NCBI GenBank assembly: GCA_963733035.1 | Contig: CAVTBU010000006.1 | Location: 288,001-352,000, forward strand | DNA from: Pirellulales bacterium | Lineage (GTDB): Bacteria; Planctomycetota; Planctomycetia; Pirellulales; PALSA-1355 | Reading direction: 5' to 3' | Length of the DNA stretch: 64,000 nt | Part shown: positions 1 to 64,000 of the stretch, one piece after another | Numbering within the stretch: position 1 is the first letter of the stretch | Layout: each line of letters opens with the position of its first letter | Program-made: the position numbers and the translations under genes | The notes under the pieces: model-generated | What the model was told of the DNA's origin: nothing | What the model saw: the letters and a program-made list of their open reading frames with translations, nothing else | Database searches by the model: none

Positions 1-227
1 ATGACTTACCGCCCCTCACGCCGCGTCGGCGCAGGGAGAGACTGCCTCGGGGCCGAACGATAGGAATTCGTCCCGGCCCGAGCAATGCCGCTTTGACTTT
101 ACGGCGTTCTCTAGACAACCCAGGCTTCCGGTCGTGAACTTTGCGTGGACTGAAAGGCTCTAGGCATTCGGTTGACTCTCGTCGTATCCTGCTAGCGGAT
201 GTTGCTACCATGCCCGCGAATGCCATC

Positions 228-800
228 ATGCCGCACGACCACGAGATTGAATTGTCCAGCAACCGGATTTTGCTCCGGGCCTTTCGCTTGGAAGACGCCA
301 CTGCGATCTATGACGCGGTATGCGAATCAAAGCCTGAGTTGTCTCGCTGGCTGCCATGGTGCGGCGCGGACTACGGCCAGAACGACACGCTGGAGTTCCT
401 GAACCACCGCGGCGAGTCGTATCGCAATCACGAGGAACACGCCTTTGCAATCATCGAGCGAGCCAGCGGACGCTTTCTTGGAGCGACGGGCGTCAATCAA
501 ATAGACCGCTCGGCACGCCGGGCCAACTTGGGTTATTGGCTGCGTACCAGCGCCACCGGCGAAGGCTATGCCACCGAGGCTACGCTGCTGGTCGCCCGTT
601 GGGCGTTCGCGGAACTTGGGCTCGAACGAATCGAGATCGTGGCAGCCACCAGCAACGAGGCCAGCCAGCGGGTTGCCCTCCGCGCTGGTGCTCAGCGAGA
701 AGGTGTCGCTCGCCGGCGGCTACGAATCGGCGACGAGCAGCGCGACGCGGTCGTGTTCTCCCTGGTGCCGAGCGATCTGGCAGGCGAGAATAAGACGTAG
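228..800 (+). CDS. GNAT N-acetyltransferase, RimJ/RimL family
   Basis: Motifs ILLRAFRLEDA, ANLGYWL, GEGYATEA, NEASQRVA; start moved to in-frame ATG 228 (ATG 210 also possible). Confidence 0.85.
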   Translation: MPHDHEIELSSNRILLRAFRLEDATAIYDAVCESKPELSRWLPWCGADYGQNDTLEFLNHRGESYRNHEEHAFAIIERASGRFLGATGVNQIDRSARRANLGYWLRTSATGEGYATEATLLVARWAFAELGLERIEIVAATSNEASQRVALRAGAQREGVARRRLRIGDEQRDAVVFSLVPSDLAGENKT

Positions 801-861
801 TGGGTCAAACCGCCCCGTTACCGTTTCTTGCCGACTTGCGGCGCTACGCAAGCACAAAAGA

Positions 862-2019
862 ATGCCGTTCCATTCGTCCAGCGAACGTCTTGCAGTTGAT
901 GGGGGCCCGCGCGCTCTCTGCGGAGATCCGCCGCCTTGGCCGCGACCCGATGAAGCCGTGCGAGAGGCCCTCGAACGGGCCTGGGCTGATGGCAGCTGGG
1001 GGCGATATCACGCGGAGCATACCGATAGACTTGCGGCGGAACTTGCTCGATTGCATGCGGTGGAGTTCGTCACACTTTGCCCATCTGGCACGTTTGCCGT
1101 CGAGTTGGCGTTGCGCGCCTTGAAGGTCGGTGAGGGGGATGAAGTCATCCTCGCCGGATATGATTTCCCGGGAAACTTCCGCGCCATCGAGGCCACCGGA
1201 GCCCGGCCGGTGCTCGTCGACCTTGCTCCGGGCAGTTGGCGACTCGACCCGCACGAAATTCCGCCGGCGATTGGCCCGCGCACAAAAGCACTGATCGTGT
1301 CGCACTTGCACGGCGAGCTGGTCGACATGGCCAGCGTTTGCGACGTCGTGCGCGGGGGGGCTGTTTGTGGTCGAAGACGCCTGTCAGGTCCCTGGGGCAA
1401 GGATTGCTGGGCGGTGCGCGGCAGCTGGGGACACGTCGGAGTGTTGAGCTTTGGTGGCAGCAAGCTGATCACGGCGGGGCGGGGCGGAGCGATCCTGACT
1501 TCCGACGCCGAGCTACACCAGCGGGCCAAGGTTTTCTGCCAGCGAGGCAACGACGCCTTTCCATTAAGCCAACTGCAGGCGGCCGTATTGCTCCCACAGC
1601 TAAGTCGGCTGGAAGAGCACAATCAACGCCGCCGCCGAGCCGTCGCCCGCTTGCTGGCGCAGACGGCACAACTGCCAGGCCTCAGGCCACTGGCAACATC
1701 GACCGAAGACGCGGTGTTCTACAAGCTTCCCTGGCACTATGTAGCCAGCGAATTGGGAGAACGTTCGCGGGACGAGTTTGTGCATGCGCTGCAGGCCGAG
1801 GGTGTGCAGACGGGAAGTGGCTTTCGAGGTTTTGTGCGGCGGACGGCGCGGCGGTGCCGCAAAGTCGGCGAGTTGCCGCATAGTCAACGGGCCGTCAATA
1901 CAACGCTGCTGTTGCACCATCCCATCCTGCTGGAATCCGATGAGCGGCTTGACGCCCTGGCCGCGGCGCTGGCCAAAGTGGCCCGGGCGTTTTCGCGACG
2001 TCCGAGCGTCAAAGAATAG
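862..2019 (+). CDS. DegT/DnrJ/EryC1/StrS-family PLP-dependent aminotransferase (two compensating indels at ~1354-1420)
   Basis: LAVDGG N-terminus, SGTFAVELAL, SFGGSK (PLP Lys) and TAGRGG; the conserved VVEDACQ motif is read only in the +1 frame between ~1361 and ~1419. Confidence 0.8.
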   Translation: MPFHSSSERLAVDGGPRALCGDPPPWPRPDEAVREALERAWADGSWGRYHAEHTDRLAAELARLHAVEFVTLCPSGTFAVELALRALKVGEGDEVILAGYDFPGNFRAIEATGARPVLVDLAPGSWRLDPHEIPPAIGPRTKALIVSHLHGELVDMASVCDVVRGGAVCGRRRLSGPWGKDCWAVRGSWGHVGVLSFGGSKLITAGRGGAILTSDAELHQRAKVFCQRGNDAFPLSQLQAAVLLPQLSRLEEHNQRRRRAVARLLAQTAQLPGLRPLATSTEDAVFYKLPWHYVASELGERSRDEFVHALQAEGVQTGSGFRGFVRRTARRCRKVGELPHSQRAVNTTLLLHHPILLESDERLDALAAALAKVARAFSRRPSVKE

Positions 2020-2024
2020 CCGAC

Positions 2025-2792
2025 ATGTCGAACGACGAGGAGACGATGACTTTCCAGCCGCTCCACTTTTTGCTGACGAATGATGACGGCATCGACGCGC
2101 CGGGAATTTCCGCGATGCAAGAGGCCTGTGCCTCCCTGGGAAAGGTCGTGGTGGTGGCCCCCAATCAGCATCTTTCGGGATGCAGCCATACTGCCACCAC
2201 GAGCCGAGGCATGTCATTGGCTGAAGTCGGCCCAAATCGCTACGCACTGGACGGCTCGCCGGTGGATTGCACACGCATCGGACTTTACCGTGTGGCTCCG
2301 GATACGCAGTGGGTGCTGTCGGGCGTAAACGAAGGGGGGAACCTGGGAGCCGACGTTTATCTATCCGGCACCGTGGCGGCTGCCCGCGAGGCCTGCTTGC
2401 TCGGCAAGCCCGCCATCGCCATCAGCCAATACATGAAACGTCGGCCGGCCGACTGGGGTCGCGCGTTGCGCTGGACCCGCCACGTGCTGCAACTGCTCGT
2501 GAGGCGTCCTCCGGAGCCGGGCACGTTCTGGAACGTCAACCTACCTGATCCCGATCCCGGCGCGGATGATTTACCCGAATCCGTATTCTGCGACATCGAT
2601 CCTCATCCTCTGCCGATCGAGTACGAACTACGTGAAGGCAAGCTGCACTATCGCTCGCGGTATCAGGATCGCCAGCGTGCGGCAGGGCGCGACGTGGAGC
2701 TTTGCTTCGCCGGGCGGATTACGATCAGCCAAGTCGGTCTGCACGCAATTCCGCCTCAGGCGATCGCCGAGAAAGGCGATTTACCGTCTTAA
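2025..2792 (+). CDS. surE: 5'/3'-nucleotidase SurE
   Basis: LLTNDDGIDAPG, GSPVDC, SGVNEGGNLG, SGTVAAA, WNVNLP motifs. Confidence 0.93.
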   Translation: MSNDEETMTFQPLHFLLTNDDGIDAPGISAMQEACASLGKVVVVAPNQHLSGCSHTATTSRGMSLAEVGPNRYALDGSPVDCTRIGLYRVAPDTQWVLSGVNEGGNLGADVYLSGTVAAAREACLLGKPAIAISQYMKRRPADWGRALRWTRHVLQLLVRRPPEPGTFWNVNLPDPDPGADDLPESVFCDIDPHPLPIEYELREGKLHYRSRYQDRQRAAGRDVELCFAGRITISQVGLHAIPPQAIAEKGDLPS

Positions 2793-3013
2793 CGAGGTCG
2801 TGCGGCCCAGAGTTCGTTGCGCATTCGCTTCGACGCCGGCACTGGTTCGGCGGGCGCTTCGTCGAATCTTGGCAGTTCTCCGCGGACGATCCGCACGTCC
2901 TGCGGGGCCTCGATCCCAAATGTGACACGCTGCCCCAGGATTCGCTTGACCACCAGGACGATCCCATCACCGATCACCACCTTTTCACCAATTTTGCGAC
3001 TGAGTACGAGCAT
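2789..3013 (-). CDS. csrA: Carbon storage regulator CsrA-family RNA-binding protein
   Basis: MLVLSRKIGEKVVIGDGI...GIEAPQDVRIVRGEL signature; ATG at 3013 preceded by a GGAGGG Shine-Dalgarno. Confidence 0.9.
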   Translation of the reverse strand: MLVLSRKIGEKVVIGDGIVLVVKRILGQRVTFGIEAPQDVRIVRGELPRFDEAPAEPVPASKRMRNELWAARPR

Positions 3014-3108
3014 GGTTTTGTTTTCCCTCCGTGGCTCACTTTCTGACTGTGGGTCCCGCCCCAGCTCCGGCGAGCTGGAATTCATGCGGTTGCTTGGCTC
3101 GCATTCTT

Positions 3109-3124
3109 TGCAAGGGCGGTGCCG
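3109..3124 (-). promoter_or_regulatory. Putative sigma54 (-24/-12) promoter for csrA
   Basis: Minus strand reads CGGCAC-CGCCC-TTGCA: GG-N10-GC with the exact spacing of the TGGCAC-N5-TTGCA consensus, ~95 nt upstream of the csrA start. Confidence 0.6.
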
Positions 3125-3378
3125 TGGCCACATTGGTGTCGCCAGAATGTTTGTGCATGCGCGCTAACTCATTTATGCATTGAGACTTGTGATTCTTCAG
3201 GATGGGCCGGCGGCCGTTCGCTGCTACGCCGCGTGCCGTCCGAAGTTGAGAGAGTCGTCTCAATTTCAGACGCACTGCCTTGGCCTAGCTTGGATCGCGC
3301 ACTGGGCACGGCTGGCCGATATCCGCAAAACGTTAATGCGTGTATTTACACATCAATCGCGCCAAATATACTGCAAAC

Positions 3379-3840
3379 ATGGAAAATGAATCGGTGTGCT
3401 TGCACGAATATTGCGTAGTTCCCTACCGCGTAACGAGTTCGGGAGCGGAGTTTTGCCTACTTACGCCACTCTCGCAGAATCGATGGGAGTTTCCCAAGAT
3501 TCGTCTTGCCGCACCTAACGCCTGCGATCTTGAGATCCTGAAACAGGCGGCCGAATCGGCCGGATTGCGCGGCACAATCGCCAGCTACGAGCCCCTTGGC
3601 TCCTTTGTCGCAACCAGGCAAAACGAGACCCGTAACATGGTGGGATTCTTGATGCGGGTGGAAGATATCGAGGACCCTTGGCCGCGGCAAAATAGCCATC
3701 GGCGTCTTTGGTGTCTGGCCGAGGAAGCCCGGGTGCGCATTCGGCGCAAGCCACTTCGTCGCTTTATTGATTTGGCGCTACAGAACGTGCGGTATGCACC
3801 GCGCGATACCCAGCCGTCGAGTGGCTCTCCAAGTTCGTGA
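3379..3840 (+). CDS. Nudix-fold protein with degenerate Nudix box
   Basis: VVPYR...EFCLLT...RWEFPK...AGLRG...PLGSF...WP...RRLW resembles Nudix hydrolases, but the catalytic Glu-rich helix reads ILKQAAESAGL. Confidence 0.6.
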   Translation: MENESVCLHEYCVVPYRVTSSGAEFCLLTPLSQNRWEFPKIRLAAPNACDLEILKQAAESAGLRGTIASYEPLGSFVATRQNETRNMVGFLMRVEDIEDPWPRQNSHRRLWCLAEEARVRIRRKPLRRFIDLALQNVRYAPRDTQPSSGSPSS

Positions 3841-3955
3841 ATTTGGGGGCACGACCATTTTCGATGCGCCGCTTTCAACGCGTGGTGTGAGCTGGGCAAC
3901 CGTTTTACAATGCGAGGCGAGTCCTCTATCGGCCTTCCTTCCGCGGTATTTGCGA

Positions 3956-4790
3956 ATGCGCGCTTCACTGACCTGCCTGTTCGTTGCATCGCTCGGCGTC
4001 TTGTCGCCACTCGTCGCCCAAAATGTCCCAAGCAGCGATGAGCGATCCGCAACGATCGAGTCGCAGTTGCGAACCGTGTCCCAGGCCCTTGCCTCTCGGC
4101 CAAAAGACAAACAGTTGCTCGATCGCCGCGCGGCGCTGCACGCGGCCGCCGGTGAGCCGGTCAAAGCCATTGCGGATTATGATCGACTATTGAAGCTCGA
4201 TCCGAGCCTCGCCGCGGCCTTCGACGCCCGAGGAAGCGAGCAGTTCAAACTCGGGCAAATTGATGCGTCGATTGCCGATTTCGACCGTTACTTGAAGCTA
4301 CGGCCCGATCAGGTGCCCTGGCACTGGAAACGCGGCATCTCCTACTACTACGCGGGTCGCTGGGAAGAAGGGCAACGCCAGTTCGAGGGTTATCAAACCG
4401 TCGACGATAACGACGTTGAGAACGCCGTATGGCGTTACCTGTGCATGGCGCACTCCAAGGGTGAAGCCGCGGCTCGGGCCGACATGCTCAAGATCAAACG
4501 GGACCCTCGCGTCCCGATGATGGAAGTCTACGCACTGTACAAGGGTGAACTCCAGCCCGACGACGTGTTGACGGCAGTCGAGCGGGGTAAGCCATCGCCC
4601 GAGGAACTGAACGCGCGGCAGATTCTACGCGCATTTGTACCTGGGGCTGTACTTCGAAGCGGCCGGCGACGTTGCCGAGGCGAAAAAGCACATCGATCTG
4701 GCTCGGCAGCACAGGATCGGCCACTACATGTGGAATGTGGCTGATGTGCATGCCCGGCGGCTCGCGGAACCGAAAGCCACCGAACCCTAG
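3956..4790 (+). CDS. Exported TPR protein, NlpI-like (frameshift at ~4621)
   Basis: Signal-peptide-like N-terminus, TPRs, WKRGISYYYAG and NDVENAVW; the C-terminus FYAHLYLGLYFEA...HYMWNVA continues in another frame to TAG 4788-4790. Confidence 0.7.
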
Positions 4791-6391
4791 GGCGATGCGA
4801 CCGCCGTCGGACTCGCTTCCAGGATGCGAATCACGCGCTGCGACTGATGCAGTTTGCCGTTGACGTCCGTGCCACGGACACGCAGCAAGTGGATTCCCGG
4901 CGTCGGCTTTCCGCTGAGATTGGCTTTCCACAAGTGCGTCGACGGCTTTGGTTTGGGCTGCTGTCGGAACGCTTCGGGAGACTTGGCCAACAGGGCGGCT
5001 TCCTTGTCATACGTTGCCTGGTGCAGCGGTTCGACCTCGCGGGTATGGGCAAGCGGAATCCAATCGCCGCCGGCCAGCGACATTTCGACCTTCGACCGCT
5101 CGGAGCCATTGAACAGATCGACGTACACGATCGTGCCGGCGACCTTGTCGGCGGCTACGGCGTCGGGGGCGTGAATGTCCATTTGGTAGTCAGCAGGTCG
5201 CCCGGCGGCCTTGAAGTCGAGCGTATATTTGGTGCCGTCGAAGCTGATGATCGAATAGCCGTTTGGCGCGCCGTCAGCCATGGTGGCGTGCGGAATTCCA
5301 CGCTCATCGGGAGCACCGCTCCACCAGCCCCCGCAAACCGTGACGTTGATGATATGGTGATGCGGCTCGGGCCCCAGCCACCCATCTTCCTTCTTGATGT
5401 AGCGGTGCTCGTGGTGGTGTGTGTGCCCGGAGATCGAGATGCAGAAGGGACGTTTTTCGATCAGGCGGTAGAGTTGCTCGCGGTCGCGGACGCCAACGAT
5501 GGGAATATGCATCATCAATACGACCATCTGGTCCTGGGGGATCATCGAAAGGTCGTTGCGGATGAACTGCATCTGTTCATCGCCCAGTCCGCCGCGATAC
5601 GTGCCTTTGCCTCCTTCGTCCGGAATGTACCATTCGATGTCGTCGAGCACGATGAAGTGCACCTGGCCGTAGTCAAACGAATAGTACGGCGGTCCGTAGA
5701 CGCGCTCAAAGGTTTCGTCGCTGTGTTGGTCGTGCTTGGCTTCAAAGTTGATGTCATGATTGCCGATCACGTTGTACCAAGGAATACCGATTAGCGCGAT
5801 CGTCTTGTTGAGCGTTTCGAAAGTGTCGAGGTTGTTGAAGGCAATGTCGCCAAGCGTCACGCCGAAGGACGCGTCGGTGCCGATCAACTCCTCGACGACG
5901 TCGTGCCCCACGTATTCCACTTCCTGTTGGTTGCGTGGCTGCGGATCGCCGAACAGAATCGCGCGAAACTCTTCTGGTTCGGGTTGCTCGTAGAGCGGAA
6001 AGTTGATGGCGTTTGGAAGTGGGCCCGTCGGGGCCACGCCGGGGAACTCGGAAGGCGGCGAGCCGTTCGGCTTATGGATATAGTAGAAACGCGGTAGCTT
6101 GTCCGCGGAGAGCGGCGTGCGGTAGCCGCGCGGTTTGATCACGAACACGATGTCGTCATCGTCCACCTTGAGCGAGTATTTCCCTTGCTCGTCGGTCGTC
6201 GTGATGTCGCGGCCGTTCGAAACCTTGATGCCGGACAATGGCTTTTCACCGGCGTCGAACTTCTCGTTGCCGTTGGTGTCGAGGTAGACCGTACCGTGTG
6301 CCTCGTGCACTGCATCCGCGGCGATTGCGCCGTCGGCAAAGACCAAGAGCAGTGAGGCCAGAATCACAGTTGGCAAAAGGATAGACTTCAT
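4787..6391 (-). CDS. Secreted calcineurin-like metallophosphoesterase
   Basis: Signal peptide, N-terminal GTVYLDTNGN (SdrD-B-like) domain, metallophosphoesterase motifs GDPQ, LGD, GNHD, GHTH. Confidence 0.85.
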   Translation of the reverse strand: MKSILLPTVILASLLLVFADGAIAADAVHEAHGTVYLDTNGNEKFDAGEKPLSGIKVSNGRDITTTDEQGKYSLKVDDDDIVFVIKPRGYRTPLSADKLPRFYYIHKPNGSPPSEFPGVAPTGPLPNAINFPLYEQPEPEEFRAILFGDPQPRNQQEVEYVGHDVVEELIGTDASFGVTLGDIAFNNLDTFETLNKTIALIGIPWYNVIGNHDINFEAKHDQHSDETFERVYGPPYYSFDYGQVHFIVLDDIEWYIPDEGGKGTYRGGLGDEQMQFIRNDLSMIPQDQMVVLMMHIPIVGVRDREQLYRLIEKRPFCISISGHTHHHEHRYIKKEDGWLGPEPHHHIINVTVCGGWWSGAPDERGIPHATMADGAPNGYSIISFDGTKYTLDFKAAGRPADYQMDIHAPDAVAADKVAGTIVYVDLFNGSERSKVEMSLAGGDWIPLAHTREVEPLHQATYDKEAALLAKSPEAFRQQPKPKPSTHLWKANLSGKPTPGIHLLRVRGTDVNGKLHQSQRVIRILEASPTAVASP

Positions 6392-6596
6392 GCGTATCTC
6401 CGCGGAGAGCCAAAAGCGGGATGAGGGTGGGCGAGCGTGCGAGTTGATTGTCCCTGCTAAGAGCTGGGTTCGCAAGCGCACGGTCGCCGAAGGTTAAGTT
6501 TGCTGCAAGGCAGTGCCGGTTGCAAGCCGACCGGAACTCTGGAGAATGTGAATCCCAGTTGTCGCGCGAGCAAATCACCACGCAAATTACGAACCG

Positions 6597-7715
6597 ATGA
6601 TGAATTCCACACCCGATCCTTATGCAACCGACCCAGATGCCGTGCGGATGCGGCAGAAGCGGTTGCTGGACCTGATGCAAGAGAAGAAGCTGGACCTGGT
6701 GATCCTCACGCAACAGGCCCACGTTCAGTACTTCTGTGGACCGCGTTTTGCCTGGACGTTTTCGCCGGCCGTCGCCATCACCGACGACGGACGCGTGACG
6801 CTGGTGGGTCCTGAGCCGCCGGCGCGTGACGCCGTGGCCGACGACCTGCGAACCTATGAGGCTCAATCATTCTCGACACTTCGCAACGACCAGCGAAAGA
6901 AGTCGACAGACGTTCTGTTCGATGCGCTCGGCAAACGGGCCAGCGCGAAACGCATCGGTCTGGAGGCATCCTCGTGCGGGACGGAGGTTACCGGCCGTTT
7001 GTCGGCGGAACTGATCGATGTTGAATCGGATGTTTACTTCATGCGCCGCCGCAAGGATCCGGACGAACTCGCCCGGCTGCGCAAAGCAATTGCAGGCACG
7101 GCGGCGATGCACGCCCGGGCGCGCGAGATGATCGAGCCGGGTGTCAACGAGTTGCATGTGTTCAGCGAACTGCAAGCCGCCGCCGTTGGCGAGTATGGTG
7201 AGATGCTAACCGGTACCGGCAACGATTATGCCTGTGGCGAGCGCGGCGGCGCCCCCCGCGATCGAAAGATCGAAGCCGGGGAACTGTACATCCTCGATCT
7301 CGGCCCAGCGTTTCGAGGTTATTTTGCCGACAACACGCGCGTGACTTGCGTGGGCGGGAGTCCAACCGATGCCCAACTCGAAGCCTGGAACCACATTCTG
7401 CCGGTGTTTGAGATGGTCGAGCGCGAGGTGAAGCCGGGCAAACGGTGCCGCGAGTTGTTCGACGAGGCTCACGCCTGGTTGAACCAGAAACCGTGGGAGT
7501 TCGAACATCACCTGGGGCACGGAATCGGCCTGTTTCCCCACGAGGCTCCGCACTTAAATCCCTGTTGGGACGACACGTTCCAGGAAGGCGAGGTATTTGC
7601 CGTCGAACCGGGGCTCTATGGCGAACCGCTCCGCGCTGGCATCCGCCTGGAGAATAACTACCTGGTTACCAAGACCGGCGTGGAACTGTTGACGCCATTT
7701 CCGCTGGAGCTCTGA
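6597..7715 (+). CDS. M24 Xaa-Pro peptidase family protein
   Basis: ILDLG...YFADNTR, HHLGHGIGL..HEAP, AVEPGLY, GIRLENNY. Confidence 0.88.
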   Translation: MMNSTPDPYATDPDAVRMRQKRLLDLMQEKKLDLVILTQQAHVQYFCGPRFAWTFSPAVAITDDGRVTLVGPEPPARDAVADDLRTYEAQSFSTLRNDQRKKSTDVLFDALGKRASAKRIGLEASSCGTEVTGRLSAELIDVESDVYFMRRRKDPDELARLRKAIAGTAAMHARAREMIEPGVNELHVFSELQAAAVGEYGEMLTGTGNDYACGERGGAPRDRKIEAGELYILDLGPAFRGYFADNTRVTCVGGSPTDAQLEAWNHILPVFEMVEREVKPGKRCRELFDEAHAWLNQKPWEFEHHLGHGIGLFPHEAPHLNPCWDDTFQEGEVFAVEPGLYGEPLRAGIRLENNYLVTKTGVELLTPFPLEL

Positions 7716-7727
7716 TCGTTCGGAGAT

Positions 7728-8504
7728 CTATCGCCGGGCGAAGTTCATGGCCAGCATGTCGATCTGGCCCTTCAGGTCGGCGAGCAACAAGTTTGGGTTG
7801 GCGCCGTCGGCCATGTGCGAATAGAAGGCCTGCGACGCTGAGCCGTGGGTGACGCCGAGCATCGAGGTGGTATGCTCAAGCTGTCGGATTTGCGAGTCGA
7901 GTTGGCGAAGTTTCTGCACGGCGAAGCGGCTGTTGCGCCAGATCCGCTCGAGCTGCCAAACCAGACCGACGAGAAACACGCCTCCACCCCCCGCAGCGAT
8001 CGTCAAACCCAAGTTCCAGAGGTCGGGGCGGCCTTCAGACAGCGACCAGCCCAGCACGCCACCACCCGCCACGAGCGTAAGTAGTCCCAACCACACGACG
8101 GAGTGCGCTACAAGACTGGAGCGTCTGGCCGGCCGGTCGGCGCGTCGTCGCCGTCGCGCCGTTTGCGGTCGTGGAATCGACATGTGCGGTGCGTCGAATC
8201 GCCATTGTGGCTGCCGACTGGCCTGCGGCTCGGCATGAGCCGCATGTCGACGCTGCCACGGTCCGAATCGTGCTTCAAGCGAACGCAGGTTCTGATCGAG
8301 CTCCCAATCCTCGTAGCTGCGCGTGCTGGCCGAGGGTCCGGTTTCCAGGTCAATGCCGACTTCCGCCGGGTGCCCCGAGTCGTGGGCGCCGGGCTCGGTA
8401 TCGTCGTTGGAGACCAGACCCGCGCCGCAGCGACCGCAACGCATGCCCGACTGTCGGGGTGAGCGAATGCCGGGTGTATCCTGGCGACAGTTCTTGCACC
8501 ACAT
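7728..8504 (-). CDS. Hypothetical membrane protein with N-terminal zinc ribbon
   Basis: MWCKNC...CGRC, two hydrophobic helices, and a C-terminal coiled-coil-like segment. Confidence 0.7.
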   Translation of the reverse strand: MWCKNCRQDTPGIRSPRQSGMRCGRCGAGLVSNDDTEPGAHDSGHPAEVGIDLETGPSASTRSYEDWELDQNLRSLEARFGPWQRRHAAHAEPQASRQPQWRFDAPHMSIPRPQTARRRRRADRPARRSSLVAHSVVWLGLLTLVAGGGVLGWSLSEGRPDLWNLGLTIAAGGGGVFLVGLVWQLERIWRNSRFAVQKLRQLDSQIRQLEHTTSMLGVTHGSASQAFYSHMADGANPNLLLADLKGQIDMLAMNFARR

Positions 8505-8665
8505 AAGAGCGACTCGCGAAACGACGCACTAGCTTGACTAGTTGCCCAAGGGCTTTTTGGCCATTCCATGCATCGGCGATTCGTCGTGGGGGAATGCAGC
8601 GAATTCGGCGACTTTTCCGGATTCGCGGAGCTTGCGGCTAGCTGTCAGGCGGTTGCTGGCAGGCC

Positions 8666-10801
8666 CTATTCGGCCGTTTCGTTTTCGGCCGGCGATTCAC
8701 CTTGACCAATTGCTTGCCCCGGCTGGGCGTCCCTGGAGGCCGACGGTTCGGCAGCGCTTTTGGCAGCGGCCTCGCCGGAGGCGTTTTCCGCCACCGGGAT
8801 GTTGGCAGCGGGGGCCTCGTACCACTGGCCGCGCAGCCAATCGGCGATCAGCTCAATTTCCCGCGCGTCGAGCAGGTTTTTTGACGGGTTGCCATCCTGT
8901 TCGGCAAACGCCGGCATGCGGTCGTTGGAGTCGGGATAGTAACGCGCGTGCGTCGGGTTGCTTATCATGCCGATTAGCCACTCGCGCGAGCCGTAGCCGG
9001 TCAAATCGGGCGCCGTGCCCAATTCGCCGACATCGTGGAACTTATGGCACATCGTGCAGTTCTCTTCGTTGGCGATCAGTTCGCGACCAGCGGCGATTTT
9101 GCCGGCGTCCTCTTTGTCGGTTGCCTGCTGCGCTTTGAGTTGTGCTTCGGCCGACAAGGCAATCACAACCTTCTGTACGTCCTCGGCCGGCCACTCGGTC
9201 ATCGTATCTTTGACGAAGCCGGCCATTTCGCCTTCGGCATGTTCGGTGCCGCCGAAGTAGCTGAGTCCGGAAATCTGCTCGGGATTCAGCAGCCCCGTGA
9301 TCCAATCCCGACTGGCAAAACCGTATAGATTTGGTGCCGTGGCTTTGGCAAGCACGGGTGATTCCGCCCCGGAAGGGGGCAAGTGCGTGTGGCAACTGGC
9401 ACAATGCGCCGCGAACAGTTTGGGACCCTGCGTGCGGGGATCTTCACGTAAGAGGGTGATTGCGCCGGTCATCGGGATGCGGCCCGGCGCGGAGGCCAAT
9501 TCAATGACTCGATGAGCCTCTTCGTCGGCGTTTTCGACGGCGGCCAGATACTCCTTCGACTTGCGGTAATGTTCGTACCTCCGAAATTGATGCTTGTAGT
9601 CGGCGATTTTGGCGGGGTCGTTCTGGAAATGTGCGACGATCTTTTTATCGTCGGTGCCCAACTCCTCGGCCAGTGGAGCGATCTCGGCGAATTGTTCCGG
9701 GTCGGTCCAATGGGCCTGATAATCCTCGCCGATCGCTTCGACGGTCAGATAAGCCACGCCGCACATCAGAATCAGCATCGTGGCGATATTGAACCGATGC
9801 CCTAACTTCCAGCGGCCGATGATCGGCATCAGAAACAGACCGCCCAGGATCAAGCTGGGGATCACGACGGCACCGAGTAGTTCTCCTCGCTCCCCCCAGC
9901 CCTCGAAGAACTTGAGAAACTGAAACAGAAACAGGAAGTACCATTCCGGCCGCGCGGCGGAGTATTGATTCGACGGGTCGGCTGGCGCGCCGAGTTCGGC
10001 GCCGGCAGTGGGACCAAGTGCGGCGCCTCCGTCAGGCGAGAACCAATCGAACGGATGCAGGCACAGCACAAGCACCACGGTCAACACGGCCAGGCAGGCC
10101 ACCGCGTCCTTGAGGACCTGGTCGGGCCAGAAATACGCGTCTGCAAACTTTGGCGGCTGCTTGCAGTGGATGCCGTGGCGGCGAAACAGCGCCACGTGCA
10201 GCACCAGAAAGAAGACCAGCGACGCAGGTAAGATGCCGGCGTGCAGCGCGAAGAACCGCGTGAGCGTGTGATGTCCGTAGTCGGCTCCGCCGACGACGAT
10301 TTGCTGCAATTGCGGTCCGACGAGCGGTACCACGCCCAACAGGTTCGTCGCGACGCGCGTGGCCCAGTAGCCCTTTTGATCCCAGGGAAGCAGGTAGCCG
10401 GTGAGCGACAGGCCGAGCACGATCTGCATCAGGATCAGGCCCAGCCAGAAATTCACTTCGCGCGGCGCGCGATAAGCACCATCGATAACGACTTGCATCA
10501 AGTGCAAGGCCAACAGCACGACCATGGCCTGGGCCATGAAATGGTGCATGCCGCGCAGCAGCCAGCCCCCCTGAGTTTCGTACTGAATGTAGTACACGCT
10601 CTCCCAGGCCGTCTGAGCGCTGGGGCTGTAGTACATCCACAGGGCGAAGCCGGTCACGGCCTGGACGAAGAACGCGAACACGAGCGTGCTGCCCCAAACG
10701 TAGCGCCAGCGGGCGCCGCCGGGTATGCGCTGGTAAAGCGCCTCGTGGACGAGATCGCGAATGCCAGTGCGGCTATCCAGCCAGTTGACGAGCGCCTTCA
10801 T
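8666..10801 (-). CDS. Cytochrome b of a Rieske/cytochrome b complex fused to a diheme cytochrome c
   Basis: GWLLRGMHHF, TGYLLPWDQKGYWA, TLTRFFALH, PEWY motif; C-terminal CASCH and CTMCH heme-binding motifs. Confidence 0.92.
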   Translation of the reverse strand: MKALVNWLDSRTGIRDLVHEALYQRIPGGARWRYVWGSTLVFAFFVQAVTGFALWMYYSPSAQTAWESVYYIQYETQGGWLLRGMHHFMAQAMVVLLALHLMQVVIDGAYRAPREVNFWLGLILMQIVLGLSLTGYLLPWDQKGYWATRVATNLLGVVPLVGPQLQQIVVGGADYGHHTLTRFFALHAGILPASLVFFLVLHVALFRRHGIHCKQPPKFADAYFWPDQVLKDAVACLAVLTVVLVLCLHPFDWFSPDGGAALGPTAGAELGAPADPSNQYSAARPEWYFLFLFQFLKFFEGWGERGELLGAVVIPSLILGGLFLMPIIGRWKLGHRFNIATMLILMCGVAYLTVEAIGEDYQAHWTDPEQFAEIAPLAEELGTDDKKIVAHFQNDPAKIADYKHQFRRYEHYRKSKEYLAAVENADEEAHRVIELASAPGRIPMTGAITLLREDPRTQGPKLFAAHCASCHTHLPPSGAESPVLAKATAPNLYGFASRDWITGLLNPEQISGLSYFGGTEHAEGEMAGFVKDTMTEWPAEDVQKVVIALSAEAQLKAQQATDKEDAGKIAAGRELIANEENCTMCHKFHDVGELGTAPDLTGYGSREWLIGMISNPTHARYYPDSNDRMPAFAEQDGNPSKNLLDAREIELIADWLRGQWYEAPAANIPVAENASGEAAAKSAAEPSASRDAQPGQAIGQGESPAENETAE

Positions 10802-11361
10802 TGTTTGACGACTTTTTCGGCCTTGCCGGTGTAAAAGTTCTCGAACTTCACGAGGATTTCCGTCTGCTCGACTTGGCAGGGTAGCGAATCCATCGGCCGT
10901 GGGCTGGGGCTCGGCTCGATAATAGACCCGTCGACCGCGAACGAACTGTTATGACACGGACACTTGAACGTATTTGTCGCCCCGTCGTACGCCACGAAGC
11001 ACCCGGCGTGCGGGCAGGTGGCTGTCAGGCAGCGCGGCTGCGACTCTCCCGGGAGCCGTCGCAGGTAGACTGCGCCGATCGGCTGGACCGATTCGTTCCA
11101 GGCGTCGATGCGTTCGGCCACAACCGGAAACTGTCGCGGGATGCCGTCGTCGGGAACGGCGCCCAAAGGGGCCACGGGAATGAAGCTGGCGCCCTTGGCC
11201 TTGCGACGGAGAGGATCGAGAAACACGGCCAAACCTGTGGCCGCAGGCACGATGGCAACCAAACTGCCCACCAGGACGGCCGCGACGTGATTGAAGAATC
11301 CTCGCCGCTGCTCGGTGGAGGGTGTCGTGTGTTTGGTCGGCGGGGAAGCTGAACTGGCCAT
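10798..11361 (-). CDS. Rieske [2Fe-2S] protein
   Basis: Tat-like RRGFF followed by a TM helix; CPHAGC and CPCHNS boxes; ATGA overlap with the cytochrome b gene. Confidence 0.92.
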   Translation of the reverse strand: MASSASPPTKHTTPSTEQRRGFFNHVAAVLVGSLVAIVPAATGLAVFLDPLRRKAKGASFIPVAPLGAVPDDGIPRQFPVVAERIDAWNESVQPIGAVYLRRLPGESQPRCLTATCPHAGCFVAYDGATNTFKCPCHNSSFAVDGSIIEPSPSPRPMDSLPCQVEQTEILVKFENFYTGKAEKVVKQ

Positions 11362-11583
11362 CGGGCGGGAGGCCTCCGATCTGCGTGGTTGCGAAGCCGC
11401 GGCTTCGCGTTGCGGTAGGACCGAGCCAGGGTTTGCTTTGGCGCGGCGCTTCAATCAGGCGGGCAATGTTGGCGGGTGGACGGACGTGGTTTCTGTCACC
11501 TCCTGCGGGCGTGCCACGCTCCTTCAGCGGACTCGACACGTGAACAAAGCGCAGTCTGCGCCGTAACGCCATCCAAGTTTCAA

Positions 11584-12570
11584 TTATCGCATGGCTTTGC
11601 GCACAGCGTCAAGCACCAGGGATTGCGCTTCGGGCCAGGGGGCGTTTGTGAAAGCACCAGCCGCCGCTTTGTGGCCCCCACCGCCAAACCCTTTTGCCAA
11701 TTCGTTGCAATCGACGTCCGCCGTTCGGCTGCGGAAACTAAGCTTGAATCCGCCGCTCTGTTGCTCGACAAGGATCACGGCCACTTGGGTGCCGGAGATC
11801 GCCAGGGTCATGTTGATGACGTCTTCCGTGTCGGAGGCAAGCGCGCCAGTCTCTTCGAAGTCCACCTTTAGCGCAGCCGTATGTGCCAGCCGACCGTCGA
11901 GTTCTGTTTGCGTGCGAGCCAGGATGCGGCCACGCAATTGCAGTCGCGCGAGCGAATCCCGTTCGTAGAGCGCGGCATAGATCTCGCTGGGCACTGCGCC
12001 AGCTTCAATCAGGTCGCCGGCATAGCGCATCGTCAAGTCGCTTGTCGAACCAAAGCGGAACCAACCAGTATCGGTGGCGATGGCCGCGAACAGGGGCCGC
12101 GCGATTTCGGGCGTGACTTTGACCCCGAGGTGCCTGGCGGCCTCCAGAACGAGGCGTCCGGTTGCTTCGGCCGAAGTGTTTTTGAAAAGCTCGGCTCCCA
12201 GGTCATCTTCTCCGACGTGATGATCGAGAATGGCCTTGTGCGCCTTGGTCGAGCGGACAACTTCGGCCATGGTGCCGAGTTGTGCCCAGGCGCTTGTATC
12301 AAGCACCATTACCACCTCGCAGCCTTCCAGGTGAAACGGTTCGATGTCGACGCCGAGCGTCTTGAGTTTGCGGTCCGGGTCGATGAACGCCAGATTGGGC
12401 GGTGTCGCCTGGGCGTTGACGATCAGTACGTCCTTGCCAAGCGCCTCGAGCACTCCAGCCATCCCCAATTCGCTTCCCAGCGCGTCGCAATCGGGGCGAA
12501 TGTGGCTCGTCAGCAGGAAGCGATCGTGAGACCGGATCAGTTCAGTGAAGCGGGGCCAGGCAATCGGCAT
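11584..12570 (-). CDS. nrnA: DHH/DHHA1 phosphoesterase (oligoribonuclease/PAP phosphatase NrnA)
   Basis: HIRPDCDALGS, LDHH, ATDTGWF, GGGGHKAAAG. Confidence 0.88.
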   Translation of the reverse strand: MPIAWPRFTELIRSHDRFLLTSHIRPDCDALGSELGMAGVLEALGKDVLIVNAQATPPNLAFIDPDRKLKTLGVDIEPFHLEGCEVVMVLDTSAWAQLGTMAEVVRSTKAHKAILDHHVGEDDLGAELFKNTSAEATGRLVLEAARHLGVKVTPEIARPLFAAIATDTGWFRFGSTSDLTMRYAGDLIEAGAVPSEIYAALYERDSLARLQLRGRILARTQTELDGRLAHTAALKVDFEETGALASDTEDVINMTLAISGTQVAVILVEQQSGGFKLSFRSRTADVDCNELAKGFGGGGHKAAAGAFTNAPWPEAQSLVLDAVRKAMR

Positions 12571-12642
12571 CGTCTCGCACGGGGTTTAGAGGAAGGGGCA
12601 TCAGGGGACGAGCGAAAAGGCGAATCCGTGCCAGCCGCGCCG

Positions 12643-13614
12643 TCAGGCGGGAGACTCCCCGCCGAAGGAAAGCTTATCGGCCAACTCGTATTCTTGGAAT
12701 GCCCGTCGGGCCTCGTCGACGTCGTTTTTTAATTGTCCAACGAGTTCTGCGACTCCGGCAAATTGCTGGATCCCTCGCAATCGGGCGAGAAAGTCGACTT
12801 CGAGTGCCTGGCCGTAGAGCGGCGAGCCGTCCCAGCCTACCAGGTGCACCTCGACCTTCATGGCCCCTTCGCCGAAGGTTGGATTCGGCCCCACGTTGAT
12901 GGCCGCGGCGAGTCGGCGATTGTCCACCAACCCTCGGCCCGCATAGACACCGGGCCCGGGCAGCAGCGTGTCGATGGCGTCGAGATTGGCGGTGCCGAAA
13001 CCGAGCTTCATGCCCCGCCCCGCGCCGTGTACGACCATGCCGCGGATACGGTAAGGTTGCGTGAGCAGTTGCCGGGCTTGGGCCACGTCTCCCTCCGCGA
13101 GGAGTCCACGGATCCGGGAACTGGACACATAGTCGCCGCCGACAACCAGCGGCTCGACCACGTCGAGGCTGATGCCGGCCGCGGACGTTAATTGCCGCAG
13201 GACGTCGATCGTACCGGCGCGATTGTGTCCGAAATAGAAATTGGGACCTTCGACCATCGCGCGAGCGTCGAGTTGCTTGCGGACAATTTGGTTGAAAAAC
13301 TCCTCGGGCGAAAGCGAGAGCAATTGCTCGTCCGTTGGGTAGGCGATCACGGCGTCGATGCCCAGGTCGGCCAGCAGCCGCGCCTTGCGGTCGGTCCAAG
13401 TGAGCGGAGGGGGCGCATGCGCGGGACGCAGCAGGCGCACCGGATGGGGATCGAACGTGAACACGAGCGCCGCACCGCCGAGGTCGCGCGCTTTCTCGAT
13501 GACACGGTCGACGATCCGCGCGTGACCGAGGTGCACGCCGTCGAAATTGCCGATCGTGATCGCGCCTCCGCGAAGTTCGGCTGGCAGATCCGCAACTTGA
13601 CGCAGGAGCTTCAC
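12643..13614 (-). CDS. ribF: Bifunctional riboflavin kinase/FAD synthetase
   Basis: IGNFDGVHLGH, SSSRIR, GRGMKLGFGTAN, NVGPNPTF, VEVHL; GTG start at 13614. Confidence 0.93.
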   Translation of the reverse strand: MKLLRQVADLPAELRGGAITIGNFDGVHLGHARIVDRVIEKARDLGGAALVFTFDPHPVRLLRPAHAPPPLTWTDRKARLLADLGIDAVIAYPTDEQLLSLSPEEFFNQIVRKQLDARAMVEGPNFYFGHNRAGTIDVLRQLTSAAGISLDVVEPLVVGGDYVSSSRIRGLLAEGDVAQARQLLTQPYRIRGMVVHGAGRGMKLGFGTANLDAIDTLLPGPGVYAGRGLVDNRRLAAAINVGPNPTFGEGAMKVEVHLVGWDGSPLYGQALEVDFLARLRGIQQFAGVAELVGQLKNDVDEARRAFQEYELADKLSFGGESPA

Positions 13615-13808
13615 GTGATGCGTCCGTCGAGTGGCATGGTCCAACGGCAAAATCAAATTATGGGGCGTGACACGACCGCTGGTCAATCGGCACGACGTGT
13701 TCCGCCCGCACCCTGCGGCTGCGGCAAAGTTGAGTCTCGCCTGTCGATTGCCGGATATGCTATCCTTGCACAAGGTTCGGTCGCGCATTGCAATCGCTTG
13801 GACGACCC

Positions 13809-15449
13809 ATGGAAGAAAAACAGTTTTTCTTGTCCCGAGACTTGGCACATCGACTGGCCGCGATCGATATTGGCACCAACAGCATCCGTCTGATGGTCGC
13901 CGAGCCGCTACGGGGCGGGAATTATCGCATCCTAGACGAGGAGAAGGAGTCGACCCGACTCGGCGAGCATCTGAGCAAGACCGGTCGGCTCGATCCGGGC
14001 GCAATCCAGAAGTCGCTCGACGCACTGCGACGAATGAAGCAGATTGCCGAAGGTTTCCAGATTACCGAACTCAAGACGATCGCCACCTGTGCGGTGCGCG
14101 AAGCCGCCAACGGCGGCGAATTTTGCCGAAGGGCCAAGGATGAATTGGGCATCGACATCGAAGTCATCGGTAGCGAGCAGGAAGCGCGGCTGGCGTTTTC
14201 CAGTGTCCAGCGAGCCTTCGACCTGACCGGCCAGCACGTCGCCGTGGTCGATATCGGCGGCGGCAGTACCGAAATCGTGTTGGCCTTCGGCAATCTGATC
14301 GAGGCGGTGTACATGACGCAACTCGGCGCGGTTCGTCTGAGCGAGGCGTACCCCGACGCTGCCACGCCAGAAGGCTTCGGCGAGTTGATCGACGGTATCG
14401 ATCGCCACCTCCGTAAGCACACCAAGAACCCGGTCTTCACGCCACATATTCTGTTTGGTTCCGGAGGAACCTTTACGAGCCTGGCCGCGATGGTCATGGC
14501 CGCCAAGAGACAAGACGGCATGCCGGTGCGCGGCTACCAGGTGAGCCGGGCCGACGTGCGCCACTTGCTTGACCGACTGCGGAAGATTCCGCTCAAGGAA
14601 CGAGCCAGCGTGCCGGGACTCAGTCCGGATCGCGCCGACATCATCGTGGCGGGATTGGCGATTGTCGACCGCGTGATGGAACGCTTTCAAGTCAATTCGG
14701 TGCAGATCCACAACCGCGGCGTGCGCGACGGTTTACTACTGTCGATGATCGAGCGATCGCTCGGCAGCGACAACGACAAACCGCGCGATCGCGACGCTGC
14801 CCTCGAACGGCTGGCCGCCAGTTGCGGCTGCGAAATGGAACATAGCCGCCACGTTGCCAGGCTGGCCGGCTCGATCTTCATGCAACTGGCCCCACACTAC
14901 CATCTCAATCCGACCGACCAGACGCTGCTCGAAGCCGCCGCCAAACTACAAGACGTAGGCTATCTGATCAATTACGACCAACACCACAAACATAGCTACC
15001 ACCTGATCCTGCACAGCCGGTTGGAAGGTTTTCAGCCCAACGAGTTGGAAATCATTGCCAACGTGGCGCGCTATCATCGCGGTGCCGACCCCAAGCGCAA
15101 ACACGCGAATTTTCGACAACTTTCGGAGCGCGACAAGAATCGAGTGCGGCAGATGGCGGCCATCTTGCGCGTAGCCGGCGGCTTAGACCGCAGCAATACG
15201 CGTCAGGTGACGGCTGTCGACGTGCAATTTGGTCGCAAACACAACGTCACGCTCAAGTTGACCGCGAAGCAATTTCCCGAGGTCGACATCTGGGGAGCGC
15301 GAAAGCGAGTCAAGCTCTTCGAAAAAGTGTTCGATGCCTGGTTGGCCCTTGAATGGGAGGATGCGACGCAGTCGGGCTCGCCCGTCTCCAACGGTCACAC
15401 AGGCGTTTCCGAGGGATCGCCCAGTACGGCCAACAAGCCCCAAAGGTAG
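13809..15449 (+). CDS. ppx: Ppx/GppA exopolyphosphatase with C-terminal HD-like domain
   Basis: IDIGTNSIRL, ATCAVREA, DIGGGSTE, GSGGT, RADII, GVRDG; HHKHSY in the C-terminal domain. Confidence 0.9.
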   Translation: MEEKQFFLSRDLAHRLAAIDIGTNSIRLMVAEPLRGGNYRILDEEKESTRLGEHLSKTGRLDPGAIQKSLDALRRMKQIAEGFQITELKTIATCAVREAANGGEFCRRAKDELGIDIEVIGSEQEARLAFSSVQRAFDLTGQHVAVVDIGGGSTEIVLAFGNLIEAVYMTQLGAVRLSEAYPDAATPEGFGELIDGIDRHLRKHTKNPVFTPHILFGSGGTFTSLAAMVMAAKRQDGMPVRGYQVSRADVRHLLDRLRKIPLKERASVPGLSPDRADIIVAGLAIVDRVMERFQVNSVQIHNRGVRDGLLLSMIERSLGSDNDKPRDRDAALERLAASCGCEMEHSRHVARLAGSIFMQLAPHYHLNPTDQTLLEAAAKLQDVGYLINYDQHHKHSYHLILHSRLEGFQPNELEIIANVARYHRGADPKRKHANFRQLSERDKNRVRQMAAILRVAGGLDRSNTRQVTAVDVQFGRKHNVTLKLTAKQFPEVDIWGARKRVKLFEKVFDAWLALEWEDATQSGSPVSNGHTGVSEGSPSTANKPQR

Positions 15450-15463
15450 TGCCACGCGCTCTG

Positions 15464-16186
15464 TTAGTTCATTTGCAACGCGCAATTGCGCACTGGCGGA
15501 CGTTGCGGAACGGGCTGCGGCTGCTTGCGGGTCAGGTTGATCCATGTCTCAGCCGCGACGACGTTGATCACAAATCCAAGCCAGGCGACGGATTCCCACG
15601 CTTCGGAAAATGAAGCACCGATCGGCGGCATCATCAGCAGCGGGATCAGCACGCGAAAGGTCGCAATACCCAGACCGATGGCGAAACAGCGAATCATCCA
15701 TTCACGATGGCGGGCAATCTCTCGGCGGCGAATCGTGCGGTAGCCCTGCACCAGCGCAACGATGAATAAACTACTTGCGAAGACGATCGCAGCGTTGGTC
15801 GACAGGTCGCCAAACACGGGTAGACGTTGGACGAAGATCAATGCCGTCACCACTCCCACCAGCGCCGCGATCATCCACACGCGCCCCGACCAGCGGTGGA
15901 AGCGGATCCAGCGATTGCGAACCGCGGGCAAGAACTGAATCGGTCCCAGAATCATGAATACCAGACCCGATGACGCGTGCGCGATCGACAGATACGGCAG
16001 CGCGAAGTAGCGGGGTTCAAAACCTTCGGCACCGGGCGGCGACGGGGGGACGACGTAGCCGGACGGGTCGCTCAGGTATTGGGTCGTCCGGATCAAACGC
16101 GTTACGGCACTGGCCGAACCGACAAAGGCCAGTAGTAGCACGCAGCAGAATCCGACGCGGCCAAGCACGGTAATCATGGAAGACAC
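15464..16186 (-). CDS. DUF2306-like membrane protein
   Basis: Multiple TM helices with HRWSGR and HREWMIR motifs. Confidence 0.7.
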   Translation of the reverse strand: MSSMITVLGRVGFCCVLLLAFVGSASAVTRLIRTTQYLSDPSGYVVPPSPPGAEGFEPRYFALPYLSIAHASSGLVFMILGPIQFLPAVRNRWIRFHRWSGRVWMIAALVGVVTALIFVQRLPVFGDLSTNAAIVFASSLFIVALVQGYRTIRRREIARHREWMIRCFAIGLGIATFRVLIPLLMMPPIGASFSEAWESVAWLGFVINVVAAETWINLTRKQPQPVPQRPPVRNCALQMN

Positions 16187-16302
16187 TCCGGACGGGATAG
16201 GGCGACCCCCGTATCATAACGGGCGACACGAAGCGGGCGCCATTGCCAGTTGATTCGTCCGCCGTGGGGGAATCTTGACCGTGCAAGGCTCGGGGGCGGG
16301 TA

Positions 16303-17181
16303 CTACCCCTCGCCAGCGCCGACAAGCTGCCAGGCATTCGGTAGGAACCGAATCAGGTCGCTCGCGATCATTGAGATTTGCCCCAGTTCGGCGGCAGCTA
16401 GATCGCCGGCCAAGCCATGCACGTGGCAGCCCAGTCGGGCGGCGTCGTAGGGCGAAAGGTGTTGGCAGAGCAGGGCGGTGATAATGCCCGTCAGCGTGTC
16501 GCCGGTGCCGCCCGTGGCCATTCCTGGGTTCCCTGTCGTATTGAGCGCCAGCCGCTCGCCGTCGGCAATCACCGTACGATGCCCCTTGAGCACCAGGACC
16601 ACGGAATTCTTCTGGGAAAAATCATGTGCAAGTGCTTCACGTTTGTCCAAAGGAATCGTGTCACGCCCGGTTAGTCGGCCGAATTCGCCGGGATGCGGTG
16701 TCAGCACTCTTGGTCCCCCGGCGCGGGGCAGAATCTGCGGCTGTGCGGCCAGCGCGTTGAGTGCATCGGCATCGACGACCATCGGCTGCTTTACCTCGCG
16801 GTAGAGTCGGCCGACGATTTCCCTCAAGTGATCGCTCCGGCCGAGTCCCGGGCCGAGCGCGACCGCGGTGGCGTTTTCGACGTATTCCATCAGGATCGGC
16901 AAGGCCGCCTTGGCAATGCGACCATCCGCGTCACTCGGCAGCGACAAGCTCATCGCACTGGGTTCAAACGCAGCCACGGTTGGCTGACAGGCGGCGGCCG
17001 TGGCCAGCGTCACCAGTCCGGCCCCACTTCGCAAACTTGCCAACCCGGCCATGGCAACCGCACCGGCCATTCCTTGGGATCCACCAATTAGCAGTGCCCG
17101 TCCAAAGTTGCCTTTGTGACTGTCAGGACTTCGGGGCGGCACGCGCGGTAGCGGCGAAGCGTCGTGAGTTGGAACGTTCAT
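16303..17181 (-). CDS. nnrD: ADP-dependent NAD(P)H-hydrate dehydratase
   Basis: DSHKGNFG, GAGLV, GPGLG, DADAL, TPHPGEF, GNPGMATGGTGD. Confidence 0.92.
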   Translation of the reverse strand: MNVPTHDASPLPRVPPRSPDSHKGNFGRALLIGGSQGMAGAVAMAGLASLRSGAGLVTLATAAACQPTVAAFEPSAMSLSLPSDADGRIAKAALPILMEYVENATAVALGPGLGRSDHLREIVGRLYREVKQPMVVDADALNALAAQPQILPRAGGPRVLTPHPGEFGRLTGRDTIPLDKREALAHDFSQKNSVVLVLKGHRTVIADGERLALNTTGNPGMATGGTGDTLTGIITALLCQHLSPYDAARLGCHVHGLAGDLAAAELGQISMIASDLIRFLPNAWQLVGAGEG

Positions 17182-17966
17182 GCGCTCGATCTCGTACCGG
17201 GGGCTTTGCTGGCGCGGGCGGCGATCAGGCCGGCAACGTAACCGCCTTTGAAACCGGCATCGATATTCACCACGGTGACGTTGGCCGCGCAACTGTTGAG
17301 CATGCTCAGCAAGGCCGCAATTCCACCCAGGTTTGCGCCGTAACCGACGCTGGTCGGCACGGCGATAACCGGGCAGGCGACGTGACCGCCCACGACGCTG
17401 GGCAGCGCGCCTTCCATGCCGGCAATGACCACCACGGCATCGACATCCGAAAGCTGGCCCAGGTGTTCGAGCAAGCGCTGTGGCCCGGCCACGCCGACGT
17501 CGAAAACAACCGTGACCTCCGCGCCCATCCACAAGAGTGTTTCGCGGGCTTCCTCGGCCACGGGCAGGTCGCCCGTGCCGGCCGTCACCACGGCGACGCG
17601 ACCCCTTGGCGCCTCGCTGCCGTTTACCTTTTGCGCGGTAATTCGAAACGTGCGGGCCACTTTGTTGTAGCGGCCGGCTGGGAAACGGGGGGCCAACTCC
17701 GCTGCTTTTTCAGGCGATATGCGAGTGGCAAATGCATCGATTCCTTCGGTCACGAGCCGCTCAAAAATCTTCAAGAGCGTGGGGACGGTTTTGCCTTCGC
17801 CAAACACGACCTCCGGGTAGCCGCAACGTCGCTGCCGGTCGAGATCGAGCTGGGCTTCGTCGAGATCAGCCGTCACCTCGCCGGTGGCGGCGGCCAGGAA
17901 GGCATGGAGCGGCAAGCGGCCATCGAGCAGTTGCCGGGCCAGTTTTTCGAGTTGTTGTGGGTTCAT
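17178..17966 (-). CDS. larB: Nickel-pincer cofactor biosynthesis protein LarB
   Basis: LDLDRQRRCGYPEVVFGEGK, AGTGDLPVAEEA, DVGVAG, AGMEGAL, VPTSVGYG, VNIDAGF. Confidence 0.92.
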   Translation of the reverse strand: MNPQQLEKLARQLLDGRLPLHAFLAAATGEVTADLDEAQLDLDRQRRCGYPEVVFGEGKTVPTLLKIFERLVTEGIDAFATRISPEKAAELAPRFPAGRYNKVARTFRITAQKVNGSEAPRGRVAVVTAGTGDLPVAEEARETLLWMGAEVTVVFDVGVAGPQRLLEHLGQLSDVDAVVVIAGMEGALPSVVGGHVACPVIAVPTSVGYGANLGGIAALLSMLNSCAANVTVVNIDAGFKGGYVAGLIAARASKAPGTRSSA

Positions 17967-18145
17967 GATGTAAATCCTACCCCAGGGCTGGCGATGGGGC
18001 GAACGGCTGAAATCTCCGTTAGAAATTGAATTTGCCGCGTTGTTGGACTGCCACCGCGCGTTTCCACCTTGCCAGAATCCCTGGTCAATGTTAGCAAATG
18101 GCTTGGAAATCCAATTCGTCCTGCCTCGATGTCCCAACTGCGTCC

Positions 18146-19237
18146 ATGAGCCAGCACACAGCACGACGAGAGAAGCTTCGCCGTCTCTTTCGCAGACAGG
18201 GCCTCGACGCCCTCCTGGTAACCAACTTCGTCAATGTTACTTATCTGACTGGTTTCACCGGTGATGACAGCTACTTGCTCGTCTTGAACAAGGGCGAAGT
18301 CGTCGTTAGCGACCCCCGCTACACCACGCAGCTCGCCGAGGAATGCCCGGCGATGGAGGCGTCGATCCGTCCGCCCGGGGTGGGCATGGTCGAGACGATC
18401 GCTCAAATCGCCCAGCGGGCAAAGATCGGCAAATTGGGGATCGAGGGGGCCTCGATGACCGTTGCCACCCGCGACGAGATTGCCGCCGCGCTTCCCAAGT
18501 CTGAGTTGGTGAGCACCGGAAGCTTGGTGGAGGAGTTGCGGCTGATCAAAGACAAGGACGAGGTGGCCGAAATTCGCCAGGCAATTTGGATGGCGGAGCG
18601 TGCGTTCGCCATCCTGAGAGCATCGCTACGGCCAGACCGCACCGAGAAGGAAGTGGCTGACGAATTGGAGAACAACATCCGCCAGTTCGGCGGCAAGGGC
18701 TGCAGCTTTCCGTCGATTGTGGCAGTGGGGGCGCGTGCAGCACTGCCGCATGCCCGACCGACGGGCCAAAGGATCGGCGCGGATGACTTTGTGCTGGTCG
18801 ATTGGGGAGCCAACGGCGGGCTGTACATGAGCGACTTGACGCGGGTATTAGTGACCGGTAAAATCCCGCCGAAACTCGAACGGATATATAGAGTTGTGTT
18901 GTCGGCGCAGGAGCAAGCCATTGCGGCCATCCGGCCCGGTTTGACCTGCCACGAGGTGGACGAAGTGGCTCGCAAGGCGATCGCCAAGGCGGGCTTCGCC
19001 AAGAATTTCGGCCATGGATTGGGGCACGGTATCGGCCTCGAGATTCACGAAGGCCCGCGACTGTCCGCTGGCCAGCACCGCAAGCTCGAACCGGGCATGG
19101 TGGTGACGGTCGAGCCTGGCATCTACCTGCCTGGTTGGGGTGGCGTGCGGATCGAGGACGACGTGCTGGTAACCAAGGGCGGTTGCGAGGTCCTCACGTC
19201 GGTGGGCAAACAGTGGGAAGACGCCATCGTTCAATAA
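18146..19237 (+). CDS. Xaa-Pro aminopeptidase/dipeptidase (M24)
   Basis: [45 protein letters not shown]. Confidence 0.9.
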
Positions 19238-19322
19238 CACCGCGCCCGGCATCCCTGGCTCCACGTTGCGTCACACTGGGGCCGCCGAAACGTACGCGGA
19301 ACATCGATCTTTGGAGAAGTGC

Positions 19323-19811
19323 ATGATGGCGGGGTCACCCTCCAATCAAGGCGATATTTTTGACGTCAAGCGTATTCGCCGGCTTGTGGAACTGATGAAC
19401 GAGCACGAACTGGCGGAAATTGACCTCCGTCAGTCGGACCAACGGATTCGCCTCCGCAAGGGGGGCGAGCCGATCATCACCACCGAGGTTGCCCGCCCCG
19501 CGGTGGCTGCCGCGCCAGCTGGTGCACCGGCGGCCGGGTCCGAGCCGGCAGCGGCCGCGGATGCCAACCTGGTGGAAATCAAGAGTCCCATGGTCGGCAC
19601 TTACTACGCATCGTCGAGCCCCGAGGCACCGCCGTTTGTGAAAGTCGGCGATCACATCGGCCCTACGACCACGGTTTGTATCATTGAAGCCATGAAAGTC
19701 TTCAATGAGATTCCCGCGGAGATGTCCGGGCAAGTCGTCTCGGTGCTCGTCGAAAACGGCGAACCGGTCGAATTCGGCCAGCCGTTGTTCAAGATCGACC
19801 CTCACAAATAG
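19323..19811 (+). CDS. accB: Acetyl-CoA carboxylase biotin carboxyl carrier protein
   Basis: [19 protein letters not shown] biotinylation motif, Ala/Pro-rich linker. Confidence 0.95.
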
Positions 19812-19908
19812 ACGGCGCTCGCATGCGAGTCAGTGCCCCTGGCGCTCGTGCACCACGATCTGGACGAGTCGTCCCCCAGGAGCATTGACCGGGCAGCGGG
19901 TGGAATAA

Positions 19909-21255
19909 ATGTACAAGAGAATCCTGGTCGCCAACCGAGGCGAAATCGCGCTGCGTATCATTCGTGCCTGTCGCGAGTTGGGCGTCGAAACGGTGGCTAT
20001 TTTCAGCGAAGCGGATCGTGGTGCCGCGTATCTCGACCTGGCCGACGAAGCCTATTGCGTTGGACCAGCCAAGGGGGCCGACAGTTATCGCAAGATCGAC
20101 CGCGTGATCAGCGCCGCTGAAATTGGCAACGTTCAGGCGATACATCCCGGGTACGGGTTTCTGGCGGAAAACGCCCACTTTAATGAAGTCTGCCGTAGCT
20201 GCAAGATCGACTTTATCGGACCCACGCCCGAAGCAATGGCCCGCCTGGGCGACAAGAACTCCGCTCGGGCGCTAGCCCGAGACGCGAATGTGCCTGTCGT
20301 TCCCGGAAGTGCCGGCTTGATTAGCGACGACAGCGAAGCCATGCGAGTGGCACACGAGATTGGTTTTCCGGTGTTAGTTAAAGCCAGCGCCGGCGGCGGC
20401 GGACGCGGCATGCGAGTGGCCCTTAACGACCTGGCTCTCAAGGCGGCACTTTCGCAGGCCGCCAGCGAGGCGGAAGCCGCGTTTGGCGACGGCAGTATCT
20501 ACCTGGAAAAATACATCGAGCATCCTCGGCACGTCGAGGTGCAGGTGCTCGCAGATCATCATGGCAATGTGGTCCACTTGTGGGAGCGCGATTGCTCGAC
20601 ACAGCGGCGCCACCAGAAGCTGATCGAAGAGAGTCCTTCACCCCACCTGACGCCGGAACGACGGGTGGCCATTTGCGAAGCGGCCGTGCGGCTGGTGAAG
20701 GCCGCCGGCTACACCAACGCCGGAACGGTCGAGTTCATTGTGGACGGTGAGGGAAATTTCTACTTCATCGAAGTCAACGCTCGCATCCAGGTCGAACATC
20801 CGGTGACCGAAATGATCACGGACATCGATCTCATCAAAGCTCAGATTCGGGTCGCTTCGGGCGAACCGTTGCCGTTTTCGCAATCCGACATCGTGGCCCG
20901 TGGAGCGGCAATCGAATGCCGCATCAATGCCGAAGACCCGGCCCGCAATTTCCAGCCGTCACCCGGCAAGATCGAACGGATGATCGCTCCGGGGGGATTT
21001 GGCGTGCGGTTTGATTCCCATGCGCACCCTGGCTACGTCGTCTCGCCGCACTACGATTCGATGATCGGAAAACTAATTGTTCATCAGGCGACCCGCCAAG
21101 AGGCCATCGACTGCATGCTCCGGGCGCTCGACGAACTGCGGATTGAGGGGATCAAGACCACCATTCCGCTGCATCGCGAAATCTTGCGCCACGCCGCGTT
21201 TGCCGAGGGACGCATCGATACCACTTTCGTCGAACGCAGCGGACTGACACAATAG
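19909..21255 (+). CDS. accC: Biotin carboxylase
   Basis: [46 protein letters not shown]. Confidence 0.96.
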
Positions 21256-21350
21256 GAAGTAAGGAAGGGGTCCGGCTGAGGGGACGAGAAACTCCCCGCG
21301 TCGGAGTGCCTTCCATCCACCTTCCTTCCTTTGGCATTCAGTCTTTTGCT

Positions 21351-22652
21351 ATGACGCTATCCCGCCCCCCTAAGGTCGAAACGAACATTCGTCGAGCCGC
21401 GATTTTGTTTGCCGGCGGTCCGGCGCCGGCGGCCAATGCCGTCATCTCGACGGCGGCCAATTCATTCTTGCGGAACGATCTGCAAGTTCTCGGGATCATG
21501 AACGGCTACTCGCGACTCTTGGAGTTTGGCGAGAACCGGCCGCTGGAGAAAGGACGCGACTATATCGAGCTCGATCAGACCGTCCTCCGCCGCACTCGCA
21601 ATTCGCAAGGAATCTTGATCGGCACGGCTCGGGCCAACCCCGGCAAGAACGTATCGCATCCGTCGCATCTGGCGGACCCTGAACGCGTGGCCCCTTTGCG
21701 TACGGTGTACAACGCCTTGCGGTCGTTGGAAGTCGACGCGCTGATCTCAATTGGCGGTGATGACACGCTGAAAACGGCCAATAAGTTCAAGCTCTTTCAG
21801 GACCGTGCTCAACCGGGTCCCCGGATTCCGGTCGTGCACCTGCCGAAAACAATCGACAACGACTATTCGGGGATCGACTTTACGTTCGGCTACTTCACGG
21901 CCGTCGACACGCTGGCGAGCGAAATTCGCAACCTTTTGGCCGACGCCGAGGCGAGCCGGGCGTACTTTCTGACCGAGACGATGGGCCGCAGCGCCGGTTG
22001 GTTGGGCTACGGCGCGGCGATTGCCGGCGAAGCCAGCTTGGCGATTAGCGTCGAGGATATCACCGGCAAGTACCGCGAGACCGAGCAGGTCGTGGATCCC
22101 ACGACCGGTGAACGCCGCACGCGGCAGATCATGAACGTCGAGCGGGTCGTCAAGCGGGTCGTCAAGACCATGCGGGCGCGGGAGGCAGAGGGAAAGGAGT
22201 TCGGCGTGCTGGTCATGGCCGAGGGCCTGGCCGAATACCTACCGATGAGCTACTTGCGGGGAATTTCGCGAGACGAGCACGGCCATATCGCCATCTCGCA
22301 GCTCAATTTGAGCCGTATGTTCTCGAAGTTGATCGCTGACGAGTACAAAGCACAAACCGGCAAAAATCGGAAGATCACCGGCTTGCAATTGGGATACGAG
22401 GTCCGTTGTGCCCGGCCGCACGCGTTCGACGTCATGCTCGGCAGCCAACTGGGCGTGGGCGCCTATCGGGCGCTGGTCGAGGAAGGCTTAAATGGCGTGA
22501 TGGTTTCCGTTTCTGGGCAGCTCGACCTGAACTATGTTCCCTTCGAAAAACTCATCGACCCCGACACACTCGTGACGATGGTCCGCTATGTCGACCCCGA
22601 CAGCGACTTTCACCGCTTGGCACGCTTCCTCGAGATCTACGTCAACGAGTAG
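21351..22652 (+). CDS. pfp: 6-phosphofructokinase, probably PPi-dependent
   Basis: GGPAPAAN, GGDDT, PKTIDND, ETMGR; GGDD plus K in PKTIDND are the PPi-type signature. Confidence 0.8.
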   Translation: MTLSRPPKVETNIRRAAILFAGGPAPAANAVISTAANSFLRNDLQVLGIMNGYSRLLEFGENRPLEKGRDYIELDQTVLRRTRNSQGILIGTARANPGKNVSHPSHLADPERVAPLRTVYNALRSLEVDALISIGGDDTLKTANKFKLFQDRAQPGPRIPVVHLPKTIDNDYSGIDFTFGYFTAVDTLASEIRNLLADAEASRAYFLTETMGRSAGWLGYGAAIAGEASLAISVEDITGKYRETEQVVDPTTGERRTRQIMNVERVVKRVVKTMRAREAEGKEFGVLVMAEGLAEYLPMSYLRGISRDEHGHIAISQLNLSRMFSKLIADEYKAQTGKNRKITGLQLGYEVRCARPHAFDVMLGSQLGVGAYRALVEEGLNGVMVSVSGQLDLNYVPFEKLIDPDTLVTMVRYVDPDSDFHRLARFLEIYVNE

Positions 22653-22668
22653 GAAGAAGACTTTCGTC

Positions 22669-23022
22669 TCAGGGATTTCGTTCGATACGTGCCTCGGGAA
22701 AGAGTGCCTGGGCGAGTTCGAATTCCTGCTGCGGTCCGTCACCATTGAAAATAATCCAACCGATTGCTTCATCTCCCATCAGCCGCCGCCAGATGGGGAT
22801 CTCCCGCAAATGATCTGACGGTAAGTACCACCTTTCGCCCGGCGGTTTCACAAGTTCCGATGCGCGGGTAATAATCGCGTATGTGCTTGGCTTAATCCGC
22901 TTGAGCGCGGATTGCCGGCGATGAATCCAGTTGACTTCCGACGCGAGCCAGCAGCCGAAGACGGTGACCGCGAGGAACAAGGCTCCAAGACTGAATCGAA
23001 ACCAACGTCTTGGCACACTCAT
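22669..23022 (-). CDS. Small hypothetical membrane-anchored protein
   Basis: N-terminal RRWFRFSLGALFLAVTVFGCWL anchor of a type I associate with Pirellulales; lies just downstream of hisB. Confidence 0.6.
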   Translation of the reverse strand: MSVPRRWFRFSLGALFLAVTVFGCWLASEVNWIHRRQSALKRIKPSTYAIITRASELVKPPGERWYLPSDHLREIPIWRRLMGDEAIGWIIFNGDGPQQEFELAQALFPEARIERNP

Positions 23023-23037
23023 CTCGCAGCCCTACTG

Positions 23038-23625
23038 CTACAGGCTGCCCTTGGTGCTCGGTACCCCCGGCGCGCGCGGGTCGATTTCAACCGCCATGCG
23101 GAGCGCTCGGGCCGCGCTTTTGAAGATCGCTTCGCTGATGTGATGGCTGTTGCGGCCATGGTGCAACAGGATGTGCAAATTGCAGAGTGCGTTGCCGGCA
23201 AAGGCCTGCCAGAATTCCTCGATCAATTGACTATCGAAGCTGCCGATCGTCGACGTGGGAAACTCGACACGAAAGACCAGGAAGCAACGGCCGCTTAAAT
23301 CGATGGCCGTCGTTACCAAGGTTTCGTCCATCGGCAGCGTGAAATGTCCGTAGCGATGGATACCTTGCTTGTTCCCAACCGCTTGGCGCACGGCCTGACC
23401 AAGGCAGATGCCGACATCCTCGACCGTGTGATGCTGGTCGATGTGCAAGTCGCCCACGGCCTTGACGCGCAGATCGAACACGCCGTGCTTGGCAAACAGC
23501 GTGAGCATGTGATCCAAAAAGCCGACGCCCGTATCGATGGTCGACGTCCCCGAGCCATCGAGATCCAACTCGAGTTCGATGTCGGTTTCGGCGGTCTTGC
23601 GTTGGATTTGGGTGTGGCGCGACAT
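23038..23625 (-). CDS. hisB: Imidazoleglycerol-phosphate dehydratase
   Basis: [35 protein letters not shown]. Confidence 0.96.
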
Positions 23626-23752
23626 GGCAGCAGGACGAATGAAAACGGAACGACAAGTTAGCAGGAAGCGGCTTGCTCAGTTGAGATGTCCGCGCCGCTT
23701 CCGGGTTGTAGGCGGTTCGTTGTTGGGAACTTCGGTGGTCTGCCTTCAATTC

Positions 23753-24799
23753 TTACATCTTCGACTTCAACACGGCGAGGCAGGCGTCGATTTGTTCGTC
23801 GGTGCCGACCGAAATCCGCAGCCCATCCCCCCAGCCGGCATAATCCATGTATCGCACCAGGATCTGGTTCGCCTTGAGGTGCTCGTACAGCGGTTTTAGG
23901 GGAATTGCCGGGTGCGGGTTCCAGACGAAATTCGCCTGCGATGCGACCGTGGCAAAGCCCAGGTCTCGCATCTGGGCGGTTAGACGCGCGCGGGTTTGCT
24001 TCACCTTGGCAAGGTTATCTCTTAGCCAGGCCTGATCGTCGATTGCAGCCGTCGCACCGGCGATGCTGAGGGCATCGACGTTATAAGAGTCCTTCACCTT
24101 GGTGAACTGCTCAATCATGTGGGGTTGGGCCACCAAGAAGCCGAATCGCAGGCCGGCCAATGCATACGACTTGCTGAGCGTGCGCGATACCATGATCTTC
24201 TCGTTCTTGGCGACCAACGGCAGACAGTTCTGATCGGCGAAGTCGGCATAGGCTTCGTCGACAAGTAGCGGGCAGGGGAGCCGGTCCGCAAGCTCGAGAA
24301 TTCGCTCAGGCGATACCACGGTGCCGGAGGGGCTGTTGGGATTGGGCAGGAAGACCAACTTGAGGTCGTTGCTCGCCGCGGCGAAGGCATCGGAAAGCGT
24401 CCAGTCGGCGTTAAACGGAACCTCTTCGGCCGTCGCGCCCTGCAACTGGGCCAACGTTTTGTAAAGAATGTAGCTTGGATAAGCCAGCCGCAGACACTCA
24501 CCGCTGCCGACAAGCGCGCGGGTAACAATCGTGAGAATGTCGTCGCTGCCATTGCCACATAGGATCCAGTCCGGATCGATGCCCAGCACCTCGCTGGCGC
24601 GGCGACGAAAGGCCGTGCCCAACGGGTCGGGATACTTGCTTAGTCCGCGTTCGAGTACCCCGGCAATGGCACGCGCGACGGCTGGCGAGGCAGGGTAAGG
24701 ATTCTCGTTGGTGTTGAGTTTGATGAACTTGCCACCCTGCGGCTGCTCGCCTGGCACGTAGCCGGCCATTCGCTCAATTTCGGGACGAAAGTACGACAT
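23753..24799 (-). CDS. hisC: Histidinol-phosphate aminotransferase
   Basis: KLNTNENP, GNGSDD, PNSPSG, VDEAY, RTLSKSYALAGLRFG; lies between hisD and hisB. Confidence 0.94.
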   Translation of the reverse strand: MSYFRPEIERMAGYVPGEQPQGGKFIKLNTNENPYPASPAVARAIAGVLERGLSKYPDPLGTAFRRRASEVLGIDPDWILCGNGSDDILTIVTRALVGSGECLRLAYPSYILYKTLAQLQGATAEEVPFNADWTLSDAFAAASNDLKLVFLPNPNSPSGTVVSPERILELADRLPCPLLVDEAYADFADQNCLPLVAKNEKIMVSRTLSKSYALAGLRFGFLVAQPHMIEQFTKVKDSYNVDALSIAGATAAIDDQAWLRDNLAKVKQTRARLTAQMRDLGFATVASQANFVWNPHPAIPLKPLYEHLKANQILVRYMDYAGWGDGLRISVGTDEQIDACLAVLKSKM

Positions 24800-24896
24800 G
24801 CGATTGCTATTCTAGGGGTCTAGTTGCTGATTATTGCCAGGGGAGCGTTTTGTCCAATGGCGCACCTTAAGGAGACGCTCGAACGCGTTGGCCGGT

Positions 24897-26258
24897 TCAC
24901 TCCAGGCGAATATCCACGCTGGCTCGATGTGCGGACAAGCCCTCCTTGTCCGCCAGCGTCCGGATGTCATCGGCCAAGGCCGACAGCCCTTCGCGACTGC
25001 AATGAATGACGCTGTGGCTGCGGAGAAAATCGCGGGCGGACAATCCGCTGGCGAAGCGCGCCGTGCCGCCCGTCGGTAGCACGTGAGACGGTCCGGCGGC
25101 ATAGTCTCCCACCGCGACCGGAGTGTAGTTGCCGACGAACACGGCCCCGGCGTGACGAATTCCAGCCAGCAGCGGCTCCGGCTCGTCGACCGCAATGTGC
25201 AAGTGCTCGGCGGCAATCTCATTGGCCAATTCCACCGCTTCGCTGGCGTCGCGCACGAGCACCAAGGCCCCGAACTGCTCCAAACTTTGCCGGGCCAGGT
25301 CGCCGCGCGAAAGGTGTGCGGTCTGCCGCGCCAATTCGTCGGCCGTCGCTTCGAGCAGTCTGCTGCTCCAAGTGATCAGGATGCTGGCTCCCGGCGCGTG
25401 CTCGGCCTGGGCGATCATATCGGCAGCGGTGAAATCGGGACGCGTTGTGTCGTCCGCCAACACGACGACTTCGCTGGGTCCGGCGATCGAGTCGATATCA
25501 ACTTCTCCGTACACGGTTTTCTTGGCCAGCGCGACGAACAGATTGCCCGGGCCAACGATCTTGTCAACCTTCGCCAGCCCCTCGACACCGTAGGCCAGGG
25601 CGGCGACACCTTGCGCACCGCCTAGACGGTATACTTCGGTCACTCCAATTTCGTGACAGGTGGCCAGCAGATCGTCGTTGTAGGCGCCGAAGGGCGTTGG
25701 CGGAGCGATCACGGCCAGTTGCTCGACGCCCGCCGCCTGGGCCGGAACGGCCGTCATCAGCACCGTGGAAGGGTAGGCCGCGGCACCACCGGGAACGCAA
25801 ATCCCGACGCGATCCAAAGGTCGGTAACGCTGCTCGAGATAGCTCCCCTGGGGACGTTCGATTCGCACGTCCCGCGGCAACACCGCCTGTTGAAACTCGA
25901 AGATGTGCTGCCGAATCCGTCGCACAGTCGCGAGAAAGATAGCATCGGCCTTCGCATGCGCCGCTTTGAGCTGCGCGGCATCGACGCGGAGAGTCTCGGG
26001 CGTGAGTTGTGCTTTGTCGATTCGCGCCGAGTAGTCAAGTACGGCGGCGGTTCCCTGCTCCCTGACGTCGCGGCAGATGCGCTCGACAACCTGCTGCGGC
26101 GTGAGCACTTCGCCAAATACTTCCTTGGTGCGTTGTTGGCCAGCCGCACTGACGATATTGCCACGCGGGCTGAGCGCTTCACGCAGGCGACAAAGCGCAC
26201 TCCGAGCGTCGCTCGAACGGCTGTCGATGCGCTGGATGTTAATTGTGGGGATGGTCAT
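24897..26258 (-). CDS. hisD: Histidinol dehydrogenase
   Basis: VPGGAAAYPSTV, GGAQGVAALAYG, GPGN, AGPSE, QAEH, AGPSHVLPT. Confidence 0.96.
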   Translation of the reverse strand: MTIPTINIQRIDSRSSDARSALCRLREALSPRGNIVSAAGQQRTKEVFGEVLTPQQVVERICRDVREQGTAAVLDYSARIDKAQLTPETLRVDAAQLKAAHAKADAIFLATVRRIRQHIFEFQQAVLPRDVRIERPQGSYLEQRYRPLDRVGICVPGGAAAYPSTVLMTAVPAQAAGVEQLAVIAPPTPFGAYNDDLLATCHEIGVTEVYRLGGAQGVAALAYGVEGLAKVDKIVGPGNLFVALAKKTVYGEVDIDSIAGPSEVVVLADDTTRPDFTAADMIAQAEHAPGASILITWSSRLLEATADELARQTAHLSRGDLARQSLEQFGALVLVRDASEAVELANEIAAEHLHIAVDEPEPLLAGIRHAGAVFVGNYTPVAVGDYAAGPSHVLPTGGTARFASGLSARDFLRSHSVIHCSREGLSALADDIRTLADKEGLSAHRASVDIRLE

Positions 26259-26496
26259 GAAGTTTATTCGGCCTGCGGTATCAAGGACCGCGTTGGCCTC
26301 GGGCAGGTTCACGCGAGGGCGGTGTTGTGCTTGCGACGGCCGACGCGTAACAGGTTGTCCGGTCGGCCTCCCCTGGCCAGGCGTAAACCGCCCGGTTACG
26401 ATGACAGACGCGGCGCGGCGGCCGAACGCCCCATTCTGGCCCACCGCTCGCGCGAGGAAAAGCCCTCTGCCTGTTCCCACCCGCGGAGAACTCTCC

Positions 26497-27582
26497 ATGT
26501 CGAACCGCATTCTGGATTTTCGCAGCGACACGCTTACCAAGCCGACGCCCGGCATGCGGGCCGCCATGGCGAACGCTTCGGTCGGCGACGACGTGTTCGA
26601 CGAAGACCCCACCGTGCATGCGTTGCAGGAGCGCGTTGCCGACCTGCTGGGTAAGGAATCTGCGCTGTTTGTGCCATCGGGCTCGATGTCGAACCAGATC
26701 GGCGTTCGCGTGCACTGCGACCCGGGGGATGAGTTCATCTGCGAAGGCGGCTGCCACATCTACAACTATGAGCAGGCGGCCTATGCCCAGCTCAGCGGAG
26801 TGGCGGCTCGCACGGTCGATGGTGTAAACGGCGTCCTGCGCCGGGAACAGCTGACTGGCTTGATCCGACGCCACGCGGACGATCACCTGGTGCGTACTCG
26901 GCTGGTCTGCCTGGAGAACACGCACAACCGTGGAGGCGGGCAGATTCAACCCTATGAGGTCGTCGAATCCATTTGCCGTTGGGCTCACGATAGCGGGCTG
27001 CTCACGCATTTGGACGGTGCACGCCTATTCAATGCGGCAGTGGCCACGGGAATCGATGCCCGCCGCTGGTCGCAGCATTTCGACACCGTGAGCGTTTGCT
27101 TTAGCAAGGGGTTGGGCGCGCCAGTCGGTTCGGCGCTGGCGGGCCCCAAAGATCTGATCAAGAAGGCGCGGCGTGTCCGCAAACTATTCGGCGGCGGCAT
27201 GCGGCAGGCTGGCATCATCGCGGCCGGTGCATTGTACGGTCTTGACAATCACATCGAGCGGATGGCCCAGGATCATGCGAATGCCCGCCGGATTGGCGAA
27301 GCCGCCAGCGGGATCGACGGTTTGAAATTGGTGGGCAAGCAGGTCGACACGAACATCGTGATCTTTCGCGTCGACCCGAAGCTTGGCACGGCCGCCGAAT
27401 TTTGCGAAAGACTCAAAGCTCGTGGCGTGCTGATGCTGGCGATCGGCGCGCAGGAGGTTCGGGCCGTGACGCATTTGGACGTCGACGAGACGGACACTGC
27501 CGAGGCCAGCGAGATTCTCGCCGAGGTCGCCGCGGAGGCCCCCTCCAGCAGCGTATCGGCTGGAGCGGACGTGCACTACTAG
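26497..27582 (+). CDS. ltaE: Low-specificity L-threonine aldolase
   Basis: DFRSDT, GDDVF.EDPT, LENTHN, HLDGARLFNA, CFSKGLGAPVGS, GGGMRQ. Confidence 0.93.
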   Translation: MSNRILDFRSDTLTKPTPGMRAAMANASVGDDVFDEDPTVHALQERVADLLGKESALFVPSGSMSNQIGVRVHCDPGDEFICEGGCHIYNYEQAAYAQLSGVAARTVDGVNGVLRREQLTGLIRRHADDHLVRTRLVCLENTHNRGGGQIQPYEVVESICRWAHDSGLLTHLDGARLFNAAVATGIDARRWSQHFDTVSVCFSKGLGAPVGSALAGPKDLIKKARRVRKLFGGGMRQAGIIAAGALYGLDNHIERMAQDHANARRIGEAASGIDGLKLVGKQVDTNIVIFRVDPKLGTAAEFCERLKARGVLMLAIGAQEVRAVTHLDVDETDTAEASEILAEVAAEAPSSSVSAGADVHY

Positions 27583-27614
27583 GGCACATTGCCCGCTAGG
27601 CGGAGATCGTTGCT

Positions 27615-28172
27615 CTACAGATTCCAAGTCTCGAACAGTTTTTTGCGGAACTCATGCCACTCGGGCACTTTTTCCGCTGTGTGTCCGTTTGACTTGTCGC
27701 CGGAATTGGCCAATTCGCTCACCCAGTCATCCATGCGGCGTAGCCGCTTAGCCAGGCTTTGCAGCACGTTGTAGGCCAATTTGTAGGCCGCGGAATTACC
27801 GCTGGCCAGCATCTCGTCGTATGCCATGCGGTTGATGCTCAGCAGCCGCACTTGCGTCTTGGCCACGACATTGGCCGAGTGCGGTGCCGGACTGAAGAAC
27901 GACATTTCGCCGAAGACATTGAACGGTTCGAGTTGCGCCAGCACGAGCGGACCATCGTGGCTGCTGACGCGAATCACTTCGCATTTACCTTCCATTAAAA
28001 TCCATAGCTGCTGGCTGCGTTTGCCTTGTTCAATGACCAGTTCGCCAGGCGCGAAGGCCCGTTCCTGTGCAACGTCCATGAGTTGCTGGCACTCGTCGTC
28101 GTCGAGTTGATGGAATGCCGGCACTTGTCCGCAGGCTTGAATCGATTTTGTGCGAAGGTCGTCGCTGCTCAC
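27615..28172 (-). CDS. Stand-alone cyclic-nucleotide-binding-domain (CRP-like) protein
   Basis: [27 protein letters not shown]...HSANVVA; no recognisable HTH; GTGA overlap with gdh. Confidence 0.8.
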
Positions 28173-29401
28173 GTGATTCCTCCCAAAATCGTGGCCCGTC
28201 CCACGCGGCCGATGCCCAGCATGTAGGCCGCGGTTCGGAGGCTGACTTTGCGTTCCTGAGATAGAGACCAGACGCGCTCAAAGGCATTGGTCATCACGCT
28301 GTCGAGTTCCTGGCGGACTCGGTTGATGCCCCAGGAATAGTGTTGGCGATTTTGCACCCATTCAAAATAGCTGACCGTGACGCCGCCCGCATTTGCCAGA
28401 ATGTCCGGCAGCACAACCGTTCCGCGTTCGTCAAAGAGCTGATCGGCGTCCGGCCAAACCGGTTGATTGGCCGCCTCGATAATCATGGGAGCCTTGACGC
28501 GATCGGCGTTCGCGGCCGTGATCACACCTCCCAACGCGGCGGGGACCAGGAGTTCGACATCGAGTTCGAGTAACTCTTCGTTGGAAATTCGTTCGGCCTC
28601 CTTGTACCCCTTCAGGCCATGATGCTCGCGCGAATACTGAAGCAACTTGGGAACGTCGAGCCCATCGGGACGAAAATAGCCGCCGCTGACGTCGCTCACG
28701 GCGACGATCTTGAACTCCGACTCGTGCATGAACTTGGCCGCATGCGCACCCACGTTTCCAAAACCTTGCAGAGCGACGCGCGTTTCCGAGACCTTGCGTC
28801 CCAGGCGGCCGAGCATTTTGAATGCCAGAATACCCACTCCGCGCCCCGTCGCCTCCTCGCGTCCCGGAATGCCATGCAGCTCGACGGGCTTGCCGGTGAC
28901 AGCGCCTGGATTGAAACCGTGGTACTTCTGGTACTGGTTCATTATCCAGGCCATCACGTCGGCATTCGTACCCATGTCGGGTGCGGGAATGTCGACATCC
29001 GGGCCCAGCACGTCGTGAATGCCGTCGATGAATTTGCGCGTGATCCGCTCGAGCTCGCGCACGCTGAGCTTTCCGGGATCAACGGCTACGCCCCCCTTGG
29101 CACCGCCAAAGGGAATGTCGACCAGCGCGGTCTTCCAGGTCATCAACGCTGCCAGTGAACGAACCTCGCTCAGGTCGACCTCGGGATGAAACCGCAGGCC
29201 TCCCTTCATTGGTCCCCGAGCGTCGTCGTGCTGGACGCGATAGCCAATGAACGTCGCGATTTCGCCGTTGTCCAGTTCGATCGCAATTTGAACTGATACC
29301 TCACGCTTGGCGGTCAGCAGCAGTTGCCGCATGTTCTCACTCAAGTCCATTCGATCGGCAGCGCGATCAAAATATAGACGAGTGGCGTCGATTGCTCGCA
29401 T
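28169..29401 (-). CDS. gdh: Glutamate dehydrogenase (Glu/Leu/Phe/Val family)
   Basis: [52 protein letters not shown]. Confidence 0.92.
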
Positions 29402-29565
29402 GGATGGCTTCCGGAGACTCCTGCGCAATGGGGGAGCGGTGAGGCAATTGAATAATAGTCGCGTATGTCGGCCGGCTCAAGGTAAGCTGCGTAGACCCAA
29501 TACCCGCCGATGGCTTGGAAATGTTTTAATCGTGTCGGTTTTGTAAGGTTGCCATGTCCGGGATG

Positions 29566-32042
29566 CTATTGACGCGGGTGGAATCCCTCAACCGACACTT
29601 CGCCCCCAACGATCGAGACACAAACCGCGCCGTCTTCGGCAGTGTGCAATACGCCGCCGCCAGGCTCGGCAAAGGCGGTGCGAATTGCCGGCAGACGATC
29701 CGAATGGCCCCCGCTGACAACCGTCCACTCGGGCTTGCTCCACGCCAAGAAGCCCGGGGGATCGCTTGACGCGCTGCCGTGATGGGGGGCCATCGTCACA
29801 TCGCAATCGTAGGGACGCTCCGCCAGTACGTCTTCGAGGCCGGGCGACTCCAAGTCGCCGGTGAGCAACACGCGCCGCCCCTGATATTCGATGGCTAGCA
29901 CGATGCTGTTGGCGTTATCGCTGCCGAGCACGCCGCGCCGCGGAGGGTGCAGCACTTCGATTTTCACCTCGTCGCCGGTTCGCAGCCGATCGCCACTCCA
30001 AACTTCTACCAGCGGCACGCCACTCTCGTCGATCGCCGCGCGCAACGCTTGCACTGCCCGGCTGCCGCGGTTCTCGAACATCACGGGCGATACATAAATC
30101 ACGCCGACGGAAATCTGTTCGAGCACCGCTGGAACGGCGTTGTAGTGGTCGGCGTCAGCATGCGAGATCACAATTGCATCGAGATGCGTGATGCCCCGCG
30201 ACCAGAGGAAGCTGGAGATGATTCGGCCCGCCGCGGCCGGCGAGCCAAGGCGGCCCGCGTCGTAGAGCAAAGTTTGTCCGCCAGGCAGTTCGATGACAAC
30301 GGCCGTGCCATGTCCCACCGAAAGAAACGTGCAGTCGAGTCGGTCGCTATCCCGTCCGTTAGCAAACGAGAAACTAAAACCGATCGCCGCCCAACCGGCC
30401 ACCCCTCCGAGCACCCAACGCCGCGAGGGACGCCAACTCGGCACCAGTGCGACGCAGCCTAGTGTCAGGTAGAAACCGGCCAGCCACCAATCGGCCGGTC
30501 CGACAACCCAAAAGTGACTCGCTGGCCACGCCCGAGCCGTTTCGACGCATGTTTGCATGAACGACAGATTGGCGTCGCAAAGCACACCCAACAGTGCGCC
30601 CAACGGCGGAACCAGCCAACCGAAGAGAAAGATCCCAAAGCCACAGGCCATCGCCAAGGTAACCGGGACGGCCAGCACCGGTCCCAACAAGACGGCGACG
30701 GGCGATACGAGGTGAAACCTCGCCATCACGAGCGGGCAAACGACGAGCCAAATCAACGTCGTGGCCAGCGTGGCTTGCCAGACGGACCTCGCCACACGCC
30801 GAGCTAACCGCTCGGGCCAGGGGCGCGTTCGCAGGACGAGTGCGTCTAGCGGATCCAGTTGCCGTCGTCCCCGTCGCGTGTCGGCCAGGTACACCAGCAC
30901 ACCCACCGCGAGAAACGAGAGTTGTGTTCCTGCCTGGAACAATTCCGCGGGGTTCAACGCCAGCACCACCAGACCGGCCGCTGCCAGGGTGTTGAACCCC
31001 AGCGGGCGCCGCGAAAGGACCATTGCCAGGCAAGCCACCAGCACCATGACGGTGGCCCTCACCACCGGCGGTTCGCCGTCCGTTGTGGCCGCATACAGCA
31101 CGCATGCGACAACGACGATGCCCAGAGCCCAACCTCGCGGCACGAGCCCCACGCGCATGACTAAAAACAAGCATCCGGCCAGGATGCCGACATTTAATCC
31201 CGAGACGACCAGCAAATGAATCGTTCCGGTTTCGACAAACGCCTGACGCAGATCTGGATCGAGCTCGTCGCGCGCCCCAAGAAACATCGCGGCGCCCAAG
31301 GTCGAGCGACTCGGCCCCAAGTTGCGCCACAGCAACGCATCGCCGTGCGTTCGCAGGCTGTCAATCACCGCCGCGGGAAACAGCCGCCAGCCCCCTGCGA
31401 GAGTCGTGACGCATTCTGGGAATTCGCAGTTGAGCGAGACCATCCGCCGCGCGCCGTGCGCCTGGGAGGCGAAATCAAACTCGCCTGGATTGGCCGGCGC
31501 GCGTATCTTCGCCCACTGGGCAAACGCCCTCAGGGTGTCTCCTGCATGGACGTCAACCACGTTACCGTTAACGAGCAGGCTGACCCGGCCCGAGGCCGGC
31601 TGCCATCGCGCTCCGTTGCGAATCGCGAGCACGTCGACTTCCAGGCGTGTTCGTTCGTTCGCGGCGATCGTGCGCAGCGGGTCGGGCGGGGGAGCCGGAA
31701 TGCGCCGCGGGCCACCGGCTGCTCGCACTTTGAGGGCCACCGGCCCAGGTGTGTCGGTGCAGAGAACGCGAGGTTGTCGTGCTCGAACATAGCCCAGCGA
31801 CAATGATGCCATGCACCGGCCGTGGCTGCGACACTAACGAGCAACATGATAGCGGCGGCCGGCAACAGACCACGGCGCCAAGATAGATACCATGCCACCC
31901 AGGCCGAGATGGCCGTGAACATCCACCAGCCCACCGGCCAGGCGAGCCAGCGATCGATCACGATACCAACGCAGGCTGCCAAGAGCACCACGACCAGAGG
32001 CTGGTACTCGCCACGTGCCACGTTGGTATCTGGCTGGGGCAT
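29566..32042 (-). CDS. comEC: ComEC/Rec2 DNA-uptake competence protein (frameshift at ~31755)
   Basis: N-terminal TM part in ORF 31530-32096; NPGEFD, HLLVVSGLNV, VVRA, QLSF and metallo-beta-lactamase SHADADH / HHGS in ORF 29566-31812. Confidence 0.85.
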
Positions 32043-32240
32043 ATGCGTTTCGAACGCCAACTTTACCACGCGTACAACAGCTTCCCAGTTTATCATTAGC
32101 CAGCCACAGCGTCATTCACCATCGCGCAGGGTTGCAGCCGCTTGGCGATTGCCAACTACCCCGATAAGCTGAACCGCGCCTGGGGCGAGCGCTCAGAGGC
32201 CGACAAGCTTCTTCTTCGGATGGACGAAAGGACGGTTCCT

Positions 32241-34559
32241 ATGACGTGCAAGCAATTCTTGGGTCTGGCCATGCTGCTGATCTTCGCGGGATTTTTAGGC
32301 TGCAATTCGAACGCAAAGAAGAGCAATCCGGAGGACGTTGCCCCCGCCGAGCAAAGCACCGAACCTACTGCCGCGGAGGAATTGCCGACGGATCAGGAAT
32401 CAGCGCAGGAAAAACCGGCCGATTCGGCCAACGAAGAGCCTGGCACCGGCCAGCCCGCCGCCAAGCCCGACCATTCGCAGGAGCAAACTGGTCCCGAACT
32501 GCCCCTGGGCGCGACCGCTCCCGCCAAGGAAGACAATCCGGCGGCGGAGCAAGTGGTCGACCCGGATCCGGCTGCCACGGCCGGCGTCAAGCTGATTCCT
32601 CGGCAGGTGCTATTTGGCAATCCCGACAAAGCGTCGGCGCGGCTCAGCCCGGATGGCACACGGTTGAGCTATTTGGCGCCGAGCGACGGCGTGCTCAACG
32701 TCTTTGTTGGTCCCGTCGATGATCCCTCGGCGGCCAAGCCAGTGACGGATGACAAGTCGCGCGGGATTCGAACCTACCTCTGGGCCTACGACAACAAGCA
32801 CATCCTGTACCTGCAGGATTCCAAGGGCGACGAAGATTGGCACGTGTATAGCGTCGATCTGGACAGTGGCGAAACCAAGGATCTGACGCCGCTCGACAAA
32901 GTGGCCGCGCATATCGAGGGGATCAGCGATCGGCAGCCCGGCGAGATCATCGTGGGCTTGAACGACCGCGATCCCCAGTTTCACGATCTGTACCGCGTGA
33001 ACATCGAGACGGGCAATCGCGAGCTGCTGGAAAAGAATACCCAGTTCGCCGGCTACGTCGTTGACGACGATTTCAAGGTTCGCTTCGCGTCAAAGATGAT
33101 GCCCGACGGCAGCATCCAGTATTTCGAGCCGGACGGCAGCGGGGGATGGAAAGAATACATCAACGTCGGTTCGGAAGACACGCTGACCACGTCTCTGGCC
33201 GGCTTCGACAAAACGGGCGACAAGCTCTATCTCACCGACAGCCGCGGTCGCAACACGAGCGCGCTGGTCGAGGTGGATTTGCCAAGCGGCGAGGAGAAAG
33301 TGCTCGCCTCGAACGACAAGGCCGACCTCAGCGGCGTGCTCGCACATCCGACCGAGCGAAACGTTCAGGCCGTGAGTTTCGACTACCTGCGCCCGGAGTG
33401 GGAGGTTCTCGACCCGGCGATCAAGGAAGATCTGGACTATCTCAAGACCGTGGCCGACGGCGAACTACAGGTCGCCAGTCGCACGCTGGACGACAAGAGC
33501 TGGATTGTGGCCTACGTGATGGACGACGGGCCAGTGCGCTACTATCTCTACGATCGACCGAACAAGAAGGCCGCGTTCCTATTTACCAATCGCACGGATC
33601 TAGAAGGGCAGCCGCTGGCCAAAATGCATCCGGTCGTTATCAAATCGCGCGACGGAATGGAACTGGTCAGTTACCTTACCCTTCCTATAGCTGCCGATCC
33701 TGACAACGACGGGAGGCCGAACAAGCCGCTACCCATGATACTGCTGGTACACGGTGGACCGTGGGGTCGCGACGCGTGGGGCTACGACACCGAGCACCAG
33801 TTGCTCGCCAATCGGGGCTATGCGGTCCTCAGTGTCAACTATCGCGGGTCGACCGGTTTGGGAAAGGAGTTTACCAACGCCGGCAACAAGCAATGGGCTG
33901 CCAAAATGCACGACGACCTGATCGACGCGGTCGACTGGGCCGTCGACCAGAAAATCGCTGATCCGGATCGGGTGGCCATCATGGGTGGCAGCTACGGTGG
34001 CTACGCCACGCTCGTCGGCCTGACGTTCACGCCGCAAAAGTTCACTTGTGGTGTCGACATCGTGGGACCGTCGAATCTGTTCACCTTGCTGAGCACGATT
34101 CCGCCTTACTGGGCACCGATGATCCAGATGTTCAAAGATCGCGTCGGCGATCCGACGAGCGAGGAAGGAAAGCAATTGCTCGGCGAGCGTTCGCCGTTGA
34201 ATTTCGTCGAGAAGATCGAGCGACCGCTGCTAATCGCCCAAGGGGCGAACGACCCGCGCGTGAAGCAGTCGGAAGCCGATCAGATCGTGGGCGCCATGAA
34301 AGAGAGGAAGATTCCGCTCACGTACGTGCTGTTTCCGGATGAAGGTCATGGTTTCGCGCGTCCGGAAAACAAACTGGCTTTCTATTCCGTGGCCGAGGCG
34401 TTCTTAGCCAAGCAACTCGGTGGCCGCTACGAGCCGATCGGCGAGGCATTTGAGGGTTCGACCATCACGATTCCCGACGGCGCCGATCAGATCCCCGGAG
34501 TTGCTGACGCATTGCAACAACACCAGGCGACCGCGCCGGCGACTAGCGATCAACCTTGA
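32241..34559 (+). CDS. S9-family peptidase (dipeptidyl aminopeptidase/acylaminoacyl peptidase), lipoprotein
   Basis: Lipobox FLGC, acidic/Pro linker, VHGGPW, GGSYGGY nucleophile, NDPRV, DEGHGF. Confidence 0.92.
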   Translation: MTCKQFLGLAMLLIFAGFLGCNSNAKKSNPEDVAPAEQSTEPTAAEELPTDQESAQEKPADSANEEPGTGQPAAKPDHSQEQTGPELPLGATAPAKEDNPAAEQVVDPDPAATAGVKLIPRQVLFGNPDKASARLSPDGTRLSYLAPSDGVLNVFVGPVDDPSAAKPVTDDKSRGIRTYLWAYDNKHILYLQDSKGDEDWHVYSVDLDSGETKDLTPLDKVAAHIEGISDRQPGEIIVGLNDRDPQFHDLYRVNIETGNRELLEKNTQFAGYVVDDDFKVRFASKMMPDGSIQYFEPDGSGGWKEYINVGSEDTLTTSLAGFDKTGDKLYLTDSRGRNTSALVEVDLPSGEEKVLASNDKADLSGVLAHPTERNVQAVSFDYLRPEWEVLDPAIKEDLDYLKTVADGELQVASRTLDDKSWIVAYVMDDGPVRYYLYDRPNKKAAFLFTNRTDLEGQPLAKMHPVVIKSRDGMELVSYLTLPIAADPDNDGRPNKPLPMILLVHGGPWGRDAWGYDTEHQLLANRGYAVLSVNYRGSTGLGKEFTNAGNKQWAAKMHDDLIDAVDWAVDQKIADPDRVAIMGGSYGGYATLVGLTFTPQKFTCGVDIVGPSNLFTLLSTIPPYWAPMIQMFKDRVGDPTSEEGKQLLGERSPLNFVEKIERPLLIAQGANDPRVKQSEADQIVGAMKERKIPLTYVLFPDEGHGFARPENKLAFYSVAEAFLAKQLGGRYEPIGEAFEGSTITIPDGADQIPGVADALQQHQATAPATSDQP

Positions 34560-34690
34560 CGCGCGTCGCCTTGGGCGAACGACGAACGTGCGTCGCTTCG
34601 GAACTGCTAGCCTGTTGGCACAGGCATCTGCCAGTACAGGCGAGTGACGTATCGTCTGGCAAACTCTACCGGTTACGGAGATTTTTCAAG

Positions 34691-35020
34691 ATGTTCCGTT
34701 ACTTCGTCGATAAGAGGGATTGCACGCATCACCGGATTTTCCCGGGAGTGGATATCTATACGACTGTCTGCCAGCACGTAATGCTATCGCTGGTGGAAAT
34801 GCAGCCTGGGGCCGTGGTCGAGGAGCACAGCCATCCCCATGAACAGATGGGCCTGATGCTCGAAGGCGTAGCCGATTTTACGATTGGCGACCAAAAACAG
34901 CGCGTCGCCGTCGGACAGATGTGGCGCATTCCCGGCGGTGTCGTGCACTAGGTTGTGGCGCTCGATCGGCCGGTCCGCGCGTTGGACGTTTTTAGCCCAC
35001 CGCGTGAAGACTATCAGTGA
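34691..35020 (+). CDS. Cupin-domain protein interrupted by an in-frame TAG at 34949-34951
   Basis: HSHPHEQMG cupin motif 1 and IPGGVVH motif 2; after the TAG the frame continues VVALDRPVRALDVFSPPREDYQ to TGA 35018-35020. Confidence 0.75.
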
Positions 35021-35886
35021 AGGTAGAGTTCGGAAAGCAGAAGATGAGGAATCCAGACGTCATTCTGCTGCTGGGCCAGATCGCGCGTTTCTTTCGCGTT
35101 CCTCAGGCCGCACTGCTCTTGCTGCTGGCGTCCTCGTGTGCATCGATGCCGGAGTTGCCTTGGGCGCCAGTGGCGAAGGATGCTTCGGCGGGCTTCTACG
35201 ATACGGCACGGTTGGAATACCGGCTCGACGCCGGCAAGCTTGGCCAGCCGCTCGACGTATTGCGAGTCGATGGTCGGCAGGTCAACTACGAGCAGATTGC
35301 CAGCAGTCCACTTCCTGATCGCTCGGTGGGAACGCTCGTCATTCAGCAGCCGCATCCGGCCGGACGCGAGGGATTTGCTCGCGTGACGTTCTCGATCGAC
35401 AGTGCGGAGCCGTCAACCGAAACGAGCGTTTGGAACCGATTTGTGTTGACGGATTCGTCATCCGTCAAGATTGGTGGTCAAGAGGAAGTGCATGAGATTT
35501 GGGCCATGGACCTGCCCCAAGCCGAGGCAGGCCAGTACTTCAAACTGCTGTCGATGCGGAGTTTCTACTCGGCCCCCGAGCCTGACATTGCGACAGCGCA
35601 TTTGGCCGTGACACTGGATGGCAAAGAGGTGGCAAAGAATTGGGAGTCGTTGCCTGAATTGAATGCCCTGGCTCAGCGTGTTCGTCGCGAAGGGCGCCTG
35701 GTGGCCTATCTGCGTCCCCAGGCACTGGCGGGCGAAACATCGAATGCGATCGCGAGCGTGCAGGCCTACCGTGAAATGCTGGCCAGAACGAGTTCGCCGA
35801 CCGGATCGCCGCCGCCTGCGGCATCAGGTATCCTGGCCCCCGAACCAAGCGTGGCCAGCAACCACTTGCCCTATGCCGCCCGCTAG
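35017..35886 (+). CDS. Hypothetical lipoprotein
   Basis: Hydrophobic ALLLLLASSC lipobox-like segment; GTGA overlap with the extended cupin stop (ATG 35044 is an alternative start). Confidence 0.6.
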   Translation: MKVEFGKQKMRNPDVILLLGQIARFFRVPQAALLLLLASSCASMPELPWAPVAKDASAGFYDTARLEYRLDAGKLGQPLDVLRVDGRQVNYEQIASSPLPDRSVGTLVIQQPHPAGREGFARVTFSIDSAEPSTETSVWNRFVLTDSSSVKIGGQEEVHEIWAMDLPQAEAGQYFKLLSMRSFYSAPEPDIATAHLAVTLDGKEVAKNWESLPELNALAQRVRREGRLVAYLRPQALAGETSNAIASVQAYREMLARTSSPTGSPPPAASGILAPEPSVASNHLPYAAR

Positions 35887-35928
35887 GGGCGTGGCTGGCT
35901 TTTTTCCTCCGCGCAGCGGCATGCTCCC

Positions 35929-35957
35929 TTGCAAACCGCCGCGCATCTGATCACAAT
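35929..35957 (+). promoter_or_regulatory. Putative sigma70 promoter of the DAHP synthase leader
   Basis: TTGCAA (35929-35934), 17-nt spacer, CACAAT (35952-35957); predicted +1 falls on or near the leader ATG at 35964. Confidence 0.5.
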
Positions 35958-35963
35958 AGCGGC

Positions 35964-36038
35964 ATGAACGACTTCCTCCGCGTGTATTTTTGGTACTTTT
36001 TTATCCCGCTGAGTCGCGGGGCCGGAGGAGGAACGTAA
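35964..36038 (+). CDS. Aromatic-amino-acid leader peptide (attenuator uORF) MNDFLRVYFWYFFIPLSRGAGGGT
   Basis: 24-codon ORF with the run TAT TTT TGG TAC TTT TTT (YFWYFF), followed by a terminator and DAHP synthase; 36010-36022 is complementary (12/13) to the terminator 5' arm. Confidence 0.85.
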   Translation: MNDFLRVYFWYFFIPLSRGAGGGT

Positions 36039-36068
36039 AATTCCATCCTGAGGAAGCGACCAAAACAG

Positions 36069-36109
36069 AGCCCCGAGACTCAACCAAAGTCTCGGGGCTT
36101 TTTTTGTTT
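36069..36109 (+). terminator. Intrinsic (attenuator) terminator upstream of DAHP synthase
   Basis: Perfect 12-bp stem AGCCCCGAGACT / AGTCTCGGGGCT, 7-nt loop, then a TTTTTTGTTT tract. Confidence 0.9.
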
Positions 36110-36191
36110 CTACAGGCATCGTCATTCGGAGGAGCACCTACTCCTCAATGCATAACCATCAGGCCATCCAATTTTTGTACTGGAGACTCCC

Positions 36192-37205
36192 GTGATCGTT
36201 GTCATGAAGAAAGAGGCCTCGACCGCCGACGTCGAGCACATGGTCCAGCGGATTGAAACGCTGGGCCTGAAAGCCCATGTCATTGTCGGCACCGAGCGCA
36301 CCGTGATCGCCGCCGTGGGCGACGACCGCCAAGCGCATAAAGAATCTTTGGAGAGCGGCCCGGGAGTCGCCGAAGTCATGCCCATTCTTGCCCCCTACAA
36401 AGTTGCCAGCCTGGAAGTCAAACACGAACCGACAACAATCCGGGCAGGCAGTCTGACGCTCGGCAATGGTACCGTCGGCGTCATTGCCGGGCCCTGTTCG
36501 GTTGAGTCCGAAGAGCAGATTCTCGCCTGTGCGCACGCCGTCAAGAAAGCCGGTGCCACGGCCCTGCGCGGCGGCGCCTTCAAGCCGCGCACCAGTCCTT
36601 ACAGCTTTCAGGGCCTGAAGGAAGACGGCCTGAAAATGCTGGCCGCGGCGCGCGATGCGACCGGCCTGGCCGTCGTGACCGAAGTTGTTGCGACCGAGGA
36701 TGTGCCCCTGGTGGCCGAGTACGCCGACGTGCTGCAGATTGGCGCTCGCAATATGCAGAACTACCGGCTGCTCGAAGCCGTGGGCGCGACCGATTGCCCC
36801 GTGCTGCTCAAGCGCGGGCCGAGCGCCACGATCGACGAATTGCTGCTGGCTGCCGAGTACGTACTGAACGGCGGCAATCCGAACGTCATGCTCTGCGAGC
36901 GGGGCATTCGGACCTTTGAAACGCATACACGTTTCACGCTACCGCTGGCGACCGTGGTCTATCTGCATAAGAAGACGCATTTGCCGGTGGTCGTTGATCC
37001 GAGCCACGGAACGGGTCACACCTATCTGGTTCCGCAGATGGCGGCCGCCAGCGTCGCCGCCGGGGCGGACGGCCTGATTATGGAAGTGCATCCCGATCCC
37101 GAACGGGCGCTTTCCGACGGCTATCAGTCGATGAACTTCAAACAGTTTGAAGAGACCATGGAGATGTGCCGCAAAGTCGCCGCCGCGCTCGGTCGCAAGA
37201 TGTGA
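36192..37205 (+). CDS. aroF: 3-deoxy-7-phosphoheptulonate (DAHP) synthase, type I-beta with N-terminal regulatory domain
   Basis: MIVVMK N-terminal ferredoxin/ACT-like domain, [52 protein letters not shown]. Confidence 0.95.
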
Positions 37206-37242
37206 TCAGATTGCCGCAGCCGATCGAACGTTTGACTTCGGG

Positions 37243-39005
37243 TCAATGAGCGGCGGGTGCCGTTTGTTCGGGGGCGATGGGGATTTCAATGAGTTCCTCG
37301 TGCACGCGTTCGCGCTCACGGTCGACTTGCTCGGCCGTGGCTCCGAGTTCGCGGAGCATGGCCGTTGCGAGTGCGAGCGCGACTTCGCCTTCGCCGGAGA
37401 AGACGAGGTCCGCGCCGGCCGATTTTACGGATCGCAACTGCGTGACGTAGCTGACGCGCGCCAGCACTCGAATCTTGGGATTGAATAGGCGCGCCAGGCG
37501 GATTACCTCCGCGCTGCCGTTGAGGTTCGAAGCGCTGAGGATCAGCGTGCCGGCCAAGTCCGCGTGCGCGCCCTTCAGCGTATCGGGCTGCGTCGCGTCG
37601 CCATAGACGGCGGCAACTCCCGCGCGGCGGGCCGACTGCACGGCTTCAAAGTTCAAGTCGATTACGGTTGGTTCGACTTCGTTCTCGCGGAGCAATCGCA
37701 CGAGCGTGCGCCCAATTGGGCCGTAACCAATGATCACGGCCCGATAAGGCGAGGGCTTCACATCCTCGGGTGGGTGGTCGTCAGTCTTGTGCGTCTTCCT
37801 GCGGCGTTTGAGCCAGTGTCGCAACCGGGCGTTGCGTAGTAGCCAACCGCCCAACGGATCGGACGAGCGATAGAGGATCGGGTTGATTGAAATCGAAACA
37901 ATTGCCGCGGCGACCAGGGCCTGTGTTCCCTCGACGGGCAACAGATCCAGTTCGCGCCCAGGGTTGCCAGAATGAACGAGAATTCGCCGATTTGCGCGAG
38001 CGCCATCGCGACTGCCAACGCGGTCTTGAGTGGATATCCAAGTGCCGCGACAATTGCCCAGGCCGCCACCGGCTTGCCGATCAGGATAATTGCCAGGGTT
38101 GCGGCGATCAGCCCCGGCATCGCCAGCAGGCTATGCGGGTTGAGCAGCATGCCCACCGAGACGAAGAACAGCACCGCGAATGCGTCGCGCATCGGCAGTG
38201 CATCCGACGCGGCCCGCAGGCTGAAGTCGCTACGGGCCACAATCATGCCGGCCAGGAATGCGCCCAGCGCCATCGATACGCCGAACACCACGGCCGAACC
38301 GACCGCAATTCCAAGCGCCACCACTAGCACCGTAAGCGTGAACAACTCGCGTGAACGTGTCAGCGCGGCGCGATGCAGAATCCACGGCACAACGCGGCCG
38401 CCGATCACAAAGACGGCGGCCACCAGCACGACGACCTTGCTTACCGCGAGGAGAAGTGTTAGCCAGAGCGGGCCTGCATCCGCGCCACCACCGAAGATGG
38501 CCGGCAGTAGCACGAGCACCAGCACCGTTAGGAGATCCTCCACGACCAACCAACCGACGGCAATGTGGCCGGTCGGCGTGTGCAGATCGCGATGGTCGCT
38601 CAACACGCGCAGCAACACCACCGTGCTGGCCACCGAAATCGCTAGCCCAAAGATCAACCCGGCCGACCAGTCCCAACCGAAGGCCCGAGTTGCCAACATG
38701 CCCAACGCGGTGGCGACCAGGCATTGCACCACGGCGCCCGGTACTGCCACTTTCCGCACGGCCAATAGTTCGTTGAGGTGAAACTCGAGGCCCACGCCAA
38801 ACATCAGCAGAATCACGCCAACTTCGGCAAGTTGCTCGGCGATCGATTGATCGGCAATGAAGCCGGGCGTGTCGGGTCCCACGACGATGCCAGCCAAGAG
38901 ATAGCCAACAATGGGCGATAGACCCAGTCGGTGCGTGATGTAGCCCAGTACAAGCGCAATCGCCAGGCCCGTAGTCAATGTCAGAATCAAATCCAAGCCG
39001 TGCAT
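37243..39005 (-). CDS. CPA2 cation:proton antiporter with C-terminal TrkA-N/RCK domain, YbaL/RosB-like (frameshift at ~37958)
   Basis: LAEVGVILLMFGVG, ISVASTVV, LAQIGEFSFIL; reading resumes ...ELDLLPVEG in the other frame, with IIGYGPIG and YGDAT. Confidence 0.85.
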
Positions 39006-39257
39006 CGGGTTTGCCTGTTGATCTCGGGGTGGCGCCGTCGAATGGAAGGAAGAACGGCCGACTATTCGCCGGTCCGTCGTCCGTCCGCGGCAATCACCAT
39101 ACAGAAAACGGAAAGGGGCACCAATCCCAGGCAAGTCAGGTCAATCCGCCTGGCACGTGCGTGCCCTGAAAGCCGCACCAGCCCGCGCGGATAAGTCGTG
39201 CCGAAGCGCAAGTCAAAGCTTGCGGAAAGTTCGGAACGCTGAACGGCGAGCGTAAGC

Positions 39258-40613
39258 TTACCTCGTCGCGGCGGCAATCACGATTCGCCCGTCCTCAATC
39301 GTGTACGTCAGTCCCAACTTGTCGCTGACGGCGCGCAGGGTCGCCAGCGCGGTCGTGTTCGAGAGACGTACACTGACGGGCGTCTTGCGGCTCTTGTCCG
39401 CCAACTTCAAAGATGTGTCATCGAACATGACTCGAACCCCGGCCACATCACCGATAAAGGCCGCAAATTGCGCAAGTGGCACGCCGGCGAATTTGACTTC
39501 CGGCAGCGAGACGCCAAGACGCTGTTCGATCTGTGCGGCTGCGACCGGCGGAGGTTCACCCGGCGAACCGTGGTCGACCATGTCATCCGTCGGTTCCGAT
39601 TCATCCGCGTCCGCCGGAGGCTCGTCGGCCGTACCGTCGGTCAAAGTTGCCGCCGATTCCGTCAACTGAGGTTCGCTCGTTGTCGCTTCGCCGATGCCTA
39701 ACGGTCGGTTGGCCGCGATCGGTTCCAGCCGCAGTGCTGGAGTCGGTTTGTCTGCCGGCGGTGCGTCGGCTAGCGGAACGGTCGTCTCGTCGGGTTCCGG
39801 ATCTTTCTGTCTGGCGGATGGCGGCGGAGCGGATTTATCGTTTGCCCCGATCTCATCCGGCAGCGCCTCAGGTGGAGACACGCTCGTAGCAGTATCTTCC
39901 TCGCCTTTAGATGCGATCGTTACGGGCTCTTTGGCCGGCGGAGCTATGTTTTTGTCTGTGTTGTTGTTGGCAGCTGTTGGCGAGGCATGCTGTTTGGCAG
40001 CAGGGGGTGCCTCGGCAACTGTTTCCGGGGCGGGTGTTTGCAACCACACGGCGAGCCAGGCAGCAGCACCCAAGGTAACGCCTGCCGAGAGTCCGCCGGC
40101 CAATACCAGCCAATCCTTCCGCACACGAGCCGCAATCGTTGACCAGCGCGAAGGTTCACCCGCGACCGCAAATGTATCGACGAAGTCGCCCGCCGAAGAC
40201 TCCTCTCCGGCGACGATTTCCGTGGGATCCGCTCCCGTCGCGATTTCGGCCGTCTGCTGCGGCGTGACGGATTGCGGCGAGGCCGGCTCGGAATCGGCCG
40301 GTTTCGACACGGTTGATTCGGCCGCCGGCTTGCGCACGGGCAATGCCGGTGGAACAACAGCCGCGGGATTCTTCTTGCTCGGCAAACTCGTTGACGACGG
40401 AACGGCTGGAATACTCGCCGTCGAAAGTTCGCCGAGGTCGGATTGCCCGCCGGACGAATCTTCAAGGCTACCGGAACGCTTCCAGCCGGGCGGCGGCACG
40501 ACTTGGACCATGCTGTTGCACTTCGGACAGCCTAGAATATCACCGATTGCCGACTCGTCTTTGACGACCAGCCGGGCCTTGCATGTCGTGCATTGGATAG
40601 TGAAGAGAGACAC
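39258..40613 (-). CDS. Hypothetical bitopic membrane protein: Zn-ribbon, low-complexity linker, TM, linker, STN-like domain
   Basis: CTTC...CPKC at the N-terminus; a single TM; C-terminus F..VPL..F...I.DVAGV.V..D...L......PVSV.L.......L......GLTY.IEDG.IVI. Confidence 0.7.
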   Translation of the reverse strand: MSLFTIQCTTCKARLVVKDESAIGDILGCPKCNSMVQVVPPPGWKRSGSLEDSSGGQSDLGELSTASIPAVPSSTSLPSKKNPAAVVPPALPVRKPAAESTVSKPADSEPASPQSVTPQQTAEIATGADPTEIVAGEESSAGDFVDTFAVAGEPSRWSTIAARVRKDWLVLAGGLSAGVTLGAAAWLAVWLQTPAPETVAEAPPAAKQHASPTAANNNTDKNIAPPAKEPVTIASKGEEDTATSVSPPEALPDEIGANDKSAPPPSARQKDPEPDETTVPLADAPPADKPTPALRLEPIAANRPLGIGEATTSEPQLTESAATLTDGTADEPPADADESEPTDDMVDHGSPGEPPPVAAAQIEQRLGVSLPEVKFAGVPLAQFAAFIGDVAGVRVMFDDTSLKLADKSRKTPVSVRLSNTTALATLRAVSDKLGLTYTIEDGRIVIAAATR

Positions 40614-40751
40614 GGCCAGCCCAATTGAGAATTGTGCGGGGTTGCGCCGCTGGAAAAAACTACCGTTGCGTAAGTTCCAGTATAGTGTCTACCCGTGGGA
40701 GTCCAGCCGGCACGTACGAATTATGCCGCTTTTTCGCGATTGCGGACGGCG

Positions 40752-43700
40752 TTAGAAGCCAGGTGGCAGCGGTTCCCCGCGTTTCTTGACGGCGGCCCGC
40801 GTGGTAATGGAAATCGTTTCGAGCCCGGCGGCGTCCGGCTTGATTTGGTAGACCAGCTTGCCGTCTGGATTGGCTAGTTTGAGTATTCTACGCAAGACGT
40901 CACTGGCGGGCTGATCACGCTCGTTCACGTCATTGAGCGATTGATTCTTGGTGATGCCTTCAAGCTGCAAGTCCCCGCCTACAATCGTGATGGGCACCCC
41001 CAGCTCGCGCGACAGCACGTCGACCGCGCGGTCGAGCGACTCGCGAGGAAAGCTGAGCGAGATCTTCTTGGCGAGTGCTTCGGCGACCGTGATGGGCGTC
41101 GCGGGTTGCGATGTCGCCTGCACTGTGGTTTGCCGCACTCCGCTGCTTTCCAGCAGCGTCAATTCGGCGCCCATCAACAGGTTGTGAGCGGCCGTCGCAG
41201 GCAGGTAGGTCGCCAGCACGACCTGACCATCGTCCACTCCCGAGCGGGTGTAATCGCGGGCCAATTGCAACATTCGCGGAAAGCGATGAATGACGAGCCG
41301 ACCATGAGGTTGCGGAAGCAGTGCCGCCACATGACTCTCGATCCGATCGGGAATCTGCTCCCAACGAGATTTCAACAGATCCATCAGTGCGACTGGCTTG
41401 CGGTCGATCGGAGCCACGGCTCGTAACTCGATATACAGCTCGTCGCCCACGTGAGCACTCAAGAGCACTCCCTGGATGCTGTCGTCGAGGAATTCGCGCA
41501 GCGGACCATGTAATCGGTCGAGATGTCCGGTGAGTAGACTGCGGCCGTCGGTCAGCAGGTAGCTGGGAGTGAAGATCAAGTTGAATTGCCGCTGGTCGTC
41601 GGAGTGCCGTAGCAGGTCTTCGATGCCGCTCCGCAGAAGTGGCTGCCCGTCGAGCTCGAGCATTTGCTTCAGCATCACCACGGGTCCGATGACGATCACA
41701 CGCTGCGACTTCCCTTCCGGCAAGTAGTATCCGCGTCCGTCACGGTGGAAGAATTCCTTTTCAGCGTGCGAACCGACCGTGGGCTTGCCCCACGCATCGA
41801 GCAGCACGTCGCGCGGCACGGCTTCGCGTAGCCGTGCGACATAGTTGGCCTGCGGTCGCAAGCTATCATCGGGCACGAAGCCAATCATCAGTTGCTCGAC
41901 GTCTGCAAGGTTCACGCCGAGCGTTTGCTGGAGATGACTCCGGGCCCGACTTCCTGCCGGTCCCAACGACGCCAGGATCTTCGGACCTTCCGGCGAGTTG
42001 AGCAGGTCGGCTGGCCGAATCGCGAGGATCAACTGAGCACCGCTGGGTAGAAACGACATGTCCAGCGGCTTTCCCAGCGTGGGCGAGGCCCATAGGGTTT
42101 CGCCATCGTCCTCCACCAACGCGTCATCGTTTGCAATTTGCTTCGTTGGCGAATTCGAAGGTGCAACACGGTTGTCGAGCGCTGATGACAAGGGCGCCTC
42201 CCGTCGCGCTGTCGTTGGGTCGCCCGAGGGGCCTGCGGCGGTTGCCTTGGTTGTCGCGTTCGAGGCATCACCGCCGAGCAGCACCCAGGCGGTGACAAGC
42301 AATGCCAGCAGGACGACGATCGCGCCGCCAGTCAGAATATATTTCAATTGTCGCGAGTTCGGTTTTGGTGTCCCCGACCCATTGCCCGATGGCGTGTCCG
42401 TCACGACGAACGGCCGCGATGCATCGACAGCTTCCTCCCTGTTCGTTGAATGTTGGTCTGCGACCACGTCGACCACGATCGCCGGTGGCGATTGCGCGTC
42501 TGGTTCCGATTTGGTTTGCTGCTGAGGGGCGGCCGACCTCGGTTCGACCGGTTGGGACGGAATCGCCGCGGCGGTCGATTTCGCAGCCGCCTTTTCATCA
42601 GATCCTGCTGGCTTCGCTGCCGGCAAGGACGTCCTCGGTCGCGACGGCTGTCGGGGACGTGGCCCTTGCTGGGGCGGCGGCTGCCAATCGGGAGCCTTCC
42701 AGGCCCCATAGCCGGGAGTGAGGCCCTGAGGGTCGACTCTCGGGGGCGTTTTGCGTCCTCCGGGTCCCGCCGCGAAGCTTGCCAACAGGTGCGCCGCTTC
42801 GTTTGCCGTTTGGCAGCGCAGCAGGGGGTCTTTTGCCAACATCTTCGCGACCAAGTCGGCAAGTTCCTCCGGCACCTTGGAATTGAGTTGGTCGAGACGC
42901 TGGGGAAATTCAGAGCGATGCCGTGCGATCTTTTGCTTCTCGCTCCCACCCGGAAACGGCACCCGACCGGCGATCAGTTCATAAAGCACACAGCCCAGTC
43001 CATAAATGTCGACCAGTGGCGTTGGCTCGGCGTTGGGCTCCGTCCATTCTGGGGCCACGTAGTCGACAAGCGGTAACTCCAGACGTTTCAGGCGGCGGGC
43101 CGGCTGCACCAAAGGGAATTGCATCAACTTGGCTGCGCCGTGGCGATCCACCCAAATGTTTCTGGGACAAATTCCGCCATGGGTCAGGTTCTGGGCGTGC
43201 AACGCCACCAGTCCCAACGCGATTTGAAATGTTATCTGGCAGGCCGTTTGCACGCTGAGCTGCTCGCGATGGACCAGTTCCGCGAGGGTTTGTCCGTCGA
43301 GTGATTCAGCCACAATAAACGACTGACCGGCTTGTCGCGTGGCTCGATAGGTGCGGCTGACATGGGGATTCTTGACGGCCGCTGCGACTTCGGCGAGTTC
43401 GGTCAGCTGCCGAAAATCGCGTGAGTCGTTGGTCAGTTGTTGGAGGAACACCAACAGCACCGGCTGGCTGCCTTCGTAGGTCGCCCGCAGGATCCTCGCC
43501 AGGCGTCCCCTTTCGATCCGCTCGACCACGACGAACGGGCCGAATACGAACGGTCCCGGGCGTCCAGCCGCGAGAACGGCGGCCTGATACTTCGTGAGCG
43601 TGCCTCGAGACACGAGCCATTGCGCCAGGCTGGGGACGTTTGCCTGCCCAGCGGACCCCTTCATGGCGGCGAACTCCGCTGCCAGCGCGCCGCACTCGTC

Positions 43701-43760
43701 ATCCGAGAGCAACTGACTGGTGCTTGCCAGCCTCCAGAAATCGTCGAGCGAGAATTGCAT
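40752..43760 (-). CDS. Membrane Hanks-type Ser/Thr kinase-like protein, probable pseudokinase
   Basis: Kinase-fold remnants (NPHV, DYVAPE, DIYGLGCVLYELIAGRVPF, MLAKDP..R) but VAVK, HRD and DFG are replaced; Pro-rich linker, TM and a large extracytoplasmic region. Confidence 0.8.
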   Translation of the reverse strand: MQFSLDDFWRLASTSQLLSDDECGALAAEFAAMKGSAGQANVPSLAQWLVSRGTLTKYQAAVLAAGRPGPFVFGPFVVVERIERGRLARILRATYEGSQPVLLVFLQQLTNDSRDFRQLTELAEVAAAVKNPHVSRTYRATRQAGQSFIVAESLDGQTLAELVHREQLSVQTACQITFQIALGLVALHAQNLTHGGICPRNIWVDRHGAAKLMQFPLVQPARRLKRLELPLVDYVAPEWTEPNAEPTPLVDIYGLGCVLYELIAGRVPFPGGSEKQKIARHRSEFPQRLDQLNSKVPEELADLVAKMLAKDPLLRCQTANEAAHLLASFAAGPGGRKTPPRVDPQGLTPGYGAWKAPDWQPPPQQGPRPRQPSRPRTSLPAAKPAGSDEKAAAKSTAAAIPSQPVEPRSAAPQQQTKSEPDAQSPPAIVVDVVADQHSTNREEAVDASRPFVVTDTPSGNGSGTPKPNSRQLKYILTGGAIVVLLALLVTAWVLLGGDASNATTKATAAGPSGDPTTARREAPLSSALDNRVAPSNSPTKQIANDDALVEDDGETLWASPTLGKPLDMSFLPSGAQLILAIRPADLLNSPEGPKILASLGPAGSRARSHLQQTLGVNLADVEQLMIGFVPDDSLRPQANYVARLREAVPRDVLLDAWGKPTVGSHAEKEFFHRDGRGYYLPEGKSQRVIVIGPVVMLKQMLELDGQPLLRSGIEDLLRHSDDQRQFNLIFTPSYLLTDGRSLLTGHLDRLHGPLREFLDDSIQGVLLSAHVGDELYIELRAVAPIDRKPVALMDLLKSRWEQIPDRIESHVAALLPQPHGRLVIHRFPRMLQLARDYTRSGVDDGQVVLATYLPATAAHNLLMGAELTLLESSGVRQTTVQATSQPATPITVAEALAKKISLSFPRESLDRAVDVLSRELGVPITIVGGDLQLEGITKNQSLNDVNERDQPASDVLRRILKLANPDGKLVYQIKPDAAGLETISITTRAAVKKRGEPLPPGF

Positions 43761-44011
43761 GCAATGAGCGCTGCCGGGCGAGCCGGGGCATCGAACGGTA
43801 AGAGTTAGGTTCCGTTGGAAGACGCCCGCGGGACGTTTTCCCTGTTCCTACATACAAATGTACCACGATCGTCTGCAATGAGGCAAAAGCAGGCGACTTG
43901 GGTCCGCCAGGGTAAGAACGCGAAGGCGAGAACCGTGAATTCTTGCATCATTTGGCATATGCTAAAGAGGGAGCATAAGGGCTCCGATCATCCTTTCTTT
44001 CTGGCAGTTGC

Positions 44012-46605
44012 ATGGCGACAGTGCAAGAAGCCTTTCAAGTGGCATTTGCTCAACATCAGGCGGGGAAACTGCGCGAAGCCGAGGCCCTGTATCGGCAGGT
44101 CTTGGCAGCCGATCCGAATCATGCCGACGCATGGCATTTGCTGGGCCTTGTCGCGCACCAGGCTGGCCGTCCAGATTTAGCGGAACAGTGGCTTGGCCGA
44201 GCGATTGCCCTGACCGGCGATCGGGCCCTGTTTCATTCGAATTTGGGCAACATCCTGCGTATCCGTGGAAATCTTGAGCGGGCCCGGCAGTCGCTCGAGC
44301 GGGCGATTGCACTCGATCCCCAACTGGCCGACGCACACAATAATTTGGGGATCGTGCTGGTCGAACTGGGAGAAGTTTCGGCGGCGGAGGCGGCCTACCG
44401 GCAGGCCCTTTGCTTGCGGCCAGGATTTGCCGAAGCGCACAACAATCTGGGGGCCTTGCTGCACTCCCAAGACCAATTTGACGCTGCCATTGCGGAATAT
44501 CGTTTGGCGCTGGCATCTAGTCCAGGCTATTTCGATGCCCTCAACAATCTGGGCACCGCCCTCAAGGCACAGCAGCGGTTGGACGAGGCGGCCGACACCT
44601 ACTGCCAGGCGCTTGAATTGCGCCCCGGGCCGGCGAGGTGCACTTGAACTTGGGGACGGTCTACCAGGCACAGGGCCGGTTCGATGAGGCCGCCACTTGC
44701 TACCGCGAGGCGCTGCGGATCAACCCGAATTTCCCGCTCGCGTTCAATAACCTGGGCGTGGTCTTGGACGAGCAGGGGCACCACGACGAAGCCGCGGCTG
44801 CCCTGCGCCGGGCCGTCGAGCTCAAACCAGATCTAGCCGACGCGCATTTCAACCTGGGGGCCAACCGGCAGCTCAAAGGAGATATTGCCGCCGCCGCGGA
44901 GAATTATCGAAAAGCGATCGAGTGCGATTCTGGGTTTACCAAAGCGCTTGTAAGCCTGGGCCGACTCGCCGAGCGAGAAGGAGATTATCGCGAGGCCCTT
45001 CAGCTATTCGAACGAGCGCTGGCCGTCGATGCGACGTCCGTCGCGGCTCATTTGGGCCGAGCCCGCGCATGTGAAGCGCTCGGCCAGTCGGCAGAGGCGC
45101 GTCGCGGCTACGAAACGGTCCTCGAGTTGCGGCCGGATGTCACCGAGGCCTATAACAATCTGGCAATGCTACATTCGGGGCGGGGATTCCCCGATTTGGC
45201 GGAGGAATATTGCCGCCGAGGCCTCGAACGCGACCCAAAGTCACCCGCGCTGCATGCCAACCTGGCAACCACCTTGAGTCATCAGGGGCGGCAAGTGGAG
45301 GCGGTTGCCACAGCCCGCGCGGCGGTTGATCTGCACCCGGACGGCTATGTGGAATTCAGCAACTTGTTGTACGCGCTGAATTTCTTACCCGACTACGATC
45401 CGGCACAATTGTTCGAAGAGCATCTCGAGTGGGCGCGGCGGCATGCCGAGCCGCTCTCTGCCGCCGCGCTGCCGCACAATAATGAGCCGTCGCCCGACCG
45501 CCGGTTGCGGGTCGGCTATGTATCACCCTATTTTCGCGAGCACGCGGTGAATTTCTTCACCGAGCCGCTGATCACGGCGCACGATCATCGCAACTTCGAA
45601 ATCTTCCTTTATAGTGACAACCGCCACAAGGACGCCGCGACGGATCGGTTAAAGGCCGCCGCCGATGTTTGGCGGCAAACACGCTTCAGGACCGACGCGC
45701 AATTGGCGGAACTGGTGCGACAGGATCGAATTGATATTCTGGTCGACCTGACCGGACACTTGGCGGCGCATCGGTTGTTGGCCTTCGCCCGTCGCCCGGC
45801 CCCCGTGCAGGTCACTTACATCGGCTACCAGAACACCACGGGTATGTCCGCAATGGACTACCGGTTGACAGACCGGCGGGTTGATCCACCGGGACAGACC
45901 GAACGCTATCACACCGAAAAACTGGTTCACTTGCCGCGATCGTACTTCTGCTACCGCCCGGCGGACGACGTTCCGCCGGTCACTCCGCTTCCGGCGCGAT
46001 CCGCCGGCCACATCACGTTCGGCTCATTCAACAATTTCACGAAGGTAACTCCGCAGGCAATCGAGACCTGGATGCGAATCCTCGACCGCTTGCCGAAGTC
46101 CCGCTTGTTGGTGCTTGCCAATCGGGAGGGGTTCGTCGAGCGGTATTTCGAAGAGCGCGCCCTCGCGCATGGCATTGATCCGGGGCGCATCGAGGTGGCG
46201 AACAGGATGCCGCGTGCGGAATACTATCGCTTTATGCAACGGGCCGACGTGGCGCTGGATCCGTTTCCGTTCAACGGTCATACCACAACCTGCGACGCCG
46301 TTTGGCTGGGTCTGCCGTCGATTATGCTGCAGGGCGACACGTACGCCTCGAGGTATGGTTCTGGAGTGCTTGCCCCCGTGGGACTCGACCGGCAGATTAC
46401 CCGATCGGCTGACGAGTATGTCGAGCGGGCCGTGGAACTGGCCGGCGACGTCGACCAGCTTGTCGAACTACGAGCCACGCTTCGCGAGCGGATGGCGGCG
46501 TCGGTGCTGTTGGATTTTGCCGGCTTCGCCCGCGACGTCGAAGCGGCCTATCGACAGATGTGGGTGGATTACTGCGCGGGCGTGCGGGGAGGGCCACCGA
46601 CGTGA
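44012..46605 (+). CDS. TPR + GT41 (SPINDLY/OGT-like) glycosyltransferase (frameshift at ~44635)
   Basis: TPRs span ORFs 44012-44647 and 44638-46605; LRVGYVSPYFREHAV, IDILVDLTGH, PAPVQVTYIGY, FGSFNNFTK, LDPFPFNGHTT. Confidence 0.85.
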
Positions 46606-48875
46606 ACCGGGAGTCGATTCAGGCGACGCTTGATGCCGCCATCCGGTGTCACGATGCGGGCGACCTGCAGCAGGCCGAGCAGCTTTACCGCCGCGTGCTC
46701 ACTGCCGATCCGCGGCACGCGAAAGCCACCTATTTGATGGGGCTGTTAGCACATCAACTCGGCAAGCACGATCAGGCGGAGCGCGCGATCAGCAGTGCAA
46801 TTCGGCTCGACGGTGGTCAACCAACGTTCCACACGACCCTCGGTGAAGTTTATCGCAGCCTCGGTCGGCTATCCGACGCGGTCGTGTGTTATCGGCACGC
46901 GCTGCGCATGAACGGCAACAATCCCGCGGCCTATAACAATTTGGGTTCGCTGCTCCAGGCTCAGGGGGACCTGCCGGCCGCAATGGACTGCTACCGCAGT
47001 GCGATTCAACTCCAGGCGGAATATGCCGACGCCCACCACAACCTTGCGATCGCCTGGCAACAACAGGGAGACTTTGTCCAAGCGGCAGCCTCGTTTGCCG
47101 AAGCCGCGCGCATTCGACCCGATTTTCTGGCCGCGCAACTCGGACAGGCCAGCATGCTGTACGCTCAAGGTAAGAACGATGAAGCGGCGGCTCGATTCAA
47201 ACAACTCGTAGAGCAGTATCCCAACAACGCGCAATTGCATTGTGCGCAAGGGGCCGGCCTGCAGTGGGTTGGCGATCTCGAGGCGGCAGTCACGCACTAT
47301 CGACGCGCGATGGAGCTGGCACCGCACCACGCGGAAGTGCACTACAACCTGGCCGCGGCCCTGCGCGAATTCGGGCGCGATTTGGACGCCATTGCGGAAT
47401 ACGAAGCGGCGGTGAAGATCAACCCGCGCATGGCAGTCGCTTGGGCGAACCTGTCGAATACGCTACTAGGTATCGTTCGCCCCGATGAAGCGGCCGCGGC
47501 CGCCCGCAACGCGGTCGCACTGCAACCTCGATCCAGCAAGGCCGCGGGCAGCCTGGCGTCGGCGCTACAATTGCAGGGCGACATGGACGGGGCGATCGAC
47601 GCGTTCCGCCAGGCGGTCGCGATCGATCCCCACGATTCGGGTAATCACAGCAATCTGCTTTACACGCTGAATTTTCATCCGGGCTACGACGATGCGACGC
47701 TGTTTGCCGAGCACCGAAACTGGGCTGTTCAACATGCCGAACCGCTGACGGCCATGGCGGCCCCGCATGGCAACGACCGGCAACCCGAACGTCGCCTGCG
47801 AGTCGGCTACGTCTCGGCCCACTTCCGCAATCACGCGGTTGCCTATTTCAGCGAACCGTTGCTGGCGGCGCACGACAAAGCGCAAACGGAGGTTTTCTGC
47901 TACGCCGATCTCCGCCAGTCTGATGACACGACCGCTCGGTTTCGCTCGTATGCGACTGCTTGGCGCGATACCAGCCGGCTCGCGCACGATCAAATGGCCG
48001 AATTGATTCGCGAAGACGGCGTCGACATTCTGGTGGACCTGGCCGGACATATCGGGGGAAATCGGCTGCCGGTGTTTGCACGCAAGCCAGCCCCCGTCCA
48101 GGTAACTTACCTGGGTTACCAAAATACGACCGGCATGTCTGCGATGGATTACCGGCTCACCGACGCGCATGCCGATCCACCCGGCACCACCGATCCGTGG
48201 TACACCGAGCGCTTGGCGCGGCTGCCAGGAGCTTTTTTTTGCTTCCGCCCGCCGGAACCCTCTCCCCCAGTGGGGCCCCTTCCAGCTGAGCGTCGCGGGC
48301 AGATTACCTTTGCCTCGTTGAACCACGTGTTGAAATTGCGGCCCGAGAATTTTCGGGTTTGGAGCCGAATTCTGGCTCGCGTGACCAATTCTCGGCTGCT
48401 GCTGCTGGCTTATTCGCCGGGCGTGTTGGAGCGAAGTGTGCGAGATTTGTTAGCGGCCGAGGGGATCGATCCGTCGAGAATCGACGTGGTGAACAAACGG
48501 CCGCGCCAAGAATATTTGCAAATGCACAACGAAGTCGACGTGGCGCTGGACACATTTCCGTTTAATGGGCACACAACCGTCTGCGATGCGCTATGGATGG
48601 GCGTACCATCGATTATGCTAGAGGGAGGTCGCTACGCCTCGCGATTCGGTGGCAGCACGCTCTTGGGCGTGGGGCTGGGCGAATTAATTGCTCACGATCC
48701 TGACGAGTACGTCGAACTGGCCGTGGCGCTGGCAAGTGATCAGCGGCGATTGGCCGAGTTGCGGCGCGGCTTGCGGGAGCGGTTGCTCGCGTCGCCATTG
48801 GTCGATGCCCCGCAATTTGCCCGTGGCGTCGAAGCGGCCTATCGCCAAATGTGGCGAAGCTGGTGCGCATCTTGA
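46602..48875 (+). CDS. TPR + GT41 (SPINDLY/OGT-like) glycosyltransferase
   Basis: GTG start overlapping the upstream TGA; TPRs; LRVGYVSAHFRNHAV, VDILVDLAGH, PAPVQVTYLGY, LDTFPFNGHTT. Confidence 0.88.
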   Translation: MNRESIQATLDAAIRCHDAGDLQQAEQLYRRVLTADPRHAKATYLMGLLAHQLGKHDQAERAISSAIRLDGGQPTFHTTLGEVYRSLGRLSDAVVCYRHALRMNGNNPAAYNNLGSLLQAQGDLPAAMDCYRSAIQLQAEYADAHHNLAIAWQQQGDFVQAAASFAEAARIRPDFLAAQLGQASMLYAQGKNDEAAARFKQLVEQYPNNAQLHCAQGAGLQWVGDLEAAVTHYRRAMELAPHHAEVHYNLAAALREFGRDLDAIAEYEAAVKINPRMAVAWANLSNTLLGIVRPDEAAAAARNAVALQPRSSKAAGSLASALQLQGDMDGAIDAFRQAVAIDPHDSGNHSNLLYTLNFHPGYDDATLFAEHRNWAVQHAEPLTAMAAPHGNDRQPERRLRVGYVSAHFRNHAVAYFSEPLLAAHDKAQTEVFCYADLRQSDDTTARFRSYATAWRDTSRLAHDQMAELIREDGVDILVDLAGHIGGNRLPVFARKPAPVQVTYLGYQNTTGMSAMDYRLTDAHADPPGTTDPWYTERLARLPGAFFCFRPPEPSPPVGPLPAERRGQITFASLNHVLKLRPENFRVWSRILARVTNSRLLLLAYSPGVLERSVRDLLAAEGIDPSRIDVVNKRPRQEYLQMHNEVDVALDTFPFNGHTTVCDALWMGVPSIMLEGGRYASRFGGSTLLGVGLGELIAHDPDEYVELAVALASDQRRLAELRRGLRERLLASPLVDAPQFARGVEAAYRQMWRSWCAS

Positions 48876-48896
48876 GGACTGCAACAAGAGGCAGCG

Positions 48897-49574
48897 ATGG
48901 CTGACATTGTCGAAACCCTGCAGGCCGGTTTGCAACATCACCGGGCTGGACGTTTGCCGGAGGCCGAACTGGCCTACCGTCGCGTTTTGGAAATGCATCC
49001 CCGCAACGCGCAGGCCATGCATTTGCTCGGGCTGGTCGCATTTCAGGCTGGGAAATCGGAACTGGCCCTGGAATACGTGGAGAGCGCAATCAAGTTTGAC
49101 GCTTTTCACGCGCCGTTCTGGGCAGACCTCGCGGAAATCTATGCCGCGTTGGGGCGAACCGACGATGCGGTGGCCGCCTACCGCAAGGCGCTGAACATGA
49201 ATCCCAGGATGGCAGATGCCTGGACGCACTTCGGCACGTTGCTCGAAGCGGTTGGCGAGCGCGAAGAGGGACTTGCCTGTTATCGTCGCGCGCTGGAGAT
49301 CGATCCAAAGTATGCCGGTGCCCATGCCTTCTTGGGAGTGGCCATGCAAGAAAGCGGGCAGCTTGACGAGGCCCAACAGTTGCTGGAAAGGGCCGTGCAG
49401 TTGGCGCCCGAGAATCCAGAAATCTATCTGCAGCTGGGCCGCTGTTTGCAGGCGCAGCAAAAGTGGGTGGACGCGATCGCCTGTTATCAAATGGTGCGGC
49501 GGATCGAGCCAGAACACGAAGCGGCCACGGAGCTGTATGAGCAGGCCCGGGCGGCGATTGCCACGAAGTCCTAG
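48897..49574 (+). CDS. TPR-only protein
   Basis: About six TPRs; same N-terminal motif as the neighbouring TPR genes; no catalytic domain. Confidence 0.85.
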   Translation: MADIVETLQAGLQHHRAGRLPEAELAYRRVLEMHPRNAQAMHLLGLVAFQAGKSELALEYVESAIKFDAFHAPFWADLAEIYAALGRTDDAVAAYRKALNMNPRMADAWTHFGTLLEAVGEREEGLACYRRALEIDPKYAGAHAFLGVAMQESGQLDEAQQLLERAVQLAPENPEIYLQLGRCLQAQQKWVDAIACYQMVRRIEPEHEAATELYEQARAAIATKS

Positions 49575-49625
49575 CGACATGCTCGAATTGGGCAGCTATT
49601 CGAAGCGGCCACGACGAATTCTTAC

Positions 49626-51896
49626 ATGAGCTCGATCGCCCAAATCATGCAAACGGCGCTGGCCCACCACCAGGCCGGGCGGCTGACACAGGCGGAGCAA
49701 CTCTATCGTCAGGTGCTGGCCGCCGATCCACGGCATGCCGGCGCCTTGCATCTTCTCGGGTTGACCGCCTTGCAGTCCGGCCGGCCTGGACTCGCCGTGC
49801 AAACCATCTCCGCCGCGATTCGTTTGAACGGAAACCAGGCGACCTTTCATGCCAACCTGGGTGAGGCTTATCGCGGCCTCGGCCAATTGGACGACGCCCG
49901 CCGCTCGTACCAGAAAGCGCTCAGCATCCAGCCGAATTTGGCTGCGGCCCACAATAACCTGGGCACGATCCTTCAATCGCAGGGCAACTTGTCGGCGGCG
50001 ATCGAGCACTATCGGCAGGCCATCGCGCAGCAACCCAATTACCACGACGCGTATAACAACCTGGGGACCGCTTATCAACAACAAGGCGACTGGAAGTCGG
50101 CCACCGAGTGCTTTGGGCGTGCCGTTGCAATCCAGCCGACATACGCCCGCGGACACTACAACCGGGGCGTGGCCTTGGCGACACAACAGCGGTTGGCCGA
50201 GGCCGTCGCCGCCTTCGAGCAAGCCGTTACCGCCGCCCCCGACTATGCCGAGGCCCACTACGGCCTGGCAATGTCTTTGCAGCAGCAGGGGGAAATCGAA
50301 CGGGCCGAGGCTGCCTACCGGCAAGCTTTGCTGCTGCGTCCCGCCTGGGCGGAAGTGGCAAGCAGCCTCGGTTCGCTTTATCAGATGCAAGGCGACCTCG
50401 AGCGTGCCGCGCAAATGTACGAGCAGGCCTTGGCGGCAGATCCCAACTATGGCGAGGCCCACTACAACCAGGGCACGCTTCTGAATCGGCAGGGTCAGCC
50501 GTCCAGGGCAATCGAAAAATATCGCCGGGCAATCGCCTGCAAGCCGGAATTTCCGGAAGCCCACTACAATCTGGGCACGCTGCTGCAACAGTTTGGAAGT
50601 CTCGACGAGGCCGCCGCCGCCTATCGCGAAGCAATCCGGTTGCGGCCCAACTACACCCTGGCCCACAACAATCTTGGCAACGTTTGCCGCGACCTGGGAC
50701 AAACCGATGAGGCGATCGCCTGTTACGAGCGAGCCTTGCAGTTTGAGCCGAACAGTAGCCAGACGCGGTTGAATCTTGGCTCGGCGTGGCAGGAGAAGGG
50801 GCAACTCGAACGAACCCTCGCCTGTTACGAGCAGGCCATGCAGGCAAACCCCGAAAGCGCCGAGGTGTTTAACAACCTGGGGACCGTGCTCGAGGGATTG
50901 GGGCGCGACGACGAGGCACTCGACTGTTTTGATCGTTGCGTGCAGTTGGCACCAGCGTTCGCCGAACCCCGCTACAACCGCGCACTGGTTCATCTGCGAC
51001 GGCGACAATTCTCTGAGGGCTGGGCGGAATACGGCTGGTGGCTGAAGTGTAAAGAGTATCCCAAGCGACCCTTCCACGGTCCGCTGTGGGATGGCAACAC
51101 ATTGGCCGGAGGGACTCTGTTGGTTTATGCCGAACAGGGATTTGGCGATACGATTCAGTTCGTTCGCTATCTGCCGATGGTCCGCCGTTTGGTCAAGGCC
51201 GTCGTCCTGGAGGTGCAGCCGCAACTTGTGCCGTTGTTGAAGAAGTCGGGTTTGGACGAAGTCATCGCCGCGGGCTCGCCGCTACCCGCCTACGACGCGC
51301 ACATTCCACTCATGCAGTTGCCTGCCGTGTTCGGCTCGACGGAGGAGAACCTGCCGGCCGACGTTCCCTATCTGAAGTGCGATTCGGTGCTCGCCGAAAA
51401 ATGGCAGACTCATTTGGCCGAGGTCCAAGGGTTCAAAGTCGGCGTTGCCTGGCAAGGAAATCCCAAGTACATGGCCGATTCACGGCGCTCGATTCGACTC
51501 GCGGTGTTTGCGCCTTTGGCCTCTCTGCCGGGAATTCAGCTTATTAGTCTGCAGAAGGGGCACGGCGCCGAGCAAGTGGCTGAAGTCTCAAAAGAAATGA
51601 AAATCCTGGATTTGGGGCCGCAGCTCGATGTCGATGCCGGCGCCTTCATGGATACCGCGGCGGTGATGCAGTCCCTTGATTTGGTGATCAGTTCCGATAC
51701 TTCAATCGCTCATCTGGCCGGAGCGCTCGGAATACCGACGTGGCTGGCAGTGTCGACAAATCCCGACTGGCGTTGGTTTCGCGACGGCGACCGCTCGCCC
51801 TGGTACCCTAGCTTTCGGCTGTTTCGCCAGCAAAGTGCCGGTGATTGGGGGGAGTTGTTTGCCAGGATGAAAGACGAGTTGGCGCGATTGATCTAG
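49626..51896 (+). CDS. TPR + GT9-like (GT-B) glycosyltransferase
   Basis: TPRs, then EQGFGDTIQFVRY, VGVAWQGNP, ISLQKG, DTAAV...LDLVISSDTSIAHLAGALG, DWRW...SPWYPS. Confidence 0.85.
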   Translation: MSSIAQIMQTALAHHQAGRLTQAEQLYRQVLAADPRHAGALHLLGLTALQSGRPGLAVQTISAAIRLNGNQATFHANLGEAYRGLGQLDDARRSYQKALSIQPNLAAAHNNLGTILQSQGNLSAAIEHYRQAIAQQPNYHDAYNNLGTAYQQQGDWKSATECFGRAVAIQPTYARGHYNRGVALATQQRLAEAVAAFEQAVTAAPDYAEAHYGLAMSLQQQGEIERAEAAYRQALLLRPAWAEVASSLGSLYQMQGDLERAAQMYEQALAADPNYGEAHYNQGTLLNRQGQPSRAIEKYRRAIACKPEFPEAHYNLGTLLQQFGSLDEAAAAYREAIRLRPNYTLAHNNLGNVCRDLGQTDEAIACYERALQFEPNSSQTRLNLGSAWQEKGQLERTLACYEQAMQANPESAEVFNNLGTVLEGLGRDDEALDCFDRCVQLAPAFAEPRYNRALVHLRRRQFSEGWAEYGWWLKCKEYPKRPFHGPLWDGNTLAGGTLLVYAEQGFGDTIQFVRYLPMVRRLVKAVVLEVQPQLVPLLKKSGLDEVIAAGSPLPAYDAHIPLMQLPAVFGSTEENLPADVPYLKCDSVLAEKWQTHLAEVQGFKVGVAWQGNPKYMADSRRSIRLAVFAPLASLPGIQLISLQKGHGAEQVAEVSKEMKILDLGPQLDVDAGAFMDTAAVMQSLDLVISSDTSIAHLAGALGIPTWLAVSTNPDWRWFRDGDRSPWYPSFRLFRQQSAGDWGELFARMKDELARLI

Positions 51897-52086
51897 CAGG
51901 TCGCGGATTCAATTTCAAATGTCGGACGACCGGCGGAGGGCAACCCAAACGTCGGCGACCTATTTTTTGTTGCTTGCGGCGCATGAGATGCTTACGATCC
52001 AAAGTGTACCAGCGGCGCGGCGTTGTTGCACTTCTTGATAACGCCCGTCCAACGCCGCGAACCGGGTGTCAGCCAATCTCGACGTC

Positions 52087-54692
52087 ATGACGACCATTGC
52101 CGAATCCTTGCAGAAGGCGTTCGAGCTACATCGCTCGGGGCGCCTCGACGAGGCCGAGCGGATGTACCGCCAGGTGCTCGCCACCGAACCCCAGAATCCG
52201 CACGCCATTCACCTGCTTGGCGTGGCCGCACACCAGCGCGGCGATCATGCGCAAGCAGCGCAGTACATCGAGCGAGCCATCGGACTCGATCCGAACCGTT
52301 TCACGTTCTATCTGGACCTGGCGACGGTGTATATTGCCTTGCGACGCATGGATCAGGCCGTGGTCGCCATGCGCACCGTGACGCAGTTGCAACCCAACTA
52401 CGCCAAGGCACACAACGATCTGGGCGTCCTGTTGGCAAACCTCTGCCGCTGGGACGAGGCGGCTACCTGTTTTCGCAATGTCCTGGCGATTCAGCCGGAT
52501 TACGGTCCGGCGCACAACAATCTGGGAAATGTGCGGAATCAGCAGGGTCGCGCGGAGGAGGCGGCCGAGTGTTTTCGGGCCGCAATCCGCCACAAGCCCG
52601 ACCTGGTGCAGGCTTACAGCAACCTTGGAAACACGCTCAAGACGCTCGGCCATGCCGACGCGGCAATCGACCAGTATCGGCGCGCGATCGAGATCTCTCC
52701 GGAGTATGTTGAGACCTACTTCAATTTGGCAATCACGCTCAAAGAGCAAGGACAGATCGACGAAGCGCTGGCCACCTATCGCGAGGCGCTTCGCATCCGC
52801 CCGAACTTTTTTGAGGCCCGCTTCAACCTCGGCAATTTGTTCAAAACCGAAGGGTTGCTTCCCGAAGCGCGCGAGGCATTTGAAATCGTAATTGGCCAGC
52901 GCCCCGATTTTGCCGAGGCCCATCATCAACTGGCGGGAGTGTTGCGGGCACAAGGGGAATCAACCCGGGCCGAGGCCGAGTTTCGCGAAGCGATTCGGCT
53001 CAAGCCGACTTTCGTCGAACCGCACGTGGCGCTGGCCAACCTGCTGCGAGATCAGGGGGCGATTGACGCGGCCATTGGCAGTTACCAGGAGGCCTTGCGG
53101 CAGCAACCCAATTCACTCGAGGCGCTCAATAATCTGGCCGTCGCGTTTCGCAACTGCGGAAGGCTCTCCGAAGCGGCCGCGAATTGCGAGCGCGTGCTTG
53201 CGCTCGATCCCGCGTGCGCCGAGGCACACTGCAACCTCGGGCTCGTGCTACAGGATCAGGGCCGTTCGGATGAGGCGCTGCCCTCGCTGCGCGAGGCCGT
53301 CCGCTTGCGACCCGATTTGGCCGCCGCGCACAATGCCCTGGGAGTGGCGCTCGAAAGCCAAGGTTTGCACGACGAAGCGCTGGTCAGCTTTCGCGAGTCG
53401 GTTCGCTTGGCCCCGCAGTTCGCGTCCGCATATAACAATCTGGGCAGCACGCTCAAGTCACTGGGTAAGGTGCGTGAGGCGATCGTGTGCTTTGAAGAGG
53501 CGCTCCGCTTAAACGCGCACCTGGCCGAAGCCCACAATGGACTCGGAACGGCCCTGTTCGAAAGTCAGCAGCAAGAAGAAGCCATTGCCGCATTTGAGCG
53601 GGCGCTGGAGCTTAAGCCCAACTATGCCGAGGCACATGGTAACATCGGGCGACTGTTGGGTGAACAGGGCAAGCACGCCGAAGCTCTGGAGCGCTTCAAT
53701 CAAGCTGCCGTCGCGGACCCCGATTCAGCTTCGGCACGTCACAATCGCGCGCTGATGTGGCTGCTGATGGGAAATTTTGCCGAAGGCTGGCCGGAGTACG
53801 AATGGCGATGGCATCAGGCAAACGTTCGCAAACGCCCGACTGGCGAAGAGTGGAACGGCGAGCCACTTGCCGGCCGAACGATCCTGCTTTACCCCGAGCA
53901 AGGTCTCGGCGATACGTTGCAGTTCATTCGCTATGCTCCGCTGGTGAAACAACGGGGCGGATCCGTGGTCGTCGGCTGCTCGCAGAACATGATTCCGTTG
54001 CTCTCCTCGTGCGGGGGCATCGACCGACTGTACAGCGAAGCCGATCGGCCGCCGACGTATGATGTCCACGCTCCGCTTTTGAGTTTGCCGAGAATCTTTG
54101 GCACAGACCTGGCAACCATTCCCGCCGACGTCCCCTACCTGTTTGCGCCGAGGAATTGGTGGAACGTTGGCGCGAGCGGTTCGCCGGTGAGCAAAGACTG
54201 AAAGTCGGTATCCAATGGCAGGGCAGCCCGACGTTCGCCTTCGACCGGCAGCGATCGATTCCGCTTGCGGAGTTCGCGCCTCTGGCCGGGATCGAGGGCG
54301 TGCGCCTAATGAGTTTGCAAAAGGGGTTCGGGAGCGAACAGCTGGCCGGTATCGAATGGCAGGTTGAGGACCTGGGGGCGACCCTCGATCTGGACGGCCG
54401 CGCGTTTTGCGAAACGGCCGCGGTCATGATGAACCTCGACCTGGTGATCACCTCGGACACCTCGATCGCACACCTGGCTGGTGCCTTGGGGGTGCCGGTT
54501 TGGGTAGCCTTGCAATTTGTCCCCGATTGGCGGTGGTTGCTGGAACGCGAGGATAGCCCCTGGTATCCTACGATGCGCCTGTTCCGCCAATCGCGGCCTG
54601 GCGACTGGAACGGCGTGTTTGCGCGGATCTGTACGGAGCTTTCGAAGTGGGCCGCGGGGCGGGCCAAACCGCACGACACGCATCGGGTGTAA
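52087..54692 (+). CDS. TPR + GT9-like (GT-B) glycosyltransferase (frameshift at ~54146)
   Basis: TPRs and EQGLGDTLQFIRY in ORF 52066-54201; VGIQWQGSP, LDLVITSDTSIAHLAGALG and DWRW...SPWYPT in ORF 54156-54692. Confidence 0.83.
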
Positions 54693-54732
54693 ACGCCTTT
54701 CCGTTCGGCAATCAGCATAAGGTTTCGCTGGC

Positions 54733-55200
54733 ATGGTCGAGTCCACGCAAGTTACAGGGCGCCGCAAGCTCCACTTCGACAGCTACGACGAGCTGCTCGC
54801 CGACGTTCACCAGTTGAACGGTCAGCCTACGCGCTACCTGGGCAATTGGTCGTTGGGGCAAGTGTGCGAGCATCTGGCCAAGGCGATCGAATACGCCGTC
54901 GACGGTGCACCATTCAAGGTATCCTGGTTCTTTCGAACCGTGGGGCCAATCCTGAAGAAACGCATCATCAGTCGGCCGATGAAACCGGGCTTTCGCCTGC
55001 CGAAAAGTGCCGCCGAATACTTGCCGCGAAATTCCGATGCCGCCGCCGGCATCGCGCGACTGGAGCAGGCGATCGAGCGCTATCGAAAAGCGGCCGCCGT
55101 CAAGCCACATGTCATCTTTGGTAACATGACACGCGAAGAGTACGATCAACTCAACTTCCGGCATGCGGAGATGCATTTGAGCTTCATCGTGCCCGAGTAG
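54733..55200 (+). CDS. DUF1569 / DinB-like protein
   Basis: GNWSLGQVCEHL, HVIFGNMT, RHAEMHLSF. Confidence 0.75.
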   Translation: MVESTQVTGRRKLHFDSYDELLADVHQLNGQPTRYLGNWSLGQVCEHLAKAIEYAVDGAPFKVSWFFRTVGPILKKRIISRPMKPGFRLPKSAAEYLPRNSDAAAGIARLEQAIERYRKAAAVKPHVIFGNMTREEYDQLNFRHAEMHLSFIVPE

Positions 55201-55554
55201 CATTCCTGCGTCATGTGCTAGCGACACCAGCCACGTGTGGGGTTTTGTCGCCTGCCGAGCGTTGCCGCCTCGCGCAAACCGCGGCGCGGAAAGTCGCTTT
55301 GCCTGCCAGAGCAGGCAAAATTCTCGCGGAAAACGGCTGCGTCGGAGATTTTACGCGGTTTTTACACGGCCCCGACTTGCCCGTGACATCGAAATTGGTG
55401 TTCGTCTCTAGAATCGGTCGAGTGAAAGCAGGAGCGGAGTTGGTTCTTAAGAGCCGCCCCTGTCAGGAGTGCGGCGGGCACAACGAGATTCGTTGACGCT
55501 GCGGATGAACATGCGTTTTCAGCAGACGAACACCAACAGGGGAGTGCAGGGCGA

Positions 55555-56553
55555 ATGGCTACCGACTTGAGAGGGAACGACGTGCGGGAAAACGTGCGGG
55601 AAAACGACGAGGCCGACTCCTTCTGGTATGAGGACGAGGGGAGTGTGGCCGTCGCGGGGCTTCCGGTCCGCTCGCGGAAGCAACAGGATGATTTAAAGAC
55701 GATCGCCGACGTGCCCAACCTCGGTTACGATTGGCCCATCGTGGCTTGGATTGTGATCGTGCACTTGGGAGCCTTGGCGGCTCCGTTCTTTTTCACCTGG
55801 AAGGCCGTTGCGCTGTGCGCGTTCATGTGCTGGCTGACGGGTTCAATCGGCGTGTGCATGGGCTATCACCGACAACTAACCCACGGCAGTTTCCTCACCT
55901 ACAAGCCGGTCCGCTGGCTGCTGGCGTTTTTGGGCGGACTGTCGGGCGAAGGTTCGGCCCTGACCTGGGTGGCTAATCATCGCAAGCACCATTTGTTTAG
56001 CGACAAGGAAGGCGATCCGCACAGTCCGCGCAACGGCAAGTGGTGGAGCCACATGCTGTGGTTCATGCCCGACTTCGGTCGCAAGCATCACCAGGCGATG
56101 CTGGCCCGCTATGCTCCGGATCTGGCCAAGGATCCGATGATGCACTTCTTGCACAAGATGTTCCTGCCGTCGCACGTCATTTTGGGTGCGATCTTTTTCG
56201 CCATCGGCTACTTTGGCTGGAACGCATACACGGGCTGGTCATTCGTGGTCTGGGGAATGTTCGTTCGCCTGGTCTATGTGCTGCACGTCACCTGGTTCGT
56301 CAATTCGGCGACGCATTTGTGGGGCTATCGCAACTACGAAACCAGCGACGATAGCAAAAATCTGTGGTGGGTCGGTATCCTGGCCTTCGGCGAAGGCTGG
56401 CACAACAACCATCACGCCTTCCAGCGGATGGCCAAGGCAGGGCACAAGTGGTGGGAGATCGACACCACCTACTGGGCCATTCTGGGCCTGGAGAAGCTCG
56501 GCTTGGCCTGGAACGTCGTCAAAGACCCGCCGAGCCACCGCCGCCCGGCGTAA
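55555..56553 (+). CDS. Delta-9-type membrane fatty acid desaturase
   Basis: His boxes GYHRQLTH, HRKHH and GEGWHNNHH; also NSATH. Confidence 0.92.
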   Translation: MATDLRGNDVRENVRENDEADSFWYEDEGSVAVAGLPVRSRKQQDDLKTIADVPNLGYDWPIVAWIVIVHLGALAAPFFFTWKAVALCAFMCWLTGSIGVCMGYHRQLTHGSFLTYKPVRWLLAFLGGLSGEGSALTWVANHRKHHLFSDKEGDPHSPRNGKWWSHMLWFMPDFGRKHHQAMLARYAPDLAKDPMMHFLHKMFLPSHVILGAIFFAIGYFGWNAYTGWSFVVWGMFVRLVYVLHVTWFVNSATHLWGYRNYETSDDSKNLWWVGILAFGEGWHNNHHAFQRMAKAGHKWWEIDTTYWAILGLEKLGLAWNVVKDPPSHRRPA

Positions 56554-56715
56554 CCTGGTCCGATTTGCATCGAATCGCCGCTCCGCCCGCGGGTGGCACC
56601 TCGTTGTCGGTGTTGCAAAGCACCGGAGGCATCGTCAGCGATCCCATCTCAACTGGGCCCAATACGGCAATCCTTTACCCGCCGGCCAGAACTTGGCAAA
56701 CGTCGACCGCCGCAG

Positions 56716-56969
56716 TTACTCGGGCGCGAAGATCTTGCCATTTCGATATTGAGATTTTGCGTCGTGGGCGTCTACCCCGCGTGACAAAGGGTGATCGGCA
56801 TTTTCATGAACAACGAAGGTGGCCGGATCAGCGCCCTCAACGACAGCTAGCTTGTCATAGTAGTGACGACTGTACACGTGGCTGCGATCTTTTCCGTAGT
56901 AGTCGCTAAGCACCTCGAAACTAGCCACATCAATTCCTGAAACGGCTTTTCGGCCGTAATAGAAGGCAG
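56716..56969 (-). pseudogene. C-terminal fragment of a DKNYY-repeat protein, truncated by the IS3 remnant
   Basis: FYYGRKAVSGIDVASFEVLSDYYGKDRSHVY...EGADPATF resembles DKNYY repeats; no own start codon. Confidence 0.6.
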
Positions 56970-57287
56970 CCGGCGGTTCTCGTCTTCCAGCTCCTTGGGC
57001 CGCTTCAGCCGCGCGTTCTCCTTCTGCAACTCCTGCAGCTGACGCGCCATCTGTGGGTCCATCCCGCCGTACTTCGTTCGCCAACGATAGTACGTCTGCT
57101 CGCTGATCCCCAGCTGCTTGCAGACCTCGGGAACCTTCTCACCCTTCCCCAAGGCCACATCCGCTTGACGCAGCAGCCCTACGATCTGTTCGGCACTATG
57201 TCGCTTCTTCATGGTGAATCCTTTCCGGCCATATCAGCCGGCTGGATTCTCTCATATTCCCTGGATCAGTTTTCGGGAAGGGGGTCA
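56967..57287 (-). mobile_element. IS3-family remnant: left end plus orfA; orfB and right end absent
   Basis: Left end TGACCCCCTTCCCGAAAACTGATCCA; OrfA MKKRHSAEQIVGLLRQAD...CKQLGISEQTYYRWRTKYGG...LQKENARLKR starting at 57212. Confidence 0.85.
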
Positions 57288-57441
57288 ATGCCCCCGCGGA
57301 CATCACCTAAAGTCGCGGACTCGACCTTCTCTGTCAAATTTTTGACTTGCGAAACGGCAGGCACCTGTTCTTTGACAATTCGACGACCGCGGCTCTGTCG
57401 TGTGGCCGTCCTATTTCGACAACGACCTGTGGTAACAGAAT

Positions 57442-57900
57442 TCAGTTTTCGGTCACGGACTTATGCTCTAGAGATCGCCGCCTCTTCGAAGGTGGATATG
57501 GACCACTGCCGCGCCATAGCCCACTGACTCTGTATCCAGTCTCCGCCGTACCCGCCATCGTAAATCGATAGTAGAATTGTTCCGAATTGTTTTCGCCAAC
57601 TAGAAAGATATTCATCGCCCGTTGGCCGGGAATCGGCTCGAACTCGGTCGCGACGACTGCGTCCGGATAGCCCGTCGGATGCATCTTGCCTACTATCTCC
57701 TTCAACTTCATTTCTGAACCAAAGCTTTGCCCCACCAACTTCAAGAGTGCATTCTGAAAGTCATGTTTCACAAACGCCAAGAAAGCAAACTTTTCGGCCT
57801 CTTTGCCAGCCGCATCTGGTGAATGCTTAAATGCCCGCACACCGAGCGAGCATGACTGGGATACAACAACGAGCACCAACAGCAAAAACCTTAATTTCAT
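57442..57900 (-). CDS. Hypothetical exported protein/lipoprotein in the IS-scarred islet
   Basis: MKLRFLLLVLVVVSQSC signal; visibly more AT-rich than flanking genes. Confidence 0.55.
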   Translation of the reverse strand: MKLRFLLLVLVVVSQSCSLGVRAFKHSPDAAGKEAEKFAFLAFVKHDFQNALLKLVGQSFGSEMKLKEIVGKMHPTGYPDAVVATEFEPIPGQRAMNIFLVGENNSEQFYYRFTMAGTAETGYRVSGLWRGSGPYPPSKRRRSLEHKSVTEN

Positions 57901-58055
57901 ATCTGCACCCCAAAAAAGCAAGCTGCGCCTGACCGTTTGCGGCGCAGCCGGCAAAAAGTGAACGCGAGAGAGACCGAAGCTACGTTTCGAAGTGATCCCA
58001 AGGGGCGTCTTCGTACACTTTGCCGTGTCCAGCTCGAACATCCAATTAATATAGC

Positions 58056-58370
58056 GGCGCCGTCAACTCTCAATTGCAACAAGCGGCTGGAAAACTTCGG
58101 CGGGCGTTGGTAGGCGAGCCGTTTCCGCGGCCGGTCGTTGATCAAGTGAGTATAACGTTCCAACTCCTGCCAGGAGACATCTTGTAGGTCGGTGCCTTTG
58201 GGGACGAACTGCCGCAACAGGCCATTGGTATGTTCGTTGGTACCCCGTTGCCAGGAACAATAAGGCTTTGCAAAGTACACTTTCAGCCTCGGCCGCACAG
58301 CCAACCGGCGATGTTCCGCGAACTCTTTGCCGTTGTCGAAATTAGCCGTGCGACGCAACGACGCAGGCAA
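58056..58370 (-). mobile_element. IS30-family remnant: transposase C-terminus plus right inverted repeat
   Basis: FDNGKEFAEH, YFAKPYCSWQRGTNEHTNGLLRQFVPKGTD, INDRPRKRL; end sequence TGTTGCAATTGAGAGTTGACGGCGCC (58081-58056) resembles IS30 ends; frameshift near the C-terminus. Confidence 0.85.
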
Positions 58371-59161
58371 CGAGTAATTAAAGGGGACGTGAACCTTTTT
58401 ATATCCGTCGGGTCACGATACGAATCGCTAGGCCGGTCTGGATCCGTTGGGCCGGGTGATCGGCTGCTGTGGCAGAACTGCAGCGGCACGGCCGCCAGGC
58501 GTCTTCAGGACGGGTACCCGACTTGCACTCTAACGCATTCGCTCCCTGGACGGTGGCTTTGATCGTTTCGACGGCCGTAACTTTTCTCGCCGGTGCGTCG
58601 CATCTCTCTCGCATTTTTCCTGCCGTGCGTCGCGATGTAAGCCTCTTTGCGACTTTGCCTCTTTCAATCGGGCCAGCGGTTGGGCTAGCCTACGGTTGGC
58701 AAATTCTGCACAGGGGCCGCGCGGGAGGCGTCATGGTTCATACCGGGCAAATTACGAAAGCTGCGTCATATGACATGTGTCATTTTTCAGGTTACAAAAG
58801 GCGAAAGGAAAAGTGCGCACAACTTTCAGCCCGAAAAAAGGCCACTCGAAAACTTTGCGAATTCCGAACCGGGCCAACGGGCCGCCGAGCGGGCCCGTCG
58901 GCGATCGACTTGGCGGGTGGTCGAGACGCCGAAAAATGTCGCGCCCCACGCGTTTGCCATACAGCGTTCGCGGTGTGCTTGAATTCGAGCCAGCACTCGC
59001 CGCATACTTGCCGAGTGGCACGGCCACTTCCCGTTTGCTCCTCCGCGGCCGCGAACCGAAGCTCCCCCCACCTCGGCAGAGCTCACGCGGAGGGCTGGGC
59101 ACGTGCCGCACAATCGCCCCTCACCCGCGAGAATGCGAGAAATTCCGGCTCCTTTTTGCGC

Positions 59162-59189
59162 TTGCAAGAGCCCCTGGCATTGGTAAGAT
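59162..59189 (+). promoter_or_regulatory. Putative sigma70 promoter for rpsO
   Basis: TTGCAA, 16-nt spacer, TAAGAT with extended -10 TGn. Confidence 0.45.
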
Positions 59190-59321
59190 GACTCTCTTAA
59201 GTTTGTTTTGGTAAACCCGTTCAGAAGTAGGACAAGTTCAAGCCAGCTGGCAGTTTCGGTGCTTAGTTAGTCCACGGGAAGCACTTGGGAACGAGCCAAC
59301 GTAGAGAAGTCGCGGTTGCAG

Positions 59322-59591
59322 ATGTCCCTCACGAAAGAGCGTAAACAGGTTTTGATGGGCGATTACAAGCGTTCCGATGGCGACACCGGGTCGCCGGAGG
59401 TGCAGATCGCCATTCTAACGACCCGGGTTGGCGATCTGACGGAACACCTGCGAACGCACAAAAAGGATTACGCCAGTCGGCGGGGCCTGTTGATGATGGT
59501 GAGTCGCCGGCGTCGATTGTTGGATTACCTCAAGAAGGTCGATCCGCAACGATACCTGGATGTCATTCGTCGCCTCGAGATTCGCAAATAG
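59322..59591 (+). CDS. rpsO: 30S ribosomal protein S15
   Basis: [33 protein letters not shown]. Confidence 0.97.
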
Positions 59592-59929
59592 CGCGATTCG
59601 CAGGCAATCACGGCGCGTGCGGGGGGAATTTCCATACGCCCCTCGCTTGGTAGCCAGTTGCGGTTTCAGGCCCGCACCCTCGGACGTAACCCGCGCGCAC
59701 GAAAACTTCCCTTGCCCGGGCCACCTTGGCTGATCCGGCGGCGGGCAATTTCGAAGTTCACGCGGCGCACCGAGATTCATCTTCTCGCGTCGAGCTCCGT
59801 TGGTCCCGCAAGCTCATCTCGTCGTTCCAACAAACCGTTTCTTGCCCCCGATCGCTTCGCAGCATCCGCCCGGACGCCGCAATTGCGCCAGCCTGTTGCT
59901 TGAACGCAAAGAAGGTAAGGGACGAACAA

Positions 59930-62044
59930 GTGAAAGTTAGAGTAGAACGACAAATTGGCGGCGGCGTATTTTCAATCGAGACCGGCCAACTGGCCAAGCA
60001 AGCGGCCGGCAGCGTGCTGGTGCAGTATGGCGAAACGGTCGTGCTGTGCGCTGCGGCCGACGGCCCCCCGCGATCTGCCTTCGCGGACTTCTTCCCACTA
60101 ACGTGCGACTACCGCGAACGAACCGCCGCGGCCGGCAAGTTTCCCGGTGGCTTCCTGAAGCGTGAAGGACGCCCCACGATGAAGGAAACGCTAACCGCCC
60201 GGCTCATGGATCGGCCGATTCGGCCGATGTTCCCCGCGTGGTACCACGACGAGGTGCAGATTCAAGCCTTTGTGATGGCCAGCGATCGGCAGAATGATGG
60301 CGACGTGTTGGCGATGAACGCCGCGAGTGCCGCCCTGACTGTCTCGCCGTTGCCGTTTGACGGCCCGCTGGGCTCGGTCCGCCTCGGCCAGATCGATGGC
60401 AAGTTCGTACCGTTCCCCACGGTCGACCAGTTGGAGGAGAGTGACCTCGACATCATCGTTTCGGGCACCAAAGACGCGATCTTGATGATCGAAGGGTTTG
60501 CCCGCGAGATGCCCGAGGAGCGGATGCTCGAGGCGTTGGAAGAATCGCATAAATACGTCCGCGAGATTTGTGAGCTGCAACTGGAGTTGGCCGCGAAAGT
60601 CAACGTTGAGAAGCGACAGTACGAGGTCCCGCCTGACTCGGGTCTATTGGCCAAGCTCAACGCCAGCTATTACGACGCCTTCCGAACCGCGAAGCAAACC
60701 TCGGGTAAGCAAGCCCGGGCCGAGGCGGTTGAGGCCCTGAAGTCGCGGGCCACGGAAGAAATGATTCCCGATCCGGCGGCTGAAGACGCGATCGCGTCGC
60801 ATGATTTCTCGAAGGCGTGGCACGATTTGGAGGAGAAAGTCGTCCGCGATCTGATCCTGTCTGGCACCCGGCCCGACGGACGCGATACGAAGACCTTGCG
60901 GCCGATCGAGTGCTACGTGGACGTCTTGCCTCGCGTTCACGGCTCGGCCGTGTTCCAGCGCGGCGAGACACAAGCTTTGATCACGATTACGCTGGGTACC
61001 GGCCGTGACGAGCAACGCGTGGACGGATTGATCGACGAATACTCCAAGAAGTTCATGCTCGACTACAACTTCCCGTCGTTTTCGGTGGGCGAAGTGCGGC
61101 CGATTCGCGGGCCGGGCCGACGTGAGATTGGTCACGGGGCGCTGGCCGAGCGAAGCGTCAAGCCGATCCTGCCCGATCCGGAGGATTTTCCCTACACGAT
61201 CCGCGTCATCTCGGACATTCTGGAATCGAACGGCTCCAGTTCGATGGCCTCGGTATGCGGGGCGACGCTTGGACTGATGGCCGCCGGAGTGCCGATTACC
61301 AATCCGGTGGCAGGCATTTCCGTCGGTCTAGTGAAGGAAGAAGGCAAATGGACGCTCCTCACGGACATTCTCGGCGACGAAGACCACTTCGGCGACATGG
61401 ACTTCAAAATCTCTGGCACTCAGAACGGCATCACCGGCATTCAGCTTGACCTGAAGATCAAGGGGATCGACGCCGAGATCATCAAGGCCACGCTGGCCCA
61501 AAGCCGCGATGCCCGCATCGAGATCCTCCGCAAGATGCTCACCGCCATTCCGCGGCCGAAGGCCGAGATCTCGCCATTTGCTCCGCGGTTGCTGCGGACG
61601 CACATTCCGCCGGACAAGATCGGTGCCCTCATCGGCCCGGGCGGCAAGAATATCCGCGGAATTCAAGAATCGACCGGTGCGGTCATCGAAGTGGAAGACG
61701 ATGGAACGGTGACGATCGCCAGCTCCAACGCCGAGGGCGCGCAAATGGCCTTGGGTAAAGTCGAGGCCCTGACCGCCACCGTGCAAGTCGGTCGCATCTA
61801 CTACGGCCGTGTGACGAGCATCAAGGACTTCGGCGCGTTCGTCGAAATCATTCCCGGCAAAGATGGTCTATGCCACATCAGCGAGTTGGCGGATGGCTAT
61901 GTCAACAGCGTGGCCGACGTCTGCAGCGTTGGTGACGAAATGACGGTCAAGGTAATCGCCGTTGATGAACAAGATCGGGTCAAGCTCAGCCGCAAGCAAG
62001 CCATGCGTGAGCTCGAAGGCGAGCCGGAAGGCAGCGAGGCCTAA
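59930..62044 (+). CDS. pnp: Polyribonucleotide nucleotidyltransferase
   Basis: [58 protein letters not shown] and S1 domains; GTG start. Confidence 0.97.
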
Positions 62045-62075
62045 TCCGCAGCCTTTGTCTCCGTCGACACTCCTT

Positions 62076-62113
62076 CGCCCCTGGGTTGTCCGCAGCCCGG
62101 GGGCGTTTTGTTT
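62076..62113 (+). terminator. Intrinsic terminator after pnp
   Basis: 13-bp stem CGCCCCTGGGTTG / CAGCCCGGGGGCG (with G-U pairs), TCCG loop, TTTTGTTT tail. Confidence 0.8.
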
Positions 62114-62201
62114 CCTTTCGTCTTTGGGTTGATAAAATGTTCCCCCCGGGGCAACTGGTCGCCGCAGCGGGCCGCCAACTTTGGCTTTTGGCTTGAATCA
62201 C

Positions 62202-62942
62202 ATGACACCTTCGCATCCCCCGACGGCCGAGGAAGTTAACAAGAAATTGATGGCGCAGTACACCGAGATCGCTGCGCTCGCCGGGGGGCTGGCACACGAA
62301 ATCAAGAACCCGCTGTCGACAATCGGCCTCAACATGGAACTGCTGGCCGAGGATTTTGCCGAGCCGCAAACGCCTCGCGACCGACGGGCGGCTGCCAAGA
62401 TTGCGGTCGTGCAGCAGGAGTGTCTGCGGCTGCAGGGCCTGCTCGACAATTTCCTCAACTTCGCCAAGGTGCGCACCGTGCGGTTCGAGGCCTCGGACCT
62501 CAATGAGGAAGTCCGTCGGGTCCTCGACTTTTTTGCCCCCAAGGCAGCCGAGGCAAAGATCGAAGTGATCAGCTATTTCGACCCGGAACTTCCCAGCGTG
62601 GTGCTCGACCGCGAGTCGTTTCATGGCGCGCTAATCAACCTGGTGCTCAATGCCCAACAGGCCATGCCGGAAGGAGGACAGTTGGTCGTGCGCACCAAGA
62701 TCATCTCGAGCGGCGTGGTTCTGGAACTGATCGATACGGGCGTCGGCATGGATGACAAGACGGCCGCTCAAATCTTTGATGCCTTCTTCTCAACTAAGCC
62801 TGGCGGCTCGGGGTTGGGATTGCCGACCGTCCGCAAGATCGTGGAAGCCCATGGCGGCAGGATCAGCGTTGAAAGCGAAGTTGGCCGCGGCACGAAGTTC
62901 GCCATTGAACTCCCGATACCAGCTCGGTTGACGGCGAATTGA
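62202..62942 (+). CDS. Histidine kinase (HisKA + HATPase) without an input domain
   Basis: [10 protein letters not shown]-box, [27 protein letters not shown]; only ~20 residues precede the DHp helix. Confidence 0.9.
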
Positions 62943-62998
62943 CGAGCTGCCAATGGCCCTGCTGGTACGCCCAACGGCCATTTTGTATCATCGGCCGG

Positions 62999-64000
62999 AT
63001 GGCAACGGACGCACAGACCAATCGGGCGCGCGACGAAAGTGGGCCCATTCGCGTGCTCATCGTCGACAATGAAGCGGCCCATGCGCAGGCAGTATCCGAG
63101 AGTCTGCAGCGTGTCGGCTACGATTGCACCGTGGCCACCAGTGGTCCCCAGGGTCTGAAGGCCATCAACGAAGGGTCGTTCGACATCGTGATCACGGACC
63201 TGGTGATGAACGAAGTCGACGGCCTGCAGGTACTGGCTCATACCAAGCAAAAGTTGCCCGATGCCGAAGTGATTCTGGTCACTGGGCACGGCACGATCCC
63301 CTCGGCCGTCAGCGCCATGCAACAGGGGGCGTTCAACTACTTGCTCAAGCCCCTCGACTTGAGTCAATTGCGGGCCGTGGCTGAGAGGGCTTCCGAGAGT
63401 CTGCGATTGCGGCAGCAAAATGCCGAACTCAACCGCCGGCTGGACGAACGGTTCGGCTTTGAGGGCGTGATCGGCAACAGTCGCCAGATGCACGAGGTCA
63501 TCGACCGCCTGAAGCGCATCGCTCCGACGGACGCCAGTGTACTCATCCAGGGCGCCACCGGCACCGGCAAGGAACTCGTGGCCCAGGCCATCCATCAAAA
63601 TAGCCCGCGCAAGAATAAGCCCTTTGTGGCACTCAATTGCGCTGCCCTGAGCGAGAACATTCTCGAAAGCGAACTTTTCGGTCACGTCCGCGGTGCTTTC
63701 ACCGACGCCTCGAGCGACCGGGTGGGTAAGTTTGAGTACGCCAACGGCGGCACCCTGTTTCTGGACGAAGTCGGCGACATGCCGCTGGCCACGCAGATCA
63801 AGCTGCTGCGGGTATTGGAGAACAGCGAGATTACGCGGGTCGGTTCGAACGAGAACATTCCGGTGAACGTGCGGATCCTGTCGGCCACGAACCGGAACCT
63901 CGAGGAGTCTATCGCGGCCAGTACATTCCGCAGCGACCTGTATCACCGGCTGAAGGTTGTCACGATCGATCTGCCGTGCCTGACCGCACGCAGCCAGGAC
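62999..64000 (+). CDS. NtrC-family sigma54-dependent response regulator (runs off the window end)
   Basis: Missing from the ORF track because it is open-ended; receiver VLIVDN...VITDLVM...TGHG...KP; AAA+ [28 protein letters not shown]. Confidence 0.92.

Follow-up and report, generated by a model that had tools for sequence, protein, structure and literature searches.

The window analyzed here is a 64,000-nucleotide stretch of a 6.6-Mb Pirellulales genome in which a DAHP synthase gene is preceded by a short upstream open reading frame (uORF) and by a hairpin with a U-tract. The features of the locus, given in window coordinates, were as follows.

35882..35906, + strand: weak terminator-like hairpin and U-tract closing the upstream 289-aa gene (terminator scan)
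35929..35957, + strand: sigma70-like promoter candidate (TTGCAA-17 nt-CACAAT), separated by 6 nt from the uORF ATG
35964..36038, + strand: leader uORF of 24 codons plus TAA, without a Shine-Dalgarno-like word ahead
35985..36002, + strand: putative sensing codons, six consecutive, Tyr-Phe-Trp-Tyr-Phe-Phe (read from the sequence)
36010..36022, + strand: putative antiterminator 5′ arm inside the uORF tail, partner 36070-36082
36056..36060, + strand: GCGAC, partner GTCGC at 36013-36017, forming a hairpin that encloses the stop codon (complete in 33/52 leaders)
36069..36108, + strand: intrinsic terminator, 12-bp stem 36069-36080/36088-36099, 7-nt loop, and U-tract
36192..37205, + strand: type Iβ DAHP synthase, 337 aa, the putatively regulated gene, with a GTG start and a GGAG ribosome-binding site about 6 nt ahead

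The product of 36192-37205 scored 483 bits against NF006421 (cutoff, 335) and 380 bits against TIGR01361 (cutoff, 268) and aligned over its full length with PDB 1rzm, which we take to be the Thermotoga maritima enzyme with its N-terminal regulatory domain. A literature search on the allosteric residues of the DAHP synthase found nothing useful. The second DAHP synthase copy of the same genome, also type Iβ (G000:C5:508691-509685), stands directly behind a coding region, without a leader; its Pfam match was broken into two segments (positions 9-215 and 221-267), and this copy may be frameshifted or mis-sequenced. A CPA2/Kef-like potassium antiporter on the minus strand of the window (37243-39134) was split between overlapping ORFs that differ in frame (37758-39134 and 37243-37941), possibly through a frameshift or sequencing error.

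The original prediction, made from the letters of the window, had proposed a 24-codon uORF carrying the run YFWYFF and 4 Phe, 2 Tyr, and 1 Trp codons in all. This reading frame was borne out at 35964-36038 (+), with the product MNDFLRVYFWYFFIPLSRGAGGGT and the aromatic run at 35985-36002. A count over the six frames of the genome gave four runs of at least six consecutive F/Y/W codons; a further such run in the window (WYFWYWF, 28920-28940 [+], equivalent to G000:C6:316919) seemingly lies within a longer reading frame. Exact look-up of three leader peptides in a protein collection gave no match, and peptides so short may go uncalled. The predicted 12-bp terminator was likewise found, with arms at 36069-36080 and 36088-36099, a stem stability of −22.7 kcal/mol, and a U-tract from 36099, as was the predicted pairing of the uORF tail with the terminator 5′ arm (36010-36022 with 36070-36082; 12/13 paired; duplex, −22.4 kcal/mol). 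The leader region as a whole folded with a z-score of −3.14, and none of 200 shuffles was equally stable.

For comparison with relatives, the best DAHP synthase match was taken from 60 of 61 genomes, and one starting at a contig end was removed, leaving 59 orthologues. The rows left out before counting were L013 (gene at contig start), L003 (upstream region identical to that of L002), and G020 (only a paralogue-level match among those listed). A fixed presence filter (an ORF of 12 to 35 codons in which a stretch of 8 codons holds four or more aromatic residues, followed by a hairpin and U-tract), which like the anchor codon used below was designed after the first relatives had been seen, detected the leader layout before 53/59 orthologues across the order and before 0/10 of the second, more distant DAHP synthase copies (paralogues). 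The conserved aromatic uORF that the original prediction had suggested looking for is thus present. Among the six negatives were two apparently degenerate leaders: L026 retained the RNA arms but has apparently lost the start of the uORF, and L027 retained the promoter-like site and the terminator, with the aromatic uORF absent, through either natural loss or assembly error. A comparable filter applied to the window's own genome gave 18 hits among 2,110 terminator-like sites.

Beyond the order, 61 of 121 genomes had a phylum-level DAHP synthase match. When the best 40 of those matches were inspected, 15 were preceded by a terminator and a leader with five or more aromatic residues within eight codons, and 10 of these 15 were among the 33 loci from other classes. 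A covariance model trained on 52 leaders matched 40/101 genomes of the class. All 29 matches inspected (the window's own excluded and 13 weaker ones left out) lay directly before a DAHP synthase gene and had an aromatic uORF, and 22 of them came from genomes outside the training set; the window's own genome contained one full copy. A loose pattern scan of contigs, which returned at least 120 stretches with 1 true leader in 120 (L065) and 1 more flagged by chance, was set aside as too unspecific; the leader of L065 is shared with a genome of the window's family.

The aromatic codons of the 52 leaders were frame-specific: counted from the last Phe as anchor, 5.7 of 7 codons were aromatic in the uORF frame, versus 1.4 to 1.5 in the other two frames. 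In 50/52 leaders, a promoter-like site (TTG-hexamer, 16- to 17-nt spacer, and −10 hexamer) lay 6 or 7 nt ahead of the uORF start, and the same geometry was found before 0/52 DAHP synthase (aroF) starts; a Shine-Dalgarno-like word preceded 0/52 uORFs versus 50/52 aroF starts. The predicted transcription start falls at or adjoining 35964, and the promoter distance together with the absent Shine-Dalgarno word suggests that the uORF is probably translated from the very 5′ end of the transcript, i.e., that it is leaderless. That the uORF appears to start at the transcription start was overlooked by the original prediction. The E. coli trpL and pheL leaders are leadered. A consensus promoter scan of the window listed no site; the promoter candidate emerged by comparing relatives. 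Several leaders from other orders were longer and lacked the promoter-to-ATG geometry. Within the order, L167 (G050) was the one leader without it, having a promoter-like site further upstream and no Shine-Dalgarno-like word. In a genome-wide count of candidate leaderless starts among ordinary genes, 11 sites fell at 6 nt versus 2 to 7 at other distances, numbers too low to interpret. The hairpin at 35882..35906 would insulate the leader promoter from the upstream gene.

Covariation was computed on the 52 distinct leaders with a tool that warns that relatedness can inflate scores. In the terminator, 92.6% of cells were paired, with 59 double-change cells versus 15.7 after shuffling; in the antiterminator, 89.4% of cells were paired, with 30 double-change cells versus 11.5. 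For each, 0/500 shuffles scored as high and slid controls were far lower, so that the covarying stems suggested as a check in the original prediction were found for both structures. An alignment-free duplex between the stretch after the last Phe and the terminator 5′ arm reached −10 kcal/mol or lower in 52/52 leaders and was stronger than every upstream control window in 48/52. The distance from the U-tract to the DAHP synthase start ranged from 29 to 425 nt, and in L154 (G054) about 425 nt of repetitive sequence separates the terminator of an intact leader from the gene.

These data bear on a control of the mycobacterial kind, in which a leaderless sensory uORF would act without a terminator-based switch. 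The leader does resemble the leaderless sensory uORFs described in bioRxiv 10.1101/834739; the covarying terminator with its U-tract, however, belongs to the selected layout, and because the distance from U-tract to gene is so variable, the leaders maintain no constant pairing with the ribosome-binding site. We regard such control as barely credible here.

Conservation of the uORF tail admits another explanation, in which the active agent would be the uORF product or the nascent peptide, either as a TnaC-like stalling peptide binding a free amino acid or as a small functional protein. The tail (P-P/L-G/S-R-G-A-G-G-G) is well conserved, the last Phe stands 11 codons before the stop in 43/52 leaders, and PP occurs in 29/52 and PPG, an EF-P-dependent pause motif, in 22/52. 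Third codon positions in the tail are conserved as well, however (CGC for all 37 Arg; GGG for 42/46 Gly), and in L010 and L153, where the frame is shifted after the aromatic run, the RNA motif is kept but not the peptide; the tail therefore looks constrained as RNA. The order of the aromatic residues and the N terminus also vary freely, counting against a peptide product. We consider this explanation very improbable.

We instead interpret the element as a transcription attenuator of the ribosome-mediated kind that governs the DAHP synthase gene, with a probability of about 0.88 given the comparative and folding evidence. RNA polymerase would start at or adjoining the uORF ATG, where the promoter geometry is seen, and a ribosome would load on the leaderless 5′ end and translate the uORF. 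With charged aromatic tRNAs plentiful, the ribosome would pass codon 16 and cover 36010-36022, upon which, to judge from folding, the 12-bp terminator would form and a transcript of ~140 nt would be released. With Phe-, Tyr-, or Trp-tRNA in short supply, it would wait in YFWYFF. Segment 36010-36022, whose pairing is indicated by covariation, would then capture the terminator 5′ arm, presumably before the 3′ arm is made, and once the antiterminator had formed, the polymerase would read into the DAHP synthase gene. The original prediction, in which a stall on an aromatic codon lets 36010-36022 take the terminator 5′ arm, is supported in this respect by conservation, covariation, and footprint folding.

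Footprint folding used equilibrium models in which the ribosome was assumed to cover 9 nt past the A site and the terminator 3′ arm was not yet made. When the ribosome was placed at each of the final seven codons of the aromatic stretch in turn, 49 to 51 of the 52 leaders had an antiterminator probability above 0.5; this number fell to 8/52 at three codons beyond the last Phe and to zero at four codons or more. Folding with and without a footprint, a check put forward with the original prediction, hence agrees with it: the antiterminator survives a stall on the aromatic codons and collapses three codons later. In the absence of a ribosome, the antiterminator was favored in 43/52 leaders (median probability, 0.96), so most of these leaders are predicted, if the model is right, to default to read-through when untranslated. 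When the 3′ arm was available (full length), the terminator always won in the window, which requires switching to be kinetic. Both patterns recurred for E. coli trpL in this model, with switching by ribosome position and the terminator winning at equilibrium; E. coli pheL switched partly even at equilibrium.

In E. coli trpL and pheL, a protector disfavors the antiterminator without a ribosome (probabilities of 0.06 and 0.23), in contrast to the median given above for the leaders compared here and to 0.35 in this window, where a protector-type fold is local. A 1:2 protector or pause hairpin is typical of trpL and not universal, and no conserved, covarying 1:2 protector hairpin was found among the 52 leaders. 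The original prediction had also paired TTCCTCC (35973-35979) with GGAGGAA (36027-36033). These segments do pair in the ribosome-free fold of the window, but all 7 pairs were complete in only 3/52 leaders, so the pairing is local, lies outside the conserved design, and was ruled out as a conserved element. A CCCGC:GCGGG protector was also rejected, its letters being conserved but without compensatory change in the 52 leaders. The hairpin of GCGAC with GTCGC, possibly a pause or trap hairpin, had a covariation score not above that of shuffles (152/500 as high).

A constitutive terminator, or a switch controlled by a protein or ligand (TRAP-like, T-box, or riboswitch), would make the aromatic codons a by-product of a U-rich RNA motif. 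Phe codons in the leaders were indeed 138 TTT versus 47 TTC, while the long ORFs of the genome prefer TTC (15,370 TTT versus 24,892 TTC), so U-richness itself is under some selection, and TTNTTT occurred in 32/52 leaders; the TTT preference may reflect slow decoding by wobble pairing or polymerase pausing at U-rich sequence. Against a mere U-rich motif, the start codon lies at the predicted transcript start with the aromatic codons in its frame, TAC (62) and TGG (54) codons are common, and the boundary of the switch matches ribosome geometry. A search of the leader region against Rfam, moreover, gave no family at gathering score. Phe_leader (RF01859) scored 16.9 bits against a threshold of 55, His_leader (RF00514) 23.3 against 49, and Thr_leader, on the minus strand, 15.1 against 55; Trp_leader was unlisted at E values up to 10. 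We judge a constitutive, protein-controlled, or ligand-controlled terminator to be very improbable.

Within the attenuator reading, the amino acids sensed were assessed from codon content. Phe was found in 52/52 leaders, Tyr in 50/52 (missing in 2), and Trp in 47/52 (missing in 5); all three were present in 45/52 leaders and, with one leader per genus, in 34/37 genera. Genome codon frequencies are 2.4% for Tyr and 1.5% for Trp. There were 3 to 4 Phe codons in 46/52 leaders, and the last aromatic anchor codon was always Phe (TTT in 50/52). Trp was represented by a single codon in 41/52 leaders, its usual position being three codons before the last Phe. When absent from this place, Trp was found elsewhere in the leader in 12/13 genera, versus 4/24 genera with Trp in place (counted by genus, among which kin are not independent). 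That the Trp codon relocates rather than vanishes points to selection for the presence of such a codon and not for particular letters.

The same attenuator could in practice be a Phe sensor like C. glutamicum aroR, with Tyr and Trp contributing little, a subcase that differs only in its inputs. Phe is the sole universal residue, the most numerous, and always the last anchor, Trp is mostly a single codon, and the FYF precedent of C. glutamicum answers, in the passages describing it, to Phe only. Such a sensor would leave unexplained the frequency of Trp and Tyr relative to the genome and the relocation of Trp. Two further points weigh against it: the model permits the antiterminator from every aromatic position, so that a ribosome stalled on any aromatic codon lets the gene open, and one distant family is dominated by Tyr (e.g., L206 and L211). 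We consider a Phe-only response plausible, at odds clearly below even. For the attenuator as we read it, Phe is probably the strongest input, and Tyr and Trp are probably real but weaker ones; that all three amino acids would give a measurable response seems somewhat better than an even bet. The Tyr-dominated family (f55: L206, L211, L213, L214, L216, and L217) consists of AT-rich distant relatives, in which Trp is absent from four of six leaders and one leader has only 10 codons.

No Trp leader was found before trpE of the window's own genome, among upstream ORFs of at least 20 codons or in the upstream sequence inspected. The lack of a leader at trpE and at the second DAHP synthase copy is in keeping with regulation at the shared first step. 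The trpE ATG lies 5 nt behind a TATAGT hexamer (L236:1405-1419), so trpE itself may be leaderless. A broader reading, to which we give slightly less than even odds, is that of a Planctomycetota-wide, mostly leaderless family of attenuators acting as a three-input OR gate (shortage of Phe, Tyr, or Trp) at the entry to the shikimate pathway. It would perhaps be the sole point of Trp attenuation, with a codon makeup tuned by lineage, and mostly without a protector, so that an untranslated leader would give read-through.

Gene regulation in planctomycetes has been little studied, and the leader offers a precise, testable regulatory element in most members of an order and in other classes. It would provide a new RNA family for annotation, and the approximately 50 natural variants, differing in Phe, Tyr, and Trp counts, form a series for asking how many codons make a sensor and whether a single Trp suffices. 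If one leader does report on Phe, Tyr, and Trp together, it would in addition be a compact part for biosensors.

The closest precedent is aroR-aroF of C. glutamicum, and leader attenuation of a DAHP synthase gene as such has been described before. PMC11802643 and PMC7356990 summarize Neshat et al. (2014), where ribosome stalling at a Phe-Tyr-Phe leader raises transcription; according to the former, aroR responds to Phe, with Tyr without effect, and the leader was first noted in PMC4046766. As far as these descriptions allow comparison, both systems place a short aromatic leader directly before the DAHP synthase gene, whereas the planctomycete leader belongs to another phylum and has six aromatic codons, one of them a conserved Trp. 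With E. coli trpL-trpEDCBA and pheL-pheA it shares the leader peptide, the antiterminator, and the intrinsic terminator; each of those two attenuators, as described in PMC11802643, responds to a single amino acid and regulates a terminal branch. The surprise is moderate, given a textbook mechanism and the aromatic leader already known from the DAHP synthase gene of C. glutamicum.

The leader peptide of C. glutamicum ilvL-ilvBNC, in passages of PMC11857589, begins one nucleotide from the transcription start; this system has an anti-antiterminator hairpin, and a start-codon mutation lowers expression by 80%. On that description, it resembles the present leaders in its codons for several amino acids of one pathway and its transcription terminator, and its start position is like the one predicted here. 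It differs in sensing branched-chain amino acids and in its anti-antiterminator, whereas the model predicts read-through for most of the present leaders when no ribosome is bound. Mycobacterial polycysteine short ORFs, leaderless sensory uORFs read by ribosome pausing (bioRxiv 10.1101/834739), share the leaderless arrangement predicted here.

For Vibrio, Thermus, and other bacteria, attenuators have been predicted ahead of operons with a DAHP synthase gene (PMC1173090, Table 7), as also for Shewanella aroF (PMC2659441); these are predictions only, and the passages concerned contain no three-aromatic leader. The strings “Planctomy” and “Pirellula” are absent from the main text of PMC1173090. 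Planctomycete leader genes are treated only as distance statistics in passages and four supplements of PMC4833913, and passages of PMC1262725 report that no Phe or Tyr structures were found in Actinobacteria. A full-text literature search, with subscription papers and attenuator databases outside it, found neither a description of the element in planctomycetes nor a leader with all three aromatic amino acids. Within the reach of that search, the apparent novelty is that one leader combines all three, is probably leaderless, and shows no conserved protector hairpin; the type of switch is textbook.

A second candidate attenuator was found in the same genome (L232:1394-1560; G000:C5:517830 onward, + strand), where a 27-codon Ile/Val-rich uORF ending in AIAVGVIIISEVRP and a strong terminator precede a citramalate synthase gene (TIGR00977, over cutoff); this leader probably senses Ile/Val.
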